Assembly: GCA_963709405.1 (NCBI GenBank)
Contig: CAVPXM010000051.1
Location: forward strand, 1 to 39,227
DNA from: an uncultured Nitrososphaerales archaeon
GTDB lineage: Archaea; Thermoproteota; Nitrososphaeria; Nitrososphaerales; Nitrososphaeraceae
Direction of reading: 5' to 3'
Length of the DNA stretch: 39,227 nt
Below, one piece after another: positions 1-39,227 of the stretch (positions within the stretch are counted from its first letter, which is position 1; each line of letters begins with the position of its first letter). The notes beneath the pieces were generated by a model. That model was not told where the DNA came from. It was given only the letters and a program-made list of their open reading frames with translations, and did not search any database. The position numbers were made by a program, and so were the translations under genes.

Positions 1-605
1 AGATATGTATAATGCATTAGTAATATCAATTGATAGTATCGCTAATTGACATAATAGTATCATCCGTTCCTTTATATTTTATGGAAGATGTACCTGTCAG
101 ATTTTGTTTCCTCATCTGAACTATCGAATATCATTCTCATACCATCACTTTTCTAGATCTCGGATCAACATCTTAGAATGCACTTTAAGTTAATCTAATT
201 CGCAATGCCAGTATATGATATGCTATGTGTTGATGTTTATGTTTTGGAATATTTAGGCTCTTCTTTATACAGTTTTTTGCTTAAATCTATTGTCTGTTGG
301 ATTTCATAAATTAGGCAGGGTTATAAAATCTCTATCTAACCTTCAGCAATCAGTTTCTTAATTTGTGAGTCTCTTTTTCTATCATTTTTATTGTTCTTCT
401 ATTCCGTTTTTAGTTCCAGAGTGGACATTATCTATCCTCTAAAAAGTATCATAAATTTTCACTCTTTGATTTCCTGCAATTATATACTCAAATATCATTC
501 CATTATCTCTATGTTACTGGCAAATGTTTTTAGCCGTAATGTATAGCTGGTTTTCTTCCATCTGTTTCTGATTTGCTTGTTCTCAAGTATAACTAGGCTC
601 GCGAA

Positions 606-1277
606 ATGAGTCGGTACGACGATGTTTTATCTGAACTGAGACAGAAAGGATCTTTACTCGCTAATCAATATATAGCAGAACTCTACAACATTTTAAGGGA
701 AGAAGAAAAACTTCCTCCTATTGACTGTAGCGCGAAAATTGAGCACGATTGCGTGGATTTGTGGTCAAAGGCTACAATAACGAAATATATGCCTCAAGAG
801 GCTAAAGACACCAAGAAGCAGAAAGCAGGTAAGGTTGGCGCAGAATCTAAATCCAAAAAGAAGGAGGCATTGCTATTAGTATCACGCGCTTCAAACGATG
901 GTGTTAGAACAAATCTAGCAGAAAATGACTCGATTAACCAAAAGTAGGTAGAATCAAGTAGATTCCAAGATGAAGATAATCCGCAATCATTAGTAAGTAG
1001 CGGTGATGGTGAACTTTCAGAATCAGACGATACTACTAAACCTATGTCTTATGACGATGCGATGATAGAGCCCCCAAAATCATTAATTCAGGAATTGCCT
1101 GAGCAAAAGCATTCGGATGTGAGGTCGAGTTATGGAATATTAACACTTTCAAGTAAATTCGTGGAAGAAATACATGACCTAGTAGACGTTGCACAAGATA
1201 GCGGACAGGGTAACACTCCTGAATTTAAACTCCGACATAATGGACTACAAGTGACAGATATATGGGTATCACTTTGA
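606..1277 (+). pseudogene. Hypothetical protein split by one in-frame TAG (945-947)
   Basis: ORFs 606-947 and 1044-1277 are in the same frame; 948-1043 reads open (VESSRFQDEDNPQSLV...). Confidence 0.7.
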
Positions 1278-1813
1278 ATATGAGATATGAATTATTACTA
1301 TAATCCTTTTAAAATAACTTTAATGTGAGGCTCGGCTAGGTTAGAGTTAGATACTTGCACCAGAGATATCAAAAATAATAACATCTTTTTCTAATTTAGC
1401 TTTGAGACTCTTAATGTGCATCTTTGAAATAAGTTACAATGAGAATGAAATTCTGACATGAATGACAGTATGTTATAATCAATAAGCTTGATATTCATTT
1501 ACATGCAAATTCGATAAGTAAATTTCTTAACCTTGCCAGCTGTCCATCTCGATATCAAAACTGTAATTACATAATTGTTCCATTAGTCTTAAACTCATAA
1601 TCTGCTAATCTCTTTATCTGCTCTTGTGCTAGCATTCCATTTGCAAATATTAAGACGCTACATGTATTACATCTCAACATGATACTACGTGTCTTCCTAT
1701 GCTTAAGTGTAGCCATGGAATAAGATAAAATGCAATAAACAATCCGTTCCCATGATCCCAAAATACTCAATGTGTTACTAATATAATACATTGCAATCCG
1801 GAGCTATATATAG

Positions 1814-1849
1814 CGGTCGAAGAAGAGAATGCTTTACTACCTTCGACCG
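1814..1849. terminator. 9-bp inverted repeat, possible terminator of the minus-strand gene ending at 1857
   Basis: cggtcgaag (1814-1822) / cttcgaccg (1841-1849). Confidence 0.35.
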
Positions 1850-1856
1850 TATTGTT

Positions 1857-1964
1857 CTATGAAGGTAAGTATTCTATATTGCCTCCTGCCAGCTCATTTT
1901 CAGCGATTCTAAAGGCCAAGGCACTAATCGTTAATGAAGGATTCACACCCAGAGATGATGGGAG
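1857..1964 (-). pseudogene. C-terminal remnant of a GMC oxidoreductase (cholesterol-oxidase-like)
   Basis: Minus strand reads LPSSLGVNPSLTISALAFRIAENELAGGNIEYLPS*, matching the GxNPxLTIxALAxR terminus of GMC oxidoreductases. Confidence 0.8.
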
Positions 1965-3222
1965 AAGGAATCCGATGAATCTATTGGGAAGGATGATGAC
2001 GGTATTGGAATATCGTAACCATGATACCAGTTAGGTATAGGATGGGCATTATTTCTCCAATAATGTTTTACCTTCTTCCCAGTCGAGACGAGTGTTTCGA
2101 AGTTACCATGAATTCCACGTATCAGGCCATCTGAATCCATTTCTAAGGGTATTCCAACAATTTCTTTATTAGCCCAGTCGCTTTGGATAAGACTCCCATT
2201 ATGAGACGATCCCCATCGTGGCAAGAATTCTGAGTCATCCGGAAGCATTTCATGTAAACATCGTTCTTCAGCTTCTAACGTCAAGGATTTGCCCTCATAA
2301 TAGTAACTGAATCCTGAATCAGGATTTTTCAATAATTCAAAATCTTCTAAACCTGAAAAATCTGCCGTCGTAACATTGTGCCATATGTCAAAAGTTATAA
2401 CGTCCTTCCCTTGTCTTTCCCAACCCTTCCACCAGTTATCAAAATCGTCTGGAAGACATGAAGAGTCTTTTGAACAAACTCTTATTCTGCTATCAATCAG
2501 AGCCCTCAGATCACATTTCATTACGCGGAGAGTTTGAATTGCTTTAAAACACTCGCTTATGCCACCTAAGATATACTCTATATTCCTCGCTACGGCTTCG
2601 TCCTCTGCCGGAGTTCTTCGGACATCTGAGCCAGCACCCGGCAGCCAAAAATCAAACTTGGTATTAAGCCACTTTGCAACTGTGATTTCGTTTTTAAGTA
2701 TATCTATTCGTAGACGAGTGATTTTTTGAGAGTTTCGTAATATGTATAAACGGGCCCTAAGTTCTAATTTTCGGTTTACAACATCGAATGCTCGCATGTA
2801 TCCATAATCCATAGATATTTTGATGAGACCCGGATCAATTTCGCGCGTCCCATGTACATTGAAATCTGGTCTGATAATACTCACAGGGACTTTCCATCGG
2901 TCGTGAGGGGAAGCTTCAACTCTTATGTTTTCTTCTTCCACAGCATCCAAAGAATGTTCAAGGATTTTTAGTAGATCCATTGACGCTGCTTGAGGTTGTA
3001 TAGGCGCGTTACAGATAATGGCATACACGGTAGCAGCTCCTGCATCGATTGCTGCTGTGATAGGTACTATCTTTCTTACGCCTCCGTCAACTTGGAGTTC
3101 GTCAAGCAAGAGCTTCGGTGTAAAGTAGATGGGTATAGCGAGCAGAAGCCAAAACTGCATCTGCAAAATTCACGTGTATAATATCTCCACTGTTATCTTT
3201 CAAAGGCTTGTTCTCATAAACT
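1943..3222 (-). pseudogene. Truncated patatin-like phospholipase domain protein with the start of a C-terminal repeat domain
   Basis: DAVLASA-(frameshift)-AIPIYF and VDGGVR (DGG motif) are present; N-terminal GxGxxG and GxSxG motifs are absent; one HGNFE...HYWRNN unit lies near the end. Confidence 0.7.
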
Positions 3223-3473
3223 TATCACATTTATATTGATATTCAATATGATCCTAATTGGTTCAGTTCTCTGATAATAGTATGTCGATCAAGATTATGA
3301 GTTTAAAGAAGATTGATCCAATATTCTTTGGTTACATTGATTTGTATAATAAAGAGGGATTAATCCGCCTGATAAAATATGTGATTGACCCCAGACTAAA
3401 TATTTTTCTTAATTTCCTTTTTTGTTCTGATCCAAAATCCATTGTAAAATATTGCTTGATTGATTAAGTGATA

Positions 3474-4955
3474 CTATCGACCTGGTCTAAGCTTGTAGTT
3501 CAGTAAAGACATCCTAAATGCATCAAAAATATCGTTATACGAAGTAGCATCTTTATCTAAGCTTCCTGTGTTGGTATTTACCACTGCTGTTCTCAATGAT
3601 GTAATCAACTTTTGAAAAGTATGATGTATTTTTATTTTCTTGAGAGATATCAATTCATTAGTATGAGCTAGCATGTCTTTATGCATAGATGCAAAATTAA
3701 CTGGAAATACTTGTACATTATTATAGTCTACCCTAGGATCATACATGTGATTTATGATGTTCTTTTGTTCCGTATATGTTCTATAGTCATAGTCTCCAAC
3801 TTGATATTTTAGTGTGCTGATAAAGCCTGCATTTGAAGCATCTATGAATATTTTTGTGATATGGTGTTTATTCTTTAGTTTACGAATGAGATCTATCATA
3901 TCATTATGTAAAGGTCGGTTAAAACTTTCAGCATAGATAACCTCTACTGCTCCACCTTTACCCTGTGTAATAACTATACCAAATTCTGAGCTACCAAATC
4001 CTTCATCTATTCCCATACTTCTACCTAAAGCAGTTGATATACTCCAAGCATCGTTAGGTTCATAAGTCTCGGCGATGGCGTTATCAATATCCAGCTGATG
4101 GAATGCATTTCCTATCAAACCAAGATATTTGAGGTCATATTCTCTATCAAATGAAGGAGACTGTCTTGCTTTCTGAATCTCTTCTTTAGTGTATATTTTT
4201 CCAAGACCATAAGTATAATCTAATTTTAATCTCTTGTACAAACATATCTCTTCTGGTTCTCTCTCTATCTTCTCGAATAGACCATCTGGTGCATTAGGGG
4301 TGCTAACCATGACTATGAATGGATCTGATTTTGCAATATATCGCTCTGACACATGTCTTACATCTTCTTGTTCTGACTTTCGGAAGAAATCGGATTCATC
4401 AATAAATATGAATTTGGGATTGTCCAATGCTCTGTATGAGTCTAGATGATTGGATGGAAAGGCTTCTATTGTACATTGATTTAACTCTAGAACAGTTTCT
4501 TTGTTATTGAATGTAATTCGATGTTTTTCTTCAAATAAGGCTTTTAATCTCTTTATGAGTTTGATTGCAATGTCTATGTTAGGACCTGTTACTATACAGA
4601 TCTGAGAGCCTTGATATTCGTTGTTCCTTAGACACAACCATGCAATGTATCTTAGAAAGAACTCTGTGATACCCAATCCAGTAGCTTTCTTTATCCATAT
4701 ATATTTATGAGACTCCAAGCTGTCGAATATTATCTTCTGATAGTCATAGAGAGGTTTTTCTATTCCATTCTTCTTTGGAAGTCTTATGATATGATTAAAA
4801 CAACAATCTCCGTTTGTCTTAATGTCATCTAGCCTATGCTGTTCAGAATTCCAAATCCAAAACTCTTTTCCTTTTAAGGTATTAAAAAGTCCGGTTTGTT
4901 GTTCTAGTTGAACTGAGGTTCCTTGTATTATCTTCTGAAGATCCTTGAATGTCAT
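3474..4955 (-). CDS. terL: Terminase large subunit-like ATPase/nuclease
   Basis: LYDYQ adenine-binding motif, Walker A-like KKATGLGITE, Walker B FIFIDE, coupling motif STPN, and RNase H-type nuclease motifs GIDEGFG, FIDAS and NDIFDA. Confidence 0.85.
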   Translation of the reverse strand: MTFKDLQKIIQGTSVQLEQQTGLFNTLKGKEFWIWNSEQHRLDDIKTNGDCCFNHIIRLPKKNGIEKPLYDYQKIIFDSLESHKYIWIKKATGLGITEFFLRYIAWLCLRNNEYQGSQICIVTGPNIDIAIKLIKRLKALFEEKHRITFNNKETVLELNQCTIEAFPSNHLDSYRALDNPKFIFIDESDFFRKSEQEDVRHVSERYIAKSDPFIVMVSTPNAPDGLFEKIEREPEEICLYKRLKLDYTYGLGKIYTKEEIQKARQSPSFDREYDLKYLGLIGNAFHQLDIDNAIAETYEPNDAWSISTALGRSMGIDEGFGSSEFGIVITQGKGGAVEVIYAESFNRPLHNDMIDLIRKLKNKHHITKIFIDASNAGFISTLKYQVGDYDYRTYTEQKNIINHMYDPRVDYNNVQVFPVNFASMHKDMLAHTNELISLKKIKIHHTFQKLITSLRTAVVNTNTGSLDKDATSYNDIFDAFRMSLLNYKLRPGR

Positions 4956-5070
4956 TCCTGTTATTCTTGTCGGTAATATTATCTTCTCGTCTTTTCTCTA
5001 AGCTGGTGTCCGGGTTTACGGCTTCTAGCTTGTCTTTAGAACTCTCTACAAATTTGATTGCATCACTTAA

Positions 5071-6247
5071 CAGTTATGTAAAGAATATGTAATGCTCTTC
5101 TGTAAACTAACAGTGCTCGTTCAGATACCATAACACCTTTAGCTTACTCTCTTTTAAATTATCAGCATGAGGGATACATTCCTCAGATTGCTTACAAATA
5201 ATGAAAAGAATAGGTTACATGATAGCATACTTGAGGATAGAGAATCTGGATACCGTGCAAAGATTATTCTTCTTAAGGATGATGGATACACAGTTCCTGA
5301 AATAAGGAAGGCAACTAACCATCATGATAGCAACATAAGAAAATGGATTCATCGTTTCAATGAAAAAGGTATAGATGGAATAGCATCAAAAATACACAAG
5401 CATAAACCAATCAAAATATCTGACGATATGGAGAATAAGATTGTGGAGATAGCAACCAAAAATTCAAGAAAAGATTATGGATTACCATTTTCCACATGGT
5501 CATTAAGAGTACTAGCAGGATTTGTCTCCAAGGAGATGAGCCTTGTAGATGCTATCAGCCACACCGAGGTTAGAAATATCCTCCTAAAACACGGAATAAA
5601 ATATAGGCAGTCAAAGATTACTCTGGAATACAGCCTAGATCCTGAATATCATTTGAAAAAAAGAGAATTGAAGAACTAAGATACAGTAACCTGTCTTCTG
5701 ACTCAGTACTACTCTACGAGGATGAGAAAGGACCGATAGTAGCAAAAACATATGGCGGTACATCTTGGTCCTCTACACAGTCTAAGGTATCCAAAGCTCA
5801 AAAGACAAAGGGAATTCTAAACGTGTTTGGTATATACGATTATACCAATGATCAAATGTGGACGCATGGCTACAAAAAGAAAACCGGAAAACAGTTTTTA
5901 GATTTTATCAAAAGAATGGACCAAAAGTATGACGATAGTATCAAGCAGATATTTCTGATACTTGATAACGCATCGATACATAAATCAAACAAGGTGAAAG
6001 CAGTATTATCCAAATATCATCCAAGGATACACCTTGTATTTCTTCCCACCAGATCACCCGAGCTCAATCTGATAGAGGTAAGATGGCTATGGATGCAACG
6101 ACAAGCAATAAACAATTCCACCTTTCAAAATGAACGTGATATAGGTAAAGCAGTATCTGATTGGGCATGTGATTATAATAAAAACATAGAGGCAAAACTA
6201 GTATAAACAGTTTACATGGAGAAAGCATCTACATGTTTACATAACTC
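5071..6247 (+). mobile_element. IS630-family element, copy 1 (1177 bp)
   Basis: Imperfect TIR (c/g)agttatgtaaa; flanked by TTAA at 5067-5070 and 6248-6251; near-identical to 26646-27822. Confidence 0.95.
5167..6206 (+). CDS. IS630 transposase (two ORFs joined by a probable -1 programmed frameshift at A7G near 5656-5663)
   Basis: HTH-containing ORF A; the -1 frame is open through YEDEKG, LDNAS and PELNLIE (DDE motifs). Confidence 0.9.
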
Positions 6248-6893
6248 TTAACACAGAGGCATTCGTGAGCAAGTCCATTTTGTATTTGTAACAATCATTT
6301 GCTAATGATAATGCTTGAAGTTTTAGTCTATTATCTTGAGGTAGTTTATTAACCATGTCCCATGCAATCTTTAATACCTGATTAAATCCTGTTAGGCATC
6401 ACTGATATTCCTCCGGTAATTTCTCATTGATGTGTAATTTGATTTCTTCTTTTGCTTTTGATCTCAGATACTGTACATCCCTACTTATTGTAGATTGACT
6501 GATTTGAAGAACCTCTGCAATATCATACTGGTTTTGTCCTTGTACTAACAATTCAAGTACTTTACTACGACGCCAGTCTACTTGCTTTTTAAATGGAGTC
6601 GAAGCTATATTAATAATTATTATTCCCTCCTTCTTGTTCACTGTAGAAAGATTTATTCTTACCACTATTCATATATACGGTTACTGTATATAGGTAACTA
6701 CATAGCTTTAAACCTTTCGCTTGATTCATTAGCATTTGTCATTAATTCACATTTTGAACTTGTTAGTAGTCTTTCATTCATATTTAAGATGATGATGGTA
6801 TACATATTCAGAAACTATTTTTCTATACACAAATGATAATTGTACTTTATAAGTATTGGATGAATTTCAATAGTGTGCGAGTTTGAAACAGAA

Positions 6894-7124
6894 CTATCGT
6901 AGAAGTTGAGTGATATGGCGACGAACAGGTACCACGCCGATATAACAAGCCGATTCTATTCCGATGAAGATCCAGATAAGAGAAGATGTGTGAGATATAT
7001 TGATGACAAACAGAATCAACGAAAAAATAACAATATTTGCAAGTCCAATCGTCGCAAGTCCTTTCCACAAATATTCCCAAAACCGTAAATTCATCGGATA
7101 AAATATTAAAAAATAAAGCAACAT
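6894..7124 (-). CDS. Small two-TM membrane protein, hypothetical
   Basis: Two hydrophobic segments followed by a basic tail. Confidence 0.4.
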   Translation of the reverse strand: MLLYFLIFYPMNLRFWEYLWKGLATIGLANIVIFSLILFVINISHTSSLIWIFIGIESACYIGVVPVRRHITQLLR

Positions 7125-7609
7125 AAGAATTTAATATTTTCATTCCATCATATTTCTTTACCTCGATTTCAGCTATATGTGGAAAATAATATAGTATAAG
7201 TCTATTTTTTAATTGTTGTAGATTGAACCATGCTTTTTTACCAAAATTATCTTAGGCGTTTTCGATGATTTATTTACACTTATGAGTGGTGTCAAAGGCA
7301 GCATCTTCAATTTCAAAGTTTCATGTCTTATCTCAATAGCTATTACCATCCATTATTGAGATCGTATAATCTAGTAGTGATTATTTTTCAATGATGCAAC
7401 CCAAGATTCAGAGAGCCTAACACTGGCCGTCTTTGATGGAAGACGTCTCCACCGATTGATATGTTGCCTCCTGCCATAAAGCTGCCGGGGCTTGAACTCG
7501 AATTCCCAACTATGCTCGAATTGGCCGCTCATACGTATTAACCGTAAAGCATAGCGACCATAACCGTTGCACTTGGTGGTAATAGGCAATCGGTCAATAC
7601 TCTGGAAAT

Positions 7610-7654
7610 GTTCACTCTCTAGTGAACCACGATATTTTTTTATTTTATTTTTTA
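7610..7654 (+). terminator. Hairpin followed by a T-rich tract
   Basis: gttcact-ctct-agtgaac, then a long T-rich run (about 7635-7654). Confidence 0.35.
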
Positions 7655-8450
7655 CACAAGTTTGTTCTGTAAGGTGAAAGCGATAATTGAAGCCATTAAT
7701 AAATTAACGATTTATTGATATAGATTAGCCGACTGATTTTCGAAGACATGTGGCTTTCTTTTCAGGACTGACATCCTAGGTTCCAGACAGTCTCGAAGTT
7801 TGCCCTTACCATCACAGAGTGGGACTCCTCGTCAATTGTTTGCAATTAGCGACTACCTATTTTTCTATGATGACAACCATACATTTCCAAGGACATAATG
7901 GGCCTTTACCCGCTATGCAGATCTGTATGATGGATCATTCCTCTCTTCCGATCAGTCGACATATATTATACTCCAAACTAACTAATATACTTTTATTGAA
8001 TTAGTCCCATTCAAAAATTAACCAAAAATTTAACATCACTATTTATGTGAAATACTTAAATCATTTCTTATAATATTTGAATGTTTATTTTATCGTGTTC
8101 GTTACCGATCATGTCCATTTTTCTTACGAAAAAATCATCTGCCTCTATGGTTTTTAATGAATTACACTATTATCTTTGAAATAACTATTATAAATTAGCC
8201 GCTATTATAACTGTCTTAATTCTATAGGTAGAATAAGCCCGCATATATTGTATTTTATGAAGATGTATAGACACTCTACTGAGTAAATTGATAACGGGAA
8301 TCCGCTAATCTTTGTTTTGTATCCATATCTTCCAGTTGTCTAATGAAGACATACATATGATAGAGCCACACAATCGTCATATTTTCAAGTATTCTAATAA
8401 TGAGGGCTCAATTGGTCCGTCCGTCCGTCCATCAGCTTGCAGCAAAAGTA

Positions 8451-9377
8451 TTAGTTCCATAAATGTAGTATATCAAGAATAGTCCACTTTGTCTGAATAG
8501 CATTGACTGGATGATACGATACTAGCACTTTAGTGCCATTAATTACTTCCACGATAGAACCAGCCTTTCCGGCTACGGCATTTTTGAAACTCTGGAAATT
8601 AGCAAATGATTGATTTGAATTTAGTGCTTGGCTTTTATCTGAATCTGCTATCTTCTGACCGTAGTGATCAACTAAAACAATATGTTCGTTATTGGTAAGG
8701 TTAAGTGATTGTAGCAATTTGTTAAAGACCGCTAAGTTTAAACCACCAGCCCAGATGCCCAGAAGAGATGGTCTACTACTATTATTATTTTCAGTAGAGT
8801 AAATTGGAACTGCAATATTGGCTTGTGGAAAACCTGAAGAAGCAGAAATGACAACATTGCCAAGATATGTCATATGTGTGCTAACAGCTCCTTTATAATA
8901 ATCTCTAAAATCAAAGTTGCTTTTGGTGAGGTTGAGCTGACGGGAATATGGTTCCTCCATATACATATAACCGTTAGGCATAAGAAAAAATATGACCCCA
9001 AAATCCTTGTCTGCTGACAGAATATCTCGTGCTACCTTTCTTTTTTGAATATCTACATCTGCAGCTATTCCATGTAACGTCAGATTAAGAGAAGACGCGT
9101 ATGCATGATTTTTTACTTCCGGCAATTTGCTTGTTATTTCTAATATTGCAGCTGATTTGTTGAGCCGGTTTGCTAAATTGTTAGCCAATAGTGACACGAT
9201 GGGAGCTTTGTTGTTGCTCGTAGTTTGATAATGAGTTTGATTCTGGTTACCTTGTGCAATTGCTAAAGTCATAGGCTTCATTACAGTTGTTGTGGCAACG
9301 TTAACCAAGCATAACGTCACAACTATGTATACAGCTAATTTTATGTTCATAAAATGAAGTATAGAAAATCTTCTCAT
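8451..9377 (-). CDS. Secreted or membrane-anchored stand-alone Cache (dCache-like) domain protein
   Basis: Signal-like N-terminus, NFDFRDYYKGA, IAVPIY and LVDHYGQKIADS; no second TM or signalling domain. Confidence 0.8.
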   Translation of the reverse strand: MRRFSILHFMNIKLAVYIVVTLCLVNVATTTVMKPMTLAIAQGNQNQTHYQTTSNNKAPIVSLLANNLANRLNKSAAILEITSKLPEVKNHAYASSLNLTLHGIAADVDIQKRKVARDILSADKDFGVIFFLMPNGYMYMEEPYSRQLNLTKSNFDFRDYYKGAVSTHMTYLGNVVISASSGFPQANIAVPIYSTENNNSSRPSLLGIWAGGLNLAVFNKLLQSLNLTNNEHIVLVDHYGQKIADSDKSQALNSNQSFANFQSFKNAVAGKAGSIVEVINGTKVLVSYHPVNAIQTKWTILDILHLWN

Positions 9378-9778
9378 GTGGCATATGCACCTATATTCGA
9401 TACCTTATTTTCTTAATTTGGATAACAAGACAAGTATACTATAAGTGTTCTTGTTGTGAAATTCCATAAGTGAAATTCAGAGACACAGACATTCAAAAAA
9501 GAATCAAGAATACAGACTTAACTAGATGATGATAGACAGGAAATGGGGCTTATACGAATAAGATCCAGATAATAAGATAATTCATGCTTCCCAATATTAC
9601 CTGATAGAGTGGGCGGCCATAAGAACTATGCAAAGTCATCTATAGAATGGGATATCATATGATAAACTTGCGATCTGCATTATCTTTTACAGTTAGGCAT
9701 AAGCAGAATTTCAAAAGTCGGTGAGAGCTGTAAAATTTGAATATGACCAAGATTGCATTATTATTGTTATAGTGAATA

Positions 9779-9949
9779 GCGAATATGACCTATGAACTAG
9801 TTATTAGACATATGATAAGAAAACCTGTTATTCAGATCAAGGATTCATCAGATCCTTTGCCATTTGATATTACAGACGTTAGGAGGATTAGCTTTGATTA
9901 TCGGTACGTGGAGAGCATGGAATGGTGTAAGGATAAGGTTTCCATATAG
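9779..9949 (+). pseudogene. Fragment of a nucleoside 2-deoxyribosyltransferase-fold protein
   Basis: Reads ANMTYELVIRHMIRKPVIQIKDSSDPLPFDITDVRRISFDY, matching NxxYELxxxH...KP...LPFD. Confidence 0.75.
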
Positions 9950-9999
9950 TTTTGTTAATTTAAGCGGTTTAGAGTAGTGATATTAGACTACTCTAGTTA

Positions 10000-10176
10000 T
10001 CAATATCTGCCAAAAATACCTCCTAAATTCCTTACTCCACCAGTATTATTTTCATAAGATTTTTTCGTAGATCGTCGTAATACTATAATTGTACCGATTG
10101 CTGCTAGGATGTATCCGGCTGCTAAACTAGCAGCTAATACTGAACCTTCGTCGGGCTGATGATAAAGGGGTTCCTT
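10000..10176 (-). pseudogene. C-terminal fragment of a membrane-anchored protein
   Basis: Reads EPLYHQPDEGSVLAASLAAGYILAAIGTIIVLRRSTKK...GRY* with no start codon. Confidence 0.45.
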
Positions 10177-11678
10177 TTATTGAAGGACAGACGCACCTGG
10201 ATCTTTACAAGGTATTTCGAAATGAAATGATCAAAACCTCCATTTTCAAAAATAAATATAGGTCTTTGAAACTTGATGAAGTATCTACAGCAATTCTAGG
10301 AAGAGGAAAAATTGCAAATGCAACCGGTGAAAACATCTATACCAAGTCTATAGAAGAGCAAAAGCGGTACGTTCTGAGAGATGCTGAACTCGTAATGGAT
10401 CTATCAAAGGTTGATAATAATGAAATTCTCGACCTTATGCTGGTAATAGCAGAACTAACCGGACTCAGTTTAGAAGAAGTCTGTCATACTAGCATATCCA
10501 GATGGTGGTCAAAAGTCTTTGAAGGTATGGGATTTTTGTTGTCAACATCAAACAGCAGCGAAAATATCCAACAAAAATATGAATATGAGGGTGGTAAGGT
10601 AATTGAACCAAAAAAAGGCGTATATCATGATCTAAGAGTAGTTGATGTTGTCAGTCTATACCCATCTATAGCAATCTTGTATAATATCTCATTTGATACT
10701 GTTAATTGCAAGTGCTGCTCAAACAGACAGGATGCAAAGATTCCTCCAGAAGTTCTAGACAAAGGATATTGGATATGCAAACTAAAAGAAGGCGCCTTTC
10801 CAATGAAGTTAAGAGAATTCAAAACAGAGAGAGATATGCAGAAGCATCTAGGTAATAATGTTAAACAGCAAGGACTCAAGATCCTCATAAATGGAGGATA
10901 TGGATTATTTGGTAATCCCACATTCAAGTATGCCGATATCAGAGTAGCTGAACTAATCACGGCTTATGGTAGGCACACTCTTAATCAGATGCAATTTATA
11001 GCCATATCTAATGGTTTTGATGTTGTAGGAGGAGATACTGATTCGTTATTTCTCCTGATCAATGCTGATAAAGATATCTCAAGGTTCATTTGAGAATGTA
11101 AAGATAAGTTAGGAATTGAAGTTGGACATGACAAGACATTTACAAAGGCAATTATCACAAAGAAAAAGCATTACCTGGGAGTTACTGATAAAGGAGATAT
11201 TGTTATCAGAGGCATGGAAGGCGCTAAAAATGATCGCCCTACATGGATTAACAATACGTTTAATCAGTTTGTAAAGGAGATTGTTAGAGATGGTGTAGAT
11301 CCTTTGGTAAACTTAAGTAATTCAATTAACGAACTTGAAGAGAGTAAAATAAATGTAAATGATTTGAAGATATCCGTCAAACTTTCAAAGGATCCAGATC
11401 AATATACAGTGAACCATGCCCAAAAGAAAATAGGTCTCAAACTCAATCTTAAAACAGGAGATGTTATTCAGTATTACAAGTCTGATAATGAAGATGGAAT
11501 ATCATTAGATCCAAATTATATCAGCATCAGAAAATACAAAACAATGTTATGGAATTCAGTTAAAGACCTTCTAGAAGTTGCAGGTTATGATATTACAGCA
11601 ATAGAGCGGAAGTTCGTCGTAAATAATTGTAGTAAGCCAAGGAATATTGGACGACTTTCTGAGGTAGCCAATATGTGA
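10158..11678 (+). pseudogene. polB: Family B DNA polymerase, 5'-truncated, with an in-frame TGA at 11091-11093
   Basis: Motif A DVVSLYPS, motif B KILINGGYG, motif C GGDTDS, KKHY and a CKCC...WIC insert. Both ORFs share a frame and the gap is open. Upstream the frame reads GQTHLDLYKVF, but the exonuclease N-terminus is missing. Confidence 0.9.
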
Positions 11679-11742
11679 TAGTTACCTAATATCTAGCACT
11701 TAACGACCACACGACAAAGGCTTCCAGTGGCGTGGTTGAGAA

Positions 11743-11771
11743 TTACTTTCCAGTTCCGTACTGGAAAGTAA
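11743..11771. promoter_or_regulatory. Perfect 12-bp stem hairpin between polB and the SSB-like gene
   Basis: ttactttccagt-tccgt-actggaaagtaa. Confidence 0.7.
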
Positions 11772-11820
11772 CTAATTTGTCAGACTCAAATCCAAAATAA
11801 AGGAGGTGATAGAAATAAAC

Positions 11821-12168
11821 ATGATAAGTAAACAAGAATCTGAGAATATAAGTGAAATAGAAGAAATACTAAATAAAGACAATCAGTATGTAATCATAGC
11901 TATAGGAGAAAAGAAAGTATTACAATTCGTTACAACAAAGAAGATTAGAGAAGTAGAGAAGATGTATAACGGACAGCTAGTGAAGAAGGTTCGTTTCATC
12001 GTAATAGAAGCAAATAGTGGAAGTAATACAGAAAAATTCTTTGATGTAGGTAAAAGATCAGCACGGCTAATAATATCTAAATTAAAAGAAGAACATACAT
12101 TGCTTAGTATCGAGAGAATCGGTTCAGGCAAAGATACACTATATATTCCAACACCTAGTGCAACCTAG
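11821..12168 (+). CDS. Hypothetical protein, possible viral OB-fold single-stranded DNA-binding protein
   Basis: Strong SD aggaggtga at 11801-11809; beta-rich sequence; C-terminal IERIGSGKDTLY resembles the RxGxGxxTxY hairpin of phage SSBs; lies after polB and before a T-tract. Confidence 0.55.
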   Translation: MISKQESENISEIEEILNKDNQYVIIAIGEKKVLQFVTTKKIREVEKMYNGQLVKKVRFIVIEANSGSNTEKFFDVGKRSARLIISKLKEEHTLLSIERIGSGKDTLYIPTPSAT

Positions 12169-12261
12169 CACTTTTATTTTTTTATTTTCTATAATTAATG
12201 AGATATGCTTGCGTAACGAAGACAATTCAATTCTGAACTAGTCGAGATATATTATTGGAGA

Positions 12262-12579
12262 GTGAAAGATGGTGGAAGCAAACGTGCAAGCAATGATATT
12301 CTTAAAACGATAGAGAAACTAAATTATGATGAACTGAAATTTAGTGTTATTGAGGATAAACCAAATGTCAGTATATTTATAGAGGTTGACAAACAATCCG
12401 GGACTGACATGGAGGCTGCACGTCAGACATTGATGAAATCCCTTGGTGGGATTCCTATTGGTCGTCCGGGACGTCCTGAGGAGGTAGCTGAACTAGTCGC
12501 ATTTTTGGTCTCCGACAGAGCTTTATCAATCAATGGTAGTGAGTATGTGATTGATGGAGGAACGATTCCAACTGTCTGA
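12262..12579 (+). pseudogene. Chimeric ORF: unknown N-terminus fused to an SDR oxidoreductase C-terminus
   Basis: The last ~60 aa ([26 protein letters not shown]...YVIDGG) are an SDR tail; the first ~42 aa have no Rossmann motif. Confidence 0.75.
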
Positions 12580-12601
12580 TCACTTCGCAAATTAATTACA
12601 T

Positions 12602-13352
12602 TCAAATTTGTGCCATACCCCCATCGACGAACAGTTCGATGCCGGTGATGTAACTGCTCTCATCCGACGCGAGGAATGAAACTACATTCGCAACTTCGTC
12701 AGGACTTCCAGTCCTCCCCATCGGTATGGTGGATACAAAGCTCGTCTTGAACTGCTCAAGCTGTTCCTGACTCTTCGCCAGGCCATTGAGACCCGGTGTG
12801 TCAATCATACCAGGACTAATGGCGTTGACACGGATCTTGCGTTGTTTCAGCTCGACAGTCCAGGTGCGGGCGAACGACCGTATGGCTGCCTTTGGTTGCG
12901 TTGTAAACACTTGATGCCTCTACCCCCTTAGATGCTGCAATTGAGGCATTCAAAATAATCGAACCGCCGTCCTGAAATAGAGGAAGCGCTTTTTGCACGG
13001 TGAACAGAAGTCCTTTGACATTTATGCTGAAGGTTTTATCAAAGTGCGCTTCAGTAATTGCCCCCAATGGAACTAATTCGCCAACGCCGGCGTTTGCGAA
13101 TAGAATGTCGATGCGGCCCTTCTGCTTCTTCACAGTGGCGTACAATCGATCAAGGTCTGCCAGGTTTGAGACATCACCCTGAACACCAGTGATGTTTTTG
13201 CCGATCTGCTTGACAGCTGCATCAAGTTCGCTTTGACGGCGACCAGTAATGAAAACATGAGCGCCGTCTAACACAAATCGTTGTGCTGTGGCGAAGCCTA
13301 TCCCGCTATTTCCGCCCGTGATGACTGCAACTTTTCCTTCAAGCTTTTCCAT
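12602..13352 (-). CDS. Short-chain dehydrogenase/reductase with one +1 frameshift near 12890
   Basis: [17 protein letters not shown] and VDGG motifs; 751 nt = 3n+1. Confidence 0.9.
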
Positions 13353-13557
13353 GATTATTTACTCGTATTAGCAAGTTTTAAGTCTGTGAGAGTTGAGCAA
13401 AATATCTTTGCTATGCGTAGAGATAGATTAGAGTGCCGTGCCGGTGATCCGGTGATTACCACTTGGCGCATGGACGTACTCCATCAATACAGACGTTTTT
13501 GTCGTTCGCCATGGGTAATTTGACGGTATTGGTATTCATAGCAGTCAGAGTTAGTTC

Positions 13558-14598
13558 TCATTTAGTTTTAGTAGAATTAGTAGCAAAGAAATTGTCAAGC
13601 ATTTTTACTACAAAGTCTGGCCTCTCTTCTGGAATCCAATGACCTGAGTTGGAAACTTGTACACCTGTAACATTTTGAGCCAATGCCTTCATTCCATACA
13701 GTGCATAATTAATTGTAACATTCCCCCCAAATGCTGGAATATATCCTGCTCCTACTGCAAGTACTGGCATTGTAAGCTTTGTCCTTGAATAATTCTCATT
13801 TTGAATTGCATCTTGTGGAAACGCCCGGAAATAGTTAAACCCATCCCGCATTCCACCTGGAGCAGAATAATGGCTAACAAATTCGTTGATGTCAGCCTGT
13901 GTAATCGCAGCTGGATTATATGCAAGATTATGATAAAACCATGACAAGTACGTTGACTCCTTTCCACCTACAATAGCTTCTGGTAGATCAGCAAGCTGTT
14001 GAAAAGGAAACCACCATACTTTTCCTTCAAGCTGTGGAGGAGTAAAGCCAGGAAAAATATATTCCATAATTACTAACTTCCGCACTTCAGTCGGATGCGC
14101 TCCTGCATAGGAATAGGCTGGCTGCGATCCTACATTATGGCCGACAAGAAATATCTTTTTGAATCCTAATTGAGTAACTAGTTGATGTATATCTTCAGCT
14201 ACGGTTTTACCATCATAACCTGTTTGTGGTTTTGAAGAATCTCCAAGGCCACGCAGATCAGATGCAATAATAGTATAATTCTTGGCTAGAGTAGGCATTA
14301 CATGTCGCCATTCATACCATGTTTCTGGCCATCCATGCAACAAAACAACAGGATCGCCATGTCCTCCAATAACATAGTGCAATTGGATACCATTAACTGA
14401 AGTCGTATGATGTGAAAATGTCATGTTATCCATCTGAAAAGATGTACCATTAGACTGTTGTTGTGCCATTGCAGTATGATTTTGGTTTAATACTAATGTG
14501 CAACCAAATATGCCGGTAACAATTATACCAATTATGAGAAATGTGATTGCCGTCAAGTAATATGATGCATGGAATGCGGATTTATCCTTCCCATCCAT
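13558..14598 (-). CDS. Secreted alpha/beta hydrolase (epoxide hydrolase/dehalogenase-like)
   Basis: HGWPE oxyanion motif, DLRGLGDS, nucleophile elbow GHNVG, GHWIPEE, and an N-terminal TM/signal segment. Confidence 0.9.
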   Translation of the reverse strand: MDGKDKSAFHASYYLTAITFLIIGIIVTGIFGCTLVLNQNHTAMAQQQSNGTSFQMDNMTFSHHTTSVNGIQLHYVIGGHGDPVVLLHGWPETWYEWRHVMPTLAKNYTIIASDLRGLGDSSKPQTGYDGKTVAEDIHQLVTQLGFKKIFLVGHNVGSQPAYSYAGAHPTEVRKLVIMEYIFPGFTPPQLEGKVWWFPFQQLADLPEAIVGGKESTYLSWFYHNLAYNPAAITQADINEFVSHYSAPGGMRDGFNYFRAFPQDAIQNENYSRTKLTMPVLAVGAGYIPAFGGNVTINYALYGMKALAQNVTGVQVSNSGHWIPEERPDFVVKMLDNFFATNSTKTK

Positions 14599-14776
14599 TA
14601 CCTGACTCTGGCCTTCGGTTTGTTATAAGCCTTTACTTCAATGTCCCTACCTTTGATTATGGAGGATCCAATGAATAATGCACCGGCTATGAGCGGTGGC
14701 GTGGAGAACTGATTTATCAGCAGCTCCGCGGATATACCCAGGGGATTAGTTGTGAGGAAAATCCGTTATCACTTCC

Positions 14777-14965
14777 ATGACAACGGTTGCTAATGTCGTA
14801 GTTGTTATCGTAATTGTATCAGTGGCAGCGACAACCCCTGTCTATGCTCAGGACACACAGGCAGCCAACTATACTAATACCACTAATACGATGACACTAA
14901 TAAAAAAATTGAATGCAAGTTTTATACCTCATAACCATGTAGTTCGATATCGGTATCGTTATTAG
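14777..14965 (+). CDS. Small secreted protein or fragment
   Basis: Hydrophobic leader ending in VYAQ, then an N/T-rich segment. Confidence 0.4.
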   Translation: MTTVANVVVVIVIVSVAATTPVYAQDTQAANYTNTTNTMTLIKKLNASFIPHNHVVRYRYRY

Positions 14966-15504
14966 GTTAGTCTTAGTCATATATCCGCTTGTCTTACTAG
15001 TTCTTTCTACGTGTCGGTTAATCAGTTGGTATGGGTAGACCAGACAGAATTGCTTTGACTATGTTCTTTAATACCGGCCTTACCTTCCGTGCCATATAAC
15101 CGACTCTTAAAGTCGTCAAAATCTTTACTGCTACTTTTGTTTACCCTCAATTGCTTTTAAGCTTGTCTCCATGCCCCTAACCTCAATCATTTGTAGTCCT
15201 GCGGTTAGTAATTCAAAATCCAATATTCTATTTTGTAGCAGAGCCAAACCAAGAGATTCCAACAAACAATAAGAATTAGCGGCAATAGAAGAACTAAAGA
15301 CCTAACACTGCTTGACAGTAAAACATTCAAACGTCTACAAAGCACATTTGGTCCGATAGTGAAATTAATTAAATACTATATGCGCCATTTCTGGATTGGT
15401 GAGCGGAAATTAGTACTTCGAGTGCTACTAACGAGGACTTAAATGTAACTGCCGACATTTTAACGATAATCAAAAAATTCCTGAAGCGTTTTATAGATGA
15501 AATT

Positions 15505-15909
15505 ATGGAGCTTGTCATTATGGATGGATTTGAGGATCAAGTGGATTATATTAAAGAAAATGAATTACCAAAAATCGGCGATATTTTGGACCCACTTATC
15601 AACCGCTTACGCGCCCATGATATTAATAATGATGAAAGAAGAAAACTTTATGAATCCGGATCGACTGGTACAGGCTCTCAATTAGAATATAACATTTTGA
15701 ATAGACTTGTAAAGGTTTTTGATAAATGGTGGAAACGCCTAGACAAGTTCTGGGATGATCGCGGCAGTATAATAAGAAAGGTCATAAAATGGCTCAAAAA
15801 AATCTTCAAAGCAATTAATACAATTCTGGATAGCTTGAAAGCGGCTTTTCCTCAATTAGAATCGCTAAAGCAACTTAAGGATCATCTTGATATCTTGACT
15901 GAAGATTAG
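15505..15909 (+). CDS. Hypothetical alpha-helical protein
   Basis: 134-aa open frame with an amphipathic helical pattern. Confidence 0.6.
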   Translation: MELVIMDGFEDQVDYIKENELPKIGDILDPLINRLRAHDINNDERRKLYESGSTGTGSQLEYNILNRLVKVFDKWWKRLDKFWDDRGSIIRKVIKWLKKIFKAINTILDSLKAAFPQLESLKQLKDHLDILTED

Positions 15910-16398
15910 CCTTGGCAATAATAGGATAAATATCCCAAATCCGTAAAGTGACTTATGTCCTTAAGAGTTGATGACTTTGAGGATCCATATGATAATGTGA
16001 AGATCGTAATGGGTAGACCGGACTTATTGATAGCATGTTCAAAATCAAGAAACAAGATGTCCAGGATAAATCTTGTATACCTTGTATATGATGTTGGAAA
16101 TAAATTAGACATGGTAAGAAAAGACGAAAAACTGATCAAAATAATATGGTGAAACATGCACGGGAGTAAATTCAGTTGAATTCAAAACTGTAAACGGCGT
16201 CACATACAAACAATTTCTCATCGGAAAATGTAATAGTATATGGCTCAGCCATTGGAGATGGCTTATTCCAAATTGCACTTTCTCCGACATTGATTTCTAT
16301 CTACTGTGGCGCAAAAGCGGTAAGTGGAGAAGTTCCATTTCCTAACATCAATACTCCTCCAGCATCAACCCTAACTTGTGCGTTTACAGAAGCAAGTG

Positions 16399-16620
16399 CT
16401 AAAGCTTGTGCCGGAAAACTTCGTTTGCAGGGACATTTAGGGATACCTCGCTTCCATTATATCCTTCCACAAAGGACTTGGGTATCTTAAAAACATGTCT
16501 TCCAGTCATCAAGAAAAGAGAATCTTTGTCAATTGCAATGATATTGCCCATTTCCTCGTAATCGCTACAACGTACTCCTTTTAGAACCAGTCTATCCCAA
16601 TCCTGAATCGCTTCTGGCAC
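16399..16620 (-). CDS. Small PRC-barrel-like protein
   Basis: GVRCSDYEEMGNI...FKIPKSFVEGYNGSEVSL pattern. Confidence 0.7.
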   Translation of the reverse strand: MPEAIQDWDRLVLKGVRCSDYEEMGNIIAIDKDSLFLMTGRHVFKIPKSFVEGYNGSEVSLNVPANEVFRHKL

Positions 16621-16915
16621 ATGTTATTTAACTGTGATTAATTATTTAAAATGATCTGTTCCATGTACTTTACGTGTGTTTACGGCCTAATGACAAAATT
16701 CGACATCATTTAGTCACGACAGATCAAAAGATTACAAACAAGTGATGGTTATCATAGTTGGACACAAATATTGCTCTTATCAGAGCATACCTGCTCAACA
16801 AAAATAGAAAGACTAATTGTTCAGAATTGGCCAGCCACAGGTACGGTCGGGGCACGGATAATGTGCCCAAAATACCCCTTAAAATTCTCCTCGGTTCTGT
16901 CTGAACTCGAAATCT

Positions 16916-17266
16916 TCACGGAAGCAGGTTCAAAATGCTACTTATTATTTTCGCATGATCCGCATCCACCTCCGTAGTAACTAAGAGCAAGTGAGTTTCT
17001 TCTAAAGGAATAGTGATCCTCTTGATTTTTTCATATTCTGTCATTGCATATTTACCCTTCCCAACTTTTGAGGAGAGCGAGTTCCTTAAAGCCCATCTTG
17101 CGATGGCCTGTATATTGGATCTTTTCGTCTCGTCTGGGGATAAAAGATTTGTTATTCCTTCACGTTGTCCACCATGCTTGATCCCGCCAGAGTCGTCACA
17201 AACACCAGCAAATCTTATCTTCGAATCCAGATCAAGGATTTCCTTGCATAGGCTACCATAATCCAT
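16916..17266 (-). CDS. DUF6659-like thaumarchaeal protein
   Basis: IRFAGV...G..REG...LGKGKYAMTEYEKIKRITIP-like pattern; paralogue at 20340-20690. Confidence 0.8.
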   Translation of the reverse strand: MDYGSLCKEILDLDSKIRFAGVCDDSGGIKHGGQREGITNLLSPDETKRSNIQAIARWALRNSLSSKVGKGKYAMTEYEKIKRITIPLEETHLLLVTTEVDADHAKIISSILNLLP

Positions 17267-17550
17267 AATAGTATTATAACGAAAGGAATCTAATAAACCT
17301 CTTGTCGCACGAATCGAATAGGATCCTGATAGAAACCGTACTTACTACTTGACTAACATTATCCGTGCCCCCTCGAATCACTAAATGCATCACTTCAGCT
17401 TCACATATAGTTAGTATAATAACTAATATTATGGACTATCGATCAGATGAAGATCGTCAAAGGTTCTTGGTATCCCATCACTGCAGACTTCTTTGGAAAT
17501 CACTTGATGGAGAATTCAGCTGCTGATAGCAGAATAGGTTCAAGTTCAGC

Positions 17551-17937
17551 TCGAAACCTGTATCTGGATATGACAGAGGATGCTTTGTTGCATAATTCAT
17601 TATCATATTAACTAAACTAGAGGATATTCATAAGTTGGTAACAAGCCTCGGATTTCAAGATGTGTTCGTAGTATGTCATGCTATAGGCGCACAACCTGCC
17701 TACTCATATGCTTCTGCATATCCAGATATATTACAAAAGTTGGCGGTTATGGATTATATCTACCCTACACTGCAGCCAGCCACGGATATGGAAGAATATG
17801 TTAATAATTACGCAGCACCTGGTGATATGCGAAGATTCTCAGAACTGTCATTACAAGAAGTAGGCTTTAACACGGAGATTCTACATGAAAGACTATCTAG
17901 ATTATACCGACTAGCAATGGAAAGATGCGCTGATTGA
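17551..17937 (+). pseudogene. Degraded paralogue of the alpha/beta hydrolase
   Basis: SKPVSGYD, EDIHKLVTSLGF...AQPAYSYA...MDYIYP and YAAPGDMR align in order with 13558-14598, with internal deletions. Confidence 0.8.
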
Positions 17938-18292
17938 CACTAAAAACACATATTCCTAAATGTTAATTATTTCTAGTCTCACTTTAATGGAGTTTATTGT
18001 GGTAGTAAAATCGCTTTGAAAAACTTGGTAAAGACACGGAATTGGAAATCATATATCGCTTTTAATCCTCATTACGAATGACAACTCCCTTTTCCAACTT
18101 AACATCTGATTCAATTCCATGTCCTTCAACTTAGTTTTGGTTAGAACTACTTTCATTCATTCGTTCATTCATACAACATTGCAAGAATATCTCTATATGC
18201 AAATAGCTTTATAACGACTGTGGTAACGTAAACACAAAATTACATGCTGACTATAGTAATTGCAGACCAAACCTGTTGCAAATTTATAAATA

Positions 18293-18439
18293 CTAAATTG
18301 GAGCTCCTTGCCTACTTTTTTCTTCTCTTTCCTCTTTTGATGTGTCTAAAAGTCTTTTGGCTCTAGATCCAAATAGAATTGCAGTAAGAACTATAAAGAC
18401 ACCTGTAACAATGGCATACATATAAGGTAGATCTGCCAT
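18293..18439 (-). CDS. 48-aa single-TM protein (below the ORF-track cutoff)
   Basis: MADLPYMYAIVTGVFIVLTAILFGSRAKRLLDTSKEEREEKSRQGAPI*. Confidence 0.6.
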   Translation of the reverse strand: MADLPYMYAIVTGVFIVLTAILFGSRAKRLLDTSKEEREEKSRQGAPI

Positions 18440-18625
18440 AAGTGTAAATACATATGGTTATAGATGAAAATAAAGTTATCGTCTAAGACGAAAGGCAACT
18501 GAACCTTAGAGCATATTGAGCTCCATCTCAGATCTTAGCTCAAGATAATTGGTCTTTTATATACTAAAATACTTCCAAAAGATCTCATGTATACTTCCTA
18601 AACATAATCTAGTGATGAGTTAGGT

Positions 18626-18811
18626 ATGTTAACATTACGATGTCGTGAGACAGGGTTTGACTGCGATTATCTTCTCAAGGGTGAGACAGAAGAGGAGCTT
18701 TTAAAAAATGGTGCTGAGCATGCTATGGAAGTTCATGATATGAAAGCAGAGGATATTTACCTTAATGGAATCCCTGCCAATTTCTTATGCCAAACTATTG
18801 GTAAGCTGTAA
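18626..18811 (+). CDS. DUF1059-family small metal-binding protein
   Basis: CRETGFDCDY...ETEEEL...EHAMEVH. Confidence 0.85.
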   Translation: MLTLRCRETGFDCDYLLKGETEEELLKNGAEHAMEVHDMKAEDIYLNGIPANFLCQTIGKL

Positions 18812-19103
18812 CGGTAAATAAGTCAAAATAAGTCAAAGACAATCCCAATTCCATGTTAAAATTAACTGAATAGTAGACTGATGGAAGAAATCAGTAGATA
18901 CCATACCAGACTATACCATTTATTCAATAAGCTTCATCTTTCTTTTATAAATAGATTGGATTCACACCGTCAACTTATTTGAAATATATAAAACTATTAT
19001 TTCAATTGTATATTTAATACAAAAAATATGAGAGGTTTTACTTTAATGTATGTGTCCATGCGCAGTCTGCTTCTCTGCGATTCTACATATATTTAGTTCA
19101 AAC

Positions 19104-19292
19104 TTAGGAACATTCTGAGTTTCCTATTGAACCGCTTGCATCTCTGCCAGTTTGTTGCCCTAACAAACACATTCCTTGTGATTGACTACCAGTTGGGTAA
19201 TAGGACTGCTACCATCAGTAGCGGATCCTGATAGTCTACAATTTGCGTTGTTATTTCCAGTGCTAATTATCTGAGCATATGCTTGCTGGTCT
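19104..19292 (-). pseudogene. Remnant of a small secreted Cys-containing protein
   Basis: QQAYAQIISTGNNNANCRLSG...(frameshift)...GMCLLGQQTGRDASGSIGNSECS*; no leader. Confidence 0.35.
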
Positions 19293-19576
19293 TTCTTCTT
19301 CGTCTTCCTGACTAGTCAACGTTAGGTCCAATATCTTTTTTTCGGAGGTCCTATCTTCAGGATACATATGGCTTTATTAGCGCTATCATGGTTAAAGCTA
19401 TTTCTTCCTAGCCTACTTGGATGAAACGAGGCTATGCAAAAGCTGCTGTAACTCAAAAATTTCGTTAGACAAAGGGGATTAGAATCTCTCCTTAGGGTCG
19501 AACCAGACTTATTTGATGTGTTGAGAGACGAGCATCCTGATTGGTCCAATCAAGATTTGGGATCTAGTCTTGTTAA

Positions 19577-20050
19577 GCCGATATTATTACACAGCCTCAG
19601 TTTACCGAGGAAACGGTAGAGGGAACGCTCCCCGTAACAGTAGCAGGAGGAACCGTATTCAAATCATGTGGTTTCGTTGAATCCCTAGGCGAGGATATCA
19701 ATATACAGAACAATCAGATCAGACCTTTAGGCTCATACGATGTCCAAAAGAAAGTAAGACTAGGTGAGGAAATATCATCAACAATTGTATTCCAACCATC
19801 AGACTTTAAACTAATGAAATATGGTATGCTAACACCAGTAGCACCAGCGACAACTCCGGCCGACCCCACGATGGCGGCCCCGAACGGCACAAACGGTGTC
19901 TCTATTAGCATACTCATGACAGCGCTCATAAACGGCACTGAGAAATGGAAAATATTCAAAGGTGTAAAATTTGATGGTTGTTCAGGCACTATAGAACGTG
20001 AGTCCGGTTTTAAGGTAACAATGCCCTTCCGAGCCAAAGACGTTTTTTAG
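19577..20050 (+). pseudogene. Phage tail-tube (major tail) protein-like fragment
   Basis: Open frame of 158 codons without its start: QPQFTEETVEGTLP...CGFVESL...IRPLGSYD...FQPSDFKLMKYG...IFKGVKFDGCSGTI. Confidence 0.55.
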
Positions 20051-20105
20051 TTTCTTAATTAATAAATAAGCGAACATCAACCAAAGTTTTTTATAGATTT
20101 CCATT

Positions 20106-20306
20106 ATGCAACTTTGTCCGAGATTTATAATTCGTGCAGTGATGCCAACAGAAGCCAGAAACAAGATGGTAAAGGATCCGAACTTTCTAAAGAATCTGGA
20201 AGAATATACGAATAAGGCTAAACCAGAAGTATCATACTTCTTTGAGGCTAAAGGGGGTAGTGGAGTAATAGCAGTTTCTCCTATGTATGTATTGATTCAT
20301 ATGTAA
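20106..20306 (+). pseudogene. Truncated GYD/DUF3303-like protein
   Basis: RFIIRAVMPTEARNKMVKDPNF...KPEVSYFFEA, after which the sequence diverges. Confidence 0.55.
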
Positions 20307-20339
20307 TAATAAATTTGTTAAGGCTGACTCAAGGCTTTA

Positions 20340-20690
20340 CTATAGATTTAATCCTCTCACACCATTAATTATTTTTGAGTGATCAGCAGCAACTTCTGTT
20401 GTTATGTATAAAAGATGGTTATCAGCTATTGGCATAGTTATTCGCTTTATCCTTTCATATTCAGCCAAAACATACTTTCCTTTTCCTATTTTTGGTTCAA
20501 GCTGGCTACGTGTTCTCCATGCATTAACGGCAAGCTCAAGTGACCTCTTACTTTCATCCGGCGTTAGAATATTCTTTACACCTTCTCGATGGCTCGAATA
20601 CATTATCTTTCCATTAGGATCACAGATAGTAATTAATCTGATGTTTAGATCCATGCCCATAATTTTTTCATAAATTTGTTTGTACTCCAT
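20340..20690 (-). CDS. DUF6659-like thaumarchaeal protein
   Basis: Paralogue of 16916-17266 (IGKGKYVLAEYERIKRITMP). Confidence 0.8.
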   Translation of the reverse strand: MEYKQIYEKIMGMDLNIRLITICDPNGKIMYSSHREGVKNILTPDESKRSLELAVNAWRTRSQLEPKIGKGKYVLAEYERIKRITMPIADNHLLYITTEVAADHSKIINGVRGLNL

Positions 20691-20790
20691 TATTCTCTGT
20701 ATATGATAATGGACATACTTCTAATAAAATATTCTACCCCTTGGTATCTACCATCTACCAACTACAGTTTTTTGGTAGAAACCTGATCTG

Positions 20791-20852
20791 GAAGATGAAG
20801 GAAGAAGCCATATGTTGCTATTTGGAAATGGGTTCAGAGGTTTAATCCCAGA
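20791..20852 (+). pseudogene. IS6-family transposase HTH remnant
   Basis: EDEGRSH-(2 nt)-VAIWKWVQRFNP matches the archaeal IS6 motif RSHVAIWxWVQ. Confidence 0.6.
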
Positions 20853-20876
20853 TGTCACTACTGTAAATCGCAAGAT

Positions 20877-20993
20877 ATGCAGAAAATCCCCTTTCAATCC
20901 GAACGCCCCTTACTCAGAATCGGGTCAATCACATTCCTTACTGGTCTTGCTATTTTTGTCATATCTAGCGCATTCCATGCTGGGAGAATTTGA
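20877..20993 (+). pseudogene. N-terminal fragment of a membrane protein (DUF4386-like)
   Basis: MQKIPFQSERPLLRIGSITFLTGLAIFVISSAFHAGRI*. Confidence 0.4.
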
Positions 20994-21498
20994 CCAAATA
21001 TCTACAAGATCACGAAAAAGCATACTTTGACAGAATTAATGGATTCAAGACGCAGAAAATCAAGCGTTCCTGATAATAGTTTTCCACTTGTTCTCTACTT
21101 CAATCATGATACTACACTTTTCCGTAGGTGTTTTTTCCCATCCAATGCCCTATAAAGGTCTTGGTCTAGACTTAGTGTACAATTAGTAACAAATATAGCA
21201 GTGCGGGCAAAGATCTCTAAATTCATGCAGGTTGCAGGGAATTACATAACTACATTGAATTCATAAAGCAATCTTTATTCTCGGGATTTTGCATTGCCGG
21301 CATTCGTTTGCTTATGGACCAGGATGAGTTCCGGCAATTATTTCCCTCAGTTCTTGGTCGTTTGTAATCAAACTTAGAGCACGTTGAACTGCTTCCAATA
21401 CGAATAGGAGCCCAGGCCATCCATTTAGATAAAAGTCACAGATTATTCTCGCAAACCGGCAGAACGCAGATCTTCAATATCGGCATTTTTTCCGAACG

Positions 21499-21706
21499 CT
21501 ATAACTGTGGTTTTGCCAATTTCTTAGAACAACATGGACACCGTCTGAATGGTTCAACTAACAATAGGGCTATCATAAGCCCATGATCTGATATACCATC
21601 CCGGCTTTTTTACTGCGTTAAACCTATCATCTTCGGGTCTATAATATCGAATATCATTGTAATCTACGGCCTTTTCGAAATCATTACAGTTGCAATAATC
21701 GGACAT
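21499..21706 (-). CDS. Small zinc-ribbon-like protein with a +1 frameshift
   Basis: MSDYCNCNDFEKAV...GWYIRSWAYDS-(frameshift)-LLVEPFRRCPCCSKKLAKPQL*; 208 nt. Confidence 0.55.
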
Positions 21707-21764
21707 AATAAGCCATATGTGATGTTATTCAAAAATAAAAGAAAACTAGAATGTCATTTCAACT

Positions 21765-22296
21765 TTAGATTAAGATAGTACATGTTAGATGTTGACCTGC
21801 ACTAATGGTACCAGTTGCCTGGAAACGGTTCGTTTGTATGCAATCACCCGAGAAGACATTATTTCGTGTTGGCGAAAACGATGTTATTACGAAATTACCA
21901 GCATCTAATGTAACTAATTGGCTATCCCCGCCTCTAAGAGAGAACGAAGACGGCTGAGGATTATTACCCGCAATGACTATCATAAAACTTAATTGTACAC
22001 AAATTGGATCCGGAAGGTTACAGGTTTTAACCAATAGAGTTGTAGTTCCTGGCTTTCCAGCAGTTGGTACACCATTATTGACATTATTTGTTGATTGTTG
22101 ATTACAAGAATCTGATACGGTGCTATCAGCACCTACTGTATTACAATGCATTCTGTTTAGTTTCTTGTTTCAGGATTCTCGAATCAGCAAATACTGTTGG
22201 TACATTTGTTGTGTATATTCCTGTTACTAATACCGTAGTTAAGAGAATTACTACTATCAGCGTTAGGTTATGACGATACGTGTTATTCGCTCTCAT
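21765..22296 (-). CDS. Secreted Cys-containing protein with a C-terminal beta-sandwich-like domain; one frameshift near 22147
   Basis: Leader MRANNTYRHNLTLIVVILL...VFADS joins CNTVGADSTVSDSCNQ...GNNPQPSSF...FSGDC...LTCTI after removal of one base. Confidence 0.7.
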
Positions 22297-22593
22297 CAAT
22301 GGAAGCATAAAACATAGGCAGTCATAAGATCTAAATGAGCGAGAGGAGTTGGTTGGAAGGGATCATTAATACCAAAAGCAACTTCCTCTGATCGTCATCG
22401 AACCAACAGAGTAATTATTCAGTACAGAGACTTATATCTCTGAAAGATCCTCAATCAGTAGTTATATCGAAGATATCTTTTGTTCACCAATGTCCTTCCC
22501 TCTAGGCTCCGCAGCTGTAGTACTTCACTAGGAGGGGGCCGTTATGACTGAAGTCGATTACTTACCAAAGCTGAGGCCCCAGGAAGAAGACTA

Positions 22594-23758
22594 AGTGAAG
22601 TGTCTAAGTTTATGTCGTTATTCATTCATTACATAACGTAGATTTCGAAATAATTATAGCTTGGGACAAATCATATTTTCATTCTGTGAATCATCGTTCC
22701 AAACTCATACTTACCATACTACAGAAGAACAAGTTAAAGTCATTTATGAAGAATACGAATAACAAAAAGGAATACCGCAGGTTACTGGCTATACTCCAAA
22801 AAGTTGAAGGTAGATCTTATGAAGATATAGCAAATGAACACGGAGTCAGCAGCAGGTCTGTACAAAGGTGGATTGCTGCATACATTAAGAAAGGGATTGA
22901 TGATGGAGTAAGGATGAAGAAACCTGGTGGATCGAAGTCCAGCATAACAGACGAAAACAAAGAGATTATTCTATCAGCATTATTTAACGATCCTCATCTA
23001 TTTGGTTATCTTAGAAATACATGGAGTCTAAGGTCACTTGCACGATGTCTTACAGATGAGCTTGATATTCCAATCAGTTTCAAACATCTACAAAGAATAA
23101 CTAAGGATATGGGAATTAGATGCAAAAGACCAAAATTGGAACTATTACATGGAGAGGATTATGAACAAGGGAAAAAGAGAGTGGATAACTACAAGCATGT
23201 AGCATCAGCTCTGAAAAAAAGAGAGTTATAATGGCATTTGAAGATGAAACTACCATAACACAGAAACCTTGTATTCACAAGTCCATGAGTTTTGAAGGCG
23301 AGCAACGAAAGGATAGAACATAATGGAAGTAGAAAGAAGTTCTCCGCATATATATCCATGCTATGGCCTGAAGAGAAATTAATGACGTATGATTTCTATG
23401 ATAGAATGAATTCTACGAGTACTATTGACCATCTGGAGAATCTCAAGAGAAACATTATGAAAAGTGATTGGTGGAAAAGACTCATACTCATATGGGATAA
23501 CGCTTCATACCATGTAAGCCTAATGGTACGGAATTATATCAATGCACAGAAAGAAGAAGACTGGCTGACCATTATTCACCTACCAAAGAAAGCACCATAC
23601 CTAAATCCAAATGAAAGGAAAGTAAACCAGCAGATAAAATCAGATGTGTGTGGGAATAGATTCTATGAACATATAGAAGAACAAAAAACTGCGGTATCAG
23701 AATACCTAAACAAAACATTTGGAATATGGTATGACGACATTAAATATGACACTTGACT
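22594..23758 (+). mobile_element. IS630-family element, second type (1165 bp)
   Basis: TIR agtgaagtgtc...atgtcg / agtcaagtgtc...atgtcg; TA duplication (22592-22593 and 23759-23760) within a CTAG target. Confidence 0.92.
22686..23756 (+). CDS. IS630 transposase with an A7G slippery site and one additional frameshift near 23305
   Basis: HTH ORF A; motifs FEDET, WDNASYH and PYLNPNE. Confidence 0.85.
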
Positions 23759-23854
23759 TAGCATCGGCGGCCTACAATCTCCTTATTTCTAACCTAATCT
23801 CTAAAAATAGGAGGTACATTGGCGTAGGTCAATGTGTTTTTATTTATTTAAAGA

Positions 23855-24148
23855 TTGAATGAGGTTATATATCATACAATCATATATCATATATATGGGA
23901 CCATGACTCCACGAAAATCGCCAGCCGTAAAGAAAACAGCACTCCATGATAGCGGAAAACATACGGAAAGAGTACCCAATAAATTTGACTTGATTCTTGA
24001 AGAATTACAAGCGATGAGAGATTACGGGGATGAAAGGATGGATTTTTCTAGATATAATACCTTAGAAGAACATATGCAACTCTTGGATGAAAGCAACTGT
24101 TGGACGCGTCATTCAAAGAATAATCATAAACTTGTTGCGAATTTATGA
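23855..24148 (+). CDS. Hypothetical protein
   Basis: Open frame with protein-like composition only. Confidence 0.35.
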   Translation: MNEVIYHTIIYHIYGTMTPRKSPAVKKTALHDSGKHTERVPNKFDLILEELQAMRDYGDERMDFSRYNTLEEHMQLLDESNCWTRHSKNNHKLVANL

Positions 24149-25024
24149 ATCAGACACATCAGGTAATTAGAAATGTAACCTATCTATGCAAGTACAACAA
24201 TTAGTCATTGACGCATTTGAAGAGTCGGTATTCTTTGCATTGCAAAGCACACATTTCCTATTACCGTGATCATAAAAATTGGCAATTTTTACTATCCATC
24301 TTTTATCTTACTCAGAGCTAGTCACAGAAGCAATTACGCTTGAACTCAAAAACTTGTTACTGATGTCAAAAGAGTCTGACAGAAATGCCACTGCCTTGGA
24401 TGAAGGCAAAATTCATATTGTGAGATTCTCAAGCGAGAAGCAACGCTGATGCAGTAATGAATTTGATTTATCAGTCTTTAGGATATTATGCAAATGCCAT
24501 AGGAGAGCATACTCATAATCTGAACATACCGCTCCAAGCATAAACCTAACTAGTCCAAACATGACTGCCCTAGCAAATATACCAGGAGAATCGATAGTAA
24601 ACCAAACAGATTATCTCGGTAGCTGAGGGCTTAGCACAGGAGATATTTCTGAGAACTGCATATTTGACAAGCCACAATTATCCTTAGTTATCTGCTCCGA
24701 CTTAATAATCTCTAATAAACAGTTTACGTTCAAGTTGAATCTGAGCACATTTGTTACAGTTATTAGATGTAATATGCCACCATGACGGTAGTTTCGTAAT
24801 CCTGTTGGATACAAAGATTCCTAGTTTGCGACTTAATTCCGAAATAATGTCATTCAAGGACTATTTCGAACATCGTAATGAACAATATGTTCATATTATT
24901 CGTTGACAATCTATACTAATTCGTGATTCGAAAACTGAATTCGAAATTATGCTACAAACTAGTGTAAAAAATAAAATAAAAAAAAATTGAATAGCGAGCT
25001 TGGCTTCGTTTTGTTTTGTTATTG

Positions 25025-25657
25025 TTATCGTTTTAGTAATTCTTTACCGTTCTGATCTATTATAGATTCTACCGTGCCAAATACTGGCAGGCCCTTGAAG
25101 TGGTCATCTGTTTTTGTTCCCTCGATGTTGAAGTTGGCTACATTCCCGTTCAGCAAATGAACAACTATTGGGACAGCTTTCCACTTTACTTTTCCATTAG
25201 TGGTTATATCAGCGATTCCTTTAAAGTCGGTATGATTGCCATTTATTAGTGCTATTTGTTCACTGTGACCAGGCAATACCGCACCAGTTGCATTTCTCAA
25301 GATTTCGATTGTATGATGGTGGGCTCCTTTACCATCAATCTTTGACATCACAATATCAACAGCTAGGTTCGTTAAATTTCCTTTACTTACACCCAACTCC
25401 CAATCTCCCCCTAGAACCCATATTTCTGATGTGTTGCTAGAAGGTCGTCCTGCTAATGTATCAGAGGCTAAACTAGATATCTGACCCTTTGCTCTGAAAG
25501 TATCAACATTTGTGGTATTGGTAGTAGTATTATTACCTCCTTGAGTCTGTGCTAATGCTGGACTGTTATCGTTGAATATTGATGTCACTGCAGTCACACT
25601 CATTAAGGATATGGCTATGATGGCCGCAGATAAAATCGCTATTTTAGTCCTACTCAT
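25025..25657 (-). CDS. Secreted hypothetical protein of a type common in Nitrososphaerales
   Basis: Signal peptide MSRTKIAILSAAII...ALAQ, N/T-rich linker, W.LGGDW, HHH and HFKGLPVFG; T-rich tract downstream on the minus strand. Confidence 0.75.
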   Translation of the reverse strand: MSRTKIAILSAAIIAISLMSVTAVTSIFNDNSPALAQTQGGNNTTTNTTNVDTFRAKGQISSLASDTLAGRPSSNTSEIWVLGGDWELGVSKGNLTNLAVDIVMSKIDGKGAHHHTIEILRNATGAVLPGHSEQIALINGNHTDFKGIADITTNGKVKWKAVPIVVHLLNGNVANFNIEGTKTDDHFKGLPVFGTVESIIDQNGKELLKR

Positions 25658-26301
25658 GTCTGGAGATATGATAGAAGATCCAGTTGTCATCAAATGATCA
25701 ATACTACTATAAACTATAAGAATATTCATTCATTCAATAAGATAGGACATATCTCTACTAATTATAGACAAATTGAGCTGAAGAATTTCTGCCATTTCAG
25801 TTTGAGAATTACTCTTACTTATCATCTCTAACACTTTAGCTCCGCTCTACTTGAGTTTTGGGCTCATTTATTGCACTTATTCCCGCTCATTTGGTATCGA
25901 GTTTCAGAACACTTGTTTATTTATACTAAATAGGGACCTGGACAAAATCAATCTACTCGAAAATCTATGTTAAATTGTATATGCGTCTATACTGATGTTA
26001 TAGACGCGTAGCAGAAAACTTCTTACGTCCTAGTAGAAGAGAAGATGAATATCATAAATTAAACAAGAAAGGAGAACTACAATCCATATTCATGAACTAG
26101 ATGTGCTTGCATCACTAGATAAACTTCAGACTAAAAAATACCGACAAATACTATAAGAATACAAGATAGTTACAAGGCTACTTTTGGAGATCTCACCCTC
26201 ATTTTCCAAGAAAGTTACGTGAAACAAACTAAAACAAATTATGATTCCACTCCAAAACATATGGTCTTACGGCATCAGCATGCTGTGGTGTTATCAAGAT
26301 G

Positions 26302-27998
26302 TTATGGCAGAACTTCCAGGTGGCCTATCATGCTGGGTAGATCATACCTACAATAGTATGTAAAACCACCTACTGTATCAGCCATGAAACTAAATGTTGC
26401 ATTCTGCCCACCTGCTAGATCATGATCCATCTTGTAAGGCGATTGCATACTGAATGTGTGTCTGTCTCTAGCTTCATCTGCAGTATTGTAGAAATGAATT
26501 GTAACGTTATCTCCTTTATGCACTATAATATTTGTCAGTGTGTATACGGCGACTGGCACGCCAAGGTTAGATTCGTCAGCGTTCAGTTCTTGGGTAAAAA
26601 TGTAATATTCATTTGGCTTTAGCCCTAGTGCACTAACCTCCTTAACAGTTATGTAAAGAATATGTAATGCTCTTCTGTAAACTAACAGTGCTCGTTCAGA
26701 TACCATAACACCTTTAGCTTACTCTCTTTTAAATTATCAGCATGAGGGATACATTCCTCAGATTGCTTACAAATAATGAAAAGAATAGGTTACATGATAG
26801 CATACTTGAGGATAGAGAATCTGGATACCGTGCAAAGATTATTCTTCTTAAGGATGATGGATACACAGTTCCTGAAATAAGGAAGGCAACTAACCATCAT
26901 GATAGCAACATAAGAAAATGGATTCATCGTTTCAATGAAAAAGGTATAGATGGAATAGCATCAAAAATACACAAGCATAAACCAATCAAAATATCTGACG
27001 ATATGGAGAATAAGATTGTGGAGATAGCAACCAAAAATTCAAGAAAAGATTATGGATTACCATTTTCCACATGGTCATTAAGAGTACTAGCAGGATTTGT
27101 CTCCAAGGAGATGAGCCTTGTAGATGCTATCAGCCACACCGAGGTTAGAAATATCCTCCTAAAACACGGAATAAAATATAGGCAGTCAAAGATTACTCTG
27201 GGATACAGCCTAGATCCTGAATATCATTTGAAAAAAAGAGAATTGAAGAACTAAGATACAGTAACCTGTCTTCTGACTCAGTACTACTCTACGAGGATGA
27301 GAAAGGACCGATAGTAGCAAAAACATATGGCGGTACATCTTGGTCCTCTACACAGTCTAAGGTATCCAAAGCTCAAAAGACAAAGGGAATTCTAAACGTG
27401 TTTGGTATATACGATTATACCAATGATCAAATGTGGACGCATGGCTACAAAAAGAAAACCGGAAAACAGTTTTTAGATTTTATCAAAAGAATGGACCAAA
27501 AGTATGACGATAGTATCAAGCAGATATTTCTGATACTTGATAACGCATCGATACATAAATCAAACAAGGTGAAAGCAGTATTATCCAAATATCATCCAAG
27601 GATACACCTTGTATTTCTTCCCACCAGATCACCCGAGCTCAATCTGATAGAGGTAAGATGGCTATGGATGCAACGACAAGCAATAAACAATTCCACCTTT
27701 CAAAATGAACGTGATATAGGTAAAGCAGTATCTGATTGGGCATGTGATTATAATAAAAACATAGAGGCAAAACTAGTATAAACAGTTTACATGGAGAAAG
27801 CATCTACATGTTTACATAACTCTTAACTGATGGCTGGGCCGCAGCAATCTTCATCACCCCAACCGGCATCAACAGTGTCAGACCTAAACTTAGTGTCAGT
27901 GTGGCCACAAGTATAAGTGCAACTGGCATCGTTAAAATCCTCCTCATTGCCATAACACATGCGGAACAAATGTATTTATTAAGCATATCTATGCTCAT
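26302..27998 (-). pseudogene. Secreted cupredoxin-domain protein split by IS630 copy 2
   Basis: Removing the IS and one TTAA restores AAAQPSVKEVSALGLKP; VHKGDNVTIHFYN, RHTFS and YYCRYDLPSM. Confidence 0.88.
26646..27822 (+). mobile_element. IS630-family element, copy 2 (1177 bp; transposase 26742-27781)
   Basis: Same TIRs as copy 1; TTAA at 26642-26645 and 27823-27826; only one difference from copy 1 was seen (GAA/GGA). Confidence 0.95.
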
Positions 27999-28481
27999 TG
28001 AACTCTAGATATTACAAAACGTATTCCGTTTAGGAGTATGATCCACGGCTGAATGGAAATTGAATCTTCCTCATCCATATAGGCAACTCTGAATTCGTTG
28101 CATTTTTGCACCACCAAGACTTCTGGGATAACGGTAGTGTTTCATTTCGTATGGAGATTATTCCCATATTGAGAAGGACGTCCTTGTTTTTCTATACTGT
28201 CCCTCTTTTAGGCTCAGGGCATACTGCAACCACATCCTCATTCCTATCTTATTATGATATGGTGAGGTTTATGCGTTATGATAATATCAAATCTGATTTT
28301 TTTCAGTTACAGGCTATATTATATGAGTTTTTACAATAGATAAATAAGTTGCAGGTAAATAGCTAGCCATTATTCCTCTTTATACTGTTCTTCCAAATTT
28401 GATGCATGTGGAAATTATTTCATTTAACAACATAACCTGAACGATGAGTGATAAAATATCGAGTCGATACTTTTATATCAG

Positions 28482-28872
28482 ATGAAAAAGGTTACGAGAA
28501 AAACAAAGAATAAATCAAAAATAATGTCAATTGTTGCTATCACAATTGCAGCGACACTCTTCGCGTCATCAATCGCACTTGCAAGCCCTGTGTTCGCAAA
28601 GAAAGATAGTAGTAGTAGCAACAGTGGAAGTAGCAGTAGCAGTAGCAGTAGCAGTAGTTCATCCGAGTGATTATGATAAGTTCCAGAAGTGTCTATCCGA
28701 TGCTGCGACAGGTGGTTCTGCGACAAAACAGCAAATAAAAGATTGCTTTGATTCTACATATGGAGGCGGTAGTAGCAGTAGCAGTAGCAGCAGTGGTAAT
28801 ACCGACAATTCTGGTGGCAGCAGTGATACAGGCAATAACCCAGACAACAATAATAACAAAGCCAACAATTAA
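28482..28872 (+). CDS. Secreted Ser-rich protein with a two-Cys core; +1 frameshift near 28663
   Basis: Leader ending PVFA, poly-Ser, DYDKFQKCLSDAA...IKDCFDSTY, then a second poly-Ser/Asn tail. Confidence 0.75.
28608..28658 (+). repeat. (AGTAGC)n coding microsatellite; second tract at 28771-28794
   Basis: Direct reading of the sequence. Confidence 0.9.
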
Positions 28873-29091
28873 TAAAAGTCGAGACATATGATAGAGTATT
28901 ATCTATACTCCTAATTCTTTTTTATTTTCTTCAAACTCGTTCTATGACTGAGTTGTTAAATGGTCTTGTTTAGCAGAAATAGCCTACCGCTCATGCTGCA
29001 TAGATAATAATATTTTAGCTTTTTCTATTTCCTTTCTTGCTTTTAAGTTTACTTTATAATTCAAGTTCCGTGGCATTTCCGTTATTGTTTA

Positions 29092-29458
29092 CTACTTTTT
29101 TTCAAAGATTCTTTCTTTATTAGTTGTCGTAGAGCTTACATCTGCAGTAGTAATATTTGTATTTCTTGCAAAATCTAAGAAATCTTTAATCCATTTCTTA
29201 TAAGCATCTATACCATTTTTGGTTATCTTATAGAATGTGAGATTGGAAGAAGTATTTACCGATATAATGTATCCATTCTTCTCAAGTGAATTTATCATGA
29301 GATTCACTCTATCGGGTCTCTGTTGTTTAATACTTCGAATATTTGTCACGATGTTATATTTACTTACGGGTATTTTTGTGAATTTGTATAGAGATATTCA
29401 AGGATTGAAAGCATAGTGTATTCTGATGAGAAGCGATTTTTCTTCTTCTGCCTCTCAT
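29092..29458 (-). CDS. Winged-helix DNA-binding protein with 5' frameshifts
   Basis: MRGRRRK..SSEYTMLSILEYLY..IPVSKYNIVTNI...LEKNGYI...YKITKNG. Confidence 0.7.
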
Positions 29459-29609
29459 TTTCCTTTCCTCTCCTTGAAAACACGATTTTCTTACCTGAGT
29501 TGAGTCAAGTTAAACTTGGAATATATATAAGCAAATTTAGCAATTCAATAATCCAACAATTTACAGTGCTTGCATGGTCATGAAGATAAGCAGACGTTTG
29601 CTCGCCAAG

Positions 29610-29963
29610 TTATCTGGGACTATAAAATATTACTGCTGCACCCGATAACACAATAAATGATCCAATGACTTCATATCTATCTGGTTTCTTTTTGTCTATC
29701 AATACTCCCCAGATAATAGAAGATACTACAAAGATTCCACCGTAGGCTGCATATACTCTACCAAAGTTTGATGGTTGGAGCGTTGGAAGAATACCATAAA
29801 TAAATAAAATTACTCCACCAACTAAACCAAGAATTATCGTCTTCTTTTTCCTTATCCATGACCAAATAAGATATCCTCCACCAATCTCTGCAACTGCTGC
29901 GGTAAAGAATAAAGTCAGGGTAACTATGATTAGTATTACTGTTGATTGACCCAGATTGATTTC
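29610..29963 (-). CDS. ynfA: YnfA/UPF0060 (SMR-superfamily) membrane protein, copy 2; start out of frame
   Basis: Open frame FFTAAVAEIGGGYLIW...PTLQPSNFGRVYAAYGGIF...PDRYE; the ATG at 29973 is off by one base, or a CTG at 29954 is used. Confidence 0.88.
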   Translation of the reverse strand, partial: EINLGQSTVILIIVTLTLFFTAAVAEIGGGYLIWSWIRKKKTIILGLVGGVILFIYGILPTLQPSNFGRVYAAYGGIFVVSSIIWGVLIDKKKPDRYEVIGSFIVLSGAAVIFYSPR

Positions 29964-30316
29964 TTACCACCATTCTTTCTAGGCATATAAAATATCACTA
30001 CAACTCCAATAATTGCAATGATTGCTCCTAAAATATCATAGATGTCAGGAACAACCCTTTCAAACAACCATCCCCAAGCTATGGCCATAATAATAAAGAT
30101 TCCACCGTAGCCTGCATAAATTCGATGGAAGTGAGATGGTTGAAAGGTAGGAATTATCCCATAAACAAACAAAACAAACCCACCCATAACTCCTAAAACC
30201 CAACTCATTTCTTCTCTTAACCATAACCATATTAGATATCCGCCACCAATTTCACATAAACCAGCAAGAAAAAATAAGAATAAACTAATTGAGATATTTT
30301 TTATATTACCATTCAA
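29936..30316 (-). CDS. ynfA: YnfA/UPF0060 membrane protein, copy 1
   Basis: AGLCEIGGGYLIW...RIYAGYGGIF...PDIYD. Confidence 0.9.
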   Translation of the reverse strand: MNGNIKNISISLFLFFLAGLCEIGGGYLIWLWLREEMSWVLGVMGGFVLFVYGIIPTFQPSHFHRIYAGYGGIFIIMAIAWGWLFERVVPDIYDILGAIIAIIGVVVIFYMPRKNGGKKSIWVNQQ

Positions 30317-30427
30317 AGTTGTTAATAGGTTACAAAATGGCTATTATAAGAATCTGATGAAAGATTGCAGCTCAGAGCATTCCATGTTGACTCATGAATC
30401 CAGAAGACAAAGAGTTAAGAGTAGCTG

Positions 30428-30562
30428 TTACTCCGTTTCTGCATGAATATTTATACAGCAGCAAATGTTCTTTATGCAATGCTTGCACATGCGAGGATCT
30501 TTCCGATCAATAATAATGCAATCGGTAGGTGCACATAAGCACTCCGAGCATTTGATATTCAT
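30428..30562 (-). CDS. 44-aa Cys-rich metallothionein-like protein
   Basis: MNIKCSECLCAPTDCIIIDRKDPRMCKHCIKNICCCINIHAETE*, with 9 Cys and 2 His. Confidence 0.75.
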   Translation of the reverse strand: MNIKCSECLCAPTDCIIIDRKDPRMCKHCIKNICCCINIHAETE

Positions 30563-30628
30563 ACATAACACTTCCGATTACCGTTATTAATGATTTTCAA
30601 AAAAGAAACATTGAATTGTATCAAACCT

Positions 30629-31043
30629 TTAGGAAGACCATCGTCTCATCCAACGCAATAGGTATACTATAGATTCTACCAACTCTTGCCCTTTATTTGT
30701 TAATCTATATTCTACTCGCGGTGGGATTTCGTTGGATGTTTGTCTTTCTAGAATTTCACTCTTATCAAGTTCCTTTAGCCTTTTCGCTAAAGTCTTGCTA
30801 CTAAAACCCGTCAATGTATTCCTGAATTTAATATATCTAACAGGAGTGGTGGTGCAACACAATGGTATTAGAATTTTGAGTTCCTCTCTTTGTAATTATC
30901 TTACGTAGTTTAGCAGTCTCTTTCATAAGAATATCGGGTTCATATCCATTAAAGTCACAATTTTGAATATCTTGAACAAGTGGTAATTTTGTCCTTGCTT
31001 TTACTGATTTTGCTCTTCCAGTTCTGTTCCCTTTTGTTTCCAT
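30629..31043 (-). CDS. HxlR/DUF24-family winged-helix regulator with one frameshift near 30878
   Basis: SSKTLAKRLKEL...EIPPRVEYRLTNKG; the two ORFs join as ITKRGT..ILIPLCCTT. Confidence 0.88.
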
Positions 31044-31114
31044 AACTACACTTACTTTACTAAACTTCTCTTGACAACTTAAATAGTTTCTCTTGTAAAC
31101 ATATCTTACTAATC
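31044..31114. promoter_or_regulatory. Divergent promoter region with a TATA-like box flanked by direct repeats
   Basis: cttaaata at 31078-31085, about 30 nt upstream of the arsM ATG; ttctcttg at 31066-31073 and 31088-31095. Confidence 0.55.
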
Positions 31115-31906
31115 ATGTATAAACAAGATATTAAAGAAAAAGTCAAAGAAAGATATGGAAAGATAGCATTATTAGGTAATGTTGATTCTTGTTGTATGCC
31201 TGGAGAATGTTGTCAAGTAAATGATGACGATAATACCTTCACCTCACCTATACAATCTTCAAAAATAATTGGATACGATGCAAATGAACTAGAATCAATT
31301 CCACAATCTTCCATTCTTGGAGTTGGATGTGGTGCTCCAACAAAGTTTGCACATATTAAAGAAGGTGATCTAGTAGTGGATTTAGGTTCTGGGGCTGGCA
31401 TAGATGTTTTTCTGGCTGCTAAGAAAGTTGGTAAATCAGGTAGAGTAATTGGTATTGATATGACAGACGAAATGTTAGAAAAAGCAAGGAACAATGCGAA
31501 AGAAAATGGTTATGTGAATGTAGAGTTTAGAAAAGGAGACATAGAAACAAGAATACCTGTAGAAGATAATAGTGTAGATGTTGTTATTAGCAATTGTGTT
31601 ATTAATCTGACAAATAATAAAATTAACACATTCAAAGAGGTATATAGAATTCTTAAACCCAACGGAATCGGCAGAATGATAATCTCTGATTTGGTAACAG
31701 ATAAGGAGATAGATAAAAAATCAATCGATCCTGACAAGTGGTGTAGTTGTATTGATGGTGCATTAACAAAAGAAAACTATCTTGATAGCATTAGAAGGGC
31801 AGGATTTTCTAATGTAGAAGTATTGGAAGAGAAATTATATATGGATGGTGATAATGTGCAAGGCAGAAGAATTACCAGTTTGGTGATAAAGGCAATAAAG
31901 ATCTGA
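31115..31906 (+). CDS. arsM: Arsenite S-adenosylmethionine methyltransferase
   Basis: N-terminal CC pairs, LGVGCGAP, DLGSGAGID, SNCVINL and WCSCIDGA. Confidence 0.93.
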   Translation: MYKQDIKEKVKERYGKIALLGNVDSCCMPGECCQVNDDDNTFTSPIQSSKIIGYDANELESIPQSSILGVGCGAPTKFAHIKEGDLVVDLGSGAGIDVFLAAKKVGKSGRVIGIDMTDEMLEKARNNAKENGYVNVEFRKGDIETRIPVEDNSVDVVISNCVINLTNNKINTFKEVYRILKPNGIGRMIISDLVTDKEIDKKSIDPDKWCSCIDGALTKENYLDSIRRAGFSNVEVLEEKLYMDGDNVQGRRITSLVIKAIKI

Positions 31907-31926
31907 AGGAGAGGAGAATTCGAGTT

Positions 31927-32376
31927 ATGAAATTTTCATTTGGCAGTAGTAGTAAATCAAAGGCAAAGCACACAATTCTTTTTGTATGTATACAAAATGC
32001 AGGTCGTAGTCAGATGGCTGAGGGATTCTTTAGAAAGTATGCTCCCGAAGGCTATGAACCATTAAGTGCTGGAACCAAACCTACTTCAGAAATAAATCCA
32101 ATTGCAATACAAGCAATGAAAGAAGTAGGAATAGACATCAGCAAGCAGAGACCTAAAGATATCACTGAAGACATGATGAGAAACTCTACCAAAATAGTAA
32201 ACATGGGATGTATGGAAAAGGACTGGTGTCCTACCGCGTTCGTTCCTAATCTCGTAGACTGGGGAATAGAAGATCCAAAGGGTAAATCAATAGAAAAGGT
32301 TAGAGAAATCAGAGATGAAATTGAACAGAGAGTAAGAGAATTGACTGTAAACCTACCTAAAGATGTTGACCATTAG
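31927..32376 (+). CDS. arsC: Arsenate reductase, LMW-PTP (thioredoxin-coupled) type
   Basis: CIQNAGRSQMAE (CX5R), SAGT, MGC...CP and DWGIEDP. Confidence 0.92.
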   Translation: MKFSFGSSSKSKAKHTILFVCIQNAGRSQMAEGFFRKYAPEGYEPLSAGTKPTSEINPIAIQAMKEVGIDISKQRPKDITEDMMRNSTKIVNMGCMEKDWCPTAFVPNLVDWGIEDPKGKSIEKVREIRDEIEQRVRELTVNLPKDVDH

Positions 32377-32442
32377 ATGTTTCATCTTTATTAATCCACA
32401 GATTTCAACCTGATTGATTGATTGATTATTATACCTATAGGA

Positions 32443-33189
32443 TTGAAACAGAAAACCTTACTTACAAAGATAGCAAATGGATTAACTTCTAACCAGCGAA
32501 TATTTTTTGTAGAAATTATTGGCACATTCATAGTAGTAGTTCTTGCAACAGGTTCAGTGGTAATTGATGCCAAATTAAATGGAATATTAGGTATACCTTT
32601 CATTGCATTTGCTCCATTTATAGGAGTTGCTGTAGGAGTCTACTTATTTGGAAAAATATCTATGGCTCATTTCAATCCTGCTGTGACATTAGGGTTTCTT
32701 ATTACTAAACATATAACAAGAATCCAGTTATTTTATTACTTTTCGGCAGAGATAATAGGTGCCTTACTTGCAAGTCTTTTTGTAAAATTTGCAATAGGTA
32801 GTGAGGCAAACCTAGGAGCAAATGCTCCAAATTATGCATTTCCTATACCAGTAATAATTGGAGTTGAAATTGCGGCTTCTGCAATGCTAATGGCGGTTAT
32901 CTTTGTAGTTGTCTATACTAGAGGATTAAGAGGATTTAGTGGTATTGCTATAGGTGGTATGGTTGGATTAGATATATTCTTTCTAGCGTTTATATCTGGC
33001 GCTTCAATGAATCCTGCTCGCTCCCTGGCTCCCGCACTTGTCTCTGGAGTCTTGAACAATTTATGGCTTTATTGGTCGGCTACATTTATAGGCACATCAA
33101 TAGTTGCCTTAATGTTTAGAAGGCGTTTATATCAAAAAAATCATAGTTCGTGTTATATTCTACCAAATAAGAAAGTAATGAACAGATAA
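32443..33189 (+). CDS. MIP-family aquaporin, probable As(III) or methyl-arsenical channel
   Basis: HFNPAVT and SMNPARS; co-oriented after arsC; TTG start assumed. Confidence 0.9.
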   Translation: MKQKTLLTKIANGLTSNQRIFFVEIIGTFIVVVLATGSVVIDAKLNGILGIPFIAFAPFIGVAVGVYLFGKISMAHFNPAVTLGFLITKHITRIQLFYYFSAEIIGALLASLFVKFAIGSEANLGANAPNYAFPIPVIIGVEIAASAMLMAVIFVVVYTRGLRGFSGIAIGGMVGLDIFFLAFISGASMNPARSLAPALVSGVLNNLWLYWSATFIGTSIVALMFRRRLYQKNHSSCYILPNKKVMNR

Positions 33190-34495
33190 TAGACAGCAAT
33201 ATTAGTCGCAGTTACTATGAATCCTACTTTAAGAAATTCAGAATATGAAAATGCTTTGACACCTTTGGATTCAGCGGCCTCTATAATGATAATGTTGCTT
33301 GCCGCTCCAAATATTGTAAGGTTACCAGCAATAGTGCTTGCTGCGGCAAGCATCATCCATTCAGAAACATCATCGGCATTAAAGCCATTATCTATCATTA
33401 CATTATTATAAATGACTACGAAAGGAACATTACTTAGTATTTGACTGAATGTTACGCTAACGATTGAAATAATGGTATTGTTTCTAATTATATAATTGTG
33501 ATCGGCGACAGGGTTTGGAATATTTGACATAATCTCAGGGATTAAACCCGATGTCCATAGTGCAGCAGTAAATACAAACATAGGCAGCAAAAAATACTAG
33601 AACAGAATAATCTACGTTATACAATAGTTCTCTACGTTCGTTACTTAAAGCATAAAGTGCTATTGCCCCAATAGCGGCAATAACACTTATGTTAAAATAT
33701 GGAATACGAAAAAGAAACTGAAGAACTTCTGAAATTACAAAACCTAGAACAGTTAAGAAAAGAATAATAACTGAAATTCTGGCAAGATATGGGTTAGTAA
33801 TAACATTGGTCGACAATAGTGCATCGTCTTTAGTAATTACAATCTTATTACCATGATTTACATGATTGGAAACTTTTGATAGTTCTTTTTTAAAATATAC
33901 TTTCAAAATAAAGTAAGTTAGAAATAGATTTAGTATAGTTGGAATAATTAACCATTTCATGAATGTTAAGAATGGTAGAGAAATACCACTTCTGATGGCT
34001 ATTAGCAGATTTTGAGGATTTCCGATAGGAGTCATGACACTTCCTATACTAATTCCAAATGCAAGTGCAATGAAGAGAACTGTTGGTCTAAGCCCAATTT
34101 GTCTTGATACATGTATTACAAGTGGTATACCAAGTAAAGCAATTGTATCATTTACTAAAAATGCAGAAAGTAATCCTAACCCTATAACAAATACGAACAG
34201 TATTGAATTAAGATCACTATTTGCTTTATCTAACATCTTCGCTGCCTACATACTTGAGCACTCCTGACCTGTCAAGTGCAGATACTATACTGAACATTCC
34301 AAAAAGAAATATAATTACATCGAGATTGATTGCTTTAAATGCATCTTCAATGCTAATGACTTGAAGTCCGACCATAAGGCCTGCTCCAATCAACATTGAT
34401 GTCCAAATTGGTATATTATTCAGTCTCCTTCTTTCTATGATAAGAAGGAATACGAGTGCAAGCACGCCTATTGCAATAAACTCATCAGTATACAT
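33153..34495 (-). CDS. ArsB/NhaD/SLC13-type anion permease with two +1 frameshifts
   Basis: LSAFLVND, TPIGNPQN, SQILSNVP and GNLTIFGAASN; three ORFs rejoin near 34245 and 33583. Confidence 0.88.
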
Positions 34496-34781
34496 CTTGC
34501 TTGCTCTTTCATATTGGTTAATATAGTAAATAAATTATGTATTATTCTTTCTTTGTCACAAAAAGCCTGTTTTATTCTAAAACAATCCATACAAGCAATT
34601 TTTTATGGACTTTCTAATTTCATTATGATTACCGAGCGATTTCTAGCGAGTAATTAATTAAATACTGAATTAAACTATTGCTATTACAGGGCGGCATCAA
34701 CATTGTTCAATGTCTTGCTCTGCAATCATCATATGTAAATATCATATTGCTAGTATCTTTACTGGTTGTAAATGTCTTTAT

Positions 34782-35297
34782 ATGTCATCTTCATCTTCGT
34801 CATATTTTGATATCATTAAGTTAAGAAGATTAACTGATGGAAAATTAGTATTATTTGGCATTATTGCAATGATAGCAGCGTTTGCAATATTACTTATTTT
34901 TGTAAGTGGAGGAGGAGTAAGACACGTTCCAATTACCTGGAAGGAGAAAGTAGAAGCAACAATAGCATTTAGAAATATTAATGGAAATGTAAAGGTAGTT
35001 GGTCTAAAGGGAATAACCCAAGTTAATCCTACTTTGGTGTCTAGAACTGGAGATACTGCTTATATTCTTACTATAATAAATCAAGATCCAGGTAGTCCGC
35101 ATATGTTCTATGTTACTGGAATAAACGCACATACAAAAATACTTAGACCATTAGAAAATGATACAATAACAATATATTCAAAAAGTCAGGGAACATATAA
35201 TTACTATGATAGGCTTGATTCTGGTATCAATGGCACAGAAATAAAACCTCTTGGACAATTTATGGCAGTAAAAGTGGGAGGAGATGAATGGTCATAA
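34782..35297 (+). CDS. Membrane-anchored cupredoxin-fold-like protein lacking Cys/Met ligands
   Basis: TM segment, NPTL, IINQD..PHMFY and GTYNYYD. Confidence 0.6.
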   Translation: MSSSSSSYFDIIKLRRLTDGKLVLFGIIAMIAAFAILLIFVSGGGVRHVPITWKEKVEATIAFRNINGNVKVVGLKGITQVNPTLVSRTGDTAYILTIINQDPGSPHMFYVTGINAHTKILRPLENDTITIYSKSQGTYNYYDRLDSGINGTEIKPLGQFMAVKVGGDEWS

Positions 35298-36133
35298 TCC
35301 AGTCGGAATGTGTGTTGTAATCTGAAATACCCTCAAAAACATTGTAATTGCTACAACGATCAACACTATTCCGATTATGCGTTTAAGACTTGTATCACTA
35401 AACCGATTAGTATATCTTGCTCCAAGATATCCACCTATCATTGCAGCAGAACCCATTACCATCAGAACAAGATAATCAATGTTGTGATTTATGATATGTC
35501 CTATCAAACCAGATATTCCCATTACTGATGCTGCTGCCAAGTTTGTTCCTATCGCAACTCTAGGCTCCATTTTTAATAGTGATATCATTGCAGGCATACG
35601 TATGCTTCCAAGAACTAATCCTACTAGACCTCCAAGAAAACCTATTCCGAATCCGATAATCGATTCTAGGAGAATTAATCTATTCTTGCTGTCAGTAAAA
35701 ATTTTATCGCTCGTTTGCAGTTTCATCTAATTCATTATTGTTAATATTGTTGTGCCTTTTCTTTTTTATTCTTGAACCATTAAGTAATGCAAATGATTCG
35801 TATGAGACAATTATACCAATTATCATGAGCAAAAGAACTATGGGAACATAACTTGTAAAGAATGAGCCAATAAATGCTCCGGCAGCACCTGTTGTAGCCA
35901 AAAAAATAAATGCACGAAATTGTATATTTTTTTGATGATAATGACGTATTGCAGCAGTTATTGCACCTAACGTGCTTACTCCAAGGTTTGTTCCTGCAGT
36001 AATACTGACCGAAGTTTCTACACTCATCACCAAGGGAAATCTTACTACTCCTAAAACTAATCCAACCATCCCTCCTACAAATCCTATCGCTAGACCGGAT
36101 AAAGCAAGACCAAGAAAATAGATTATCTCAATA
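35292..36133 (-). CDS. TauE/SafE (TSUP) family permease; one frameshift in the linker, start unclear
   Basis: Two homologous halves: GFVGGMVGLVLG...AGTNL and GFLGGLVGLVLG...IGTNL. Confidence 0.85.
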
Positions 36134-36236
36134 AAAAATTTAATCAGATGGGTAATAAAAGGTAAATGATGTGATCATCATAATTTATGATGTTGTTTTT
36201 CTTGTCTTGTCCTTTAGCAGAAGGCATAGATTTTTC

Positions 36237-36396
36237 TTAATTCGCCGATAATTTAACAGATAAAATCTTGTTGCCGATTGTTTATTCCTTTTGGTGTATA
36301 AAAATCTGCTTCTATCTGAACGGTTCTGTCCAATTCTAAAAACTTGTAATTGACTACAATGGCTTTTTCATAGACTATTACGCCGTCCGTCATCAT
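36237..36396 (-). CDS. Small hypothetical protein with a +1 frameshift
   Basis: MMTDGVIVYEKAIVV...FYTPKGI-(frameshift)-TIGNKILSVKLSAN*. Confidence 0.35.
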
Positions 36397-36416
36397 TATT
36401 ATTACTCTTACTCCTA

Positions 36417-36828
36417 TTATCTTAATTGCTGCTTTTGTTTAGCAGTCATTCTTCCATGCTTGCTTAGTATAAACGCAATAATGCCGACATATATGAATTC
36501 AAATACTTCTGCTCGCTATTCCCATCGGAATAATCGGTAATGCTCTCCCTCCAGTGATTGGATTTGGAACCCTTGTAATAAAGAATAGTATTATTAACAC
36601 AATAGTTCCAGCTATTCCAATATAATGCCAGTTTCTTGACCATCTTCTCATAGTAGGTATTGTCCAAAATAACTGTGCTATTCCTACAACTAAGAAGAAT
36701 ATTCCTATAGGAGTAGAAAATCGTATTACGTTTGGAACTAGCATCAGGTGCAATATTCCAGCTATTGCAATAGCTGCGGCTGCAGCATAGAAACAATATA
36801 TGATTAGATTAGTCATATTTAGTTTCAT
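36417..36828 (-). CDS. Four-TM membrane protein with a +1 frameshift near 36513
   Basis: AGILHL...GIAQLFW...TRVPNPITG...GIA-(frameshift)-AEVFEFIYVG. Confidence 0.75.
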
Positions 36829-36883
36829 GTTCTAATAAATGTGGACATTTCCTAATTATTATTACTATTGTTGTCATTATCAT

Positions 36884-37330
36884 TTATTTCTCTCTACCTT
36901 TATCACCATTATCCTCGTCATAATCCAATTTCTGGTCGATTTTTCTCTGTAATTCTTTATAGCGCTCATACCTTTTACTCCACTTTGAAAGCACAAACCA
37001 TTGCCTTATTCCTATTCCTAGCCATACAAGAGATATTAGGAACGGAACAAAACGTGCTATACCAAAGTAATGACCAAATTGTGGTGGTGGACCAAATCTT
37101 TCATGTATTATTCTACTACCACCCTCAAATGGAAATGGCGGTCCGAATAATGCAAATGTAATAGCAAAAGATAATGGCGGAATGATCATAACGGTCAATA
37201 TCATTATAATGAATATCTTTTTTGTAATGTTGAGCTCATGTATGATTCCATCCATTATTTGAAATAGATTTTCTCTGGATTCTTTGTTTTTATTATTATT
37301 ACTATTATCGTTTTTCTTTGGGCATGTCAT
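36884..37330 (-). CDS. Two-TM membrane protein with a charged C-terminal helix
   Basis: Hydrophobic segments flank a Pro/Gly/His loop. Confidence 0.75.
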   Translation of the reverse strand: MTCPKKNDNSNNNKNKESRENLFQIMDGIIHELNITKKIFIIMILTVMIIPPLSFAITFALFGPPFPFEGGSRIIHERFGPPPQFGHYFGIARFVPFLISLVWLGIGIRQWFVLSKWSKRYERYKELQRKIDQKLDYDEDNGDKGREK

Positions 37331-37433
37331 GATGGATTAATTATAGTATTATTGGCCTCCAATGTATTATAAACAGTGCAGTAACCTTGTTACTTATGGT
37401 TATCACTACATATAGATACGAACATGATTAGTA

Positions 37434-37733
37434 TCATTTGGTTTTTTCCATCTGGCTCCTTGGAAAGAGTGATTCATATGGTTCTAGAATTTGTTTTAGG
37501 ATATCGTTGCCTTTCTCTGAGAGCGTGTATTTGATTATCGTTTTATTGCCCCAGGGTTCTTCAGTTCTAATTATCATTTCCTTTCTTGCCATATCGTCAA
37601 TAATATCTTTGTGCTTTACATTGTTTAAACCGCAATAGCTTAAGAGCTTTGTTTGATTAAGCTCACCATATTCGTAAAGTTTCAAGAGAATATCTTTTCT
37701 TATGTAAATTCTGTCTCGATATTCATGGACCAA
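37434..37733 (-). CDS. Archaeal winged-helix transcription regulator
   Basis: YRDRIYI.KDIL...NQTKLLSYCGLN...YTLSEKG. Confidence 0.85.
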   Translation of the reverse strand: MVHEYRDRIYIRKDILLKLYEYGELNQTKLLSYCGLNNVKHKDIIDDMARKEMIIRTEEPWGNKTIIKYTLSEKGNDILKQILEPYESLFPRSQMEKTK

Positions 37734-37970
37734 TTTAGTTCAATTATCATAAGAAGCATAGTTAGTCTGTGAAATCGAATTGTTAAAAAGACATTTGGCA
37801 GATGATTTGAAATTATGATGATAACGGCTATAATAATATAGTATATAATTGGTAATCTGAATAACCATTGACAACATTTGATCGTCTATAATACTATACT
37901 TTCTTGTAAATATGAATACCTGCTATCGTGTGTTCAATAAGAAAAAGAATGAAGACTTCAGGTAACTAAG

Positions 37971-38280
37971 TGTTGTACTTACTGACATAGGTGACAATTT
38001 AGCTTACAGACATGGGTTACACTTCTGTCGGGAAGTGAATCCATATAGAAATCAGAACAAGGTTTAATCTAATACATGAGAAAGAATGGACTGGCGATAC
38101 AGTATCTAATATTTGTAAGAGATATGGTGTATCCAGAAAGACTTACTACAAGTGGAATAATAGATACAAGCAGAAAGGGATAGAAGGCCTATCAGATAAC
38201 TCCAGAAGGCCTCATAAAATCAACTACAGGAAGGTAACACCAGAAGTAGAAGAGACTATACTTGATCTACGATTAACTAA
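37971..38280 (+). mobile_element. Left part of an IS481-family element, interrupted by IS5
   Basis: End begins TGTTGTAC..GACATAGGTGACA with a second GACATGGGTTACA repeat; the frame from 38039 reads VSNICKRYGVSRKTYYKW...GIEGLSDNSRRPH. Confidence 0.8.
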
Positions 38281-39223
38281 GAACCCATCCGAAAAGTAGA
38301 GTTTTATTGAGTTATAAGCAAACTGTGTTTGATCGATAAAGCTAAGCTGTACTACACTTTCTTTTGAGCTGTATTGATATCAGAGGTTACTGGAGTTGAT
38401 TCATCGGTACTGCATACCTGATGTTGTATGGGATAGAATCATTACATTGCTATCATCATCAATACGTAGGAGAAAGAAGAAAAAGGCTGGTCGTCCAAGA
38501 ATGGATGACAGGAAGGCCATGAGTGCTATTTTCTACGTCCTACGTACAGGCTGTCAGTGGAATGCTCTACCTAGAAGTCTTGGTGCTTCAAGTACAGTAC
38601 ATGACAGATTCCAGGAATGGAGAAAGGCTGGTGTTTTCAAGCGAATGTGGATCGATGGATTGTCGGTATATGATAAAAAAACTGGGATCGATTGGAAATG
38701 GCAGGCTATGGATGGCGTTATTACAAAAGCGCCTCTTGGGGGAAAAAAGCACAGGACCAAATCCCACGGACAGAGCTAAATCAGGTACAAAACGTAGTAT
38801 TCTGGTAGATGGTAAAGGAGTACCACTTGGTGTATGTGTAGATGGAGCTAACAGGCATGACATGAAGATGACCAAAGCAACATTGCAAAGCATAGTCATC
38901 TATAGACCTGAACCAACAATCAGATCAAAGCAGCACATGTGCATGGACAAAGGCTACGCGTTTCCAGAGGTATACGAATTACTGGAAGAGTATGGCTATA
39001 CAATTCACATCAGATTAAAAGGAAAGGAAAGAAGGCAGCATTAAAGAAGGAATACCAAAATACAGAGCTAGACGATGGGTTGTTGAAAGAACCCATTCTT
39101 GGATGAACAGATTCAGACGATTGCTGGTAAGATGGGAAAAGAGGATTGAAAACTATATTGGAATGTTACATTTTGCATGTGCATGGATCACCTATAGAAG
39201 AAGTGGACTTTTCGCATAGGCTC
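38281..39223 (+). mobile_element. IS5-family element (IS402/IS427-like, 943 bp)
   Basis: TIR gaacccatccgaaaagt / gagcctatgcgaaaagt; TAA duplication at 38278-38280 and 39224-39226; LRTGCQW, a G5A6G frameshift site, DKGY and RWVVER; extra frameshift near 39040. Confidence 0.93.
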
Positions 39224-39227
39224 TAAG

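What the first reader, a model, noticed from the sequence alone, without database searches (positions are those of the whole stretch)
29610..34495. ArsR-less archaeal arsenic locus with a divergent HxlR(Cys-Cys) - Cys-rich peptide - YnfA pair arm
Seen: arsM-arsC-aquaporin on + and an ArsB-like permease converging on it. Only 71 bp upstream of arsM, on the - strand, lie an HxlR regulator, a 9-Cys peptide and two YnfA genes. Known: ars operons are usually controlled by ArsR/SmtB repressors, and none is recognisable here. Inference: one arsenic-responsive unit combining reduction, methylation, efflux, thiol sequestration and SMR-type export under a non-canonical sensor.
Basis: partly seen in the sequence, partly recalled or inferred. 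Interest (0 to 1): 0.85.

Follow-up and report, generated by a model that had tools for sequence, protein, structure and literature searches.

The report
Archaeal arsenic operon with HxlR-type regulator
A soil ammonia-oxidising archaeon carries an arsenic methylation, reduction and channel operon whose conserved partner is a three-cysteine HxlR-type regulator rather than the usual ArsR, though this copy of the regulator is broken and the neighbouring transporter genes are only loosely attached.

Summary
arsM, arsC and a NIP-like aquaporin lie on +. An HxlR gene starts 71 bp upstream on -, followed by a 44-aa, 9-Cys ORF and two YnfA genes. A convergent permease closes the locus. No ArsR is on the contig.

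Corrections:
- The HxlR gene here is split by a 2-nt deletion.
- The permease belongs to the CitMHS/IT superfamily, not ArsB. It is split in three in this assembly, but short-read contigs lack the two extra bases.
- YnfA2 has no ATG/GTG/TTG start.

The strong result is comparative. In 73 of 75 evaluable loci across Nitrososphaeraceae and Nitrosotalea, this HxlR clade sits divergent from arsM or arsC. The loci share a near-invariant promoter core. Three cysteines are invariant in the regulator and absent from other HxlR paralogues. It is the best candidate As(III) sensor, by inference only.

The Cys ORF and YnfA pair form a separate soft-metal module: 16 of 24 YnfA loci examined have no ars or HxlR gene nearby. 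"One arsenic-responsive unit" is therefore only partly supported. I rate it a new variant of a known kind.

The parts
31115..31906 (+). arsM, arsenite S-adenosylmethionine methyltransferase, 263 aa, intact
   Evidence: NF008823 scores 285.6 bits against a cut-off of 263. Pfam Methyltransf_31 E = 3e-35. Cys aligned to Cys72/174/224 of chains 4fr0/4kw7.
31927..32376 (+). arsC, LMW-PTP-type arsenate reductase, 149 aa, intact
   Evidence: PF01451 scores 83.6 bits. Best solved relatives are arsenate reductases 3t38, 3rh0 and 2cd7, with the CX5R loop and two distal Cys aligned. It scores below the NCBIfam equivalog cut-offs.
32422..33189 (+). MIP channel of the AqpN/NIP-like kind, 255 aa from a TTG start; the probable As(III) exit channel
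   Evidence: PF00230 scores 123 bits. Best solved relative is rice NIP2;1, 7cjs/7nl4, E = 7.5e-25. Present in 16 of 20 arsM loci.
31044..31114 (.). 71-bp divergent intergenic region holding the 33-bp conserved core at 31068-31100, with TTAAATAG at 31079-31086 and GTAAAC at 31095-31100
   Evidence: Alignment of 20 loci. Core positions 90-100% conserved in 74 loci. Seven copies in this genome, each beside an hxlR copy.
30837..31043 (-). hxlR, N-terminal frame (68 aa, carries Cys31); leaves the orthologues' frame after residue 55
   Evidence: tblastn to orthologues covers residues 1-55. DNA alignment with 5 paralogues shows a 2-nt gap.
30629..30862 (-). hxlR, C-terminal frame (77 aa, starts at the Cys-Cys pair, then the winged helix-turn-helix)
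   Evidence: PF01638 scores 64.2 bits. Orthologues are single ORFs of about 127-157 aa.
30428..30562 (-). 44-aa ORF with 9 Cys, a member of an unannotated Cys-rich mini-domain family
   Evidence: No Pfam or NCBIfam hit. Family alignment A3 has 8 invariant Cys/Pro columns. Six copies in the genome. 115 cluster representatives at E <= 0.001.
29936..30316 (-). ynfA1 (UPF0060), 126 aa, TTG start
   Evidence: PF02694 scores 134.3 bits and NF002586 scores 130.9 bits. dN/dS is 0.34 against the C73 paralogue.
29610..29960 (-). ynfA2 (UPF0060), an open frame of 116 codons with no ATG/GTG/TTG start
   Evidence: NF002586 scores 134.7 bits. Start-codon comparison across 20 loci. dN/dS is 0.12 against the C73 paralogue.
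33153..34495 (-). CitMHS/IT-superfamily permease, convergent on the aquaporin. It is split into three frames by single extra bases at 34245 and 33583
   Evidence: Pfam CitMHS on all three pieces. Short-read contigs lack these bases. Dropping both gives 446 aa with 86% identity and no gaps to G002:C97.
29092..29349 (-). 85-aa winged-helix-like ORF that follows YnfA pairs in this genus (140 aa on contig C73)
   Evidence: Weak HTH_34 match. Found downstream of YnfA2 in L059, L060, L062, L063, L068 and L041.

Best explanation
The window holds one copy of a clade-wide arsenic detoxification cassette of soil ammonia-oxidising archaea. It sits next to a separate soft-metal module, in an IS-rich, partly decaying region.

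Cassette. An HxlR/DUF24-family winged-helix regulator and the operon arsM-arsC-aqp are transcribed divergently from a 71-bp region built around one TATA-like box.

Inferred mechanism. The regulator dimer binds the near-invariant core that overlaps the TATA box and the arsM start region, and so represses both directions. As(III), or methylarsenite, binds the clade-specific thiols Cys31, Cys65 and Cys66 and releases it. ArsC then reduces arsenate. ArsM methylates As(III). The NIP-like channel lets As(III) or methylated As(III) leave down its gradient.

This copy. The cis regulator gene is broken by a 2-nt deletion, so control would have to come in trans from the one intact paralogue, on contig C25.

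Neighbouring module. The 9-Cys mini-protein and the YnfA1/YnfA2 pair (a likely heteromeric small exporter) form a module of their own. It recurs beside several kinds of metal(loid) genes and has landed downstream of hxlR in a minority of lineages. The permease is a neighbour only within this genus.

Shown: gene identities, synteny, conservation of the promoter core and of the Cys residues, and the lesions. Inferred: ligand, repression, and any co-regulation of the YnfA arm.
For: Gene identities.

Regulator and ars pairing:
- 19 of 20 arsM loci have the regulator divergent.
- 73 of 75 evaluable loci have an ars gene divergent within 450 nt: arsM first in 59, arsC in 13, an aqp fragment in 1.
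- In G008, G032 and G010, which lack arsM, hxlR faces arsC, followed by aqp in G008 and G032 (G010's contig ends inside arsC).

Family of the regulator:
- PF01638 scores 71.3 bits on the intact paralogue.
- The model (mean pLDDT 73.5) matches HxlR/DUF24 structures first: 2fsw, 1z7u, 1yyv, HxlR 7bze, YodB, HypR, QsrR. ArsR/SmtB-type entries (BigR, SqrR, SmtB) come only at ranks 28-38.

Cysteines:
- C31, C65 and C66 are invariant in 17 of 17 orthologues.
- Two other HxlR paralogues have the canonical N-terminal Cys-Pro instead and no Cys-Cys pair.

Promoter core:
- CTTGACAACTTAAAT(A/G)GTTT and GTAAA are 90-100% conserved in 74 loci spanning several genera.
- Seven copies occur in this genome, each beside an hxlR copy.

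No ArsR on the contig.

Separate module:
- A Cys-domain ORF lies within about 1.5 kb of 8 of 22 YnfA loci.
- The domain also follows aqp (G000:C2, G003:C25) and a P-type ATPase (C73). It is fused to an aquaporin C-terminus (L095) and to a MerB domain (P0189).
- The 33-bp core was found in only 2 of 20 YnfA loci, both at the arsM-hxlR intergenic region.
Against: - No binding, ligand or expression data exist. The arsenic response of the regulator is inferred from synteny and cysteines alone.
- The model places Cys31 in a low-confidence segment ahead of helix 1 (pLDDT about 48-67). The tools give no coordinates, so I could not test whether the three thiols can meet.
- Solved thiol sensors of this family (YodB, HypR, QsrR) respond to oxidants and electrophiles, so a general thiol-stress signal is equally compatible.
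- The conserved core could reflect only a shared TATA box with two flanking BRE elements.
- The regulator copy in the window is disrupted. Five of the six other copies in the genome also carry lesions or are fragments.
- hxlR and the YnfA pair are adjacent in at least four genera, with gaps as short as 54 nt. That argues for some functional tie, which my 'separate module' reading plays down.
Confidence: 0.6

Rival explanations
1. The whole stretch 29610-34495 is one arsenic-responsive unit. The HxlR sensor co-regulates arsM-arsC-aqp on one side and hxlR, the Cys peptide and ynfA1-ynfA2 on the other, and the permease adds efflux.
For: - The same hxlR-ynfA arrangement, divergent from arsM-arsC-aqp, recurs in G024:C61, G036 (single ynfA), G020:C62 and loci L132, L141 and L150. 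Decayed versions occur in G004:C47 and G002:C17.
- Gaps between hxlR and ynfA1 are as small as 54-107 nt.
- Cys-domain ORFs also follow aqp in two ars operons and are fused to an aquaporin C-terminus in L095.
- The permease is convergent on the operon in G004:C84 and G006:C476 as well.
Against: - YnfA follows hxlR in only 7 of 75 loci, and 16 of 24 YnfA loci have no ars or HxlR gene nearby.
- Stand-alone YnfA loci lack the conserved promoter core.
- Within this genus a TATA-like box lies about 30-40 nt upstream of ynfA1, which suggests its own promoter.
- UPF0060 mutants are specifically thallium-sensitive (10.1101/072470).
- On contig C73 the same arm faces a P-type ATPase, not arsM.
- The permease fails both ArsB tests.
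Confidence: 0.2
2. The HxlR-type protein is a general thiol-stress, redox or electrophile sensor, like YodB, HypR or QsrR. It switches on the ars genes as part of a broader thiol-damage response and does not recognise arsenic specifically.
For: The closest solved folds are exactly these thiol-based sensors. Cysteines are the only clade-specific feature seen.
Against: - The cysteines do not occupy the family's canonical sensing positions. HypR residue 49 aligns to query residue 80, not 65/66, and the N-terminal Cys lies outside the aligned domain.
- A vicinal Cys pair plus a third Cys is the arrangement recalled for three-coordinate As(III) sites in ArsR proteins. This comes from memory, not from a call.
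- The gene's only conserved partners are ars genes, in 73 of 75 loci.
Confidence: 0.15
3. This copy is a non-functional, decaying duplicate in an IS-rich region. Nothing here is regulated as a unit, and the working arsenic genes of the organism lie elsewhere (C61, or C2 with ACR3).
For: - hxlR carries a 2-nt deletion, and ynfA2 lacks a canonical start.
- TauE next door is split.
- The window holds three IS630-like copies and another transposase.
- The genome holds 7 promoter-core copies and many ars fragments.
- An ACR3 gene lies on C2 beside another ars copy.
Against: - arsM, arsC and aqp are intact here.
- The two permease frameshifts are absent from near-identical short-read contigs, so at least some breaks may be assembly errors.
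- ynfA1 and ynfA2 show purifying selection since duplication, with dN/dS of 0.34 and 0.12.
Confidence: 0.05

Closest known systems
ArsR/SmtB-repressed ars operons (e.g. E. coli R773 arsRDABC, pI258 arsRBC)
   Same: Both use a small dimeric winged-helix regulator encoded next to arsenic genes. Cysteine thiols are the likely As(III) ligands. An ArsC reductase belongs to the set.
   Different: The regulator here belongs to Pfam HxlR (PF01638), not HTH_5. Its predicted fold matches HxlR/DUF24 structures ahead of any ArsR/SmtB entry. It is transcribed divergently rather than as the first gene. The cassette has no ArsB or ACR3 pump.
Thiol-based HxlR/DUF24 regulators YodB, HypR and QsrR, and formaldehyde-sensing HxlR
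   Same: Same Pfam family and fold. Signal perception through cysteines is plausible.
   Different: The canonical N-terminal Cys-Pro of helix 1 is missing. Instead there is a Cys ahead of helix 1 and a Cys-Cys pair at the end of helix 2. The conserved partner genes are ars genes, not quinone or nitro reductases.
Sinorhizobium meliloti arsR-aqpS-arsC-arsH, and bacterial AqpN channels in ars operons (recalled; the AqpN clade as the origin of plant NIPs is from the abstract of bioRxiv 10.1101/351064)
   Same: A MIP channel takes the place of an efflux pump beside ArsC, so As(III) made from arsenate leaves downhill. The channel here is closest to the As(III)/Si channel NIP2;1 among solved structures.
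   Different: It is combined with ArsM, it is archaeal, and its regulator is not ArsR.
UPF0060/YnfA small membrane proteins
   Same: Both window genes score above the Pfam and NCBIfam cut-offs.
   Different: In this family of archaea (f1 in the tool's coded taxonomy) they occur as a conserved tandem pair of two subtypes. The known phenotypes are thallium(I) resistance in four bacteria (10.1101/072470, passages) and drug efflux in Shigella (PMC9295541, search listing only). Nothing links them to arsenic: 2 papers hold both words, both incidental by listing.

Membership tests
ArsM (arsenite methyltransferase) | Score above the curated family cut-off | tested here: met
   NF008823 scores 285.6 bits against a cut-off of 263.
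ArsM (arsenite methyltransferase) | Cysteines at the As(III)-binding positions of the solved enzyme. The residue numbers 72, 174 and 224 are recalled; the alignment was checked here. | tested here: met
   Query Cys in GCG, SNCV and CSCIDGAL align to Cys at chain positions 72, 174 and 224 of 4fr0/4kw7.
ArsM (arsenite methyltransferase) | Methylation of As(III) in vitro or in vivo | not testable with these tools
LMW-PTP-type (thioredoxin-coupled) ArsC | LMWPc domain with a CX5R loop and two distal Cys | tested here: met
   PF01451 scores 83.6 bits. The alignment to 2cd7 shows Cys/Arg of the loop and both distal Cys paired.
LMW-PTP-type (thioredoxin-coupled) ArsC | NCBIfam equivalog cut-off | tested here: not met
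   NF010053 scores 98.4 against 215. TIGR02691 scores 88.2 against 174.3.
ArsB arsenite pump | Match to ArsB models | tested here: not met
   PF02040 found 0 matches in the genome. NF033877 scores 39.5 against 760. NF011980 scores 36.6 against 457. Only Pfam CitMHS matches.
ArsR/SmtB regulators | HTH_5 domain in or beside the locus | tested here: not met
   None of the 15 HTH_5 matches of the genome lies on this contig. The regulator matches HxlR, not HTH_5.
HxlR/DUF24 regulators | PF01638 domain and the winged-helix fold of the family | tested here: met
   71.3 bits on the intact paralogue and 64.2 bits on the window's C-terminal frame. The top 25 fold matches are family members.
HxlR/DUF24 regulators | Canonical sensing Cys (Cys-Pro) at the start of helix 1, as in YodB, HypR and QsrR | tested here: not met
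   The alignments do not reach Cys31, and HypR Cys49 aligns to query residue 80. Other paralogues in these genomes do have the Cys-Pro.
HxlR/DUF24 regulators | Uninterrupted reading frame in this window | tested here: not met
   There is a 2-nt gap relative to 5 paralogues and 19 orthologues. Whether it is real or an assembly error could not be settled.
UPF0060/YnfA | Family model above cut-off, for both genes | tested here: met
   PF02694 scores 134.3 bits for ynfA1; genome search scores are 134.0 and 142.2 bits. NF002586 scores 130.9 and 134.7 against a cut-off of 114.
MIP channels, AqpN/NIP-like | MIP domain, two NPA boxes, and closest relatives among metalloid channels | tested here: met
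   PF00230 scores 123 bits. HFNPAV and SMNPAR are in the translation. The best solved hit is NIP2;1. No tree was built, so clade membership is only indicated.

The most novel reading that the evidence does not exclude
Soil and acid-soil ammonia-oxidising archaea (Nitrososphaeraceae, Nitrosotalea) have replaced ArsR with a previously unrecognised As(III)-sensing clade of HxlR/DUF24 regulators. The sensor uses a three-thiol site made of a Cys ahead of helix 1 and a Cys-Cys pair at the end of helix 2. It acts on a single shared TATA box that drives both the sensor gene and arsM-arsC-aqp. A second unannotated element is a 44-aa, nine-Cys mini-domain found free, on a 266-aa membrane protein, on an aquaporin tail and on a MerB domain. 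It would be a metal(loid) chaperone or buffer that serves channels and small exporters such as the YnfA1/YnfA2 pair.
Probability: 0.4. Interest if true: 0.75.

Novelty: new variant of a known kind. Interest (0 to 1): 0.6.

Why it matters
To my knowledge (recalled), every As(III)-responsive repressor characterised so far belongs to the ArsR/SmtB family. A second family doing the same job would be a clear case of convergent sensor evolution. It would also supply a new arsenic biosensor scaffold.

The hosts are among the most abundant archaea in soils. Their arsM-arsC-aqp cassette is nearly universal in the family: strong arsM matches (E <= 1e-60) in 24 of 36 family genomes sampled beside the window's own. 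How it is switched on therefore bears on arsenic methylation and mobility in agricultural soils.

My searches of the held library found no paper linking HxlR regulators to arsenic sensing. They also found no study of arsenic genes in ammonia-oxidising archaea beyond incidental mentions.

The Cys-rich mini-domain has no Pfam or NCBIfam model. It is a small but testable new family.

Tried and rejected
- HypR analogy. I thought Cys31 and Cys66 (35 residues apart) might match HypR Cys14/Cys49. The PDB alignment puts HypR residue 49 opposite query residue 80, so I dropped the idea.
- Cys mini-protein structure. The model had mean pLDDT 56.3 and was uninformative, so I ran no fold search on it.
- Operator definition. 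I looked for a clean dyad in the core. I found only an imperfect GACAAC...GTTTC symmetry around the TATA box, a TTCTCTTG-N2-AAC direct repeat and a TTTAC/GTAAA pair. None can be told apart from BRE and initiator elements by sequence alone.
- Systematic basecalling error. Both permease frameshifts sit at the 8-mer TAGGCAGC, on opposite strands. Ten other GGCAGC sites in the window show no evident problem, and genome k-mer counts were uninformative, so this stays a suspicion.
- Read evidence for the hxlR lesion. The four runs laid are all contigs. No indel was listed at 30863-30878, and only short loose ends at 30878 come from relatives that encode the intact motif. This is inconclusive.
- RNA-library run X18. 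One contig covers 29803-30079 across the ynfA1/ynfA2 junction with 2 mismatches. The tool warns that DNA may be present in such a library, so I do not count it as expression. Parts without cover are not interpreted.
- dN/dS of the Cys ORF between C51 and C73 is 0.63 over 43 codons, too few sites to decide between selection and drift.
- Ralstonia transporter paper (PMC2448597). The search counted 'YnfA' three times, but the held main text had none. Supplements are closed and may hold it.
- I did not use complex prediction, because a MarR-type homodimer would pass by likeness alone.

Full report
WHAT IS THERE

The window is a whole 39,227-nt contig (C51) of a 4.83-Mb, 100-contig genome with about 36% G+C and 91% estimated completeness.

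On the + strand lie three intact genes:
- arsM (31115-31906) passes the NCBIfam arsenite methyltransferase cut-off, 285.6 against 263 bits. Its cysteines align with the three cysteines at positions 72, 174 and 224 of the solved algal enzyme. That these are the As(III) ligands is recalled, not tested.
- arsC (31927-32376) is an LMW-PTP-type reductase. The CX5R loop and both distal cysteines pair with those of the pI258 enzyme. It scores below the NCBIfam equivalog cut-offs.
- The MIP channel (32422-33189) has two NPA boxes. Its closest solved relative is the rice arsenite/silicic acid channel NIP2;1.

On the - strand, starting 71 bp from arsM, lie:
- an HxlR-family gene,
- a 44-aa ORF with nine cysteines,
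- two UPF0060/YnfA genes.

A permease converges on the aquaporin. None of the genome's 15 HTH_5 (ArsR-type) matches is on this contig.

CORRECTIONS TO THE OBSERVATION

1. The HxlR gene is split.
- Residues 1-55 of the 68-aa upstream frame and the whole 77-aa downstream frame each match the orthologues. The orthologues are single ORFs.
- A DNA alignment with the five other copies in this genome shows a 2-nt gap in the window at the codons for Leu-Glu of the motif GTLEILIPLCC.
- The lesion is not a homopolymer slip. No contig in the four runs laid settled whether it is real.

2. The permease is not ArsB.
- Only Pfam CitMHS matches. The ArsB models score 39.5 bits against a cut-off of 760 and 36.6 against 457, and PF02040 finds nothing in the genome.
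- It is read in three frames. However, near-identical short-read contigs from soil metagenomes lack one base at 34245 (runs X1 and X2) and one at 33583 (X1).
- Removing both bases gives a 446-aa frame that is colinear, without gaps, with the 446-aa homologue of G002 at 86% identity. These two breaks may therefore be assembly errors or strain variants.

3. YnfA2 has no ATG, GTG or TTG start.
- This holds in the window, in the C73 copy and in G001:C104. G004:C47 and G020:C38 have an ATG at the equivalent place.
- dN/dS against the C73 copy is 0.12, so the gene seems to be translated. How it starts is unexplained.

THE REGULATOR-ARS PAIRING IS THE ROBUST RESULT

Synteny:
- In 20 arsM loci from 16 related genomes, the HxlR gene lies divergent from arsM in 19. 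The exception is a contig that ends 118 nt beyond arsM. arsC follows in 18 and the aquaporin in 16.
- A wider scan of one genome per species found 512 stretches encoding relatives. I examined the best 80 loci. Five sit at contig edges. In 73 of the other 75, an ars gene lies divergent within 450 nt: arsM in 59, arsC in 13, an aquaporin fragment in 1. L131 and L150 are the exceptions.
- The records are labelled Nitrososphaeraceae, Nitrososphaera, Nitrosocosmicus, Nitrosopolaris and Nitrosotalea. One contig, probably misbinned, is labelled Acidobacteriota.
- In the first sample of 61 genomes, the clade was found in 30, all in the window's own family.
- In three genomes without arsM, the regulator faces arsC, followed by aqp in two of them (the third contig ends inside arsC).

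Family of the regulator:
- The intact paralogue matches Pfam HxlR at 71.3 bits.
- Its model has mean pLDDT 73.5, with helices at 38-53, 57-65, 73-79, 85-97 and 119-141 and a β-wing at 101-117.
- It finds HxlR/DUF24 structures first (2fsw, 1z7u, 1yyv, HxlR, YodB, HypR, QsrR). ArsR/SmtB-type entries come only from rank 28.

Cysteines:
- Cys31, Cys65 and Cys66 are invariant in 17 of 17 orthologues.
- Cys65 ends helix 2 and Cys66 follows it. Cys31 lies just ahead of helix 1, in a low-confidence segment.
- Two other HxlR paralogues, one in this genome and one in a related genome (G036), carry the family's usual N-terminal Cys-Pro and no Cys-Cys pair.
- The three cysteines do not align with the sensing cysteines of HypR.

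THE INTERGENIC REGION

- Twenty loci align over the whole gap.
- In 74 loci, the stretch CTTGACAACTTAAAT(A/G)GTTT and a GTAAA about 8 nt further on are 90-100% conserved.
- The TTAAATAG box lies 28 nt before the arsM start codon and 35 nt before the hxlR start codon. It is flanked on each side by an A-rich element where a BRE would be expected. My reading is a single shared TATA box serving both directions, with the regulator's site overlapping it. This is inference.
- The genome holds seven copies of the 33-nt core, with two or fewer mismatches, each beside an hxlR copy.
- Only the C25 copy of hxlR is intact. C51 has the 2-nt deletion. C73 has TGA at the Cys31 codon. C20 has TGA at Trp134. 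C2 and C61 are disturbed near the 5' end. C6 is a fragment.
- Stop-creating substitutions are not typical long-read errors, so at least part of this decay is real.

THE YNFA ARM IS A DIFFERENT MODULE

Distribution of UPF0060 genes:
- They occur in 21 of 61 genomes sampled, all in the window's own family. They are almost always a tandem pair with the YnfA1 type first.
- Of the 24 YnfA loci I examined, 8 have an HxlR or ars gene beside them: the window, C73, G024:C61, G024:C87, G036 at 73.6 kb, G020:C62, and decayed versions in G002:C17 and G004:C47. The other 16 do not.
- The promoter core was found in only 2 of the 20 fetched YnfA loci, both at an arsM-hxlR gap.
- On contig C73 the same hxlR, Cys ORF, ynfA1, ynfA2 and winged-helix arm faces a P-type ATPase and an ArsR-like fragment instead of arsM.
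- Within this genus a TATA-like box is conserved about 30-40 nt before ynfA1.
- The published phenotype of the family is thallium(I) sensitivity of mutants in four bacteria. The authors note that the genes are sometimes adjacent to czcD or zntA relatives (bioRxiv 10.1101/072470, passages read).

The nine-Cys ORF:
- It belongs to a family with the pattern C-x2-C-x-C-x-P-x2-C ... C-x2-C ... C-C-C, with no Pfam or NCBIfam model.
- It lies within about 1.5 kb of 8 of 22 YnfA loci.
- It follows the aquaporin in two ars operons (G000:C2, G003:C25) and follows the P-type ATPase on C73.
- It forms the N-terminus of a 266-268-aa membrane protein in G014 and G036. That protein has 1027 database relatives, all unnamed or 'hypothetical'.
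- It continues an aquaporin frame in L095 and is fused to a MerB domain in one representative.
- A profile search of 1.84 billion representatives found 115 proteins at E <= 0.001.
- A metal(loid)-binding role is plausible but untested. The window copy shows weak constraint, with dN/dS of 0.63.

THE PERMEASE AND OTHER ARSENIC GENES

- Close relatives of the permease lie next to the operon only in this genus: G004:C84, G006:C476, and remnants on C61 and L072. Elsewhere they are unlinked.
- An ACR3 pump gene is on contig C2, about 1.3 kb from another ars copy.

VERDICT

The gene inventory is right. The 'no ArsR, HxlR instead' idea is strongly supported by comparative evidence, and the library searches found nothing in print on it. 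The claim of one integrated arsenic unit is not supported as stated. The window is an IS-rich region in which a conserved cassette, a mobile soft-metal module and a genus-specific permease lie side by side, and the local regulator copy is broken. The mechanism is inferred; no experiment or expression data bear on it yet.

Noticed in passing
window 5066-6206, 22686-23756, 26641-27781, 38523-39044: There are three IS630-like elements (HTH plus DDE_3 ORFs). The copies at about 5066 and 26641 are identical over at least 300 nt. A DDE_Tnp_1 transposase ORF lies at the contig end. In each IS630-like element the transposase is in two ORFs.
   Followed up: partly
window 35292-36069 (-): A TauE/SafE-type exporter is split into 121-aa and 144-aa frames that overlap by 23 nt, another apparent frameshift. 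Whether it is real or an assembly error was not tested.
   Followed up: no
G000 contigs C2, C6, C20, C25, C51, C61, C73: The genome carries seven copies of the ars/hxlR promoter core and many arsM, arsC and aqp fragments, but only one intact hxlR (C25, with no arsM beside it). This is an unusual amplification and decay of the cassette in the large genomes of this genus.
   Followed up: partly
window 33583 and 34245: Both single-base insertions that break the permease sit at the same 8-mer, TAGGCAGC, on opposite strands. Short-read contigs lack them. This looks like a motif-linked systematic error but was not proven.
   Followed up: partly
window 29613-29960; L041 (G000:C73); L068 (G001:C104): ynfA2 lacks any ATG/GTG/TTG start in three loci of this genus, yet it evolves under purifying selection (dN/dS 0.12). 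Its frame overlaps the end of ynfA1 by about 25 nt. A non-canonical start or coupled re-initiation is possible.
   Followed up: partly
L026 8554-9354 (G014); L058 3035-3856 (G036): A 266-268-aa protein has the nine-Cys domain at its N-terminus and a membrane domain with no Pfam match. It has 1027 relatives at E <= 0.001, all unnamed or 'hypothetical', including one in Ca. Nitrososphaera evergladensis.
   Followed up: partly
L072 (record labelled Acidobacteriota MAG, 248-kb contig): This locus holds a 92%-identical copy of the archaeal hxlR with aquaporin and permease remnants beside it. The contig is probably an archaeal one binned into a bacterial MAG.
   Followed up: no
L112, L119, L128, L130, L133, L134, L137 (Nitrosotalea and unclassified Nitrososphaerota/Nitrosopumilales-labelled records): In these loci the operon order is arsC-arsM-arsC-aqp, with a second arsC copy placed between hxlR and arsM.
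   Followed up: no
window 26302-26706 (-) and 34710-35297 (+): Two small cupredoxin-like ORFs flank the region. A near-copy of the first lies on contig C2 beside the other ars copy.
   Followed up: no
window 10227-11093 (+): A 288-aa fragment of a family B DNA polymerase stands alone among short ORFs. It is probably a gene remnant or part of an integrated element.
   Followed up: no

Follow-up and report, generated by a model that had tools for sequence, protein, structure and literature searches.

An apparently order-restricted nine-cysteine module, a candidate binder of soft metal(loid)s, in an archaeal arsenic resistance locus

Introduction

In the beta domain of metallothionein, nine cysteines hold three divalent ions. 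HMA domains (CopZ, MerP, NmerA) are hand-over units for soft metals of about 70 residues, with a ferredoxin-like fold and one CxxC, and occur free or fused to enzymes and pumps; NmerA is a domain on MerA. ArsD, a cysteine-rich helper from ars operons, has about 120 residues, a thioredoxin-like fold and vicinal cysteine pairs, and is a partner of ArsA. The TRASH motif comprises three cysteines (C-x19-22-C-x3-C), and the domain serves as a sensor on the regulators CopR and CopT. In the part of the published account drawn on here, TRASH is a domain by which sensors, transporters and trafficking proteins bind metal, with archaeal CopR carrying it as a sensor domain and the free TRASH protein CopM acting as a chaperone (PMC7830388). 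A cysteine-rich, cytoplasmic, N-terminal arsenic-sensing region is likewise described on the metalloid transporter ACR3 of plants, in the portion of the report used here (PMC13674352).

Here we analyse a 44-residue open reading frame (ORF) in a 39,227-nt stretch of DNA (the window) from an uncultured archaeon of the Nitrososphaerales. Ammonia-oxidising archaea such as these drive soil nitrification and depend on copper; to our knowledge, little has been established about how they detect and deal with toxic metals and arsenic. We propose that the ORF encodes a cytoplasmic soft-metal(loid) thiolate module that derives from a membrane-fused type and belongs to an undescribed family restricted to one order, a reading that we regard as about an even bet.

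Results

The ORF is read on the minus strand, from an ATG at 30562-30560 to a TAA at 30430-30428 (30428..30562), and its product, MNIKCSECLCAPTDCIIIDRKDPRMCKHCIKNICCCINIHAETE, has 44 residues, among them nine cysteines (positions 5, 8, 10, 15, 26, 29, 34, 35 and 36) and two histidines (28 and 40). The initial annotation had given this clean ATG-to-TAA frame and its composition exactly, leaving the strand unstated. The product opens with MNIKC and terminates eight residues past the CCC triplet, and free members in the family alignment described below end alike; on homology and tree placement, we read it as an orphaned nine-cysteine module of the fused type. An in-frame GTG at 30571 offers an alternative 5' extension (30563..30571, minus strand) to a 47-aa form, and in a paralogue on contig C73 of the same genome this GTG is retained and the position of the ATG is occupied by GTG. 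We favour the ATG because the family alignment places the start four residues ahead of the first cysteine. An A/T-rich element (30584..30597, minus strand), with TTAATAA at -28 to -22 and AAAA at -35 to -32 from the ATG, is largely preserved in the C73 copy; lying 22-35 nt 5' of the start, it would suit an archaeal TATA/BRE and a leaderless transcript. Short contigs that span the ORF at no less than 90% likeness come from oligo-dT soil RNA libraries of one study, which cover parts of the window at 90-99% likeness, gaps carrying no meaning; because contigs of such libraries may include DNA, they prove neither strand nor transcription, nor do they give expression level or transcript ends.

A winged-helix regulator of the HxlR type lies upstream on the same strand (30629..31043, minus; Pfam HxlR, E 9.9e-18), its TAA at 30631-30629 being separated by 66 nt from the ATG of the nine-cysteine ORF, precisely the spacing first reported. 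This gene is split into ORFs at 30837-31043 and 30629-30862 and, compared with three homologous copies, has a 2-nt deletion near 30877/30878, just before the DNA-binding core. The core bears a Cys-Cys motif (LCCTT) and the N-terminal extension another cysteine, and the protein may itself be an arsenic-responsive regulator of arsM in these archaea. Downstream, 111 nt from the stop of the nine-cysteine ORF, a four-helix membrane protein of the YnfA/UPF0060 family (29936..30316, minus; Pfam UPF0060, E 2.5e-39; NCBIfam YnfA, 130.9 bits against a cut-off of 114) forms the first of a pair. The second YnfA-like frame (29610..29945, minus; 49.6% identity to the first) is open, but in neither copy of the cassette (window; L009 7194-7511, plus strand) does an ATG, GTG or TTG precede the first helix; initiation may depend on translational coupling or on an unusual start codon. 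A small winged-helix gene (29092..29483, minus) ends the cassette; it is split into 85 and 39 aa here and whole (140 aa) in the C73 copy.

Divergent from the HxlR gene, an arsM-arsC-MIP channel cluster occupies 31115..33189 on the plus strand, with arsM at 31115-31906 (NCBIfam arsenite methyltransferase, 285.6 bits against a cut-off of 263), an arsenate reductase of the LMWP type at 31927-32376 (best NCBIfam matches all arsenate reductases, below their cut-offs) and the MIP channel, an aquaporin, at 32422-33189. Pfam and NCBIfam thus bear out the ars context recognised at the outset for all three genes. Adjoining this aquaporin, a permease of the CitMHS/ArsB superfamily (33153-34495, minus) is present as three overlapping pieces of 145, 233 and 89 aa and is probably a disrupted arsenite-pump-like gene.

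The ORF belongs to a family that we define here by the spacing C-x2-C-x-C-x4-C-x(8-11)-C-x2-C-x4-CCC, with a proline two residues past the third cysteine. All nine cysteines and the proline (Pro12) are present in the window ORF, which matches the profile in its own genome at E 6.9e-12. Matches at E<=10, many of which were weak, turned up in 35 of 61 related genomes when a single sequence served as the query. From these searches 49 loci were taken, in which tblastn with the window ORF and one fused N-domain as queries marked 53 places; 41 have the intact nine-cysteine pattern and a start codon (40 by filter, L012 judged by eye), about nine are degenerate through loss of cysteines or of the N-terminus or through a stop, and three are apparently spurious. 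The homologues with conserved cysteine spacing that the initial annotation had called for thus exist, and come from several genera and also from other families of the order. In a 39-row alignment the nine cysteines are invariant and the proline stands in at least 90% of rows. The module takes three forms, namely a stand-alone ORF, the N-terminal domain of a membrane protein, and a fusion domain in proteins from metagenomes. Stand-alone ORFs have 37-47 aa, mostly with a CCCW ending, start about four residues ahead of the first cysteine and end 2-13 residues past the triplet; the start and end of the window ORF fall within these bounds. Both the fused gene and free copies occur in cultured strains of Nitrososphaera, for instance in the complete genomes G019 and G036.

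A profile search of 1.84 billion representatives returned 123 clusters at E<=1e-3, 18 of them at E<=1e-10. Among 301 genomes sampled evenly across the phylum there were nine matches, comprising the window's own genome and eight of the 43 genomes of one other family of the same order, and the other 257 had no nine-cysteine match. In the window's own family the module is much commoner, with matches in 29 of 36 genomes at a loose threshold (E<=10). As far as seen, the module would thus appear to be limited to this order of ammonia-oxidising archaea.

Every invariant cysteine column contains both TGT and TGC codons, which indicates that the cysteines were retained through mutation. Pairwise dN/dS has a median of 0.21 among the fused N-domains, where 22 of 55 pairs could be used, and of 0.30 among the stand-alone ORFs, where 81 of 325 could, the pairs in neither set being independent; as the aligned sequences were selected by their cysteine pattern, these low values and the cysteine invariance are partly built in. 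That the nine-cysteine family is real is near certain.

No described family was found to which it could belong, in agreement with the first reading of the ORF. The 44-aa ORF matched no Pfam family at E<=0.1 and nothing in NCBIfam; the 39 members were without a Pfam match except one at E 3.2, and none of them matched a metallothionein family of Pfam at E<=10. The best hits of a profile search against the PDB had E 0.42 and 1.1, neither significant; the latter is the fungal protein LEU3, and a Zn2Cys6 binuclear cluster of the Gal4 type was set aside at this level. AlphaFold2 modelled the module poorly (pLDDT 65.5), and comparison of this weak model with 48,161 PDB chains by VIA-align gave no match at Z>=2. 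Unnamed small archaeal clusters in the ESM Atlas, at 0.90-0.91, are a lead only. A word-indexed search with the 47-aa form found none among proteins of 25-83 aa, a range in which such ORFs are rarely called. Nothing on the family was found in the literature, including under Nitrososphaera metallothionein, HxlR with arsM, and NTE_02692, although supplementary files might mention such ORFs. To judge from these searches, the nine-cysteine family is undescribed.

In the fused type, a protein of about 265 aa, the N-terminal nine-cysteine domain is followed by a linker bearing a Cys-Cys pair and by four long helices (genes at L005 1501-2283, L006 820-1608 and L033 3050-3853, with relatives). The helices of this protein carry conserved intramembrane glutamate and cysteine, which fall into two motifs that resemble each other, and a Cys-Cys loop lies on the presumed cytoplasmic side. 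Judged from the basic residues that flank the helices (positive-inside rule), the module, the linker cysteines and the Cys-Cys loop would all face the cytoplasm. The fused protein is represented by at least 1,027 clusters, of which the best 120, NTE_02692 of Ca. Nitrososphaera evergladensis among them, are labelled hypothetical or are unnamed. The four-helix protein has no match in Pfam or NCBIfam; its AlphaFold2 model has a pLDDT of 68 overall and of about 90 in the helices, and Foldseek found nothing for it in the PDB at E<=0.001 (best 0.31). We consider it a candidate for a new transporter family.

Fusions of other kinds were surveyed by inspecting 32 longer clusters and scanning ten of their proteins against Pfam. 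Three of the ten join an HxlR domain to a C-terminal module and two an ArsR-type HTH_5 domain to the module; one joins the module to Response_reg and one a MerB lyase to the module (P0186), and the remaining three carry an HFX_2341_N/CARF-like domain, an SLFN_AlbA_2 domain and no domain at all. Some of these proteins could be gene-calling read-throughs of adjoining genes. Two of the HxlR fusions have nearly no linker between the domains.

The surroundings of family members elsewhere were scanned over the two nearest ORFs on each side, which amounted to 150 ORFs at 46 loci with the window left out. The commonest Pfam families are UPF0060/YnfA (8), MIP (6), HxlR (5) and Response_reg (4), followed by ArsM-type methyltransferases, LMWPc and thioredoxin-like proteins (3 each), counts that are inflated by kinship of the loci. 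In all, 89 families occur, so that many members lie in unrelated surroundings; the 25 most frequent include no maturase-type family, and a reading as a RiPP precursor was set aside. A YnfA pair stands beside the module at seven loci in six genomes, one of which (G036) has the fused gene followed directly by the pair. A preprint on transposon fitness screens found that three to four bacteria specifically required UPF0060 to resist Tl(I), and noted that the family also adjoins czcD/zntA-like genes (10.1101/072470). An HxlR gene is followed by the module gene on the same strand at six loci, with two HxlR subtypes involved.

The window's genome (G000) has four further free copies of the CCCW kind (L009 3001-3132, minus; L009 10554-10682, minus; L042; L043). 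One lies on C73, 270 nt behind the gene for a P-type ATPase with a CPC motif. Another, also on C73, neighbours a DsbA-like gene and has one cysteine replaced by tyrosine; a third follows a second ars operon, whose arsM is frameshifted, and the fourth precedes an aquaporin fragment.

In the family tree the window ORF groups with the fused N-domains (split support 87/80), on a long branch (0.87), and most of these are 45-48% identical to it, free forms 30-46%; the linker and the four membrane helices that define the fused type are missing from it. A gene for the membrane domain is likewise missing from the genome assembly, which is 91% complete (best tblastn match 20 aa, E 0.12). In G014, a fused gene holds the same position, after HxlR and divergent from arsM. 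Contig C74 of the window's genome (about 5150-5315, plus strand) has a decayed fused-type N-domain, which is interrupted by a frameshift and an in-frame stop and is followed by no membrane domain. Taken together, the matching position in G014, the missing membrane-domain gene and the decayed N-domain on C74 make loss of the membrane part from a membrane-fused ancestor the simplest history that we can suggest for the window copy.

A second copy of the cassette (HxlR, module, two YnfA genes, small winged-helix gene) lies on C73, with nucleotide identities of 79-92% depending on the segment. The nine-cysteine ORF reaches 90.3% identity between the two copies and the intergenic DNA on its flanks 84-88%. 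The ORFs differ at 14 nucleotides, four of them synonymous and ten non-synonymous, and have a dN/dS of 0.54, which is not clearly below 1, compared with 0.34 for the first YnfA and 0.12 for HxlR. The dN/dS below 1 that had been suggested as a check is therefore seen in the family medians and not clearly in the window copy.

Discussion

Binding of soft metal(loid)s is the best-supported function for the family, and one that we consider somewhat more probable than its opposite on the strength of sequence and gene context. We infer that the module binds metal, faces the cytoplasm and works with its neighbours, and that the window copy may still be in use. With nine invariant thiolates in about 32 residues and hardly any hydrophobic core, the fold would be held by a small metal- or metalloid-thiolate cluster, around which the nine cysteines would wrap. 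The module would capture a soft ion, be it As(III), Hg, Cd, Cu(I), Zn or Tl, and its capture would be signalled to a regulator or the ion passed to a membrane exporter. The geometry of the fused protein would suit capture followed by export, and on regulators the module would occupy the position of a ligand sensor, as TRASH does on CopR. In this way the family would be used as HMA and TRASH domains are, namely free, as a membrane N-domain, and as an addition to HxlR or ArsR regulators, a receiver or MerB. The window copy would have lost its membrane part and now has an HxlR gene on one side and a YnfA pair on the other. Settings that range over arsenic, mercury, P1B-ATPase and YnfA genes speak against a single ligand.

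TRASH offers a close parallel in usage, since it too occurs on its own as a small protein, at the C-terminus of winged-helix regulators as a sensor, and within transport proteins; unlike TRASH/YHS, the module has nine invariant cysteines, no Pfam match and a range of one archaeal order. Metallothioneins, including the nine-cysteine beta domain of the vertebrate proteins and bacterial SmtA, are similar in being small, with about 20% cysteine and CxC, CxxC and CCC motifs, and the 44-aa ORF fits their mass and cysteine content. They differ in that they show no sequence match, whereas the module has a rigid spacing with a conserved proline, and a tryptophan in free forms, and serves as a domain of regulators and of a membrane protein, which metallothioneins do not. 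HMA domains share the role proposed here of a soft-metal hand-over unit, and the MerB fusion parallels the placement of NmerA on MerA; no similarity to their larger, single-CxxC fold was found. The cysteine-rich N-terminus of plant ACR3, as far as described in the portion of the report used here, is alike in placement and belongs to an unrelated lineage and transporter, the likeness being one of description (PMC13674352).

The reading that competes most seriously with a working module concerns the window copy alone and accepts the family as real. On this view the ORF is merely the surviving 5' end of a membrane-protein gene, a relic in decay that has stayed open by chance and has no function, and we give the reading appreciable weight, though less than even chances. 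Much of the locus accords with decay. The membrane domain is gone from the genome and a fused-type N-domain on C74 has decayed; within the window cassette the HxlR gene has its 2-nt deletion and the winged-helix gene is split. Counterparts in other genomes are degenerate in three of three cases, that of G006 having stops and lost cysteines, that of G001 having lost four cysteines, and that of G020 having its N-terminal half replaced, with an IS/transposase beside it. Neither the break in HxlR nor these counterparts figured in the initial annotation. The ORF also has a long branch, a dN/dS of 0.54 that rests on only 14 changes, and an identity between copies barely above that of the intergenic DNA around it. 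Against chance survival stands the fact that both paralogues in the genome keep the start, all nine cysteines and a stop at the domain boundary, which 14 random changes preserved in 7% of trials (0.07) of a neutral simulation. The frame further ends exactly where free members end, the A/T-rich element upstream is kept in both copies and, as a weak point, the RNA-library contigs cover the ORF. On this balance the window copy has roughly a one-in-two prospect of still being a working module.

More tentatively, and with a probability that we would place at around one in three or slightly lower, the module could be a lineage-specific counterpart of TRASH and HMA domains. It would act in cis on the four-helix exporter and on HxlR/ArsR proteins and, as a free protein of about 40 aa, in trans with the upstream HxlR, switching on efflux genes of the arsenic, mercury or thallium type. 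A complex prediction of an HxlR dimer with three Zn and the module scored 0.00, which speaks neither for nor against binding.

The initial annotation had proposed a peptide that sequesters As(III) or heavy metals, or an ArsD-like chaperone for ArsM. The general part of this proposal holds in so far as the family keeps company with metal(loid) resistance genes; its arsenic part does not, since nothing in the data is specific to As(III) and the contexts are mixed. A strictly arsenic-specific protein, be it an As(III) sponge or an ArsD-like chaperone for ArsM or the aquaporin, is in our view unlikely. It would be favoured by the position of the window copy, 66 nt behind an HxlR gene that diverges from arsM, and by free CCCW copies that lie 3' of an ars aquaporin on the same strand at three loci (G000:C2, G003, G034) and ahead of an aquaporin fragment at another (G000:C42); nine thiolates could hold three As(III), as a matter of chemistry only. 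Most nine-cysteine places, however, have no ars gene within about 3 kb, and thiol chemistry or several soft metals are suggested by the MerB fusion, the CPC-type ATPase, the YnfA pairs and the DsbA-like genes. ArsD is alike in being a cysteine-rich helper from ars operons, but the 44-aa ORF and ArsD show no similarity in Pfam or NCBIfam, no tie resembling that of ArsD to ArsA is apparent, and ArsA is absent among the window ORFs examined. We therefore prefer a general module for the sensing or hand-over of soft metal(loid)s to an arsenic sponge, given its fusions to HxlR, ArsR, receiver and MerB domains and its adjacency to a P1B-type ATPase and YnfA.

It is quite unlikely that the module is instead a structural zinc knuckle or a thiol-redox switch for contacts between proteins and has no part in metal detoxification. 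Fusions to receiver, CARF-like, SLFN_AlbA_2 and HTH domains would fit such a role, as would the weak and non-significant resemblance to the Zn2Cys6 protein LEU3 and the best NCBIfam matches of the HxlR fragment, which are the redox regulators RrpA and RrpB, far below cut-off. The recurrent neighbours are, however, transporters and enzymes of soft-metal(loid) resistance, and more conserved Cys-Cys motifs are present in the membrane partner. We give next to no credence to a frame that is open by chance or to a non-coding feature, for although cysteine density alone is within chance in this AT-rich genome (at least nine Cys per 44 aa in 82 of 102,938 open segments, against about 68 when residues were permuted inside each segment), the nine-cysteine spacing occurs in five segments of the genome and in none over five such shuffle rounds, homologues span genera, and Rfam had no match at E<=1 between 29500 and 31200.

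The preferred reading of a soft-metal(loid) module would have consequences mainly beyond this locus, and the family with its membrane and regulator partners is of more interest to the biology of archaeal nitrifiers than the single ORF. A family of at least 123 clusters and its membrane partner are at present invisible to annotation; most free members are shorter than 50 aa and no domain model exists. Provided that the module does bind soft metal(loid)s, it could be the sensor or chaperone so far missing from the ars, mer and YnfA systems of archaea, and would also provide a compact nine-thiolate scaffold for study. Should the sensor or hand-over reading be true, soil archaeal nitrifiers would own an undescribed metal-sensing circuitry, with HxlR in place of ArsR as regulator of an arsenic operon. 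The window locus itself illustrates a domain that was orphaned from its membrane partner and then decayed or persisted.

Elsewhere in the window, an IS630-like transposase lies in two pieces (26742-27781, plus strand; HTH_32 and DDE_3). With these pieces and its broken genes, the region resembles a decaying resistance island. Between the transposase and the cassette, a Ser/Leu-rich low-complexity stretch (28478-28891) is open in several frames, and a Cys-rich open segment lies at 28757-28921.
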